Shown here piece by piece: positions 1 to 64,000 of a stretch of DNA of 64,000 nt (within the stretch, counting starts at the first letter, position 1; every line of letters starts with the position of its first letter). Where the stretch lies: assembly GCA_030390025.1 (NCBI GenBank), contig CM059433.1:96348001-96412000 (forward strand). Direction: 5' to 3'. The notes under the pieces were generated by a model. That model was given only the letters and a program-made list of their open reading frames with translations. It did not search any database and was not told the origin of the DNA. The position numbers were made by a program, and so were the translations under genes. This stretch comes from Squalus acanthias. Lineage: Eukaryota.

Positions 1-142
1 TGTCTTTGCAGTGCTCTGCAGCTCCTGCACTGCTGGCTCACCAGCTTTTACATGGAAAAAACGTGCATGCGCAGAATTTTGAATGGGCCACGCAGCCCGT
101 TAAAGGGGCTGTGCGGCCCAAAAAAAAATTAGAGGAACATTG
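1..142. mobile_element. Right end of a probable hAT-type non-autonomous element inserted in the Harbinger transposase
   Basis: Transposase similarity stops abruptly at ~143. The end reads TTAGAGGAACATTG (rc CAATGTTCCTCTAA), resembling CA(A/G)TGTTCCCTCTAA hAT termini. The other end is outside the window. Confidence 0.5.
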
Positions 143-1166
143 CTGATAGGTGGTGGCAAGGGCTGTTTCCTCATAATGGCCAGGTTGTGCAGCATGCAGC
201 ATACTACTACAAATCTTGATAGCCGCTCAGCTGAGAACTGCAGGGCTCCTCCAGAGTTGTCCAGGCAGTGGAAGCGTTGCTTGAGGATGCCAATGGTATG
301 CTCTATAATGTTCCTTGTGGCAGAATGGCTCTCATTGTATGCCTGCAGTGCATGTGTGCGTGGGTTCTGGACCGGAGTCATGAGCCATATCGTTAGTGGA
401 TATCCCTTGTTGCCCAGTATCCAGCCTTTGACTTGCCGTGGTGGGTCAAATACAGTTGGCACAGAGGACTGTTGCAGAATGGAGGAATCGTGACTACTGC
501 CAGGATAACGGGTATTTACCTGCGTGATGCGCTGCCTGTGGGCGCACACCAGCTGCACATTGAGGGAATGGATCCATTGCGGTTCATGAAAGTTGCCGAA
601 TTGACATGAGGCGCACATAAGGCAACGTGCTTGCAGTCAATGGCACCCTGCACCATGGGGAAACCTACAATCTGTGCAAACTCTCGTGCTCGCTCTGCCC
701 GCTTGTCTCTTGCAAGAGAGAATGAGATGAAGCTGCATCGAGAGCCTCAGTGACCTCCTTTATGCAGAAGTGCACTTCAAACTGCGAGTTGTTGCTTATA
801 TCTCCAGCAGCAGCCTGCAAGGAGCCAGATGTATAAAGGTTAAGAGCCACAGTCACCTTGACAGCCACAGGCAATGTGGTCCTTGCCCTGCTTTGAGTTT
901 GGAGTTGCGGCTGCAGCAGTTGGCAGACTTCAGTCACAACCTTTAGTGAAGCGAAGATGTCTCAAGCATTAGTCCTCGCTGAAGTTGAGGTAAGGGAATT
1001 GCTTCCTGCTGCGAGTCCTTCTCCCCATCCTCCTCCCTCTTCTAGCAGCTTGTCCTGCTCTGTGTGGCCTCTGTTCATTCTCCCAGTCATGCTCAATTCC
1101 AATAGGAAGGCCTACCAGGCCACCCAATGTCTGGAAGCAAAAGTACTTCAGCACCAGCCAGGCCAC
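143..1166 (-). pseudogene. Harbinger (HARBI1-like) DDE transposase, frameshifted
   Basis: ORF pieces 969-1166, 665-937 and 100-618 give [19 protein letters not shown] (~630-650), [24 protein letters not shown] (second catalytic D changed to N), IEHTIGILKQRF, CCMLHN. Confidence 0.92.
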
Positions 1167-1578
1167 TCTCTGTATACTACTGAAACTTTAGGCAACTATC
1201 AGAAAGCTCCAAAAAGGCATGCAATTGCACCAGCAGATAGAAGAAATAATCCAGCAACTAACCTGTAAGTAGTTCATGATCCCTTTAACTAGCACTGGTG
1301 GGGGGTCCTACATATCGTTTAACGTCAAGTGCACCAGTGCGAGGTTAAGAGAGGGCTTGGGCAGATGTGTGGCGTCACACACTGATTGACGTCATAATCT
1401 GCCTGCATTGCAGGCTGCTGGTGTTCGTTAGGTGCGGCGCGTGCCACCCCCTCCACTAAGCTGCTGTCCGGCGCACTGCCCGCCCATAGTGTGCGTGCGC
1501 TCTCAGATGCCATTTTCAAGTGTTAGGAGGCTGTGTAGCGCCTAAAAAACGGGCGCTACAAGGATGAATTTCTCCCCC
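143..1578 (-). mobile_element. PIF/Harbinger transposon, right part (decayed)
   Basis: Contains a transposase relic. Terminus AATTTCTCCCCC at 1567-1578 (rc GGGGGAGAAATT) is identical to the left TIR at 30647. Subterminal TAGCGCC/GGCGCTA motifs are present. Confidence 0.85.
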
Positions 1579-2232
1579 TATATAATTTAATTGTGATTTT
1601 CACAGACTCTGCAACTCATGAAAAATGTATAATTCTGATTATGTATGCTATAATAAAGTTGCAGTGTACCTTTAAAGGCACCACAGTAGAATACTGCGGA
1701 TGGAAATTGTATTCGAATTTTTATATGGGCAGCTAGCTTATATATTCCCCATATATGCAGTTAAGTGAAATCGACTGTATTTTCTAATCCCTAAAGAATA
1801 TCTTTCTAGACTTTACAGTTGACTGTCAAAGAGCCCTGGAAATAGACTGCGCTCATACAAAAACCTCAAAAATCCATCAGGAATGAGGTGTTTCATCATG
1901 GTAGGAGAAACCAGGTTGTGATCTACTTTTCTGTGCTAAAATGTCAAGAGAAGTGTCTTGCTCTTTTTCCTTAATAATGCATTCAATTATATTTCAACAT
2001 TTTCTCCATAATGCAAATGGTCCAGGTGGATTTAAGAGAAAGGTCTGGGGGAGGGGATGATTTACAAGTGAACACACTGCAGTGAATGCAAGAAGCATGT
2101 TGGTTTTAGGCTAAACAGTGTAGTTGTGTTCCCCATGGCATGTCAATCATAACTCTGCAAGGAGAGAGAGGGAAAAGCACTAAGCCCAATGTCCCTAGAG
2201 AGAGTGAATGATAGAGAAAGAGAAAGAAAGAC

Positions 2233-2252
2233 GAGAGAGAGAGAGAGAGAGA
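2233..2252. repeat. (GA)n microsatellite
   Basis: Direct reading. Confidence 0.85.
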
Positions 2253-2879
2253 CCACAAGCAAAAAGTACCTATTGACTAAACATGAGACACAGTTCCTTT
2301 TAAAAGTTTAACTCCTTCACACTTAAAGATATTGGTGATTTGTTGGTCGTAATCAAATGGCCTTAAGTCCTACAGTTTCCTCTCAATCAAACTCATGAAC
2401 TACAGCTCCCTTCTCCCTTCTCACCCCTCCCCAACCCCCAAATACATTTTATTTATATTTCACTTTCATAGGAACAATGTAGGAAGTATAGGAGCCGAGA
2501 AATCACTGCAGTCCATCTGGCTGGTCCTAATAATTAATCTCTCAATTATCCATCCCCTCAAATACCTATCAATTGAGGCTTAGATGTTTCCACTCATTCA
2601 CCAGCCTCTGTGTAAAGTAATTAAATCTAAACTGACTGTTCCTCACCCTTTTCTAAGTTTGAATCTGTGTCTCCTGTTTCTGTAGTCAGTGGCAATTTTG
2701 AACATATTGTTAGGGTTCAGTTTATCAATTCCCTTTGGAATCTTGAAAGCTTGAATAATATCCTCTGTGAGCATTCTCTTCTCCACAGTAAACAATCCCA
2801 CTCTCTTCAACTTCTCTTCAGAGCTCAGATGCCTTAAGCTAGGCATCAGTTTGGTTGCCCTTTTCTGAACTGACCCCAT

Positions 2880-3672
2880 GGGGTCGATATTAACCCCCAC
2901 ACAACAGGCGGGAGAGGGTCGGGGGGTGGGGGCGCGGTAAAAAATTAAAAATCGTGCCTTGCCACCCCACCCCTCCATGTATGCGCCTGCTGCCATTTTT
3001 ATGGCGGCGAGTTGCGTGCCGTGTCTGTGTCCCATTCTCAAGAAGCAGGACATTTCATTACAATATTTAAATCAGGTTCCCATGGTGCAGTTGGGAGTCT
3101 GATTCATATTTACTTCTGAAAGGCCGGGTTTCCCAGGGCTCGGGAAACCTGGCAACTAAGTGGAGATGGGAGCAGCCAGATCCAGCAGGCAGGTGTTGTT
3201 TATAGCACTGCTTGTGAGCTAGGACGAGCAGGTAAGAGCTCCCTCCAGACCCTGAAGGAGATCTTCTGCCGCAATTGGCCAACAATCCCCCTTCTCCAGA
3301 CCCGCGACCCTGAGCCGTCTGCCCCACAATCTCCCCCTCCCGATTGCCAGTCCGATCCCCACCCTGACCCTCCCCTCTGCCCCACAATCTCCCCCTCCCG
3401 ATTGCCAGTCCGATCTCCACCCCCACCCTCCCCTCTGCCCCACAATCTCTCCCTCCCGATTGCCAGTCCGTCCCCCACCCCCACCCTCCCTTCTGCCCCA
3501 CTGGCTTGCCTGCCCAGCACCAGGCCAGATTGCCAGGGAAACGGAATTAAAAAATGATAATGAGGTTCTGCTGTTAAATCCAGCAGGAAATCTGCGTTCC
3601 TGGGACTTCCAGGATTCCCCCTGTAACCGCACTCCTCTGCTCCCTCCACGCCGCCCCATAAATATCGGGGCC
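2880..3672. mobile_element. Harbinger-type MITE with internal 58-bp tandem repeat
   Basis: Imperfect TIRs GGGGTCGATATT / AATATCGGGGCC with a 3-bp TSD CAT on both sides. It interrupts the CR1. Confidence 0.8.
3318..3500. repeat. 58-bp C-rich tandem repeat, ~3 copies
   Basis: GCCCCACAAT recurs at 3321, 3379 and 3437, with a partial copy at 3495. Confidence 0.9.
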
Positions 3673-4080
3673 CATACCTAGATATCCTTGTTGCAGTACG
3701 GTGATCAGATCATGACCGTACAATAGTTTTGTACAAACTCATTGGGGTAGATTTTCCCTCTGGGCTGGCAAGAGACCCACTTTATTTTGAGGGCCAGCCC
3801 TCATTAACATATGAACGGCAAGCTAGGGGCGAGAAAGGGGCAGCCTTTTCGCTCTGGGTATTCACAATGTCAGGCAGCCTGCCTCCAGTCTGGAGAAAGG
3901 CAGGCGTGTGGGAGCAGGGGTGTGGTGCGATCTCAGAAGAGGGGACCCGGTGTGGCAGTGACCCAGGTTGTTTTGTGGCGCCCTGAGGATCACTTTAGCT
4001 CGAGGCTCATAACTTTACTTTGGATTGGTCTTTTGTCAAAATTATTTTGCTCTTTATTTGGAAGTCTCCCTGGACACTGT

Positions 4081-5854
4081 GGCTGCGAATTTAATGGAGG
4101 GGGCGGGATGGTGGTGGGGGAGCTGGTTTCCTGGTTCCGGTCCCGTTCCCATCTGCAGCTGCTCTGTAGACCTGATTTTCCCTTGATTGTCCTTGTTAAG
4201 CCCGCCCTGTGGGCTTCCCGACCAATTAACAGGAAGCGGGCCTGATGACATCATTTGATGATGCATCATCAGCCGGTTTCCTTAAAGGGACCACATCAAC
4301 ATAGAGTTTGACAGGTGTTCTGTCAGTGTTTGACAGCATTGAGGCGCTGCAAACACTGACAAGCACTGCACAAAGGTGAACGCTTGCACCCAGGCTCTCC
4401 AATGACTCCCTCCACTGCACGCAGGGAGGTTCTCTTCCCTTCCAAGGGCTGAAGAGACCTCCCCAGGACACCAATGCAGCCTGGTTGCACATTGCACAGG
4501 AGGGCAAAAGCAGGGATGTCATCAGAGGTCCCTAGCTGCAGTGGCGCCAACCTTTCAATGATCTCAGTGGATCACGAAACGTTACCGCAAAGCCATACTC
4601 AAACTCACCCTGCTGTGCCACTCAACACATCCCCATCACTCTGCCTTCCATACCCTTCTCCTGCACATCCTTACTCACATCAACTTACCTTGCAACTCCA
4701 CCCAACCCTCTCTATCTACTTTATCACTTCCCCATCTCACTAGCCACCCCTCACACTCACCCTCATCCTACTTCAAGCATACCAACTAACAAAAGGGTAG
4801 GCACTTAAGAAGTTTAGCCAATGTCCATGTGAAGTTTCTGGCAATGTGTTGTCATACAGTGAAATTTATTTTTCCAAAAGTGCCCCTTATTAGACTGATC
4901 TGAGTGCACCTTGAGAAGTGTCTTACTGAGTTCCAGTGATTGTTCAGTCGTAACTTCTCACCCCCCCCCCCCCATAGTGATGTGTGTGCATGGAATGGCT
5001 TGGACATTAAAGGGATGCTTCACGGTGTTGGTGTGGGATGGTGTCAACCTGGCGCATCATGTGGCAGTCAGGGTTTACAGTGTCAAGTGAAGAAAATTTG
5101 GCCATGGTGATGCCATCGCTGGCCTCCTGGGCAGCAATGTTGTCAGGGGCTGATGCCCTGTGTCCAGGGCAGCATCAGGTGATGGCAGAGAAGGTTGGTG
5201 ATGTTGTTGGTGATGTTGGTGTACCTGGTGATGGTGATGTTGGTGTTGGGGCTGATCGTGGAAGGATTCGGGGGACCAAGGTCTGATTGTTTCCATGGCT
5301 TTGATGTTGCTGCAATAGGTGGCAGCTGCAGGTGAGATGACAGAAGCGATCTGTCAATGGTGAGAGAGGTTCTCCCAATGAGGTGGCACTGGACATACAG
5401 TTGGATTTAAAAGTTGTAAGCTAAAGAAATCTGTATATGTATTAAAAATTCAGTAACCAACATTTTCTTTGCTCTGAAACTTATCATCTGCAACATGGCA
5501 TCCTTGACACCACTTCTGCAGCTGTCAGCTTTTCACAAACATCAAAGCAGACTCAGAACACACCAGGTTGAGCTGGCATGTTCCCCAAACAGCGTGTAAC
5601 CCATGGGGGAGCATGTAAAATTAGAAGTAAGCCTCAAAATAGTCTTAAATTGGCTCTTAACAAGCCATTTAACAAGCTGAATTGTATCCCCCGCCGCTTG
5701 GTGTCGGGTCAGTTCTCCGCTGACAGACCCGACACCTGGGAGACTCGCGTGGAGGCGGGTTGACAGCGGGTTTCCTACCCACTGTCAATCTTTGCTATTT
5801 TGACAGCGGACCCGCCTCCAAACCCGCCCCCTGAGCGCGATTACATTCGCGGCC
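4081..5854 (+). mobile_element. Non-autonomous Harbinger (~1.75-kb deletion derivative), copy 1
   Basis: Ends GGCTGCGAAT / ATTCGCGGCC. Carries a Myb/SANT exon-1 relic on + and the His/Gln-rich transposase N-terminus on - (5075-5296). Collinear with 7184-8914. Confidence 0.85.
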
Positions 5855-5989
5855 ACATCTTGTTTGGGGGAAATATTTTCCCCACAGGGACCCACATCTT
5901 TATCATTTATTTATTGGAACAGGAAGAGAAGGAGGAGCAGTAGGCAGCCTGGGAAACCAAACTTATAAGGCAGCACTGCAGTGCGAGAC

Positions 5990-7088
5990 CCTCCTGCAAA
6001 TACCCAATCACCAGGATTGTGCAAATTGCCTGCCACATTTGCCTACAAAAGAGCAATGACTATAAAGTGAAACCTGTACAAACGGACACTCCCAACAAAT
6101 GGACACCTGCAAAAAATGGACATTAATTGACAGTCCAAAATAACTTATATTATAACAGATATAAGCTGCACCTTGAAACCACGAACACTCGCAAATTACG
6201 AACTATGGAATTTCCATGCAACGTAATGGCATGTCTGTTTACAACTTAAAACACGGAACACGCACGTCAGTGCGAGACGACAGCGGGTGAAAGAAATGGC
6301 TTTTGTGGAATGGGGAACTCTTTACCCGGCATCCATAGCAGCAGAAAACCGCTCTATCGCTGGGATTGAATGCTTGCATGGCTCGATCCCAGGGATAGAG
6401 CAGTTTCTCTGCTGCTATGGAGGCTGGGTAATGAACTCCCCATTTGTCAAAAGCTGGGAAGTACATCGGACAACACCACATCTCACTCCACCATTATGTC
6501 AGGTACTGATGAGCTGCTAACAGCCCCCTATCCATCCCCCAGCACTTCAAACATTAGCAGCTGCAGTACACGGAGGGAGGGGTGACAGGACAGGGGTCTG
6601 CAGGACATGAATTCCCCAAATTTGGCTGGGATCTCCCAGGCACTCTGGCCCTACAGCAGCCACCTTGCCCTGTGCAGGCAGCCAACGTAGCAGATCCCCA
6701 GAACATAACATCCCTCCCTCAATGGAAAAGCACCCCAGGATGGCAATGAACTGGGGAACCCAATTAACAGAAAATAGAACTGAATTCACATCCTGCTGGC
6801 AGGGCTCCAGAATTAGGCAATATCCCAGGTGATGGTGAAAAAAAGAAGGAACTGCTGCAGGACATACAACCAATCCCAGGATATTTGGCTCATCTAGTTT
6901 ACTGTATGTACAATGACCATTTTGAAAATAAGGACACCTACAAAAAAAGGACAGTTGATGCCAGTCCCTAAGGTGTCCGTCATTTACGGGTTTCACTGTA
7001 TTTTAAAAGTAATTTATTGGCTGGGAAGCACTTTGGGATGTCCTGAGGATGTGAACACTGCTATATAATTGCAAGTTATTGCTTTCTT
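5990..7088 (+). mobile_element. Decayed tRNA-derived SINE (same type as 57543-57965), split by a Tigger-like MITE
   Basis: TTGCCTGCCACATTTGCCTACA...GACTA | insert | TTTTAAAAGTAATTTATTGGCTG...CACTTTGGGATGTCC...CTATATAATTGCAAG matches the reverse complement of the SINE 3' part. Confidence 0.6.
6065..6998. mobile_element. Tc1/mariner-pogo (Tigger-like) non-autonomous element
   Basis: TIRs (A)AGTGAAACCTGTACAAACGGACAC and rc CAGTGAAACCCGTAAATGACGGACAC, TA on both flanks, and repeated subterminal GGACAC motifs. Confidence 0.75.
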
Positions 7089-7183
7089 TACAAGGGCCAA
7101 TAAAGAGTTTCCTTTTTACAGGTTTTTAAGCTATTTCTGGCTTGTCTTTCTTAATGTTTTGGGAGATATTGTGCCAACACTGA

Positions 7184-8914
7184 GGGCAGGATTTTCCCTG
7201 CGGAGGCGGGATGGCGGTGGGTGAGTTGGTTGGCGGGTTCCAGTCCCGCTCCCATCTGCAGCCGCTCTCTGAAAATGATTTTCCGTAGATTGGGCTTGTT
7301 AAACCCGCCCTGCGGGTTACCCGGCCAATTAATAGGAAGCGGGTCTGATGACGTCATTTGTGACGCGTCATCAGCCGGTTTCCTTAAAGGGACCACGGCC
7401 ACATTGATTTTGACAAGCACTGCACAAAGGTGCACGGCTGCACCCAGGCTCCCCCATTACTCCCTCCACATGCTTATGGAGGGAGTCACAGCACGCAGGG
7501 AGGTTCTCTTCCCTTCCCATGGGCGGAAGAGACCTCCCCAGGACACCAACACAGCCTGGTTGCACATTGCACAGGAGGGCACAAGCAGGGATGTCATCAG
7601 GAGTGCCTGGCTGCAGTGGCACAAACCTTTCAATGATCTCAGTAGATCACAAAATGTTACTGCAAAGTCACACTCAACCTCATCCTCCTGTGCCACTCAT
7701 CACATACCCATCACTCTGCCTTCCCTGCCCTACTCCTGCACCTCCTTACTCACACCAAATGATCTTGCACCTCCATTCATCCCTCTCTATCTACATCATC
7801 ACTTCCCCATCTCACTAGCTACCCCTCACACTGACCCTCATCCTAGTCCAATCATACCAACTAACAACACACAAGGGTAGGCACTTGGGTGTTTTATGCA
7901 ATGTTCATGTAAAGTTTCTGTTAATGTGGTGTCAAACATTGAAACCTTCATTTTGAACACTTTGCATTCTTGGACAGATTTGTGTGTACCTTTGGAAGTG
8001 TCTTAGTGAGTTGCAGTGAATGGTGAGACGTAACGGTACCTCCCGCAATGGTGATGAGTGTGAAAGGAATGGCTTGGGCATTGTAGGGATGCTTTATGGT
8101 GCTGGTGTGGGCTGGTGCCAACCTGGTGCATCATGTGGTAGCCAGGGTGTACAGCGTTAAGTGAAGTAAATCTGGCATGGTGAGGCCATCCCTGGCCTCC
8201 CGGACAGCAATGTGGTCAGGTGCTGATACCTTGTGTCCTGTGCAGTATCAGTTGATTGCGCAGAAGGTTGGTGTTGTTGTTGTTGGTGATGTTGGTATGC
8301 CTGGTGATGTTGGTGTTGGCCTGATCGTGGAGGGCTTCAGAGGACCAAGGTGAGATTTTTTCAAGGGCACCGATGTTGCTGGAATAGATGGCAGCTGAAG
8401 TTGAGATGGCAGAAGCGATCTGTCAATGGTGAGAGAGCTTGCTCCAAGGAGATGGCAGTGCATATAGAGTTAACACCACACACTTACAGCTTCCAGACAG
8501 ATCAAATGTGTCATCCAAATCCTGAAATCAGACACCTCTGACATTTGAAAGTGAACAGATATGAGAGTTCAGCTTTTATACTGCAGTTGCAGCTGTGAAC
8601 TATGCAGCTCGCTGCTACTCCCGACATACTTACCTGATGTGATCTCCGAACATCGTGAAACCCGTTTAACAAGCGGGAAAATAGGAAAAGGCTGTCCAAA
8701 TAGCAATTAACAAGCACTTAACAAGGAGTTAAGTGTCTTAAATCCCTCACCCGCCGCTTGATGTCGGGTCTGTTCTGAGATCGCAGACCCGACACTCTTG
8801 AAACTCACATGGAGGCGGGATCATGGTGGGTTGACAACCCGCCGTCAATCATTTTGAATTTAACAGCTGACCCGCCTCCGAACCCGCCCTCTGAGCGCCG
8901 GCAAAATCGCGGCC
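7184..8914 (+). mobile_element. Non-autonomous Harbinger (~1.75-kb deletion derivative), copy 2
   Basis: Ends GGGCAGGATTTT / AAAATCGCGGCC with flanks TGA/TTA. Myb/SANT relic AAPR...LMEGVTARREVLFPSHGRKRPPQDTNTAWLHIAQE...FNDL. Right end closely matches 58800-59335. Confidence 0.88.
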
Positions 8915-10134
8915 TTAGGTTCTCATGAGCCTTAATGGCAATTGTTTAATTTATATTTTGCTCACAGAACCATTACCAGCACCAATAGATATCCCAGTGG
9001 GAATCATTCAACTGACGTGCTTTGAAGAAGAAGGCTGCAGGAGAGGTGCTCTGTGCCCATCCACCAGTACCCACACCTTGGATCTGCAGTCAGAGGTGAA
9101 CGTACCTTACTTTTTTCAAATGGATTCAGAGGTTCCAACCCTCGAGTTAAATTATGACATCAGGCCAGATAGCACAGATATATGTGAAGGGATGACTCAC
9201 TGGTATGCTGAATCATTTTTTGGAAGCATGCTAGCCATCACATGCTTTGCTTTACATTGTACTGCATGAAATAAGTTATGCCAGGGTGATCATCAACCTG
9301 TTTGGTTGTACCAGAAACCATAATTGCAGGCATTGTCACATCAAGCTGGCAATAACTACCTTCGCAGATTCCAGGCCAGCCGTGAGGCCAAATGGAGTAA
9401 GCGCACTTGCTACTGACATGTACCATAGGGCTGGTACATTCAGTGATAGTACCAGTCAACTACATCATCAAGTCTGCCTCCTCCTCTTTCCAGGCATGCT
9501 GCAATGCAGTCTTATGAACACGGTGCAGGGGACAACCCTCCATGTGGTCATGTCGTAAAGCACCAATTCTGCTTTAGCAGCCATCAGAAGGGTTGGCCAC
9601 TCGGTTGCTCTGTTATTTGCCTGCAGACACATGCCTGCACCTTGTGCTTACTATCCCTTTGTTTTTTCCTGTCACTTCTTCATCTTTTGCCCCTTCAGCC
9701 TTGGCAAAGGCTGCTAATGGGTTGAGATACTCTTTGAGGCTTTCTAGAGGCTTTCAGAATTTTTGTCAGCCCATTGTGCCAATCCACTTTAATTGTCTCC
9801 ATCCGTCTAAATTTCACTTAATTGCAAGTTTCTGCCTACGCCAGTAGTGTGCTTCCTCCACTCATCCAAATCTAACCGTAGATCTGTGAACAATTATGCA
9901 AATGGCCTGACCCATGAAATTTCAGTGCTATTATCACATTAGCATTCTGATAAGATTAGCACCGGTTCTTAACCATTTGGAACTGACATACGCCATTAGA
10001 GAAAAATTGGCCTTCGAGGTTCTACTCAAACCTTTCTAACTGTATCCTCCAACACTGAAGAAAACCAGCAAGTGAAGACCTGTCATAAGTCCTCAGTTCA
10101 GAGCATTTTCTTAAAACTTGTTTTTACAATATAA

Positions 10135-10301
10135 GGGGTGAATTTCTGCGGGGGTTTTGCCTGATTACTCACCATAGCTTCAGCGGAAATTCAGGTAAAA
10201 TGGCATAAATGGCTTTTAGGCCATTTATCCAGGATTTCCGTGGCTCCTCAATCAAAGTTCAGGCAGATGAGCAGGAAAAACCCCCTCAGATATTCACCCC
10301 C
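10135..10301. mobile_element. Short hairpin MITE (Harbinger/Tourist-like)
   Basis: GGGGTGAATTTCTGCGGGGGTTTT ... AAAAACCCCCTCAGATATTCACCCC inverted ends and a central palindrome ATAAATGGC-TTTTAG-GCCATTTAT. Confidence 0.65.
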
Positions 10302-13239
10302 ATAGCGAGAGCATATTGGATACAAAGACAACTGACACAGAAACTGGAGAGACAAGTGGATATGTACACGTCATTGGAGCAGTAACTCTTCACAGATTTC
10401 ACTGAAAAGACAAAAAGTAAAATTGTTTTATTTTGGCTAGCATTGAAATTTGGCCCTTGCATGCATTTTGATAACAGTTATTACTAGACTCATTCATAGG
10501 TTCCAGCAGTACATCATCTGTCAAAAAAGGGGACTGGTATTTCTATGTCAATGCTTTGTCAATTATCTTCTGGAAGCAAAAACAAAAATAAAAAAAAAAA
10601 ACGAGATGCATAATGACATGTTAGGCAGGACATCACTTACAGTTGGCTAGTCACAATCGTCAAGGTTCAGTTCCATTTAGCTTTGTGTTGGTGAAAGAAC
10701 TTTTCATTTGGGGATATGTGAAGCATTCTACCACTGCTGCCTGCCCCCAGGCTACCCCTGAGTGCCAGTCTTGTCACTGGGTTTCTTATCTGATGCTCTG
10801 TTGAAATTAACTGCATATGCTGGCTGGCCTAAACATTAGAGACAGGCTTTAAATCAACCATTTACCAACAGTTAACATATCCAAAATGTCACCAAGCCCA
10901 ATGCCTTCGCTTTTAACTCTTTCAGTGATGTCACTGCTTTCTGTATCTTGGTGGAAAAGTATATGCTACGTCTCAAATGCTTTTAATTCACTCCCTGAAT
11001 ATTAATCCAGTAATATAAATAATAGATTAATATTGCTTATTATTCCATTATTGAAATAAATAGAAAGCATCCCTTTCTGGTGTAGGCAAAGGGCATCCTT
11101 TGTTCCATAGTGGAAAATTTACAACTATTTACAAATTAACCTTTTTACTAATGCTGATTTTTTTACTTTCCAAAACACACAGCTTTTAGCTATCTTTTCA
11201 AGTGGGAGTAAAGGAGTTTTCTTATGCTATTATGAACTTCATTTAGACGATAAGGCCAACGATATTTCTTAATTCATAGTTTCATTGATGAAACTGGAAC
11301 ACTTTCATTTTATTGCACTTCTGATTTTGGTACAGTAATGCCACTGGACTCCTACAAATCATACTAGCAATGATCTTTTTAATTTCTGTATTGTTATTCC
11401 TTCAGGAGCTTAAATAATTGTACTGCCATACAAACGCTCAAATGTCGTGAAATTCCATTTATATAATGGAGATATTGGGGCTGAAAATCCATGGACCCAA
11501 TATCCAGGCGTAAGTGTCAAGACACACCTGCTAGGAACCTTCATGGCTGACTCCGCTGGACTTTCTGAGGTCATCGGGAGTTTCCCTCATCAGCATTTCA
11601 ACGGGTAGGTGCCCGCACCACTGCGGGCATAGCTTGGGCACTGGCAAAAGAAGGAGGTCGGGAAATGTGGCTCTGGCTAACTGCTCGCTGACCTGCCAGC
11701 ATCCAGCCCATAAGAGGGCAAAGATTAGCCCTATCATACTGGCTTACCAGTGGATCACAGGCCAGGGCCAAGGAAACTACAGGCCTGGAGGTCCCCACAC
11801 CCCAGCCACACATCCTCTGATGCAGGTGACCTGTTTGGGGTGGTAGAGCCCCTGCAGAAACTTTCGTTGAAGGCTGGCACCAGGTCTATTTCCCAAGCCT
11901 GCTGCCGCACCAATAATGAGAGTGCGTCAGAAGGCAAAGCTTTTTTTCTGTATTTACCAAACGTTGATACAAAGACACAATTTGCATCATAATAAGCCAT
12001 TGCATTGGAAAAATGTCATTGTGTCATTGTAACGTGATTGTGATGGAAACACGTGCATTCGCTTTGGCTGCGTCCATCCCTGTTGACTGCCACTTTGAAA
12101 CTTCTAATCCATTTATGGTATAACCGAATGCAATAATACTTCTGTTAAAATGAAATTACTACCTACATATAATGAAAATGTTCCTCTGTTTAGTCTGTGA
12201 GGAACAATGGAATGCAGTTCACTCATCGATAGAAACTGTTGCCTCCAGTGCACTTCAAGTATCGTGGGTAATGCATGCCATGAGACATCTACAAGTATGT
12301 ATAAAATATGTGCAATGCAATGCATAATGCTTAATGACACTGCCTGAAATTAAATATTGAAATGTGAAATTGGTAAAGTAATGTAAAACTTAACTCTATG
12401 TGTCATAACTAGAATATTTTGCTTTTTTGTTTTGCTATGTTAAATATTCTGTACTATTTATTGTGTATTAAATTCTTGTACTTTTTTAATTAAAAGCAAT
12501 TTCTTTGTAATTCATTGATAAATACGCAACAGTCCGTAGATGTTTGACTAAATTTGAAATGTTTCAAGTTTCAGCAATAATGTTCCAACCACATTGCTGG
12601 TTCCCAAAAGTAAGCATTTTGTTCTTGGTGCCTAAAAGTAAACTTGCAATTTTGTAAATTGTTTTATAAATACTCATAAGGTCATTCTGGTGAATTTAGC
12701 TTACTGCTGTGTGTCTGCAACGGATGTTGTTTTCCTTTGTCCACGACCTGAATGGAGTGGGAGACAAGTAATTTGAATAGATCAGGTTGCTTCCTCCCAG
12801 TAACTGTAGCAATAAATTTCAATAGTTACAACCAACTTCTGATTTGATGTCCTTAAAAACTATTGTGGCAACATTTGTGCTGCCACAGTGTATGATTCAG
12901 TAGGTACTGTTGGGTGAATTTTTCCAATCAAAAAATCTGTCAGAATTGCCTTTCAGCCTGTAATCTGGAAGATGTTCATCTTTAATAGTCAACTTTTATC
13001 TGTATGCTTTTCTGACTGCTTGCATTGCCTAAAATTCCTCTATTTATTATCTCTACTTGTATGCAACTTTCAATTCAGTGAACTTGGCTTAATCTTTGAT
13101 TTTGTCATATAGCTTCTCAGACATATGCATTTTAATAGAATTTCCTTTTTTCCAAAATTATGACACTTTATGACATTTCTTTTCAGTAGTTTCACTTCCA
13201 ATGCACTTTTTCACTTTATACTCTTAGTCCCCACCAAAT

Positions 13240-13900
13240 AATATTCTATTTTGTTCTACTGAGATTAGGTACTTTAATTTTATTGTTATCAACATCTGCT
13301 TTTATTAATGTGCCAAATCTAATAATATTATGATCAATTGAGTCTAAATCATGTCCTACGCCTAGGTTAGTGATTATTTTTAACATGCTGCTAAATAATA
13401 AATCTAATGTGACATGTGCCTTGGTGCACTGATTCACATATTGTATCAAAAAAAAATTTGCACTATCAGAATACATTTATTTTCTCCCCCCCCAGGGTGA
13501 CTCTGTTCTGCTCACTTAATTCCCAGATAATTAAATCGTCCATGATCACAACTGTACATTTTTCTGCAGCCTCCCTTATTTGTCCACACAGTTCAATGTC
13601 AGCTTGCTCACTTTATCCTAGTGGTCTATAACAGTTATCCATAATCATTTTTCTGCTATCCCTGGGTTCTACCTAAATAGATTCTGACAGATTCTCTTCC
13701 AGGAGAAGGTCTTCTTTGTTATATATCATTAATTGATTGGTGACCATGAAAGCTAGTCCTTTTTCTATTATTTCTAAACTTTTTGAACAGTCTAAAACAT
13801 ACTGCGATGAACATATCCAATTTGGTCAGTGATGTCTACACGTTCATTATCTGAGTAAGCTTTTATTCCTGATGTTCTTTGCACATCTTTTTCACACTTG
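13240..13900 (-). mobile_element. Highly decayed CR1 ORF2 endonuclease fragment
   Basis: QYVNQCT...TLDLLFS...NLGVGHDLDSIDHNIIRF matches the APE endonuclease LDL...SDHN motif. Confidence 0.6.
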
Positions 13901-16180
13901 TAGAGATCCTATCAACTGCATCCATGTCAACTTTGTCAGGAGAGGAAAATTGAAGTCAATGGAAAGGAAAAAAATGGGCGGGGTGTATAACAGGCGGTCG
14001 ATCCACTAACAAATTGGCTGGCCATTATGCAACCCTCCTGATTTTCACTACATTGGGGGAAATGAAAATCAGGCGGGGCCTATAATGGGCGACCAATTTG
14101 ATATCTCCCATTTTGTACTGACTGGCGGTGTGTTTCCATTATTATTTTCTTTCTGTTTTAATGGTAAAGAATATAGCTGTTTTTTGCAGCCACAGTTTGT
14201 CTGAATTTAGGGTAAGATAAATTCAGTCTTCTGATCTCAGAAAACAGCAGCCTTTCATCTCAAAAAGGCATTAAATGCAGAGAAAGTCCTCCTAGACCAA
14301 TAAGGATTAATACGGTAGAGGCATAGCCCCTTAAGCTTCGAGGGAAATTGATACTAACTGTATCACCATCACATTTCAACACGTTGCCCAGAGTAGCTGT
14401 ACATAACAGCATAAAAATAAGTTAAAATAATTGCAAAGCTAAATAAATCCATTTTAATGCATTACAAATTTGTGCAGAAACAAGGAAAGCAAAAAAATGT
14501 AAAATGCTTTAGTTACATCATTGTCAATGTTGCATTATGCAGGTACAGATTGTGTAGAAACCAGCAAAATGTCTCACTGTGGAAACATATGCCATCCATA
14601 ATTTGGATTTTTAAAATTATCTGAATTGGTTAAATTAGGATTGATTTGGGGATTGTATCCAACATGCACCAAACACAGCCTGTGAATGCTTTTCCCTTTA
14701 AGCCCTCGTGGTTGCCTCTAACTAAAATCAGAAAGTGCTGGAAATACACAGCAGGTCAGTTAGCTACAAAGTAAAAGATAATTTATTCTATCGGGATTAG
14801 ACCCTCAGGTGTTGGCTCCAATTGCTATGAATCTTTTCTCAGTCAGAAACGGGTTGGGAAGATGGCCAGGGCCACAGATTGTTCGATAGTCACGATGAAC
14901 ACCATTCTGATTGAAACTCCTAAAAGCCGTGAAGGATTGGTCCCATCATCACAAACTGACCCAGCTAGTAGACTGTCAAACTTGGCCAGTGAAGGAAGAT
15001 GCATCTGAACGTCAGTTAAGGTTGGTGCTTGATCTTACGACCTTCTGGCTAAAAATTGAAACCTCCAACTTGCTTAGTTTGCCATTTTTGGGATTTAATT
15101 TTTGAAAAGCTAGTTGTTAATTTGCTCAAACTTTCATTGCTGCTATTGCACAGAAACCCTTAAAAATAAACCCCATAATTAAATTCAAACCTTGTAAGAC
15201 TGTCTTTGGTTTAGGGCAGAGAACAGAAACAAATTATAGAAAAGCAGGTTCTTCTTGAAGTTTTTTTTTGAAATTAATAAAAATATGAACTTTTCTCTGA
15301 CTTAATAAATTCTTCAGTAAATTTACATTGGACACGCAGCCTTTGTTCTGTATTTTTTTTCTGTATGGCTTTTACATGAGAAAGAAATTAATTGCAGTGC
15401 TAAACTCTAAAAAAAAATTTAATACGCAAAAATCAAGAAGATAAAATAAAAGCTGATTTATCTTATATTGGTCGGACTCCCTTCAAAAGATGACCTTGAA
15501 ACATAATCACCCTAATGAGCCAAAATATTCACTTTCACGAATGAAACAGTAATCAAATCAGTTTCAAAAAGCACCATTAATGAGCTTTCCCTTTGATTGG
15601 GACACGTCCTGATATATTAATCTACAGGAGGTTCGTTCTCGCTGAGACCACCCCATGCCAGCTCATTAGCTGACCTAGCAAGAGACTAATTTGAATGTTT
15701 TTGATAAAAAATTTCAAGGAATTTTCACTTCAGCAGGGTTTCAGCCAATACCAGCAACTTCTATACAAGTAAATTGTACTTTTTGTAAAGTTAATTAGTA
15801 GATTTTGAGGATCATTGCACTGAAAAATAGTCATGAAGCATCCCTAAAAGCAACTCCACCTTAATATAATCATAGATGTACTGAATGATAATTTTTATTA
15901 TCAGACTGCTTTTTTGACAGGTGTATTTATTTTACAAGTAACAGTTTGAGACTGCTATCTGATTAGAGCAACACAGAACTACCAGAGCAAGTTACACTGG
16001 GATCGGCCAGATAGACTGCCCTGATCTTTTTCAGTACTATACATTTTTATGTTGCTACTATCAGCTCCTTGCAATTCCATGACCAGCAAAAACGGAGGCT
16101 CACTCAATGACATGGTTAAATTTTACTCTTAAAACGGAGCAATCAGGAACTTGGAATTGTAAGGAGATTTTGAAGGGTAG

Positions 16181-16920
16181 GGGCTAAAAATTCGGTATCG
16201 CCCCGATTGGGGCGCTAAAATTAAAAAAGTTGAAGAATTAGCGGCAGGCGCTAATTGGCGACTTCCGCAAAATTTGGTGTTAGCGCTCCAGGAAGGAAGT
16301 GGAACGCTAAATCAAGCACACCACTTCCTTCCTGGAGCGCTAAAGGATGCAGTCGGGGCGGTAGAGGTGCAGCGCTGCACAATGGGCCGTGCAGCGCTGC
16401 CGCGATCCGAGGCTCCTTCCCTTCCTTAAAGGGAAGGGCCATCGCTGCAGGGTCTACATTGGGACCAGTTAGCTGGTCCCCAACGGCGGCTGCGATCCGG
16501 CCCGATCAGCCCCATGCACTCCAGCAGAGTGCCGCGCTGATCGATGGCGGACGAAGAAAAACAGGAAAAATTGAAATCATGCATTGCAACAATTTTTCTA
16601 CCAACATCCCCTTTAACTTGCACCCCCGAAGCGCCCGGCCTCCCGAGCAACGCCTCCTGCAGCTGTCGGTCCGGCGATGCTGCAGGGGGCGGAACCGAAG
16701 TTCGGGTGCGGGGCACTACCGGGACGATGCGCAGGACAATGACGTCACGATCTCCCGGCACAGGATATCATGGCGCAATGTGTTACCGCCGCCGCAAACC
16801 TCTCGGCCAATTTAGCGGGATTCGTTCATTTTGCCGCACCCGGTCGGTAAATCGTTAGCACCCCGTTATCGCCCCCCGGAACCGATAACAGGAGGTGCTA
16901 AGGAGGCCAATTTCTAGGCC
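16181..16920. mobile_element. GC-rich Harbinger MITE (GGCGCTAA family)
   Basis: TIRs GGGCTAAAAATT / AATTTCTAGGCC. Both subterminal regions resemble those of 30647-34836 and 41081-45510. No coding remnant; TSD not clean. Confidence 0.85.
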
Positions 16921-17050
16921 AGAGAAACTATTTCAAGGGGTAAGGAGAAAAAGCAGGTAAATCGAGTTGACGTACAGATCAGCCATGCTCTGATTGAATG
17001 GCAGGACAGGCTTGAAAAGTTGAATGCCCTACTTCCAATGTCCCATATGA
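16921..17050 (+). mobile_element. CR1 3' UTR remnant
   Basis: GATCAGCCATG...TTGAATGGCAGGACAGGCTTGA resembles the CR1 3' UTR at 52760-52830. Confidence 0.55.
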
Positions 17051-17289
17051 GGAATTCAGGTGTAAGCTCACCATTTAAATGAATTGATGAAAACATGTGG
17101 GGGACATGTGCCCAAATGTGTTCCTGGCAAGTGAAGCACACTGCTGAGAACATGATTCTGTAAAATTACCTCTAATGCAATCTTCAGTTGGCCCTCTTGC
17201 GTTCTGCAGCAGGTGTTTGTTGTGGTAAGGTATGTTTCTATACTTTCTCCATTCTTCCCCTGTTAACTGGAGGCTTACTCCCAGGCTTC

Positions 17290-18060
17290 TATAAGGTTAT
17301 CTGTGTTGTCTTTTGACCTGGAAGCATACAAGGGACAAAGAGCAGAGATGTCTTTATAGTGTTTTTATGAAGTGGAGGTATAGTTCTTTGGAGGGTTGGC
17401 ACACATTTCTGGAGCGTGGCTGAGACCTGGAGGAGATGCTTACTTTGGAGATAACAGAAAAGGTCATGCTGGGTGATGCATGACCTATCTGCCAGCTGTT
17501 GTAAGAGCAAAATCTGGCTTTATCAAGGGAATTACCGATTCTGCTGATTCTTTTGTCATACCAAGTTTGAAGGACACTCATTATGCCAGACTGGGGAAAG
17601 AATCTTAAGGGATTTTCAAGGAGATACGGATCTTTATCTAGGTAGATAATGTTGCTGTTATTATCAGATCGACACATTTACAGGGTGTCAATGAAGAACA
17701 AGCTATGCAGGGGAATTGGCTGAGAGCCCATATTCCCCATGTCCAAGGATTATGCTGTATTCTCCAGAGTTAGACTACGCAATAAAGGTACCTGGAGTGG
17801 GGAAGTTTAGGCCTCATTCATCTTTTGGGAGCTGCAGACAACGGAAACAGTTTCTTGCCTCCCCATAGAAATTTGGAGATACAGATGTCGAGGTTTTGGA
17901 ACAGCCACGTCAAGACCCTCACTATTAGAAGCTGATATAGGTAGAGGAGGTGAGGAAGTACATTCATTTTACTGTGCTTGTCCTCCCGAAGAGCAATATG
18001 GAAATTGCCCTTGAACTTCATCTCTCCCTGGGGGATGAATGCTGAAGGGGCTATGATCAG
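17290..18060 (-). mobile_element. Decayed L1-clade LINE ORF2 fragment
   Basis: KMNVLPHLLYLYQLL...NLDICISKFLWGGKK and ENPLRFFP...TWYDKRISRIG resemble the post-RT region of fish-type L1 ORF2. Confidence 0.65.
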
Positions 18061-18180
18061 AGGGCTAATGCACAGGTTCTTGTCCTCTGGCCCCTCATTC
18101 TGCAGAGATCATGAGAAGCCTCGTGGTCATTGTGGCTGCCGGGCGTATGCACTAGTGAGCACCTTGGCCCACCTCACAGC

Positions 18181-19864
18181 GCCACACACCCGCCAACTCA
18201 ATAGACTGATCAAGACCTTCGATCCAGACCTTCAAAACATCCTACGCGCTCTCATCCCACGTACTCCCCGCGTGGGAGACTTCTACTGCCTCCCAAAGAT
18301 ACACAAAGCCAACACACCCGGACGTCCTATCGTATCAGGCAATGGAACCCTGTGTGAGAACCTCTCTGGATACGTCGAGGGCATTCTGAAACCCATCGTA
18401 CAGGGAACCCCCAGCTTCTGTCGCGACACTACAGACTTCTTACAGAAACTCAGCACCCACGGACCAGTTGAACCAGGAACACTCCTTGCCACGATGGACG
18501 TATCGGCACTCTACACCAGTATCCCCCACGATGACGGCATCGCTGCAACAGCCTCAGTACTCAACATCAACAACAGCCAATCTCCAGACGCCATCCTACA
18601 ACTCATCCGCTTCATCCTTGACCACAATGTCTTCACCTTCGACAACCATTTTTTTACCCAAACACACGGAACAGCCATGGGGACCAAATTCGCACCCCAA
18701 TACGCCAACATCTTCATGCACAAGTTCGAGCAAGACTTCTTCGCTGCACAGGACCTCCAGCCAACGCTGTACACCAGATACATCGACGACATTTTCTTCC
18801 TTTGGACCCATGGCGAAGGATCACTGAAAAGACTACACGATAACATAAACAAGTTCCATCCCACCATCAAACTCACCATGGACTACTCCTCAGAATCGGT
18901 CTCATTCCTGGACACACGAATCTCCATCAAAGACGGACACCTCAGCACTTCACTCTACCGCAAGCCCACGGACAACCTCACGATGCTCCACTTCTCCAGC
19001 TTCCACCCTAACCATGTTAAAGAAGCCATCCCCTATGGACAAGCCCTGCGAATACACAGGATCTGCTCAGACGAGGAGGAACGCGATGGACACCTACGGA
19101 CGCTGAAAAACGCCCTCGTAAGAACGGGATATGACGCTCGACTCATCGATCGACAGTTCCGACGGGCCACAGCGAAAAATCGCATAGACCTCCTCAGAAG
19201 GCAAACACGGGACACAACCAACAGGGTACCCTACGTCGTCCAGTACTTCCCCGGAGCGGAGAAACTACGACATGTTCTTCGCAGCCTTCAACATGTCATC
19301 GATGACGACAAACACCTCGCTAAGGCCATCCCCACGCCTCCACTACTTGCCTTCAAACAGCCGCCTAACCTCAGAAGTACCATCGTTCGCAGCAAATTAC
19401 CCAGCTTTCAGGATAACAGCGACCACGACACCACACAACCCTGCCATGGCAAACTCTGCAAGACATGCCAGATCATCAACACAGATACCACCATCACACG
19501 TGAGGACACTACCCACCAGGTACATGGTACATACTCATGTGACTCGGCCAACGTTGTCTACCTCATACGTTGCAGGAAAGAATGCACCGCGGCATGGTAC
19601 ATCGGCGAGACCATGCAGACACTGAGACAACGTATGAACGAGCACCGCGCAACAATCGCCAGGCAGGATTGTTACCTCCCAGTCGGGGAACACTTCAGCA
19701 GTCAAGGACATTCAGCCTCGGATCTGCGGGTAAGCGTTCTCCAAGGCAACCTTAGAAACACACGACAACGCAAAATCATCGAGCAGAAACTGATAGCCAA
19801 GTTCTGCACTCATGAAGACGGTCTCAATCGGGATCTTGGGTTTATGTCACGATACATGACGTGA
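18181..19864 (+). CDS. Penelope-like reverse transcriptase + GIY-YIG endonuclease (uninterrupted, N-terminally truncated)
   Basis: FYCLPKIHK, GRPIVS, TMDVSALYTSIP, GTAMGTKFAP, YTRYIDDIF, CHGKLCKTC linker, VVYLIRC...WYIGET...RMNEH, GLNRD. Confidence 0.93.
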
Positions 19865-20199
19865 TCCGGACTCGAGTCGTCGTTAGCTTGTTCACAGATG
19901 TGATTCCCAGTAAAAAAGTAAAAATTTTCCCAGTAAAAAAGTAAATTTTTTTTTTAAAGCTTTTCGTTTTACATACAGACGGCAGCTTTTGACACGTTAG
20001 AACCCCTGCGACTTCACCTCATTGTCTCAGTTGTATCTTGCTATGTCTTTTGATGTGGTACCTTCCTGGCTGACTTAATTAACTTTATCACACCTCGGCA
20101 GATAGTCAGGATGATTTAATTTATTGGTCTGCAATTGTAAAGTACACATGCTTTTTTTTCCATCTATATATGCTCTGACGATTCTGTATCCAATTTACT

Positions 20200-20237
20200 T
20201 CACCTGAGGAAGGAGCGATAGTTCCGAAAGCTTGTGA
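20200..20237 (+). ncRNA. Minimal type I hammerhead ribozyme motif in the Penelope pseudo-LTR
   Basis: TCAC CTGAGGA A GGAGC-GATA-GTTCC GAAA GC TT GTGA: stem I TCAC/GTGA, CUGANGA and GAAA core, 5-bp stem II (one G-U), palindromic minimal stem III AAGCTT. Confidence 0.75.
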
Positions 20238-21555
20238 TTTCAAATAAAACTGTTGGACTATAACCTGGTGTTGTGCGACCTCTCAATTTTGTCCACCTCA
20301 CAGCACCAGGCTAACACAATTGTTGCTGCTTGCCGTAAAATGATGCATCCGTCCACCGTGGTGAAGCAGAACCCACCAAGCAACAAACATGTGGGTGAAA
20401 CTTCTGTGGGACACATGCCAGTCGAAAGAACTATTGTATGGAGTCAGCACATGACCTATGCATTTCCCACACAGATGCAAACCACGTCCGTCCTCCCCCC
20501 ACCCCCACCCCCATCACCCCTGGCCGACAAGGAAATCTAACACAGTTACAGATGTAATGTGAACGCATAGTCGATCCTGAAGACAATGAGAAATTATTGT
20601 TTTTTTTCTCAAGTTGAGCACCTGAAAAGAATCTGTGAATTTATTGATGGAAATTGGTAAAAATAAAATTTCATGATCCCTGCTTATCCCTCAAAGCACC
20701 GAGCCTCCCTGCTGTCAATGTGTACTCAGAAATGTATCCTCTCTGCCAACTTTTCATGCAGTTAAAAAGATTATTTGGCTCCCTCTTGATGCATTGTCAT
20801 CTGAAATCCTCCTTTATTTGTCCTCTTACTGTTTCTAATAGTATTTAGTTATCTTCAACTGACTTTAGAATGATTCCCAGTCCTCGCTACTTGTTCGTTG
20901 TATCTTTTAACACAATTCTGCTTAGCTTTTAACTTTCCTTTGACTTTATATGCAGCCACTTGCAGCCTTGGCCTTGATAAAGCATTGGGTTAATGCTTCC
21001 TTTCTACATTCTTTAAAAGGGTCTTTAAAATAATCCATTTTCTCTGTTATTTTATTCCAAGTTCTACTTCCTGCTCAATCCTCTTTAGAGCTCCTCTCAT
21101 TGTTTTGAAGTTTGCTCTTCCAGAAATGTAACCTTATCTTTCTGAACTTCTGTCTTCAGCGATTATTACAGTTTCGAATCTAATTGTTTGAGAACCCAAA
21201 TGATCAACCAATTTTGTTCTTAATTAGTTGGAATAGGCTGTTAAATGCTAATCTCATAGAGTGTCACCAGTACTCTGCATCACGAGTTGTGTTAAGACTT
21301 AGGGGGAAATTTTAACCCCAAAAAATGGGTAGGTTGGGGTCAGGTAGGAGGCTAAAGAGTTAAAAATCTGAATCCCGACCCCCAACCCGCCTCCAACCTG
21401 CCCACTTCCAGGGGGGCGGGCAGCCAACCCGCTCGCAGAAGGCGAGTCAGCATTTTAAATATTATAATGAGGCTGCTTGCCTCATGGTGATCCACCATTT
21501 TAAATTTAACTGTGGGCGGCCGGGTTTCCCTGGCCTCGGGGAATCCGCCAGCTAA

Positions 21556-21795
21556 AGAAAGAAAGAAAGACTTGCATTTCTATAGCGCCTTTCACAACCA
21601 CCGGACGTCTCAAAGCTCTTTACAGCCAATGAAGTACTTTTGGAGTGTAGTCACTGTTGTAATGTGGGATACATGGCAGCCAATTTGCGGACAGCAAGCT
21701 CCCACAAACAGCAATGTGATAATGACCAGATAATCTGTTTTTGTAATATTGATTGAGGGATAAATATTGGCCATGACACCGGGGATTACTCCCCT
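21556..21795 (-). mobile_element. SINE 3' fragment (DeuSINE/SacSINE1-like)
   Basis: (GAAA)n-GACTTGCATTTCTATAGCGCC...CAGCCAATGAAGTACTTTT, nearly identical to 57543-57780. Confidence 0.85.
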
Positions 21796-21979
21796 GGGAG
21801 GCGAGGACTGCTGGATCCAGCAGGTATGTGTCTTTCCACTTACCTGCTGGATCCAGCGTTCCTACCTCGCCAACTCCCCGCAATCGGACACCCCCCTGAC
21901 CCTTCCGATCGCCCCCCCATGAGGCCTCCGATCTCTAATTCCCCCCTCTGACCCCCGACCCCCGCTCTGGCCACCGATT

Positions 21980-22380
21980 GCCCCTCCGGCCTTCCAGCCT
22001 TCAAACCTCCGGCCCCCGATGCCCCCTCCACCTTCCAACCTCCCCTCTCCGGCCCCCGATCACCCCTCCGGCCTTCTGACCTCCCCTCTCCGGTCCCCGA
22101 TCCCCTTCCGGCCTTCCGACCTCCCCTCTCCGGCCCCCGATCACCCCTCCGGCCTTCCAACCTCCCCTCTCCGGCCCCCGATCACCCCTCCGGCCTTCCG
22201 ACCTCCCCTCTCCGGTCCCCGATCCCCTTCCGGCCTTCCGACCTCCCCTCTCCGGCCCCCGATCACCCCTCCGGCCTTCCAACCTCCCCTCTCCGGCCCC
22301 CGATCACCCCTCCGGCCTTCCGACCTCCCCTCTCCGGCCCCCGATCCCCCTCCGGCCTCCGATCAACCCCCTCCGATCCC
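21980..22380. repeat. 40-41-bp C-rich minisatellite, ~9 copies
   Basis: Unit CCCTCCGGCCTTCCRACCTCCCCTCTCCGGCCCCCGATCAC. Confidence 0.92.
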
Positions 22381-22996
22381 TCCCTCCCTTCCTCCTGTCT
22401 GCGGCCTGATGCCCCAGGCCTACCCACATGCAGCCAGCCAGCTTCTCCCTCTGGCTCCCTGCAGGTGGGAAACAGTGATTTCAAATGCTAATCAGGCCCT
22501 GTTGTTAAATTTGGCAGGGCCTGTGGGAAACCGCATTCCAGCCCCCCGCTCCTTCCCCACCTCCAAATGAAAGTTCCAGCCTTAGTCACTGATTAACTCC
22601 ATTAGGTAAATTTTCACCTTCAGCACTCCCACCACAGAGCTTCATGCACCAGAAGCACACATTGGGAATAAAATTAATGTACAAAAATTTATAGTGGGCA
22701 CACACCTAAATTCCCATTATTAACTTCCCACAAAGCAGCCTTACCACACAACTAACCCACACGATGCCATTTCATTTAGTAGCACACAACTTCCCAACCT
22801 CTCAGCACTACTTCTCAGTTTCCAGAATAAAGCACGTCTGAACCAGAGGATGAACCATGACAATTTTAAACCCTTCACTCTGTATGAACAGGCCACACTT
22901 GATATGGTTATGCCAGAGAACATAGAGGGAATGGGCAAGCTAGAGATTCCACCAAAAAGAGGGCTAGTACAATCCTTTTCTTGCTTTAATTCATCC

Positions 22997-23024
22997 ACTC
23001 ACTCACTCACTCACTCACTCACTC
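22997..23024. repeat. (ACTC)n microsatellite
   Basis: Direct reading. Confidence 0.85.
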
Positions 23025-25039
23025 ATACATATAGTGCACAAACCACCATGACACATATTAGTAGCTAAGTACGTTCAGTTTAAGGGGATGCTTTTCAAGG
23101 AACCATTGGAACATATTCTTCTGTTTCTATGGGTGTGCCCAAAGAGAAAGCTATAAACCCATGCGGCAGCCCCAAAACCAAAACCAGCACCTCACAGCAC
23201 TCAGCGTCACTCACTGCACCTGGAGCAGGCACCAGCACCAGTCCATCGAACCGTGGGTTTGAGCTGGATTCACCAGGTGGAGCAGTGAGCATGATTGAGG
23301 GGAGGCAGAGGAGGAACTAGAAGCTGCTGGCAACATTCTCAGCTGCACAACACTGGGATCTAGATCTCATGGGGTCTGTATTTAAAAGTCATTAGAGAAT
23401 GCCCCGAGCACCTGCAAATTCTGCGGCTGACTGTGGAGAAGTCCACTACCCGCAACTACACGCTCATGGATGAAGTCTTCTCATTGCTGCAGATCACCGT
23501 GGAGCAAGTGGCATCTCCAGGGCCATATTCAGCGGAGTGCCCAGTGTCTGAAAACCCAGCCATATAACTTCCTTGGCCGCTTAGGAGCTACAGAGATATT
23601 GGGGGTGAAAACCTGTGATCCTGCTCTGCCATCCTAACGAAAACAGAGTGGGACTTCCCCTGCACTGGGCATTTGTGCGCCTGACCTCATCAGAATTCCT
23701 GGAGTTAGGCAACTTAAAGAAAGTGGGTGGGAGCCTGTGCCACTATTGGTGTAGTCGGGGCATCTACTAGGTGGGGAGTGATGAAAATGATAGCATTGTC
23801 CAGGCACTGGAGCTGAGTGCCGGCAGGTCCATCCAAAGAAAGAAGCTTTACAAAGTTCTCCCTTTTCCTGGAAGGCCATTTTCCTTACAGTAGGTGATTA
23901 CTTTGAGGCTGGCTACTCCAAGGAAAGTAGCCTTTTCCAATTCTGCGTTGGGGAGGACAAGTGAGAATTCCAGTGGACATGTCATCCCTCCGATCCTGCC
24001 TCTTTTTTGATGAATGGAAGAAGTGCCCATCTCACTGTCTGAGAAAACCTCTGGTGCAGGTAGAATGGGCTGGAGATCTGTCATAACTGGTCCAGCCCCA
24101 ATTTCTGCCCCCTCTAGTCCCCAACTGGTCCAAAAATGCTGCCAGTTCACCAAAATCCCAGGGGAAATTCGGAGTGCTTGCTTTCTAATCTTTCCATGGG
24201 GATATTGCCTGGTTTCACCATGCTGGGTGATCATATGTAGCCAGCCACTGCGCACATTGCTGCCCAGAGTTCTACTCCAGCACAAATCACTGGACATGCT
24301 GAGGGACAGCCCTGCAGCAGGATTGTGCCTGGAATAGCCACGAATAAGGCTGCTGCCTGTCAGGCAATGTAACATCAAACCCCTCCAGCCACCTTCCTCA
24401 AATGGTAGTATATGTGATAGAAAGTATGTAAGACAAAGCAGCCACTGCAGCAGCAGACAAGGCAGAGCAGTTGCAGTGCCATTTCATGGCAGCAAAATGA
24501 AGTAGAGGACCATCTCAATTTCTAAAGGCTCCCATTGAGACCTTTAGCCAGCCACTTCACTAACTTCTGTCATTGGGGGAGCATCGAGAAGGAGCATTAG
24601 GTTACATTCTAGAGTACGCAAATCATGCATGTCACCAAGGGAAGCACTGAGGTTAAAAAAAACACTACCCATGCACATTAATCGCTTTTAGGGAGTTAAA
24701 TTTGGTTCCACTTTATTTCAACTGTGTCCAGAGAGTTTTCTTTGGATGTTGTAGAATAAGGATTTAGCAGATGAAAAAAATGGAATCCATGGTAAGCGAG
24801 TTTGCACAGAAGCTAATGTTGGTGAACGCGTATTTGGCCATTGCATGTTGCATATGTGAAGAGGATAGTTAATACATTGGGTGGATGGGGTGCTAATATG
24901 AAGGTCTTGCCAATGAGAACCTGCTGTATGGCTTTAGCTGCTTGCAAAGATGGTTCAACAGAAATATCTTCTAGCTCCTTGCCTTCAACTTGCTTGGCTT
25001 TTTGCTGTGGGAGGGTATCTACTTCTGCCATCTGTATTC

Positions 25040-25830
25040 TTAAGCCACTTTGCATGTCAAAATTGTGTAGCACAATCAGAGACCCATGCATAGCTATATG
25101 GTAGAATGTTTCTCTGATCTGTCTAAGCATTTGAAGTATTGCTTGAAGATGACTATTGTGTTCAGTTATGTTCCTGGTTGCTGTTGCACCATTGCTCTAT
25201 TGTTGTTCATGGCTGTCTTCGATGTGTTAATAGTCAGGGCTCACGAGAGTAGCCTAGGTCTTCTACAGGCCAACTTTGCACTATTCTTTGTGGCTCGAAT
25301 AATCCAGGAAAAATGGACTGTCTTAAAATGAAAGCATCATGACTGCTCGGTTAGGAATTGACATTCATTTTCAATGTTCCATTTTGATGGTTACAGGCGA
25401 CCTACATGTATGTTGATGGAGTGAAAGCCCTTGTGGTTCATTAAGGTAATGAGACTGTGTGTATGGGTTTGTACTGCAACATCAATGTCATTAAAGAAAT
25501 CCAGAACTTTTGGAATTTCTGCCAACTGTGGCCTTTCATTTTGTTGCTGTTTGTCCTTAGAAAAAGTAATGATATTGATTACCGTGCCAAACACATCTGC
25601 TTGGTACATCTGTGAACTGCAGATTGATTGACGGTGTTGCTGTCTCCTGAAAGAGTCTAGAATAACCCTGAGACATAAATGGTCACTGGCAATGCTGTCC
25701 ATGTGGTGGAGCTTCCAGGAGATGGCACAACTCTAAATGAAGTGCAGCCTGCAAAGCACATTTTCCCAGACAAACCAAGGTAGGCCTGCCTCCTCATGTA
25801 GATTTCAGTTTGTGGGTAATGGTGGGTATG
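25040..25830 (-). pseudogene. Ancient, heavily decayed Harbinger transposase relic
   Basis: Residual THT...MNHKGFHSINIHV (cf. [11 protein letters not shown]), ATRNITEH (cf. ATRNIIE) and IVLHNF. Boundaries uncertain. Confidence 0.55.
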
Positions 25831-28800
25831 GGCAGCCTACCTCCTATGAATTCTGATATGTCTCGCATCCATCCTTTCTTCATTCAAATAACACAAAAGT
25901 AATAGGTCTAGAAATTCCATGCCATTTCTAGCACTGCCCAAAACTGCTCACAGTGCTCTACTTATTACTACTACTGATCACCTACTCTGCCAATGGAAGT
26001 GCGGTGATGTGTGTATGACGTTTCCGACTTTATCTGTCTTGCGCATATTGCCATGCAGTGTAAATGCCTGACTTGAGCTTTTTTAAGTTCTGCATGACTT
26101 CATCGGTCCAAAGGGTTCTCGGCTGGCCTCGAAGTCTGAACCAATCTGGAGGGAAACTTGATCAGGACGCCTGGAGAGCTGTCTTCACGTTAAAGTTCAC
26201 ATCTGACCAGGCGATATGCTCGAATAGTTGCAGCCGTTGGAGACTGATGGTTTTGGAGACAGCCTTTTCTGCATTCCTGATGTAGTTATACCAGCGGCCT
26301 CCACACCGTCTTGATTAGTCACAAACTGTAGGAACCAATGAGGTAGAGTTTCCGCCTTGGGCACAATCGGAAATTGCGCCCAAAATGTGCTTAAAATTGC
26401 ATTGTTTAGGTTATGCATCAAGTTTCTGCTAAAATTCATTTGCATAAACACAGACGTAAAATCTTCCATAATCCAGTGCAATTGGGAAGCTTAATAGAAC
26501 ATAATTGTTTCTTTTGGTTTTCTTTCCATTAAGCAGTATGCCTTGATGTATTTAAGCGTGGTAACCTGGTGCAGTTTTATTAATACAGCTGAAATGGGTT
26601 TATCACAAAAAATAAGCATTTTTAATAAGAGTGTCCAATCCTCCATCTGTGAGTAACCTGATTTAAAAACACTGGAAATCACTTAAGAAAACACTATACT
26701 GAACCATTTAGTAGTTTCATTGGTGTACACTAGTTAATTTCCTGGTAAATTAAATACTTTTTGATATGATAAAACTTTTAAAATGTGCCTACTAGGAACT
26801 TGTGTGCCTAAGAAAGTAAGCACAATGTGAAGAGCCTTCCCTAACTAGCATAATCGTCGGAATTTCACCATTTTGACCTGGAGCCATGGCCAGTTTTAAG
26901 GAGGGGCCGAATTCAAGCGATTTGAACCTTGAACCAGTGTAAAAGATCGCAGGAAAACAGGAGTGTAAGTGGTTTTGGGCATAACTCACCTACCTTTTAA
27001 ATCCCCCGATCCTTTGCTCTGGTTTGGCCAATTCCTCCCAGATTGCGCTGGAATCTGTGTGCAAAACTAACGGAAACCAGAGGAAACTTCCCCCAATGTG
27101 TGTAATCCATATATCAAGACCGGGGTAACAACACAGTTGTATAATCTGAGATTGGTTGCGAGTTGGATTCTTGCCTTCCACGCGTTCTTGTCAAGAGATC
27201 GCATAACACTTCCAATTGCAGCCTGACTAATACTTTGTATTGTCTTGTAATGTTAAATTTACATGCTGCAGTACCTGGAATACTGACCACAAAATCTCAG
27301 GTTCAATCCCTGACCTCAGACACTGCAACTGACATTAGTTTCCAAGGCTAGGAACAGTAAAATTAGCCAGGGTCCCCACTCCTGGTCACTATCCAGTGAC
27401 CCCTAATAGAAAGTGCTCAGAGATGGATACTGATGAGAGCAAATCAGGCTTGATTGTGATGCACTTCTATGATTTAATAACCTGCCAACACTTAACTGTT
27501 TTTGGTCATACGTGCAGATGACCACTTGAAGTGCTGGAAGGCTGCTGGTAACCATAAAGCTGGACCCCAGCATGAGTCACAGCCTTCAGAAGAGGAGAGG
27601 AAAAATGAGAAAAAGAAAAGCTTATAGCTTTAAACTTTTATTCTTGAAAGTTAGAAAGGCACCTGCTGGGCAGACGATTCAATGAAAGCAACGCCATTAA
27701 AAATAAATGCCATTCAGTGTTTCCGAGACCAGAGCTATGATACAGCAATATTATGCTCAATGATATATACATTACAATAGCAAAATTGTTGCTAAAAATT
27801 CAGAAGCTGAGAGCACTGTGAAACCATCTGCAACAACCATTACTTGTATTGATTTATACTTTCAGAACCAGATAACTTTCATGCCAAAAGACAAACAATT
27901 GTTAGGGATGGGCAATGGCCTTGCCAGCGATGCCCACATCCCATGAACGAATAAGAAAAAAATTGGAATTGAGTCATCAAATTAAATTGGTTTCTGCCTG
28001 CAATCTGATAACCAGTTGCCAACCTGTAGCTCTTTCCAGTTTAGCATTTAGGAAAGTTGTTTTGGTCTAAAAAATATTGCAAATACACAAACTTGATGAA
28101 TCGCATGTTGAGGTTGTCTGATTTGAATGATTAAAAAAGAATTTCTATACTACTGTATGCACAAGTGTGATTTTTCAGATTGCAACTGCTACCTCCCATA
28201 ATATCTGTACTTTTAATTTAATACGCCCTACATTTGGAATCAAAAGGGATGCTGTCCCTTTTATAAATTCTCAGGTACTGGAGGGTCACTTAGCACAAGT
28301 TGTAAAAAAACAGATTGTGCCTGAAGACTTAATTATCTCTATTCTCTGAGATGCATCTGTTAGCAATATGGGATTATACATGTCAAAATGACAGATAGGA
28401 GTTGAATTTGTGCAAATGTGTCTAACCAGGATCATCTACATATCAGACATTTGAAAATCTCGGACGTGCTGACATTAGGAATAATAAGGTTGCAATTAAT
28501 TATTGCTGAGATGAATCATAATTTTCTTTCACCTTAAGTACACCTCAGAAAAAACGGAACTGTTGGTTTCACTTGTACTTTAACGAAAAAGTACTAGGCA
28601 CAAAAACTTTTCCTTTACATTTGCAGCTAATTACTGGTTTCCAATTAATAGGCTTCAGCATTTAACCTTTGGAGGATGAGATCTTTCCAAGTTAATTTGC
28701 ATATATTAATATGCAGATGGTAATTATACCTCCAGAGAAGGTATGTTCTGTATGGTGACTAAAGGCCATGTCTTTAATTTCTTTTTAATTTGAGGCTGCA

Positions 28801-29834
28801 GGTTCAGGTCTATCACTGTGACTTGCAACTCTCGATGATTATTATTTAAAGAGACAAATTCTTTTTTTGGTCAGTCAATCAAGATTGCTGCTCTAAAGCG
28901 ACAGTATTCTTTGTTGGTGTGTGTAGGTCTCCATTTTCACAGATGCATTGTAAATGTCCCATGTTCCACCACATAATTTAGTGGCTTTACCGGAGAAAAG
29001 TAGAATGTGTTGAATGTATAGATAGGTTATTTGGAAATTACCCAGTAAAGTTGGTAAACTATGGGATATAATTCCTTGACATTATTCTAAATTAACTTGG
29101 CAAAAATTGATTGACAAGGAATAGAATTATACACTGTGATGAATAATTCCTCTTAATAATTTTTTTGGCTGGAATAATTTGACGAAGACTCAAGATCCAC
29201 GTGTACTGTACATCTATTTATTCCAGTCATTTATGATTATCTAACACGTTGAACTAATTCATTTTAATTAAAAAAGAATAATTATTTAACTGATAATTAT
29301 TTGTTGTGAAATAGGTGATTTAGTACATTTTCGATTACATTTTAGAATCACTGGTGCTTTGTTCTTTTACATATTTCAGGACTAATGTTAAATTTAATTT
29401 AAGGAGTGAATTATGAACGTGTCCAGAACACCCTTCTTAATGACAAGTTGGAGGTCATATGGAGGTTACCTAGTCCTTTTTCATTCTTTTGGGAAAGTTG
29501 CTTATAAACGTAGGATTTAACTGTATTATTATGTAGTGAGTATAAACAACTGTTACTCAGAATGATCTCGTCACTCATATGGTGAAAGGTAAAAGATGGT
29601 TGGCTGTAAGCTGTAAGGAAACAATTCAATAAAATGGGTCTGATTATATCACATTATAAAGATCAGTGGAACCTTGAAATTGAATTACTGCCTTAAGTAG
29701 GCAGTGTACTCCATTGTCACACAAACCTAGAAGTTATAAATGGAGATATCTACACCCTTATTGGTATCTCTCTTGTACCAGTTCACATACATGCTCATTA
29801 TTTCAGTGATATCTTAATTACTTTGTAGGACGTT

Positions 29835-30373
29835 GTGGGACCGGGGGCGGGGGTGATGGGAGGTGGGGGGCGGGCTGGTGGGGGGAAGAACACATCGGGG
29901 CCAGCCACCAGAGGATCGTGGCCGGCCTCAGGATGATCGTTGGGTGAGGGGGTGGGGGAGGGCTGGGAAGGTGATCGGAGGCCTCGTAGGCGGGTTTCTG
30001 ATCGCGGGGGGTGGGCTAGGCAGGGACCCTGGATCAGGAGGTCGGTATAAAAGCCAATTACTTCCTGGATGCAGCAGTCCCCGCCTTGCTGTAACTGCCA
30101 GGCTTTACCAAGTGTGTGAAACCCGTCCAGCTGCCATTAAAAACAAAAATGGAGGTTAAAAATAGGTTTCTAGCCTCATTGTAATATTTAAATTGACGTC
30201 CTGCCTCCTGGCAGCAGGTTGGCTGCCCGCCCCCCGTATTGGCTCCCACCCCGCCTCCATTAAAACCAGAGGTGGGCGGGTTGGAGGCGGGTTCAGGTCG
30301 GGAATCCGATTTTTAACAATTTAACTACCCACACGTTCCAAAACCACCCTGTTTTTTAGGTTAAGTTCCCCCC
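29835..30373 (-). mobile_element. Partial copy of the 21302-22581 MITE family, inverted
   Basis: 30180-30373 matches the reverse complement of 21302-21480 (GGGCGGGTTGGAGGCGGGTT, GATTTTTAAC, GTTAAGTTCCCCC). Confidence 0.7.
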
Positions 30374-30894
30374 AAGATATTGAAATTCCAGCCACGTGCT
30401 TATGTGTTTATATGGAAGAGGTAGCTATTATTTATATCTATAAATGTGGTTGGATCTTAATAATGGTTCTGAAGTTCAGTTGAAAGGTTACAGGCCACTT
30501 TGAAAGAATAGGACAGGTCACAAATAAGGTGCATAGCTCTATTTATACAAGAGGATATAGCTGAGATAGAGAGGGAGCAATAAAAACAGAAAATGCTGGA
30601 AATACTCAGCAAGTCAGGCAGCATCTGTGGAGAGAGAAACAGAGTTGGGGGAGAAATTCGGTGTCGCCCATTTTGGGGCGCTAACATCGGCCGGGCGCAA
30701 CCTAACATCAGGGAGTGGGGTGCTACCTCAGAATGCTGCCCAAGGCCAGGTGCTGTGAATCGCACCTAATCAGACATACCGGCACCTTCCAGTTCTTAAA
30801 GGGGAGGTTCAAGCATCCTGCACAGCCGCACCCTTCTCATTGCTGCTTGTGACCTGGTACTGGAGGGAGCCTCAAACCTTGCACTGAGACAGTG

Positions 30895-32749
30895 ATGCCA
30901 TTGCAGAGGGCCAGGGAGAGAGCCCACTGCTTCAGTGACCAGGCATTGGAGGCCCAGGGAGAGAGCCCACTGCTTCAGTGACCAGGCATTGGAGGTCCAG
31001 GGAGAGAGCCCACTGCTTCAGTGACCAGGCATTGGAGGCTCCGGTTGTGGCAGTCGAACGGCGACGGGCACTGCTGTTCCCACACACTGGCAGGAGGCCA
31101 TTACCCCGGGAATTTTCAAGGCTGTGGGGGGAGGTGGCCCAGTGCGTCTCCTCCAGAAGTGTAGTGGGAAGGAGTTCAACGACCTCACTCGGGTGGTCAG
31201 GGTGAGTACATGCTTCAAAAACCTCTTCATTCCATCATCCCAACCCCACTGTGTGCACAGACTGTATACACTGCCACATCCCCAAAGCACACCCACCAAC
31301 TATGCCCACCTACTAAATGTTACATCCACATCTCACACCCCGCAGACATTAATGGCTATTCAACTATGGTGCGCACATGTGGCAAACACATGGCTGCAGA
31401 ATCACTCACACGCTGCCCTTTTTCTTGCAGGCCAAGCTGGCCCTCAACAGGAGGGAGCAACAGTGCAGGGGAGGGGGGTAGGCGGAGCTGCGGCCGCTCA
31501 CACAGCTCGAGGAACGAGTGCGGAGTATCGTCGTGAGCCATGTCATGGGTGCTGTGGTGATTGGAGAGGTTGACCCCCTTGGGGACAGCAACGGTATGTT
31601 CATCGCCTCTCCCTCCTCTCTCATACCACTTCCCCCTCACAACACAAGCCTTTCCCACTTTCCATCTAATTATACTGTCTCCATTCCTCGCTCCCTCCAT
31701 GACCCCTCCCCTCATGTTAAACCCACTCTTGTGCCTTCCTGCTTTCAGACAGTGAGCCAGCATCTGACCAGCCTGTCCCTCAGCCTGCCAGTGTCAGCGA
31801 GGCCAGAGACAAGGAGAAAAACAAACCCAGAACCTCAGCGCCTGCATCTCCCGAGCCCGAGACTTCGGGCACCGGGGCCACGCGGTCACTCGAGGGGAAC
31901 ATGGGAATGGGCTCTGATGTGTTTGAAGCTCCGGGACCCAATGGCCTGCAGCAACGCCTTGGGGAAAGGGAAGCTCGGGGGCCATCTCCCTGGAGGGTGA
32001 GTGCGCGCACGAGTTCTGCTGCACAGGACTCGGATGAGGACCCTGACATCGCGTCCATGAATACGCAGACGATGAGCCTGCACACTGAGCTCATGGGTCC
32101 AATGGCAAGGGTGCCCGAGTGTATGGATGCACTGGCTAGGAGCGTGGAGGAGTCCGCTGCCAGCACAGCTGTCATCTGTGTGCAAACCTTCGAGCCCATC
32201 CTTGCAACTCTGCAGAGGATGGTTGAATTGCTGGAGGACCGTGAGGACCCAGACACCATGCCACGTGCAATGGGGGAGATGGCAGCATCTATTGCAGCAC
32301 AGGCCGAGGCAACGCAATGGCTTAGTGCTGGAATAGAGACCTTGGCTGGTGCCATCCATTCTCAGATTGCTCTCATGCAGTCTCAGATTAATGTCACGCA
32401 AGCGCTGACTGCTGCAATCGTATCTGGGTCGACCACTGTCCATCGGGGATCTGACGGTGCTGCAGCAGGCCAGCAATCTGTGCTCCAGCAGATTGCTGCA
32501 GATGCTGAGGTTCTGCCCCGGGGGAGTGGCAGTGTGTTGGTCAAGCAGGAAGGTGCTGTCCTCTCTCAGGATGACAGCATTCCTGCTCCCTCCACTGCCA
32601 CTCCGCCATTGCACTTGTCGCAGCCTGTAACACAGCCAGCCCAGACTGCTGCCGCCCATGTAGATTTGGTGCAGTCTGCAGCCGGGCCCTCCAGGCCCAG
32701 AGCTGGTCGAGGGCATCCTTCAAGGCCATCCACGGTCTCTGTCTCGTAG
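30895..32749 (+). pseudogene. Harbinger Myb/SANT-like DNA-binding protein, 3 exons (~30895-31201, 31431-31593, 31749-32749), disrupted
   Basis: RERAHCFSDQALEA...VERRRALLFP...LWGEVAQ...KEFNDLTRVVR. GT-AG introns sit at the same positions as in 41440-43543. A 43-bp triplication and indels break the frame. Confidence 0.85.
30911..31039. repeat. 43-bp tandem triplication
   Basis: CCAGGGAGAGAGCCCACTGCTTCAGTGACCAGGCATTGGAGG starts at 30911, 30954 and 30997. Confidence 0.95.
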
Positions 32750-33170
32750 ATTTAGCAGCCTTTCACCAGCCTTGCTGCAGCCACTGGGGCCCCATTACGG
32801 AGGAGCAGTAGGGTTGGTAGGGGTGAAGTGTGGAGGGATGGAGATCACCGAGGAAGGCCCAATAACTGAAATGTTTGCACTAAATGGGGGGAGTGTTTCT
32901 CAGACATTCGATTGTGTTTGTGAATATGTTGTTCAATCTGTTACGAAGTTCCCGCGTGTGCTAAGCACCAGTTCTGTTTGTAAATAAATTGTATTGTTTG
33001 TCTGTTACCAGTTGTAGTTAATAAGATACAGTTGTTCACATTAATAAAAGTATTTGTCTCCATGTTACAAGTCTGATCATCTTTGTCATTGCAAGCTTGG
33101 CTACTCATAGGGGCTCAGGCATGGCTGCGATGATGTGGCTGTGGAACCCCAGTGCCATGTGATGCCTCAC

Positions 33171-34340
33171 TCATGAGATGCACTTTCTGATCAGGCCTTC
33201 ATGCACAGCCCTTGCAGAGGCAACGTTGCGCAGACCCCTCCCACATTGTTGTAGCTCACCCTCCTCTTCCTCGTCCTCCTCGTCCTCCTCTCCCTCTTCC
33301 TCCTCCTGAGGAGGTCCAGCTATCCCTGGTGGCAATGGCTGGGTCCGGAGAATGGCGAGGTTGTGCAGCATGCAGCAGATGACTATGAACAGTGACACTC
33401 GATCGGGGGAGTACTGCAAGGCTCCTCCAGAGTGGTCAAGACACTGGAACTGTCGCTTCAGCAAGCCGATAGTCTGCTCGATGAGGTTCCTGGTGGTGCT
33501 ATGGCTTTCATTGTAGGCGAGCTCACCAGGAGTGTTGGGGTTATGGAGCGATGTCATCAGCCAGGTGGAGAGTGGATATCCCTTGTCCCCGAGGAGCCAG
33601 CCATGAGCTTGATGCGGGGGTTCAAACAGTGCTGGGACACCAGTCTGGCGCAGGATGAAGGCATCATGGCTGCTGCCAGGATAGCGGGCATTCACAGCGA
33701 GGAAGCACTGTCGGTGGTTGCACGCCAACTGCACATTCAGGGAGTGGTAGCCCTTCCAGTTACAGAACACCTCTGCATGTTCATGAGGTGCCCGCAGTGC
33801 CACGTGGGTGCAGTCAATGGTGCCCTGAACCATGAGGAAGCCCGCTATCCTAGCAAAGCCACATGCGCATTCGTGCTGTTTCTCTCGTCTCATGGAGAAT
33901 GAGATGCACTCCCTTCTCCTTCTGTACAAAGCATCAGTGACCTCCCAGATGCAGCAATGGACTGCGAACTGGGAGATGTTCGCAATATCCCCTGTCAACG
34001 CCTGGAAGGAGCCACTGGCATAGAAATTGAGAGCCACTGTCACCTTCACTGCCACCGACAGAGATGTCCTCGTCCTGAGCCGAGGCTCGAGCTCTGGCTG
34101 CAAGAGGTGGCAGAGCTCTGTGACCACCGCCTTGCTGAATCACAGCCTGCTGATACACTGCTCCTCTGAGAGATGGATACATGAGAATTATTGTCTGAAT
34201 ATCCTGGGAGGGTAAGGTCTTGAGTGGAGAGGCCTGTTGGCCCTCCTCCCTCTGCCCACGATTTGCACTCTCTCTCTCCCCCTCCGCTGCCTCCGATTAT
34301 GAAGCTGGAGGTCGAGCCCCCGTGCTATTACAGCCACCAT
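33171..34340 (-). pseudogene. Harbinger DDE transposase with two premature stops near the N-terminus
   Basis: ATG at ~34340, in-frame TAA (~34188) and TGA (~34140), then GTIDCTH, LGDKGYP, IEQTIG, CCMLHN and an acidic tail. Confidence 0.92.
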
Positions 34341-34869
34341 TAAATCTTCAAAGTTTTGCTGCAGCAAAGGTAACAGAAATGGGAACCTGATAAGTTTCTC
34401 TGTCGACCAACAGTCCCTGAAGTGTGGAAGCATGAAGTCCCTCCAAACGCGTCTCTCCCTCTCTGAGCGTACGTAGGCAGAATAGTTTGCCGATGGGAGA
34501 ACACAGGAAGTGCACGCCTTTAGATAACGCTCCCCCAGCTCCCAGCCGACTGTGCACCGTCCCCCTGTAGCTGTCGTTCCTGCCGCCAGGCACTGGAGCA
34601 GGGGGCGCGACCCAATTTCGTGTCTGGGGCGTTACCGGGGCGCTGCGCACATGGATGACGTCACGATCTCCGGGCGCAGGAGATCGTGGCACTACTATTT
34701 AGCGCCGCCGCTAACCGGCAGCCGAATATCGCGAGCGGCGCTGCGATCACTGCGCTGGGGCGGTAAGTGGTTAGCGACCCGTTAGTGCACCCTGGAGGCG
34801 CTAACGGGCAGCGCTTACCAACCGAATTTCACCCCCTTAACGTTTCAAGTAATAAACTTTCATCAAAAC

Positions 34870-34904
34870 GTTCTGACGAAAGGTCATCGACCTGAAATGT
34901 TGAC
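34870..34904 (+). ncRNA. Hammerhead-like motif, slightly mutated
   Basis: GTT CTGACGA A AGGTC-ATC-GACCT GAAA TG TT GAC. Core intact; stem III palindrome and stem I each carry one change versus 62548-62584. Confidence 0.55.
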
Positions 34905-35049
34905 TCTGTTTCTCCCCAGATGCTGCCTGACTTGCTGAGTGTTTCCAGCATTTTCTGTTTTGATTTCCAGCATCCGCAGTATTTCGCTTTTGTTATAGCG
35001 AGGAAGGATACTAGTTAACAGAGTGGAGCTAAAACCATATTGGGTACAG

Positions 35050-37130
35050 CTGGATCAATAAGTTGGTCCAAAGTTAATCTTTGGTACCTATTATAGGAAC
35101 TCAACTAGAAGGGCAGAAGAATGGGGTAGTGTTGTTATTATTGGGAATTATTAAGTGGACTGATCAGTCTAAAGGAAGGCAAAAAATAAATATTTGTTGA
35201 TCCTGTCAGAGATTGCTTTCTTACTTAACATACTTGGGAGAATACTAACAAATGTATCTATTGGATGTATACCTTAGCAGTGACCCTGGCATCATATCCA
35301 GTCATCATGTAAGAGAGCATCTGGGCATAGTGATCATTGTATTACTAGATTTCAGTTGGTGAGACAAATTACCGTTGCAGATAATTTAATGTTTGTTTCA
35401 GATTTCAGGAGCGCTCAATTTTCAAGAATGAGGGAGGATTTGGGAATGGTAGACTGGGGTAGAAGGCAAGGCACCTACCTTGTGATACAGATATACTTGC
35501 GATACAGAACTGTGATACAGAAAATACATGTTTTTTTTAATCTATATTTATGGATAGGAAAACCTTGTGTGTTCCTCAGATAAAAAAGAGGAGATATGAT
35601 AAAGTGAAACGTAATAGCTAACCGGAGAAGTTCATAGGGAAATCAACCTCAAATGAAATGTTTCACTTGCTATAAAGTGAATAACTGTCAATAGATTAGG
35701 TAGCTGAGAATAAATAAATCCACTTTTATAAATGCCAAAAGGCATTAGAAAAAAAAAGTTCTAGATAGGTGTAGTAGCGATGATAATGCCAGAAAATGAC
35801 TAAGAACTGCATAGGGCTTTGAGGAATTCAGCAGGGCAGTTTTGGTTTGAGGACTAGGATATCACTAAGGTGCTAAATGGATATAACTGTTTTCCTGATT
35901 GAAGACAGACTAGCTGCTAAGGTGCTAGTGGTGCTAAATAAGGGTGGTTCTAAAATTAATTCTATAGCAGTAAATAGAGAAATGGTCTTAGCTGGGATTA
36001 AGATATTCAAGGTTGATTGGGTTGCTGGACCTATTGCTATTTACCCCAGAGTGCTGAAGGAAATGGGAGATGTATTATGTGAACCATTAGCTCATATATT
36101 TAATAGCTTTTTGAGGTCTGGGCTAGTTCCAAGGGACTAAAGGGAAGATCATTTGGTCCCGGTATTTAAGCAAGAAAAAAAATCAGACCTTGGGAATTAT
36201 AGGCCTGTTAGATTGATGTCACTTGGAGGGAGGATGCTGGAAGGCATTATAAAGGATATAATTTATGATTATCTGGAGAGTGGCAGTTATTAGAAAATCG
36301 CAGCATGGCTTTAGAAAATGGAGGTGTTGCCTCACTAATCTGTTTGAGGAAGTGACCAAATTTACAGTTCAGTGAATGTTACATACCTCGAGAGGGAGAA
36401 AGGAGAGTCTCAAGCCAAGGTTTTAAGTTTAACTAAGCAAACTTTGAAGGGATGAGAAATGCATTGACGACAGTAATCTAGGCTGAACTGTTAATGGGTA
36501 AACCTACAAAGAGTGGGAAGTATTCAAAGATGTATTTGGTACGATACAAAACTAATACATACCCCTGAAAGGCAAAAACTCCACTTATGTAATTAAACAA
36601 CCGCGATCAACAAATGAGGTAAAAGAAAAGGTTGACTCAAATGCAAGGAAAAGTGCAAATCCAGCAGACTAGGAAGGCGATAAGAAGCAACAAAGGCTTA
36701 CAAAGAATATATTATAGAAGTTAGTTGAAGAAATTGCAGATGCTTCAGTCATAATTTTCCAAAGTTCTCTAGATTTAGGAATTGTGCCTATGTATTGGAA
36801 AATTGCAAATGTCAATCCATTATTTAAGAAGATAGGGAGGGAAAAAACAGATTACTACTGACCTATCAGTTTAACATCAGTTGTAGGGAAGTTACTGGAA
36901 TCTATCATCAGGAACAGAGTGACTGAGCACTTGGACAAGTATGAGCTGATTAAAGAGAGTCAGCATGGATTTGTGAAGGGTAGGTCATATCTGACTTATA
37001 TAGTTGAATTTTTTGAGGAGATACCTAGCATGGTGGATAGGGGAATACCTATGGATGTTGTCCATATGGACTTTCAGAAGGCATTTGATAAGGTTTTGCG
37101 CAAGCATATGGAATTGGAGGTAATCTGATA
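35050..37130 (+). mobile_element. Two decayed CR1 ORF2 fragments
   Basis: AGPIAIYPRVLKEM...EPLAHIFNSFLRSGLVPRD (35877-36140); ESQHGFVKGRSYLT...DVVHMDFQKAFDKV (36919-37128). Confidence 0.8.
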
Positions 37131-37749
37131 ATATGTTCTTTATTTTGCATTATTACACAAAGACATGTTGTACTGATTGAATCAAGTCAGTCTGATCATA
37201 ACTGTTGTTCTGTGTGTTCACTTGCTGTGAAATAAAACAGCTTATCTATTCGCATCTGGCCTAACGTTACTTAATGTTTTCTCAGTCCACCTTCATAAAG
37301 ATTGACAGAGCACACATAAGGGTGCATACGAAAAACAAAATTTTTAATTCATATATCAAGAAGGATGAATTGATGCACCCCGAGGTTTTACTGTTGTATA
37401 AGTAGATATTGGACAGTGTGAGTCCACCAGGAATAGTAGGGATATGGAATTCCTTTACTGATGTCACTGAACCCAAGAAGGCATAAATAGCCAACACAGA
37501 ATCATAACAATCACTTTGATTATGCAGTCTGGAAGTCACTCAAACGCCAACTTTTCTCAGTATAATAAACCAAAATAAGGTTTTGAATAAAGTAAGAAAA
37601 TTTAAAAATGACATTCACAATGGGCTGAGTTGCTGAGTTGACAGCTTCAAACATACAGTAAAAGCTCCGACCTTACAGAGATATCTTCCCTCAGCCACAA
37701 ACTCTTCCTCACTGCATTTCCACAACAGATTCACCATGCTGCAAGTCTT

Positions 37750-39408
37750 CATAGAATCATAGAATCATAGAAAGTTACAGCACGGAAGGAGGCCATTTCG
37801 GCCCATCGTGTCTGCGCCGGCCAACAAAGAGCTATCCAGCCTAATCCCACTTCCCAGCTCTTGGTCCGTAGCCCTGCAGGTTAGAGCATCCCAAGTGCAC
37901 ATCCAAGTACTTTTTAAATGTGGTTAGGGTTCCTGCCTCTACCACCCTTTCAGTCAGTGAGTTCCAGCCCTCCACGACCCTCTGGGTGAAGAAATCTCCC
38001 CTCAAATCCCCTCTAAACCTTCCACCAATTACTTTAAATCTATGCCCCCTGGTTTTTGATCCCTCTGCTAAGGGAAATAGGTCCTTTCTATCCACTTTAT
38101 CTCTGCCCCTCATAATTTTATACACCTCAATAAGGTCTCCCCTCAGCCTCCTCTGTTCCAAGGAAAACAGACCCAGCCTATCCAGTCTTTCCTCATAGCT
38201 AAGATTCTCTACTCCCGGCAACATCCTTGTAAATCTCCTCTGTACCCTCTCTAGTGCAATCACATCTTTCCTGTAATGTGGTGACCAGAACTGCATGCAG
38301 TACTCTAGCTGAGGCCTAACTAGTATTTTATACAGTTGAAGCATAACCCCCCTGCTCTTGTATTCTATGCCATGGTTAATAAAGGCAAGCATTCCGTATG
38401 CCTTCTTAACCACTTTATCTACCTGGCCTGCTACCTTCAGGGATCTATGGACATGCACTCCAAGATCCCTTTGTTCCTCTACACTACTCAGTGTCCTACC
38501 ATTTAATGTGTATTCCCTTTCCTTGTTAGCCCTCCCCAAATGCATTACCTCACACTTCTCCAGATTAAATTCCATTTGCCCCTGTTCTGCCCACCTGACC
38601 AATTTATTGATATCTTCCTGCAGTCCACAGCTTCCTTCTTCGGTATCAACCACACAGCCGATTTTAGTATCATCTGCAAACTTCTTAATCATACCCCCTA
38701 TATTCAAGTCTAGATCATTGATATATACCACAAAAAGCAAGGGACCTAGTACTGAGCCCTGCGGAACCCCACTGGAAACAGCCTTCCAGTCACAAAAACA
38801 CCCACCAACCATTACCCTCTGCTTCCTGTCTCCGAGCCAGTTTGGAATCCAACTTGACACTTTGCCCTGGATCCCATCGGCTTTTAACTTCGTGACCAGT
38901 CTGCCATGTGGAACCTTATCAAAAGCCTTGCTAAAGTCCATATACACTACATCAAACACACTACCCTCATCTACCCTCCTTGTTACCTCCTCAAAAAATT
39001 CAATTAAATTTGTCAGACACGACCTTCCCTTAAAAAATCCGTGCTGACTCTCCTTGATTAATCCGTGTCTTTCTAAATGAAGATTTATCCTGTCCTTCAG
39101 AATTCATTCCAATAATTTTCCCACCACCGAGGTTAGGCTGACTGGCCTGTAATTACTCGGTCCTTTTCTCCTTTTTTAAACAAGGGTACCACATTAGCAG
39201 TCCTCCAGTCCTCCAGCACCACACCTGAAGCCAGAGAGGATTGAAAAATGATGGTCAGGGCCTCTGCTATTTCCTCTTTTGCTTCGCTTAACAGCCTGGA
39301 ACACATTTCATCCGGGCCTGGGGATTTTTCCACTTTTAAAGCTGCTAAACCCCTTAGTACTTCCTCTCTCACTATGTTTATTTCATCTAATATTTCACAC
39401 TCCTCCCC
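37750..39408 (-). mobile_element. CR1 LINE, 5'-truncated, fairly young
   Basis: 3' tail (CATAGAAT)n, the reverse complement of the CR1 ATTCTATG octamer, plus an RT ORF. Confidence 0.95.
37841..38959 (-). CDS. CR1 ORF2 reverse transcriptase domain (partial; frameshift upstream near 39155)
   Basis: DFSKAFDKVPH, SGVPQGSVLGP, KFADDTK, RPQLEYC, TRGHRFK. Confidence 0.92.
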   Translation of the reverse strand: MFDVVYMDFSKAFDKVPHGRLVTKLKADGIQGKVSSWIPNWLGDRKQRVMVGGCFCDWKAVSSGVPQGSVLGPLLFVVYINDLDLNIGGMIKKFADDTKIGCVVDTEEGSCGLQEDINKLVRWAEQGQMEFNLEKCEVMHLGRANKEREYTLNGRTLSSVEEQRDLGVHVHRSLKVAGQVDKVVKKAYGMLAFINHGIEYKSRGVMLQLYKILVRPQLEYCMQFWSPHYRKDVIALERVQRRFTRMLPGVENLSYEERLDRLGLFSLEQRRLRGDLIEVYKIMRGRDKVDRKDLFPLAEGSKTRGHRFKVIGGRFRGDLRGDFFTQRVVEGWNSLTERVVEAGTLTTFKKYLDVHLGCSNLQGYGPRAGKWD

Positions 39409-39409
39409 C

Positions 39410-40698
39410 CTTTACACAAGTCTCCATCCAGTCTGACCTCATTACCTCTCTCACCATTGACAGATTGCTTCTGTCATCTCTACTGCACCTGCCATCTATT
39501 CCATCAGCATGGGTGTCCTTTATACTCTCTCACCGTGGTCCTCAGAATCCCACCACGATCTGCCCCAACACCAGCAGCACCAGGCACACCAGCAGCACCA
39601 ACAACAACACCAACCTCCTCCGCAATCACCTGATGCTGCACAGGACAGAACGCATCAGCACCCGACCACATTGCTGCCCGGGAGGCCAGGGATGGCCAGC
39701 TTTACTTCACTTGACGCTGTACACCCTGGCTGCCACCACTCCACACCAACACCATAAAGCATCCCTACAATGCCCAAGCCATTCCTTTCACACTCATCAC
39801 CATTGCGGGGAGTACCGTTATGTGTCACCATTCACTGCAACTCACTAAGCCACTTCCAAAGGTGCACATAAATTTGTCCAAGAATGCAATGTGTTGAAAA
39901 TAAAGGTTTCAATGTTTGACACCACATTAACAGAAACTTTACATGAACATTGCATAAGACACTCAAGTGCCACCCTTGTGTATTGTTAGTTGGTATGGTT
40001 GCACTAGGATGAGGGTGAGTGTGAGGGGTGGCTAGTGAGATGGAGATGTGATAATGTAGATAGAGAGGGATGGGTGGAGGTGCAAGGTAAGTTGGTGTGA
40101 GTAAGGATGTGCAGGAGTCGGGCAGGGAAGGCAGAGTGATGGGGATGTGATGAGAGGCACAGCAGGATGAGGTTGAGTGTGGCTTTGTGCTAACGTTTTG
40201 TGATCTACTGAGATCATTGAAACGTTTGCAGCACTGCACCCAGGTCCTCCTGACCACATCCCTGTTTGTGCCTTCCTGTGCAATGTGCAACTGGGCTGTT
40301 TTGATCTCCTGGGGAGGTCTCTTCCGTCCATGGGAAGGGAAGAGAACCTCCCTGCCTGATGTGACTCCATCCATAAGCATATGGAGGGAGTCATGGGAGA
40401 ACCTGGGTGCAGCCCTGCATCTCTGTGCGGTGCTTGGCAGTGTTCACAGCACCTCAATGCTGTAGGACACTGATAGCCCAAATGTCAAAATAAATTTAGG
40501 CATGGTCCCTTTAAGGAAACTGGCTGATGACGCGTCATCAAATGATGTCACCAGACCTGCTTCCTCTAATTGGCTGGGAAACGTGCTGGGCGGGCTTAAC
40601 AAGCCCTATTAATGGAAGTTCATTTCAGAAGCCGGGATGGAGGCAGCAGTGGTGTCAGGACCTGCCACGGATCCGTCGAGGTTCGTAAAATCGTGGCC
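39410..40698 (-). mobile_element. Non-autonomous Harbinger (~1.75-kb family), copy 3, inverted and truncated at the CR1
   Basis: Reverse complement of ~7184-8440. End AAAATCGTGGCC at 40687-40698. ORFs 39832-40380 (Myb relic) and 39509-39757 (transposase N-terminus). Confidence 0.87.
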
Positions 40699-41439
40699 AA
40701 TGATTTAATTAAATTTATCCACTGATTTTTTTTGTTTGTCTTTTCATACTTTCATTAAAGTTTTATACTTGAAGGCTTCAGCGTCTCCCAAAAGCAATGG
40801 CTGGACTTAATGAGGGTGAAATTGGTCTTGAGCAGAGCCCAAAACGGGCAACAGTGAATCAGCCGCCTGTTTTACACCTCACCCGATTTTCTTTTTCATT
40901 GACTTCAATACTCAGGGCTGTATTTTCTCCATCACACCACCCCAAATGCAGCTTGCAGATTTTATATTTTGATGCCTTAAATTTCCTCAGGTTTTCCCAT
41001 CTTTTTGCATTGGCAAGCGATCTCCTGTTCACTTTGAGCATTGCCATGGGAAAACTGGTAGTAATATATTAAAATTCTTGGGGGTAGAAATTAGGTCGCG
41101 CCCCATTTGGGGCGCAAATATCGTCCGCGCGCAAATATTAGCGCCTGGCGCTAATTATCGGCACTGACAGGAAACTTCACTTTTACCGCCCCGGGAGGTG
41201 AGTGGAGCGCTAAATTAGGCGCTGCACACCTCTCTTAAGGCGCAAAGGCCTAGGAGTGAGGCGCTAACTCAGCGCACGAGCGCAGCGCAGCTGCTGCCAG
41301 TTAGCGAGGGAACACAGACACACTGGCGCCGGACACTTCTTAAAGCGGGGGGGGGGCCACTTGCTCCCCAGCCACACCCTGCTCATTGCAGCCTTGAATC
41401 TCAGCCTGGAGAGACCTGTAATCCATTTTGCTGCCAAGC

Positions 41440-43543
41440 ATGGAGAGGGTGAGAGAACGCGCTCATCGCTTCACCGAGCGGGCCTTGGATGCTCTGGTTG
41501 ACGCAGTGGAGCGCAGACGATGCATGCTGTTCCCAGAGAGTGGCAGGAGGCCTTTGCCACGCGAGTTCAGAAGAGTGTGGAGGGAGGTGGCTCAGAGCGT
41601 CTCCTCCAGGAGCATGGTGCCCAGGACCCATGTCCAGTGCCGCAAAAAGTTCAACGACCTCACTCGGGTCGTCAGGGTGAGTGGCTTTTTCTCAATACCT
41701 CTCCATCCCTCCATCTCAACCTCACTCTATGGCCAGAGGGTCTTAAAACCCCAATGCACAACACTCATGCAACACCTATGGCCCTTTCATCAAACACACA
41801 CACACATTCCACACTTTGCATACAGTAAGGGCTATTCACCTATGGGAGGCACATCAGGCAAGACCATGGCTGCATATTGTAAGGGCTATTCACCTATGGG
41901 AGGCACATCAGGCAAGACCATGGCTGCATATTGTAAGGGCTATTCACCTATGGGAGGCACATCAGGCAAGACCATGGCTGCATACAGTAAGGGCTATTCA
42001 CCTATGGGAGGCACATCAGGCAAGACCATGGCTGTATATTGACTCAGATGCTGTCCTTTTTCTTGCAGGCTAAGCTGGCTCATAATCGGAGACAGCAGCA
42101 ACGGACGGGTGGAGGGCGGCTTCAGCTGCAACCCCTCAGCGATCTGGAGGAGCGCGTCCACAGGATTGTGGCAAGCCGGGTGATCGGTCCCGTCGCCACT
42201 GGAGACGCCGACCCCGTTGTGGACAGCAATGGTAAGGTCATCACCTTTTTGTCCTCTGTCCTTCCACTTGTCCCTCACAATACCAGTCTTTGACACTTTC
42301 AATCCAACTTGCTAACTCGCTGCACTTATTCCTCCCTTACTGCCACCCTGTCCTCACGCTAAAGCCACTCTTGTACCTCCCTGCTTTCAGATGGTGATTC
42401 ACCAGCTGAGGAGATGGTCCCTGAAGCTGCCACTGGGAGTGATGCTGCAGCTGAGGAGGAAGAGGAAGCCGGAGCATCAGTGCCACCCTCTCCCGAGGAA
42501 GCCCATGGCCACACTGGGAACACGCCTTCCCCGGAGGGGAGCAGGGGGGAAGGGGCTGATGATGGTGAAGTTCCAGGACCCAGCGGGCTGCAGCAACGCC
42601 ATTGGGGGGGGAGGGAAGAACGGGGGAGCAGGGGGGAAGGGGCTGATGATGGTGAAGTTCCAGGACCCAGCGGGCTGCAGCAACGCCATGGGGGGGGAGG
42701 GAAGAACGGGGGAGCAGGGGGGAAGGGGCTGATGATGGTGAAGTTCCAGGACCCAGCGGGCTGCAGCAACGCCATGGGGGGGGGAGGGAAGAACGGGAGC
42801 CTTCTCCCCAGAGGGAGAGTATGCCAGACACTCCTAATGCAATGGACGCAGAGGAGGAGCGGCTGATTGCAGAAATGAACAGCCAGGTGGTGGTCATGCA
42901 CACTGAGCTCATGGGTGCAGTGGGAAGGGTGCCCGAATGCATTGAGGCACTGGCAAGGAGTGTGGAGCACTTCGCTGTAGCACAGGCGGATGCCACACTA
43001 AAGCTTACTGCTGCAATTCAGTCACTGGCTGCCAGGAACCCATCTGAGCCTGCTCTCATGCAGACTCAGATTGAGGCCACGCGAGCACTGACTGCTGCCA
43101 TCCTCGATGGTTCGTGCACATGTCCCCGGGGCTGTCACCGCGCCGCAGCAGGCCAGCAATCTGTTCTCAGGCAAATTGCTCCGGATGCTGAAGTGCTGCC
43201 CCGTGGGAGTGCCAGTGTGTCGGGCGAGCAGGGAGTTGCTGTCCTCTCTCACGATGACAGCATTCCTGCTGCCAACACTGTCACTTCTCCACTGCACTTG
43301 CCACCGCCTGTAGGACAGACTGCTGCCGCCCATGCAGAGTTGGTGCAGTCTGCAGCCGGGCCCTCCAGGCCCAGAAGTGGTCGAGGCCGTCCTTCAGGGG
43401 CATCTGCAGTGTCAGGGTCTGACAAGCAGCAGCCTTCCACCAGCCTTGCTGCAGCCACTGAGGTCCCATTACGGAGGAGCAGTAGGGTTAGAAGGGGGGA
43501 AGTGCGCAAGGGAAGGAGATCACCCTCGAAGGGCAAAAAGTAG
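41440..43543 (+). CDS. Harbinger Myb/SANT-like protein, exons 41440-41676, 42069-42231, 42391-43543 (one -1 frameshift in a poly-G run near 42690)
   Basis: MERVRERAHRFTERALDALVDAVERRRCMLFP...VWREVAQSVS...QCRKKFNDL. Canonical donors (GTGAGT, GTAAGG) and acceptors (TTGCAG, TTTCAG) with compatible phases 0 and 1. Basic C-terminus. Confidence 0.87.
41818..42040. repeat. 54-bp tandem repeat x4 in intron 1
   Basis: TAAGGGCTATTCACCTATGGGAGGCACATCAGGCAAGACCATGGCTGCATA recurs with period 54. Confidence 0.95.
42536..42797. repeat. 87/86-bp tandem repeat x3 in exon 3
   Basis: GATGGTGAAGTTCCAGGACCCAGC at 42561, 42648 and 42734. Confidence 0.95.
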
Positions 43544-43837
43544 GAGGTGTGCCAAAATGCTGGTCATTTTTTTATTAAAGGCCGAGGTTCATGGGCCAAC
43601 TTTTGTTTAGTGTTTTGGACATTATCTCCAGGTTGTGAGAACCAGTTATGTTATTGACTGTTTTTTTGTGTTTATTTCTATGAGTTTGTCATGAGGAATT
43701 GACACACACAGAGTTTGTACAATAAATAAGTTTCTGTATTCAAAATATACATGGCTGGTGGTTGGAATTATTGGTGCCTTGGCCGGCTTAGGGGTTGCGT
43801 GCTGGGTTGATTCGTGTTTGTAGCACTGGCAGGGGCC

Positions 43838-44998
43838 CTAGAAGCGGCTTGCTATTAGTCGTTGACGGACGGCCCTTGCAGTTTGACCATTGTGGGCCGC
43901 CCTCCTGCCTTGGTGCTGCTGCTGATCATCGTCCTCGGCCTGTTCCTCCTCTTCCTCCTCCTCCTCTTGTGGTGCTGCAAGGCCTGGTGGCATTGGCTGC
44001 GTCCTGAGGATTGCCATGTTGTGCAACATGCAGCACACCACTACGAATTTGGAAACTTGCTCAGGCGAGTACTGCAGGGCTCCTCCGGAATGGTCCAGAC
44101 AGCGGAATCGTTGTTTGAGCACGCCGATTGTGCGCTCAATAATGTTCCTCGTTGCTTGTTGGCTTTCCTGGTACCGCAGCTCAGCAGAGGTGTTTGGCGC
44201 ACGGAGCGGTGTCATCAGCCAGGTGCTCAATGCGTACCCCTTGTCCCCCAGAAGCCAACCAACTGGCTGATGCGGTGCCTCGAAAATTTCTGCCACAGTA
44301 CTCTGGCGCAGGATGAAAGCATCGTGGCAGCTGCCCGGATAGTGGGCATTGACAGTGAGAATCACCTGTCTGTGGTCACAGACCAACTGCACATTCAAGG
44401 AATGGAACCCCTTTCTGTTCCTGAATTCCTCTGCATTCTCTCGCGGAGCACGCAAAGCCACATGCGTGCAGTCAATGGCGCCCTGCACCATGGGGAAGCC
44501 CGCTACCCTCGCAAAGCCCATAGCACGGTCATGCTGCTTGTCTGGGGTCATAGGGAAGGAGATGAAGTCTCGTCTCCTTGTGAAGAGGGCATTGGTGACC
44601 TGCCGGATGCAGCGATGCACCGCAAACTGGGAGATATTGGCGAGGTCCCCAACAGCAGCTTGGAATGAGCCAGTGGCGTAGAAGTTCAAGGCCACTGTGA
44701 CCTTCACTGCCACCGACAGAGACGTCCTGGACCTCAGCTGAGGCTGCAGATCTGGCTGCAGCAGGTGGCAGAGCTCAGTGACCACCTCCTTGCTGAATCG
44801 CAGCCTTCGCAAACACAGCTCCTCGGACATGTGGATGTAGGAGAGCTGTTCACGATATACCCTGGGAGGGTAAGCTCTCCTGTACATGCGCCTGATGGGC
44901 CTCCTCCGTCTGGCCATCATTGCCACTCTCTGTCTGCGTCTCACTCTCCTCCGATTGAGCTGGAGCAGGACGACGCCCCCAATCATTGCAGCCCCCAT
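43838..44998 (-). CDS. Harbinger DDE transposase (HARBI1-like), 386 aa, intact
   Basis: Uninterrupted ORF with HTH region and [53 protein letters not shown]. Confidence 0.96.
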   Translation of the reverse strand: MGAAMIGGVVLLQLNRRRVRRRQRVAMMARRRRPIRRMYRRAYPPRVYREQLSYIHMSEELCLRRLRFSKEVVTELCHLLQPDLQPQLRSRTSLSVAVKVTVALNFYATGSFQAAVGDLANISQFAVHRCIRQVTNALFTRRRDFISFPMTPDKQHDRAMGFARVAGFPMVQGAIDCTHVALRAPRENAEEFRNRKGFHSLNVQLVCDHRQVILTVNAHYPGSCHDAFILRQSTVAEIFEAPHQPVGWLLGDKGYALSTWLMTPLRAPNTSAELRYQESQQATRNIIERTIGVLKQRFRCLDHSGGALQYSPEQVSKFVVVCCMLHNMAILRTQPMPPGLAAPQEEEEEEEEQAEDDDQQQHQGRRAAHNGQTARAVRQRLIASRF

Positions 44999-46169
44999 CT
45001 TCTCTTTGCCAGAAAAGTAATGAGGTACAGCAACGAAAGTAGCAGCAAAGTTAGGATGAACTAGGCAAAACTACCTCACAAAGCGTTGAGTCAATGTAGA
45101 AGTCTCTCTCTCTCTCTCTCCGAATCTCTCTCTCTCTCTCAGAACGAGTGGTGCATAAATGTCGACCACAGAAAAAGACAGGAAGAGGCCCCCTTTAAAT
45201 AGCGCCCCCCCCAGCCCCAGACCGATTGATAACGTTCCAGTCTTCCGGTCGTTGGAAGCGCCAGGCGGTAATGCAGGGGGCGCCACTCAATTTCCGCTCC
45301 GGGGCGCCCCAAGGGCGTTGCACCACGGACTGACGTCACAATCTGCGCGCGCAGGTGGTCGCAGCGGTAAGTTTTAGCGCCGCCGCACAATCTCAAGTTA
45401 AGTTCTCGAGCGGCGCAAACAGCGCTGCGCCCGGGCGTTAGCGCCTTAACGCCCCATTAGCGCCCATTTAAGGCGCTAACGGGAGGCGCAACCAACTGAA
45501 TTTTTACCCCTTGAGCTTTTTAAGTTTGTTAAAATTGTGACAATTGGAAACACTTCAATAACTCGTGTGTGGCATTCAATAAGATTAATTTCAACTGGGT
45601 AAGGTAACACTGAGAAGAGATGCCTGCAATATATACCTCCTCTATCCTTGGCATGATTGCACTCCTGTTCTCTTCACTTCAAGACCTAAACCTCTCTCTA
45701 GCTCTTCTTACCACCATTACCAGCTTCACTACAAGCTCTCCAACTGTTTCCTGATTCCAACATCCTGAAGGTATTTTTCATACTTTTCAATATTTTATTT
45801 TGTTTCTTTATGCCTTTTGATTTTGTTTCTTTAATCCCTATTTCCAAAATAAATATTTTCTTCTGCCTCTAGCTGCCTTCTGTCTCCCAGTCAAAAAGTG
45901 GCTGTGCGCTGTGAGCACGTAATTTAGGAAGTAACAAAATCAAAAGATTGATTTCAAAATAAATATTTGAATACCAACCTTCCCCACTTCCGGGCCCTAC
46001 TCTTTTTGTTGTGCCTGCCCGTTTGTTTTTTCTTTCTTGCTGCCATCCTGCTCCACTCTCAAGACCTTCTCCAGAGGCCATGCTGGTCTATTGATTTTTT
46101 TTTCGTACGCACACATCGTGGCCCCACAAAAGGAAATCTGTGGCCAGAAATGTCAAAGTCTCTTTTCAT

Positions 46170-46265
46170 CAGATGAAAGGTCATCGACCTGAAACGTTAA
46201 CTTTGTTTCTCTCGCCACAGATGCTGCCTGTCCTGCTGAGTATTTCCAGCATTTTCTGTATTTAT
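46170..46265 (+). repeat. Copy of the hammerhead-bearing short repeat with a damaged or truncated core
   Basis: CAGATGA A AGGTC-ATC-GACCT GAAA CG TT AACT...ACAGATGCTGCCTG...TTTCCAGCATTTTCTG. Confidence 0.75.
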
Positions 46266-48115
46266 TTAATTTATCAGGTTCTGCCCGAGGTTTTGGCTCC
46301 CTTCTCCATGGCCTGGTTATCATCCCTACTCCTTGCTCTGCCACCACCTCTAGTTTTTTCACTCTTTTTTTCACTTACTGTCCCATCTCTTACCCCTCCT
46401 CCTTTTTTATCTTTTTTTTTCATTTTTGAACTTTTCACTTGAGGTCCGAAACACCCCCTTTTTTCATTCTCTGTTCTTAACTCCCTTTGCATATGTTTTC
46501 TTATATATGCTCTGTCCCAACAGTTCACATACAGCTACATAAGAACATAAGAAATAGGAGCAGGAGTAGGCCATTTGGCCCTTTGAGACTGCTCCGCCAT
46601 TCAATAGGATCATGGCTGATCTTCTTCCTCATCTCACTTTCCTGCACTATCCCCATATCCCTTGATTCCCTTAATATTCAAAAATCTATCGATCTCTGTC
46701 TTGAATATACTCAACGACTGAGCCTCCACAGCCCTCTGGGGTAGAGAATTCCAAAGATTCACCACCCTCTGAGTGAAGAAATTTCTCCTCATCTCAGTCC
46801 TAAATGGCCGACCCCTTATTCTGAGATTGTGACCCCTGGTCCTCGAATCCCCAGCCAGAGGTAACATCCTCCCTGCATCTACCCTATCAAGCCCTGTAAG
46901 AATTTTGTATGTTTCAATGAGATCACCTCTCATTCTTCTAAACTCTAGAGAATATAGGCCTAGTCTACTCAATCTCTCCTCATAGGACAGTCCCCTCATC
47001 CCAGGAATCAGTCTGGTGAAACTTCATTGCACTCCCTCTATGGCAAGTATATCCTTCCTTAGGTAAGGAGACAAAAACTGTACACAATGCTCCAGGCGTG
47101 ATCTCACCAGGGCCCTATATAATTGCAGTAAGACGTCTTTACTCAAATTCTCTTGTAATAAAGGCCAACATACCATTTGCTTTCCTAACTGCTTGCTGTA
47201 CCTGCATGTTAACTTTCAGTGATTGGTGTACAAGGACACCCAGGACCCTCTGAACATCCAACATTTCCCAATCTCTCACCATTTAAAAATGCTCTGTATT
47301 TCTATTTTTCCTACCAAAGTTCATGTTCTCGCCCATTCACTTAGCTTGTCTATATCCTCTTGAGGCCTCTTTGCATCCTCCTCACAACTTACATTCCCAC
47401 CCAGCTTTGTATCATCAGCAAACTTGGGTATATTACATTTGGTCCCATCATCCAAATCATTGGTGTAGATTGTGAATAGCTGAGGCCCAAGCACTGATAG
47501 TTGCGGTACCCCACTAGTTACAGTCTGCCAACCCAAAAATGATCCGTTTATGCCTACTCTCTGTTTTCTGTCCATTAACTAATCCTCAATCCATGCTAGT
47601 ATATTACCCCAATCCCATGAGCCCTAATTTTGTTTAATAACCTCTTGTGTGGCACCTTATCGAATGCCTTCTGAAAATTCAAATACACTACATCCACTTG
47701 TTCCCCCTCATCTATTCTGCTAGTTACAACCTCAAACAATTCTAACAGATTCGTCAAACACGATTTCCCTTTCATAAATTCATGTTGACTCTGCCCAATC
47801 CTATTATTATTTTCTAAGTGCCTTGTTGCCACGTCCTTAATAATAGATTCTAGCATTTTCCCTACTACTGATGTCAGGCTAGTTCCCCGTTTTCTCTCTC
47901 CCTCCTTTCTTAAATAGTGGAGTTACTTTTGTTACCTTCCAATCCGCAGGAACCGTTCTAGAATCTATGGAATTTTGGAAAATGACAACCAATGCATCCA
48001 CTATCTCTATAGCCACCTCTTCCAAAACAGTAGGACGTAGGCCATCAGGTCCAGGGGATTTACTCGCTTTCAGTCCCATTAATTTCTCCAGTACTATTTT
48101 TTTACTAATACTCAT

Positions 48116-48811
48116 GGGCCATATTTTCAGATGCCTATGGGTGTGTACGCGCTGTGAAACGTATGCGCTGAAAACCGACATTTCCGATCTGTCAAGAATG
48201 CTCTTGAGAGATCGGACGCCTGCCCTAGAGAAGGGCCTCTGTGGGTGGAGTGTTCCACTTTCTGGAGCGCCTCCGCCCGCAGAAAACCCTTAGAAATCTT
48301 ACGCCTGCTTTTACCAGCATAAGAGTTGAAAAAAAGTAAAAAAAAAAAAAAATTTCTTTACTCATTTATAATTTAAAAATACTTTAAAAAAAGGTAAGTT
48401 TATTTTTAGCCCCGTAAAAAACTATAATTATTTTTTCAAAAAATTAAATTTTTGTTTAAATTATTTAATTTATTGTAATTTCAACTAATTTTAAAAAGGT
48501 GATGGTTTTTTAAAATTTATTTAATGTTTTACTATGTTTTTGGGGTGATCTCCATTCATATATTTGAAAGGTCTATCTGTCAAGTGTATGAAGGGAGATT
48601 CCCTTCTGCTATTGGCTGGCCTGGCCCACGTGATCCCAGGGACGCTTGCGAACTGCATGCGCCTCTGGGATACGTGGGCCCTGCGCACTTGGAGTTTGGA
48701 GAGGCCCAGGAGCGGAAGTATAGGCGCCTGGGAGCCCTCAGGTAAGTTCGTAGATTTTTCCAGGTCAGAGGCCTCCGCACGCAGGAAGCCTCCGATCGGA
48801 AAATACGGCCC
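48116..48811. mobile_element. Harbinger-type MITE with AT-rich core
   Basis: TIRs GGGCCATATTTTC / GAAAATACGGCCC, flanks CAT/AAT. It interrupts CR1 ORF2. Confidence 0.85.
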
Positions 48812-49155
48812 AATTTCTTTCAGTTCCTCATTCTCGCTAGAGCCTTGGTTCTCCACTATTTCAGGAAGTTTTTTGCGTCTTCTTCCATGAAGCCAGACAC
48901 AAAGGGCTGGATTTTCCGCCCGGAGGTGGGTTCACGACAGATTATGTGTTTGGCGGGTTACGGTCCTGTTCCCGGTTCCAGCCGCTCTGCGCTAACGATT
49001 TTGAGTAGATTAGGCTTATTTAGCCCGCTGTGCGCGTTACCCGACCCAATCAGTGTCTGCGTGTCTGCTGATCTCCTGTGATGACGTGTTCGAGGCCGTT
49101 GTATTTAAGGGGGCCATGTCCCCTTTGGCTTTCACTTTCATTTTGCTGCTCCTGA

Positions 49156-51075
49156 GTGCTGGTGTTTGCCCATCGAACAAAGGCTGCTCCCCGTTTCGAC
49201 GATGGCTCCCTCCATGTTCTTGTGGAGGGAGTAAGAGGGCACAAGGAGGTACTGTTTCCTTCTGATGGAAGTAGGAAGCCTGCTCAGCACACCAAGGCAG
49301 CCTGGCTGCAAATAGCTGAGCAGGTCAGTGCAAGGTCTATCTTTACATGCACCTTGGTCCAGTGTAGGAACAGGTTCAATGATCTCCTGCGTTCAGCAAA
49401 AGTGAGTATAAAAGCACACTTACCTTCATTCTGCTGTGCCTGTCTTCACATCCCCATCACTCTGCATTGCCAGCCCTACTCCTGCACATCCTAATTCACC
49501 CCGACATCCCTTGCACCATCACCCATCTCTCTCTCCCTATGTATAGAATCACATCCCCATCTTACTATGCACCACTCACACTCACTCTCAATATTATGCA
49601 TTGACAACAACTAACAACTCACAAGGGATGAAATTGGTATTGGCAACTCACTCCATCATAGTCTCCCTCTAAACATCAATCCTATCCATTCTTTACACTC
49701 ATTCCATCACTCTCACTAAAGCTGCACTTCTGTCCCTCATTGCAGGAAAAGAGATCCCACAATAAGAGGGAGAGGGAGAGAACAGAAGGAGGACCACCAT
49801 CCATGGCGCAGCTCACCCACGCTGAGGAGGCAGCTCTGGACATTGTTGGAGGTGCTGGGGAGCTTGAAGTGGGGGATGGAGAGATGGGCTCAGCCGAACA
49901 ACCTGGTGACAGAATTATTTTCCAACCATCTGATTTGGCATTCATGAGTGATTCATATGGGATCTGATGTTCATAGAAATTGAGTGCTCATCATGTGCAT
50001 AATGGGATGTGTCTGCAACCTACATATCGCATGTCTAACTCATGTCTTTACTCTCCCACAGGACCATCAAGAGCCCACCTTCCTACTGTTCAGGAGGAAG
50101 AGCAGGAGGACTCCTCAGTGGAACATCCAGCCTCCGAGGGAGCAGCGTCAGCAGAAATGAGAGCACCCAGCACCAGCGCAGAGACGCACACCTCGGTGGG
50201 TCCACCGCGAGATAGAGTAGTGTTGTCACCTGGTGTCTCACAACTCACAATTGAGCAAGATCAGATGATGGAGACAGGGACAGCAGTGGAGAGTCCTCGT
50301 CGGAGGCTGGAGGACTCTCCTAGCTTTGTTGAGCTGCATGCAGACCCTGAGCTTCGGGGGCCATCCAGAAAGTGAGTGGTGCTGGGGCTTCAGGAGCAAG
50401 TGCAGGAGGCTCTGACTGGGTTAGAACTACGGTGACTGCGAGTGTGCAGAGAATGGAGGAGTCCATCTCAAACATGAGCAACGCCATGGCGCACGCACTG
50501 GCAACTCTAGGTCCCGCCATGGAAAGGATGGCAACCTCCATGAAGGACATAAATCGGCAGACTCAGGAGAACATGGTAACACTTCTAAATAGATGGTCAG
50601 CTATGGAGGATAGATGGGCATCTATCGAGGAGAGAAAGCAGAGGTTCATGGATGTCTTTGTTATGAGGAATGTCAGTACAGACATGGGTCCTCATGGCCC
50701 CACTGATGTGCAGCAAGGTGCTCTCCAGCCACTTGCTAGCAGAGAAGTGTGGGTGGCCATGAGAGGGATGATGGTGGGAGGGGACATGGAAGTGGGGGCT
50801 CCTCTCCAAGCGCTCACACTGCCATCCCATTGCCAACCCCTCGGACAGAGGCCCAGATGCCTCCCCCAACAGAGATGGCCGAGTCTGCCCCTGCACAGCC
50901 GCAGGAGGAGCAGACTTTGGCGGGGCCCTCACAGGCTCCAAAACCCTGAGGACGACCGCCAAAGACAACTAAGCAGGCGCAGCAGGGAAGTGAGCAGGCT
51001 CCATATGCATCTGCTGAAGCCACAGCGGGAGCACTACGTAGAAGCACGCATAAGAAAAAGCTAACACACAAATAG
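49156..51075 (+). pseudogene. Harbinger Myb/SANT-like gene, 3 exons (~49156-49401, 49746-49905, 50062-51075), decayed
   Basis: KAAPRFDDGSLHVLVEGV...EVLFP...AWLQIAEQVS...QCRNRFNDL; EKRSHNKRERERTEGG...LTHAEE. Stops and frameshifts in exon 3. Start codon not identified. Confidence 0.82.
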
Positions 51076-51213
51076 TCACAAGGGTAGTCACTTGGGTGCT
51101 TTCATATAAATCAATGTTACGTTTGTGTTATTTTATTTTATTGTATTAAAATAATATCATGTGAATGTTTCAATGCGTTGCAAGGGGTGAGGGCGCCTTT
51201 CATCTGTAGCAAT

Positions 51214-51407
51214 TGTCGTAAGAATGAGCCTTACGCGTGGTGAACTTAAAGTAAGCTTTAATCAACTAAAAAGGTGCTACATACAAAAGAGGTCTTACTC
51301 TATGCCTCTCTAGGATCCAACTGATCAGCCCAGTATTTATCCTGGACTAATCACAGGAAGTGATGTAATAAAGTTCAAGTCACAGGAAGCTGTATTGTGT
51401 TACCACA
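51214..51407 (-). repeat. 3' LTR
   Basis: Matches 56816-57009 with two mismatches seen by eye. Confidence 0.97.
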
Positions 51408-51547
51408 TTCTCCCCCCCCAAAAGATTAGGAGGCCGGGATGAAGTTCGAGTCACAGGAAGCTGTATTGTGTTACCACATTCTCCCTCCATTTCGTAGCCG
51501 CTGGACGAGGGAGAGCCGCACCCGTTTGGGTTCTCGTAGCAGTAGAG

Positions 51548-52855
51548 TCAACATGGATTTACAAAGGGTAAATCGTGCTTGACTAATCTATTGGAATTTT
51601 TTGAGGGAGTAACGGGTAAAATAGATGGGGGAGAGCCAGTAGATGTGGTGTACCTGGACTTCCAAAAGGCCTTCGATAAGGTCCCACATAAAAGATTAGC
51701 ATGGAAAATTGAAGCTCATGGGATAAAGGGGAAAGTATTGACGTGGATAGAGAACTGGCTGTCAGATAGAAAACAGAGAGTTGGAATAAACGGCTCATTT
51801 TCTGAATGGCAGGCAGTAACAAGTGGGGTACCACAGGGATCTGTCCTGGGTCCCCAGCTGTTCACAATTTATATTAATGACCTGGATCAGGGAGTCGAAT
51901 GCAGCATTTCCAAATTTGCAGACGACACTAAACTAGGAGGGGGGGTGGGCTCAGAGGAGGAGACCAGGAAGCTCCAGAGCGATTTGGACAGACTGGGTGA
52001 TTGGGCGGATAAATGGCAGATGCACTATAATGTGGACAAGTGCGAAGTTATCCACCTTGGGTGCAGGAACGGGAGGGCAAATTATTATTTAAATGGCAAT
52101 AAATTGGGAGAGGGGGAAGTACAGAGAGACCTGGGTGTTCTTGTACACCAGTCACTGAAGGCGAGCATGCAGGTGCAACAGGCGGTCAAGAAGGCAAACG
52201 GTATGCTGGCCTTCATAGCAAAAGGGTTGGAATACAGGAACAGGGATACCTTGCTGCAGCTGTACAGGGCACTGGTGAGACCACACCTCGAGTACTGTGT
52301 ACAGTTTTGGTCGCCTCATCTGAGGAAAGATGTTCTTGCCATGGAGGGGGTGCAGCGGCGATTCACCAGGCTGATACCAGGAATGGCGGGATTGACCTAT
52401 GAGGAGAGACTATGTAGTTTAGGGATGTACACACTGGAGTTTAGAAGATTGAGAGGGGACCTCATAGAAGTGTATAAAATTCTGACAGGTCTAGACAGAT
52501 TAGATGCAGAAGGAATATTTCCCTTGGCGGGTGAGAACAGAACTAGAGGACATAATTTAAGGATAAGGGCTAAACCATTTAGGACAGAAATGAGGGGGAA
52601 TTTCTTCACTCAGAGAGTGGTGAACCTGTGGAACTCATTGCCACAGAGGGCAGTGTACGCCAGCTCATTAAATATATTTAAGAGGGAATTAGATATATTT
52701 CTACAGGCAAAAGGGGTTAAGGGTTACGGAGAGAAGGCGGGGACGGGATACTGAATTGAAGGATCAGCCATGATCTCATTAAATGGCGGAGCAGGCTCGA
52801 AGGGCCGGATGGCCTACTCCTGCTCCTATCTTCTATGTATCTATGTATCTATGTA
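51548..52855 (+). mobile_element. Young 5'-truncated CR1 inserted antisense in the 3' end of Gypsy pol
   Basis: TSD AGTAGAG (51541-51547, 52856-52862) and a (CTATGTAT)n tail. Confidence 0.95.
51579..52754 (+). CDS. CR1 ORF2 reverse transcriptase C-terminal part (open, no native start)
   Basis: LDFQKAFDKVPH, SGVPQGSVLGP, SKFADDTK, RPHLEYCVQFWSP, TRGHNLR. Confidence 0.92.
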   Translation: MTNLLEFFEGVTGKIDGGEPVDVVYLDFQKAFDKVPHKRLAWKIEAHGIKGKVLTWIENWLSDRKQRVGINGSFSEWQAVTSGVPQGSVLGPQLFTIYINDLDQGVECSISKFADDTKLGGGVGSEEETRKLQSDLDRLGDWADKWQMHYNVDKCEVIHLGCRNGRANYYLNGNKLGEGEVQRDLGVLVHQSLKASMQVQQAVKKANGMLAFIAKGLEYRNRDTLLQLYRALVRPHLEYCVQFWSPHLRKDVLAMEGVQRRFTRLIPGMAGLTYEERLCSLGMYTLEFRRLRGDLIEVYKILTGLDRLDAEGIFPLAGENRTRGHNLRIRAKPFRTEMRGNFFTQRVVNLWNSLPQRAVYASSLNIFKRELDIFLQAKGVKGYGEKAGTGY

Positions 52856-55800
52856 AGTAGAGGGCCCCTAGCCCGTTTACCCGCCGCGGGCCGTGGACCA
52901 GAGTCCGAGTGATCCAGCCCGCTCTGTGAGGGGTCAGGACGATCCTGACTGTGTACTGGTGCCCGAACGGGTGTCGGGCAGGGCTGTGGCAGATCCGTTT
53001 CCGAGCGTATGGTACGGGGTGGATCGTGGCTGCGCGTGCGAGCCCCGACGGGCTCATAGTCAGTCTGCCCCAGGTCGGCACGCTGGAGTGAGGTACCAGC
53101 CGGCGTCAGATCCAGATCGTGATGAGAGGCACCTGGCGAGCCCAGAGATGTGCCTGGTACAATATCATCCCCTGGTGTCCCTCTATGTTTCGGCGGGCAG
53201 GGAGCCAGATCCCGCAATGACACGGTAGATTCCCGACCGTCAGGATACCGAATATAGGCGTAGGTAGGGTTGACGTCAGTGAGCTCAACCTCATCTACCA
53301 GGGGGTCATTCTTAGACGCCCGAACATATCTTCGGAGTAGCACTGGTCCCGGTGCAGTCAGCCACGACGGGAGAGATATCCCATAGGATGAGCGACGCTG
53401 AAATCGGAAGAACCGTTCATGAGGCGTCGTATTTGTGGCGGTCGAAAGGAGGGACCGTGTGGAGTGTAATGCGTCTGGAAGTACTGCTTCCCATTGCTGG
53501 TTGGGTAGGCCCCGAGATCTCAAATCCAGACATACCGCATTCCAGATGATAGCGTTAAAACGCTCGACTTGCCCATTCCCGACCGGATGATAAGGCGTCG
53601 TTCTGCTGGCAGCAATACCCCGTTCTGAGAGATAGGCCTTGAGTTCTCCTGACATAAAAGAAGGGCCCCGATCCGAATGAACATAGGATGCCATGCCACA
53701 GAAAGCAAATACCTGCTCAAGGCAGCTGATAACCGTGGTCGTCAGCATATTGGGGCAGGGAAAGGCAAACGGAAAACGGGAATACTCATCGACCATGGTC
53801 AATAGATAAGTGTTGCGAGTTGAAGAGGGCAACGGCCCCTTAAAATCGATGCTAAGCCGTTGCATTGGCTGGGTCGCATGTATGAGTATACCACCCGAGG
53901 GGCGGAAAAACTGAGGTTTCAATTCCGCACAGACTCTGCAGTCCGAGCACATCTTCTTTACATCCCCGGTAGAGAATGGGAGATTTCGGGACCGCACGAA
54001 GTGTAGCATGCGAGTAACGCCCGGATGACACAACCCATCATGGATGTCTACGAGCGTAGAGGGTGCCATGGCGGAGCAGAATGCTCGTGTGAGGGTTTCC
54101 GGAGCCACATTCTCCTTGCCAGGTCGATAGTGGATGGTGTAACCAAAAGAGGCCAATTCCAGCCGCCAAAGCTGGATTTTATTATTTTTAATTTTGGTCC
54201 GTTTTCGATTATCGAGCATGAAGGCGACCGATCGCTGGTCCGTGATTAAGGTAAAGTGCTGGCGAGCTAGGAGATGAGTCCACTTCCGTACTGCCTCTAT
54301 GATGGCTGTAGCTTCTTTCTCGACTGGAGGATAATGTAGCTCAGCCCCTTGAAAAGTCCTGGACAAAAATGCCACCGGACGACCTTCCTGATTCAGAGTG
54401 GCCGAGATCGCCACCTCCGAGGCATCACACTCAACAACAAAAGGAAGACTCTCATCGATGGAGTGAAGAGCCGCTTTCTCCAACTGTTTTTTCAGGATGT
54501 TAAAGGCTGCAACAGCCGCTGTGTCTAGTGGGAATGTGCTGGCCTTCAGTAGAGGTTGGATTCGGTCCGAGAAGTTAGGAATCCATTTAGCATAGTATGC
54601 AAACAGGCCGAGGGCCCGGCGCAAGGAGGCCGGATTCTTAGGTGGCGGGAGTTCTTGGAGTGGGCGAAGCCTTTCAGGGTCAGGTTTAATGATGCCATTG
54701 CCCACACAATAGCCAAGGATGTTGATGGTTGGTTGTGACTCAATGGATTTAGCCGCATTTAATGTCAAATTACGGTGCTGGAGTGCATCCCAAAATCGTT
54801 GGAGATTGGCGTCATGTTCCCGCTGATTGCGACCTGCGACAGTAATATTGTCCAGATAAGGAAACGTATCCTTTAAGTCTTCCTGTTTGACCAGGTCATC
54901 CATTGCTCGCTGGAAGACAGCCACTCCATTAGTGACCCCAAAGGGGAGGCGACGAAATTGATACAGCCGTCCATTGGCTTCAAAGGCCGTATACTGCTTG
55001 TCTGAGACCTTCAAGGGTACCTGATGATAGGCACTTTTCAGATCATATGTTGAGAACACCGTGTACTCAGCCAGTTTATTAACCATATCATCGATGCGCG
55101 GCAATGGGTATGCGTCCAAGTCCGTATATTGATTGATGGTCTGTGAATAGTCAATGCACAGCCGTTTCTTGTGAGGTTGTAGAGGGTTCTTAACAATAAT
55201 GACCTGGGCGCGCCATGGCGACGAACAAGGCTCGATGATATCCTCTGCTAAAAGCCGAGAAATCTCAGCCGCAATAAAAGACTGGTCTTCCTGACTGAAA
55301 CGTCGTGACTTTATTATAATCGGTTTGCATCGAGGAGGGATACTGGTAAACAGTGAGGGTTCATCCAGTGAAGCTGCTGACAATGCACAGAACGGTAATC
55401 GAGGTCGTATATTAGAAATAGTGAGTTCAGGTTTGGATCCGCCGAACTCAATGGTGAGCTTCTTATGCTGCTTTTGAAAATCTAGCCCAAAGATAAGATC
55501 ACTACATAAGTCCTTGAGCACCGAAAGCCGGGTGGAGGGATACCTGTGACCATTAAGTGTTATTTCAACCATACAGAAGCCAGAAATTCTGGTATTAAGT
55601 GATGACTGAGCCATCGCAATTGCCTGGTCCGATGGGAAAACATGTAGCTTTAACTCTGCAACAATCTGTTCCCTAATGAAACTATCAGTGCTACCTGAGT
55701 CAATTAAGGCATCTAAAGTATGTCCATTAATTGATGCTTTTGTAGCTGCATGGAATAGGTTCTGAGGACAAGCAGCTGTAATTGGTGTCGTTGCACAAAG

Positions 55801-56737
55801 AGTGGCTGAAACTCTAGGTGTGTTTCTTCGAGAGAAAACCCGAGAGGAAGCACGATAGATTTTAGCCGGAACATCTTGATAGGCCCTTACCGGGGCAGTT
55901 CGGTAGGACTTAGCTTGATAAGCCCTCGTAGAGGCTCTTGATAGGCAAACCTTTGCAAAATGACCCTTTTTGTTGCAATGACTGCAAAACGCATTGCGAG
56001 CAGGGCAGAATTTCCGAGGGTGAAACTCATCACCACAAAAGAAGCATTTCTTAGATTGCCAAGAGGCTGCCACAGTGGGGTTATCATCCTCTTCATCAGT
56101 GAAGTCATCAGATTGATCGTCAGGGATAAAGTCCTCCCTAATAGAGTTCACCTGTGGCCTCTTAAATTGCCTGACTGTAGTTAAGGCAGCAGACCGAGGT
56201 CTGGGCACTGTATAAAGGTCTGCATTTCTTTTTGCCAGATCTAGAGAGCAAGCCATGTCATAAGCTCTCTGAAGCTCAAGTGTCTTACTTTCCAGTAGAC
56301 GCTGGCGTATAAATGGGGAGGCAAGCCCGCAGATGAAAGCATCACGGATCATTTCTTCACGGTACAGCTCAGCTGAGGCCGCCTGAAAGTTACAGTCCAT
56401 ACTAAGTCTGCGAAGCTCTTGGAGGAATTTATCAATGGATTCCTCCGGCCCTTGTTGGGCTATAGCTAGTAGATGTCTGGCATAGACCTCATTCGGTGTC
56501 TTAGTATATAGTCTTTTAAGCGTCCGAATTGCCTCCTCGTAACTGCCCCCATTCCTCGACATACTGAAATACATTCGGGGTGACACAGTTGATGAGTATC
56601 CGCAATTTTGAGTCATCATCAGCCTTGCAATATTCGAGAAAATTGTCAAACGTGCGATACCAGTGTTTCCACACCTTACCGGCTGCTGGGGTGTTTGGGT
56701 CCAAGTCAAGACGCGATGGTTTAAGGATGTTTTCCAT
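52856..56737 (-). pseudogene. Gypsy gag-pol polyprotein; frameshift near 56548, C-terminus cut by the CR1
   Basis: Gag start MENILKPSRLDLDP (56737) shifts frame at a G run. Then two Cys/His knuckles, protease LIDSGS, RT YDLKSAYHQ...PFG...YLDN, RNase H ECDAS/EKE/TD, integrase HHCC and IDFKGP...SDRG...GQVE. Confidence 0.94.
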
Positions 56738-56815
56738 GATGGGTGATTCCCTGGATCCTTAGTTCCGAGTTCGTCCAAAAAGTTTGAGTGCGAAGTTTTT
56801 CAAAGTTGATTAAAT

Positions 56816-57009
56816 TGTCGTAAGAATGAGCCTTACACGTGGTGAACTTAAAGTAAGCTTTAATCAACTAAAAAGGTGCTACATACAAAAGAGGTCTTAC
56901 TCTATGCCTCTCCAGGATCCAACTGATCAGCCCAGTATTTATCCTGGACTAATCACAGGAAGTGATGTAATAAAGTTCAAGTCACAGGAAGCTGTATTGT
57001 GTTACCACA
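56816..57009 (-). repeat. 5' LTR
   Basis: TGTGG...CGACA on -. Contains TATA-like GATAAATA and ATTAAA. Confidence 0.97.
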
Positions 57010-57124
57010 GCAATGGTGGTGAAACTGCTAGGAATGCACAGATCATTGTAGGGATGCTCTATGGTGTGGAAGTGGGGTCATGCGAACCTTCATGTGCATG
57101 TGGCAGCCACATGTCTGCGCTGCC

Positions 57125-58805
57125 TAAAGTTAGTTGAATCTGCCATGGATTAGGCCATCCCTTGCCTGACGGGCAGCAATGAGCTCTCATGCTGATCGCA
57201 CTGGGTCAGCCGCCTCCTCCAGGTGTTCCTCATCTGCAGCAACATTTGGCTCTTCCTCCTCCTCTTCCTCCTCCTCCTCTGAAGAGGCTGTGCGCTCTGC
57301 GACCTGTTCCTCAGGCAGCGCTAATCCCCGCTGCAGTGCGATCTTGTGCAGGGCACAGCAGAGCACGATGATTCTCGAGATCCTGACTGGTGCATACTGT
57401 AGGGCTCCACCAGATCTGTCCAGGCATCTGAAGGCATTTTGAGCAACCCTATTGCTTGGTCTATGAGAGTTCTGGTGGAAATGAGGCTCTGATTGTAGCG
57501 CTCCTCAGACTCGTTTGAGGGCCTCCTCATCGGCGTCATTAGAAAGAAAGAAAGACTTGTATTTATATAGCGCCTATCACGACCACCGGACGTCTCAAAG
57601 CACTTTACAGCCAATGAAGTACTTTTGGAGTGTAGTCACTGTTGTAATGTGGGATAAGTGGCAGCCAAATTGCGCACAGCAAGCTCCCACAAACAGTAAT
57701 GTGATAATGACCAGATAATCTGTTTTTGTTATGTTGATTGAGGGATAAATACTGGCCAGGACACTGGGGATAACAACACTGCTCTTCTTCGAAATAATGC
57801 CATGGGATCTTTTACATCCACCTGAGAGAGCAGACGGGGCCTCGGTTTAACGTCTCATCCGAAAGGCGGCACCTCCAACAGGGCAGCGCTCCCTCAGCAC
57901 TGCACTGGAGTGTCAGCCTAGATTTATGTGTTCAAGTCCCTGGAGTGGGACTTGAACCCACAATCTAGCCACGTCTTCAGAGGATAGCCCTTGTCTCCAA
58001 GGAGCCAGCCAGAAAGTTTGTTTGGCGGAACGAAGAGCTGAGGCACAGTGGACTGGCGCAGGATGTAAGAGTCATGGCAGCTGCCAGGGAATCTCGCGCA
58101 AACATGCATGATGCTTTTCCTATGGTTACACACCAGCTGGACGTTAAGGGAGTGGAAGCCCTTGCGGTTCACATATACTGCTGGGTTGTGATGGGTTGCC
58201 TTGATGGCCACATGTGTGCAGTCGATGATGCCCTGCTTCCGTGGGAAGCCAGCCAGATTGACAAAGCCTAGCTCCCGCGTGGTAAAACTTGCTTCATCAG
58301 TTGAAAAGTGGATGTAATTTGCAGACTTGGCAAAGAGGGCGTCGGTAACCTGCGTGATGCATCTGTGGGCGGCCGACTGGGAGATGCCGCTAATGTCTGC
58401 TGCTGATCCCTGGAAGGACCCTGAAGCAAAGAGGTTGAGTGCAGTGGTGACTTTGACAGCCACTGGTAAGGAATGTCCATCCACTCCTCTGGGCTCCAGG
58501 TCTTGGTGCAGCATTGTGCAGATGCCTACGACTACCTCTCGCGAAAGTCTCAGCCTCCTTTGGCACTGCTGCTCAGTCATGTTGAGGAAGCTCATCCTCT
58601 GCCTGTAAACCCTGTGTTGTGGGTATCTCCTGTGGCGAGGTGCAGCTCTGCGCTGATGCCCTCTGTCCTGTGCAACATCCGGTGGCTGAGGAGAAGGTTG
58701 GCGCTCTTTTTGTTGATGCTGCTGGTGTGCCTGTTTATGCTGCTGCCACGGCTGATCCTCTTCCGATTCTGAGGACCAGGGTGTGAGAGTATAAATCATT
58801 CCCAT
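57125..58805 (-). pseudogene. Harbinger transposase interrupted by a SINE
   Basis: [30 protein letters not shown] | SINE | MTP...TRTLIDQAIGLLK (third catalytic E changed to D), then a frameshift and an acidic tail. Confidence 0.93.
57543..57965 (-). mobile_element. tRNA-derived SINE (DeuSINE/SacSINE1-like), 5'-clipped
   Basis: B-box GGTTCAAGTCC on -, L2-like 3' end GGCGCTATATAAATACAAG with a (TTTC)n tail, 3-bp TAG duplication. Family name is from recall. Confidence 0.85.
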
Positions 58806-59640
58806 TCTGCTGTTACATATGGCAGTTGAGGAAGAGATGTTATCAACAGTAAGTCAATGGGGAGAGAGCTTATTCCGAGGAGGTGACAGTGCATATAGAG
58901 TTCACAGCACACACTCACAACCTCAATACAGCTCAAAGGTGTCTTCCAAATCCTGAAATCAGCAACTTCAGACATTTGAAAGTGAACTGATGTGAGGGGT
59001 TAGATTTTATTCAACAGTTGCGGCTGTGAACTATTCAGCTCGTTGGAAGACCCGACACATTCAGCTGGCATGTTTGCCGAACGACGTGAAACACGTTGAG
59101 AATGTGTGAAAATGGAACATGGCTGGCAAAATAGCAGTTAACAAGCTGTTAAGTGCTGTTAAGTGCCTCTCCCGCCGCTTGGTGTCAGGTCTGTTCTGAA
59201 GGCGCAGTCCCAACACTTTGGAAACTGGCGTGGAGGTGGGTTTGCAGCGGGTTCCCAACCTACCGTCAATCATTTTGAATTTAATACCTGACCCACCTCC
59301 GAACCCACCCTCTGAGTGCCGGCAAAATCGTGGCCAAAGTATTTGTTTAATTTCTCTGCCATTTCCTTATTTGCCATTATAATTTCTCCTGTCTCAGCCT
59401 GTAAGGGACCCACATTTACTTTTGCTAATCTTTTCCTTTTTACATAGCTGTAGAAGATTTTACAATCTGTTTTTATGTCTCTTGCTAGTTTACTCTCATA
59501 TTCTATTTTCCCTTTCTTTATCAATTTCTTCGTCCTCCTTTGTTGAATTCTATAATCCTCCCAATCCTAAGGCATACTACTCTTTTTGGCAACATTATAA
59601 GCCTCTTCCTTTGATCTAATACTATCTTTAACTTCTCTTG

Positions 59641-60447
59641 TTAGCCACGGTGGGACCACTTTTCCTGTGGGGTTTTGTGCCTTAAAGGAATGTTTATTTG
59701 TTGTAAATTATGTATTAATTCTTTAAATGCTAGCCATTGCTTGTCTACCGTCATACCTTTTAATGCAGTTTCCCAATCTACCTTAGCCAACTTGCCCCTC
59801 ATACCTACGTAGTTTGCTTTGTTTAGATTTAGGACCCTAGTTTCAGATTTAACTAAGTCACTTTCAAACTCAATATAAAATTCTATCATATTATGGTCAC
59901 TCTTCCCTAAAGGCCCCTTTACTACAAGGTTATTAATTAACCCTTTCTCGTTGCACAATACTAGATCTAAAATAACATGTTCCCTAGTTGGTTCCTCAAC
60001 ATACTGATCTAGAAAACTATCTTGCATACATTCCATGGATTCATCCTCCACACTATTACTGCAAATTTGGTTTGCCCAATCTATATATAGATTAAAGTCC
60101 CCCATGATCACTGTATTACCCTTGTTACATGCGCCTCTAATTTCCTGATTTACACTCTGCCCTACATTACAACTACTGTTTGGGGGCCTATAAACAACTC
60201 CCACTAATGTTTTCTGCCCCTTGTTATTTCTTAGCTCCACCCAAACTGATTCTACTTCTTGATTTTTGGAGCTAAGATCCTTTCGCTCTACTGTCTTTAT
60301 TCCATCCTTTATTATCAGGGCTACCCCTCCTCCTTTTCCATTTTGCCTATCTCTTCTAAAAGTTAAGTATCCTGGAATATTTAGTTTCCAACCTTGGCCA
60401 CATTGCAACCACGTCTCCGTTATGGCTATTAGATCAAACCTATTCAT
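59641..60447 (-). pseudogene. CR1 ORF2 apurinic-like endonuclease domain
   Basis: IAITETWL, GGGVAL, GVVYRPP, MGDFN, LDLVL, SDHN. Confidence 0.92.
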
Positions 60448-60707
60448 TTCTATCTGCGCTATTAATTCATCTATTTTGTTGTGAATGCTTTGCGCATTCA
60501 GATATAGTGCCTTTAGCTTTGACTTATTTCAATTTTTCCCTGATGTCACCTTAGTCACTGATGCCTTATTACCTTTGTTACTCTCTCTGTCCCTTCCTGA
60601 CCCACTCTGCTTATTTTGACCCAAAACTCTACTCTGCTCTAGAGCCTTGACATTTCTCTCGCTGCTTTTAAATGTACTCTTTCCTGAATCTTCCCACCCC
60701 CCCTTCA

Positions 60708-61139
60708 TTAGTTTAAAGCCCAGTCTACTGCCCTAGTTATTTGGTTCACCAGGACACTGGTCCCAGCCCAGTTTAAGTGGAGCCCGTCCCAACGGAACAG
60801 CTCCCTCTTTCCCCAGCACTGGTGCCAGTGCTCCAGGAACTGAAACCCCTTCCTCCCACACCACTCTTTGAGCCACGCATTTAACCCTCTAATCTGTTTG
60901 TCCCTATGCCAATTTGCACGTGGCTCAGCTAACAATCCAGAGATTATTACCTTTGAGGTTTTGCTTTTTAATTTGGATCCCAACTCCTCAAACTCTCTCA
61001 GCAGAACCTCATTCCTAGTTCTACCTACGTCATTGGTTCCTACATGGACCACAACAATTGGATCCTCCCCCTCCAACTCCAAGTTCTTCTCCAGCCGCGA
61101 GGAGATGTCTTTAACCCTGGCACCGGGCAGGCAACACAA
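60708..61139 (-). pseudogene. CR1 ORF1 SGNH-esterase domain (partial)
   Basis: CLPGARV, VVHVGTND, DGLHLN. Confidence 0.88.
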
Positions 61140-62488
61140 CCTTCATAACCATGACGTAACCACTTATAGTTGAATATATAATCAGTATTTTATTTACTAC
61201 AGGAGACTTGGTGGTTTAGAAGGTCGAAGTACGAGGATAAATTACCCAATCCCACACTTCCAATGTTTTCTAATATATATATATAATATTTATTTATTGT
61301 CAATTACCAACAATGTCCCGCACCTCCCTTACTTATAAACAGCATCACCTATTATAGGTATTAGTATTCTAAGAACAGTCTCCCATATTGGAAATTACAG
61401 TGCACTGGGCAGAACACACTAGCATTTCTGTTGTGCAATCTTGGACAGTGAGGCTTCTTACTGGGTGTGCAAAATTGCCTCAGCTACTCTTACCCAGGAA
61501 TTGCTTCTTTCACTAACATATTATCCAGTTCCCTCTTGAATCTGCTGAAACGAGCTGCCTCCACTGTCTCCAAGCAGTCTATTCTACTTTCTTTCTGTGT
61601 GAAATGGTTAAATCTAAACAAGAGAGTTTACAATAAGTTACTTTTCTGCCTAACAGTTTTTGGTATTCAATACTGAAAGAAGTTTCTGCTGAGATTAAAT
61701 GTTGATCTTCAGTTTTAAAACAAAATTGTTTGGTTATACAGATAAAAACAAATGTGGAAAAAGTCAGTTCCTTGGGGGTAATTTTTAAAAAAATATTCAG
61801 AATGCCACATTAAAAACACATTTAATTCCACATTTTTTGCAAAACAAAAATCATAAGTTTACTATTCTTAGTCCACTTGCCAATCAAGTGGAATTGCCAC
61901 AGGCCAAAGGTGATTTTTTTTGACCAAGTGTGGTATTAATAATAGAACCTCCACAAGAGGGCAGTCTTCACAATATTAAGATTCTGGCAAAGCGGCGAAC
62001 AGTGGTTGGCTGAGAAAATGCTGAAGTCACAATATTTCAACACTGGAAATTGTGCTTGAAAATATTTCCCGAGAACATCCTGGACACATCATATGGAATA
62101 CTGCAGGATCTCATCCAGCAATCACAAGGCAAGTATAATGGGTGAGAAAAAGCACAAATACCAGTACCCTCAAAGGAGCAGCCACAACTGCACCAGTGAG
62201 ACACTTTTTGCAGTTCCCACACCAGCAACCCTTCTGCTCTCTCTGAATGCTAGTGCTAATTAATGCCAAATTAGGGGCAGTTTTGAGCTGTGAACTCATG
62301 CTCCCGAGGAATTGGATTGAGCCAGCTCATTTCATATCGTGCCCTTACAGCCAACAGACAGTGGAGATTTTCATCACTTTAGTCTGGGATGAATTCAGAC
62401 TTGAGTCTCAGAGGTGAAAGACCACTGAATCATCCAATTCCCCATGAGTGCTAGATTAAACAATTGAACAACATGAATAATAAAGTAA

Positions 62489-62679
62489 CAACAGAAAACG
62501 CTGGAAAAACTCAGCAGGCCAGGCAGCATCCGTGGAGAGAGAAACAGAGTTAACGTTTCAGGTCGAAGACCTTTCGTCAGAACTGGAAAAAAGCAGGAAA
62601 TGAAATAGATTTAAAGCAAGTTTAGGGCTAGGAAAAGGGGGAGGGGATGAAAGAACAAAAGGAGAGATTAAGAGACATT
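62489..62679 (-). repeat. Hammerhead-bearing repeat (probable Penelope-type pseudo-LTR fragment), apparently continuing at ~63422-63545
   Basis: Same family as 30580-30646 and 46170-46265, here with additional purine-rich flank. Confidence 0.75.
62548..62584 (-). ncRNA. Minimal type I hammerhead ribozyme motif, intact
   Basis: Minus strand AGTT CTGACGA A AGGTC-TTC-GACCT GAAA CG TT AACT: stem I AGTT/AACT, perfect 5-bp stem II, palindrome AACGTT. Confidence 0.75.
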
Positions 62680-63421
62680 GGCCCAGAAATTAAAGACGGA
62701 GCCTTCCTGCGGGGGTAAGGCTTCCCCGCGATATCTCACTGCGCGCCTGCCTTTTCCTTCTGAGCTCACACGAACTTTAGTTTCAAGGCTGCAGCTGTGC
62801 AGTGTGTGCGTATCCCACAGACGCAGTTAATTCGTGTGAGCTCTGGGATCACGTGATTCAGTTAGAGCCAATGGCAGCACACCATCTTTCATTCATAGTT
62901 TTGACAGCAAGGGCTGTCAAAGCTATGAATCTATACCCCCCCAAAAGAACAGCTAAACCTCAATTAAATTTAAAAAAAACCATCACATTAATAAAATAAG
63001 TATAGTTAAATAAATTAACCACTTTAAACAAAAAATTAAATTTTTGAAAAAATTTAAAATCTTTTTAAAAGTTATAAAAATAAACTTACCTTTCTTTAAA
63101 GTCTCTAAAAAAGATAAACCTGTTGAAAAAATTTTAAAATAATACTTAATTAACTACTTACCTTGTTAAAAGAGGGTCTTATGCCTCCTTTCTTTATGTG
63201 CAAAATCTTCCATGCTTACCTGCGCGTTCAAAGCACTAAGTGCACTGCGTGCGCGCAGCCTGTAGTGCGCATGCGGTTCACCTAGGAACCGCCCCCTTTT
63301 GAGTTCACCAAGTGCCGGTTTTCAGCGCATGCGCAGTGCATGCAGAAAACCGGCAATTGGAGACAGAATACGCGAGAGTACACAGTGCGTATTCTCGCAT
63401 ACTAAGACTAATTTTTGGGCC
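62680..63421. mobile_element. Harbinger-type MITE with AT-rich core
   Basis: TIRs GGCCCAGAAATT / AATTTTTGGGCC. Architecture like 48116-48811 in the opposite orientation. Confidence 0.75.
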
Positions 63422-63560
63422 AATGAGAGACATTAAGAGATAATCAAGGCAAGAGGAGGTGGTAATGTGACAGGTTGAGGCTAAATGAAGTGTGAGATGC
63501 ACTGGCAGAATGAAGGACAGCTGCCAAAAGTTGTAGGGCATAAAGGGGCTCTCTCATTCT

Positions 63561-63982
63561 AAAGAAAGAAAGACTTGCATTTATACAGCGCCTATCACAA
63601 CCTCAGCACGTTCCAAAGCACTTTACAGCCAATTAAGTACTTTTTTTTGAAGTGTAGTCACAGTTGTAATGTAGGAAACGCAGCAGCCAATTTGCGCACA
63701 GCAAGATTCCACAAACAGCAATGTAATAATGACCAGATAATCTGTTTTTTAGTGATGTTGATTGAGGGATAAATATTGGCCAGGACACCGAGGATAACTC
63801 CCCTGCTCTTCTTCGAAATAGTGCCATGGGATCTTTTACGTCCACCTGAGAGAGCAGACGGGGCCTCGGTTTAACGTCTCTTCCGAAAGGCGGCACCTCC
63901 AGCAGTGCAGCACTCCCTCAGCACTGCACTGAATTTCAGCCTAGATATTTGTGCACAAGTGTCTGGAGTGGGACTCAAACTC
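63561..63982 (-). mobile_element. tRNA-derived SINE (same family as 57543-57965)
   Basis: Collinear with 57543-57960 along its whole length. Confidence 0.87.
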
Positions 63983-64000
63983 ATAATGATCAACTTGATA

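Follow-up and report, generated by a model that had tools for sequence, protein, structure and literature searches.

The Ty3/gypsy retrotransposon described here lies on the minus strand of a 64,000-nucleotide stretch of Squalus acanthias DNA (hereafter the window). It likely uses a segment of its own long terminal repeat (LTR) as the primer for reverse transcription, and the sequence leads us to predict that this segment, the LTR arm, lies at or near the 5′ end of the element's RNA. We assign this reading a probability of roughly 0.7, and consider self-priming of some form to be very probable. The 11-nt pairing between the arm and the primer-binding site is real and is conserved across the clade to which the element belongs. 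As far as the literature was searched, the proposed mechanism is a known one (Tf1-like self-priming) that is new in its lineage, its RNA fold, and its unusual reverse transcriptase (RT) active site.

The element has the TG...CA LTR ends, target-site duplication, and polypurine tract by which Ty3/gypsy LTR elements are recognized (Table 1). Only two differences separate its 194-nt LTRs, which lie inside the 5-bp duplication ATTGC, and the insertion is therefore judged to be young. This copy is broken near position 56550, because the start of gag is in a different frame from the rest of the polyprotein. Pfam matches to the polyprotein follow the gypsy order of protease, RT, RNase H, and integrase, and its closest relative of solved structure is Ty3 Gag-Pol. 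An initial sequence-only reading of the window had noted no evident chromodomain, and this was borne out, as none is among the nine Pfam families found on the polyprotein. The same reading described the gag protein as Mag-like. The two CCHC knuckles of gag are indeed present, and the likeness to Mag is a resemblance that we presume from them. The 3′ end of the element also holds an inserted LINE piece, which we take to be CR1-like and which carries a short tandem-repeat tail.

Table 1. Features of the element, in positions of the window
Feature	Position	Strand	Basis
5′ LTR, 194 nt, TGT...ACA	56816..57009	-	LTR pair comparison
3′ LTR; own copy of arm at 51257-51267	51214..51407	-	LTR pair comparison
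Target-site duplication ATTGC (5 bp), left copy	57010..57014	-	
Target-site duplication ATTGC (5 bp), right copy	51209..51213	-	
Polypurine tract	51408..51419	-	
LTR arm AGTTGATTAAA, predicted self-primer; ATTAAA at 56859-56864 inside	56859..56869	-	complementarity, covariation
Primer-binding site TTTAATCAACT, complement of arm	56804..56814	-	complementarity
One-base spacer A, LTR end to primer-binding site	56815	-	junction sequence
Short hairpin directly after arm, at predicted cut site	56846..56858	-	folds; enriched over 20 relatives
Predicted hairpin at U5 end	56817..56838	-	fold; no enrichment across relatives
TATA-like GATAAATA in U3	56936..56943	-	pattern match
gag N-terminus, starts 56737, other frame than rest of polyprotein	56552..56737	-	tblastn, ORFs
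Long frame: rest of gag (two CCHC knuckles), protease, RT, RNase H, integrase	52849..56799	-	ORF, Pfam
RT active-site motif YLDN instead of YxDD	54847..54858	-	translation
LINE piece inserted in reverse orientation; flanking 7-nt repeat CTCTACT	51548..52855	+	ORFs, domains, repeats
Additional purine run and copy of LTR's first 40 nt, just before true polypurine tract	51439..51491	-	

Read on the minus strand, the 5′ LTR ends in TTACGACA and is followed by the spacer A and then by TTTAATCAACT, which is the exact complement of AGTTGATTAAA within the same LTR. The perfect match is exactly 11 nt long, and an ATTAAA lies within the arm. When the LTR was dinucleotide-shuffled, a complement of at least 11 nt to the first 20 nt past the LTR appeared in 15 of 20,000 shuffles. 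Only two of the 3,199 minus-strand 20-mers of the window complement the LTR this well, the site itself being within the scan. The primer site of this element has no TGG, no tRNA gene was found within the window, and no Rfam family matched positions 56700-57020. The perfect complement, the one-A spacer, and the missing TGG on which the sequence-only reading had been built are thus confirmed. The fold of the 80-nt leader taken alone is only modestly stable (z = -1.9, equalled in 9 of 200 shuffles), and the case consequently rests on covariation among related elements.

Relatives were sought with the protein sequence, which gave 1,192 matches at E 1e-50 or better among the 7,999 candidates scored. 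Most of the 120 relatives among the matches listed consist of one frame of about 1,200 amino acids, and those that are named come from shrimp, a copepod, a nematode, a tunicate, a mussel, and a cnidarian. Two CCHC knuckles are present in 85 of the 92 proteins longer than 1,150 amino acids, and the chromodomain family PF00385 was found on none of the 120 relatives. An alignment of 67 of 121 proteins was then used to retrieve loci, and the best 80 of 510 that were confirmed among at least 600 matches were taken. The junction between LTR and leader is visible in 31 of these, 45 lack the 5′ end, and the remaining four (L028, L069, L072, and L073) were left out because the gag start was matched with no LTR before it. 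Scans of viral contigs revealed no relative, and a search of the ESM Atlas with the gag of one relative returned only generic Gag/CCHC clusters.

Every one of the 31 loci with a junction pairs with its own LTR at 10 or 11 of 11 positions, even though 19 different primer-site sequences are represented. Scored on the 5′ LTR, 21 loci are perfect and seven have one flaw. Three were scored on the 3′ LTR: L046 (11 positions), L078 (10), and L013 (10 of 10 visible); the 5′ arms of L046 and L078 pair at only 9 of 11. Many of the 31 loci are copies of one family or come from the same assembly, and about 20 families are represented. The integrases of these families are 47-72% identical to that of the present element. 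In L076 the LTR is only about 84 nt (1373-1456) and the arm is very different, yet it pairs at 10 of 11 positions. The L056 element, a minus-strand copy in which part of pol is inverted, pairs arm and site across 19 nt.

Covariation was measured in an alignment of this leader with 19 relatives, or 20 leaders that provide 219 cells in the 11-bp helix. The helix is paired in 99.1% of these cells, compared to 81.4% in shuffles, and changes on both sides of a pair account for 33 cells where 6.6 are expected; neither value was reached in any of 500 shuffles. Seven of the 11 pairs change on both sides, and sliding the partner out of register lowers pairing to 22-51%. Each arm matches its own site at 10.7 of 11 positions on average and the sites of other families at 7.5, a difference not matched in 200,000 permutations. 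Even between L009 and L011, which are 98% identical, one change in the helix is matched on both sides. Two of the five covariation measures are weaker (12 and 61 of 500 shuffles). All cell counts overstate the number of independent events, because the loci are related and many come from shared assemblies. The sequence-only reading had named covariation of the primer site with the LTR segment across related families as a check of its proposal. The helix passes it, which strongly supports self-pairing independent of tRNA in a Gypsy lineage that lacks a chromodomain.

The number of different sites also bears on whether the primer could come from the host. A tRNA, a tRNA half, or another small RNA might start DNA synthesis, with the match to the LTR being secondary, and priming by half-tRNAs has been reported for some copia lineages in the available text of PMC6317226. 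Such an RNA would have to track 19 site sequences that each match their own LTR, and a TGG begins the primer site in none of the 20 aligned leaders. We regard a host primer as highly improbable. Slimmer still is the chance that the inverted repeat is a by-product at the level of DNA, such as quasi-palindrome template switching or an integrase or promoter motif, and has no role in priming. In L078, arm and primer site are separated by 44 nt (3438-3481) that are inverted in the 5′ LTR relative to the 3′ LTR, from which it follows that the arms can recombine or be mis-assembled. However, families with integrases as divergent as those above keep the repeat at the primer position, while the loops between arm and site vary from 24 to 70 nt and no other primer site is present. 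The L078 junction itself resembles a primer joined to minus-strand U5 DNA, although recombination that inverts the stretch between the two repeats, or a mis-assembly, would look the same.

The position of the helix suggests how the arm could serve as a primer. Only one base separates the LTR end from the site, whose first base pairs with the 3′ end of the arm, so that an arm extended from a free 3′ end would copy directly into U5. The last three bases of the arm are a nearly invariant A in the 20 aligned leaders. In 18 of them the arm starts at an AG, 11 nt ahead of its end and usually after a pyrimidine- or T-rich run. An AG in this setting resembles a transcription initiator. A hairpin directly after the arm, at nucleotide 12, is also enriched among the relatives, with 90 bp summed over the set versus 57 ± 5 in shuffles, none of 300 of which reached this value.

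A TATA-like GATAAATA is located at position 67 of the LTR, 74 nt ahead of the arm, and the sequence-only reading had cautioned that a box some 70 nt upstream might not be compatible with pairing of the RNA 5′ end as in Tf1. We give this concern little weight, since only 3 of 20 relatives have a TATA-like pattern within the 60 nt that precede the arm and the families share an initiator-like AG and an 11-nt core, the length known from Tf1. In another arrangement, the RNA starts tens of bases upstream, for instance downstream of the TATA-like box, and the primer is not its extreme 5′ end. Priming would then come from a longer cut fragment, or from a second RNA copy through the arm in its 3′ R region, with only the last 11-19 nt paired. 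Consistent with a longer primer, 16 of 20 relatives pair upstream beyond the 11-nt core (the stretches range from 10 to 18 nt), and pairing over the six further positions 5′ of the AG amounts to 65% versus 49% in shuffles. The TATA-like box of this element is likewise on its side, as is a mild enrichment of splice-acceptor-like sites 5-47 nt before the arm (11 of 500 shuffles, in the U3 of 29 LTRs). By contrast, this element (exactly 11 nt), L036, L040, and L052 have no more than 10 or 11 nt of perfect match. In addition, plus-strand synthesis would copy an unpaired tail, and we expect this to hinder the second transfer, while polyadenylation would not leave a 3′ end at the arm. Priming from a processed 3′ R region, which the sequence-only reading had raised, receives no support here, and the longer or 3′-derived primer as a whole is unlikely. 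Since bases ahead of the AG also pair more often than in shuffles, not every family can start precisely at the AG. Under the favored reading of an arm at or near the RNA 5′ end, the alignment suggests a primer whose 3′ end is fixed, whose 5′ end may vary, and which may exceed 11 nt.

The acceptor-like site of this element lies at 56879-56890 on the minus strand. As a speculation, such U3 sites could serve a gag-only RNA through the 3′ LTR. A primer built by splicing was rejected as a candidate, since the primer site pairs with unspliced LTR sequence and no conserved splice donor was found; the best two donors, each within codons under coding constraint, are shared by 8 of 22 and 8 of 25 loci. 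Contigs from four sequencing runs over 52900-57030, which as contigs give neither starts nor ends of RNA, contain no joint in the two runs that we guess to be RNA, and all ten joints that were seen come from one DNA run at low depth. Sequence nearly identical to 52900-57010 of the window occurs in 19 sequencing runs (half or more of words) labelled as coming from seven organisms. The summed contig depth over this interval is very high in one DNA run, and a second variant of the LTR is seen in three runs.

Because ATTAAA lies inside the arm, the main function of the helix could instead be to conceal the poly(A) signal of the 5′ LTR, as HIV reportedly does, with some other, unseen primer starting DNA synthesis. 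The sequence-only reading had offered masking as a further or alternative purpose. An ATTAAA or AATAAA is present in the arm in 10 of the 20 aligned leaders, and the nearly invariant A bases at the end of the arm agree with such a role. The other 10 carry no canonical signal there, however, and pairing is kept in all 20. Masking also needs no partner fixed one base past the LTR end, and it leaves the missing tRNA site unexplained. As the purpose of the helix, masking is therefore improbable, although it may be a side effect.

The following sequence of events would account for self-priming by the arm. Transcription would start at the first A of the arm (56869), with a shift of a few bases upstream where a family pairs over a longer stretch, and the RNA 5′ end would fold back onto the primer site. 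The RNase H of the element would then cut after the last A of the arm (56859/56858), where the hairpin begins. Extension of the freed 3′ OH across the spacer A into U5 would yield minus-strand strong-stop DNA. If the primer were left attached and copied in the plus strand, as the unremoved primer of Tf1 is said to be, the site would be re-templated from the LTR. Such re-templating would itself produce matched changes and a variable pairing length.

Most comparisons are with the Tf1/sushi group, whose members, including Tf1 and Tf2 of Schizosaccharomyces pombe, Tj1, and Tosmo1-3, share the Ty3/gypsy domain order with this clade. In the excerpts available from PMC7175516, PMC4600332, and bioRxiv 10.1101/2022.12.06.519325, these elements likewise lack a tRNA site and have an 11-nt LTR segment that complements a site past the 5′ LTR. 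The first 11 bases of Tf1 RNA pair with the primer site, and RNase H cuts between bases 11 and 12 (in the portion of PMC7175516 available). The Tf1 primer helix is flanked by two required side duplexes, forming a three-duplex “pretzel” (as outlined in bioRxiv 10.1101/2022.12.06.519325). In our 20 leaders the side duplexes are not enriched over shuffles (89 versus 88 and 119 versus 117), and the hairpin at nucleotide 12 is found in their place. This clade further differs by the absence of a chromodomain from the integrase C-terminus, by its two CCHC knuckles, and by an RT site that reads D-N rather than D-D in most of its proteins. Its named relatives occur in crustaceans, a nematode, a tunicate, a mussel, and a cnidarian. 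These are groups for which the available text of PMC2774666 reported in 2009 that chromoviruses are absent, namely cnidarians, molluscs, protostomes, and basal deuterostomes. Without a chromodomain or a pretzel, and with hosts such as these, the clade was not filed under Tf1/sushi.

Self-priming has also been predicted from sequence outside the chromoviruses, for the plant TAR copia lineage (Houba and Osr-1), as well as for Tcn1 (per the accessible part of PMC6317226). TAR belongs to Ty1/copia and Tcn1 to a chromovirus clade, whereas the present families form an animal gypsy clade without a chromodomain. Skipper of Dictyostelium, fungal GalEa, and bivalve TRIM elements similarly have no TGG, and unconventional primers have been proposed for them; the LTR of Skipper is said to contain no complementary stretch (partial texts of PMC5006619 and PMC6934838). 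The hairpins of GalEa and TRIM are in the inner domain in these accounts, whereas here the complement lies in the LTR and covaries.

Cigr-1 of Ciona combines LTRs of about 245 bp with a single frame of about 3.6 kb, and its gag resembles those of sea-urchin elements. These properties fit the short LTRs and single frames of roughly 1,200 amino acids seen here. On this resemblance, the clade may be the Cigr-1 clade, which the available section of PMC6238403 lists as present in molluscs.

The partial texts consulted associate self-priming with Tf1/sushi, Tcn1, and plant TAR copia and make no statement on the primer of Cigr-1 or of Mag elements (PMC6317226, PMC3601003, PMC5006619, PMC6934838, PMC8220671, PMC5341516, PMC6238403, PMC12471100, PMC4600332, PMC7175516, PMC2774666, PMC3670739, bioRxiv 10.1101/2022.12.06.519325). 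Among the titles and texts that were searched, no paper described self-priming for an animal gypsy clade outside the chromoviruses; an earlier account may exist in Repbase, GyDB, the original Levin, Butler, and Cigr-1 papers, or the supplements of PMC6317226 and PMC6238403. We give even odds to the broader proposal that self-priming arose independently in this large and widespread clade. That proposal would include a fold of its own (the 11-bp helix and a cut-site hairpin, with no pretzel), an RT that mostly lacks the third active-site aspartate, and a primer site rewritten from the LTR in each cycle.

An animal clade that self-primes without a chromodomain would bear on which of the two came first, priming by tRNA or by the element itself, as asked in the available text of PMC3601003, and on how often self-priming was reinvented. 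We would expect such elements to escape control by tRNA fragments, and finders that depend on a tRNA site would overlook them. Exact predictions of start and cut sites also follow from the covarying families.

The RT active site carries D-N in 89 of 121 proteins and YLDD in 21, and 11 do not match the pattern. In the available part of PMC2148107, a Ty1 D211N mutant polymerizes DNA but does not transpose. The present element bears YLDN and inserted recently, although the same change blocks Ty1 transposition according to that account. It therefore offers a natural YxDN polymerase for comparison with the Ty1 mutant. The papers listed in a literature search on this reverse transcriptase motif were unrelated.

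Several other features of the window were also recorded. A 636-amino-acid frame at 17954-19864 (plus strand) has an RT domain, and its C-terminus looks to us like a GIY-YIG nuclease; this frame is probably a Penelope-like element. Three frames with DDE_Tnp_4 transposase domains, which we take to be Harbinger-like, lie at 33171-34139, 43838-45070, and 57924-58853 (minus strand). Tandem arrays of units of about 41 nt and 54 nt occupy 21941-22385 and 41817-42086.
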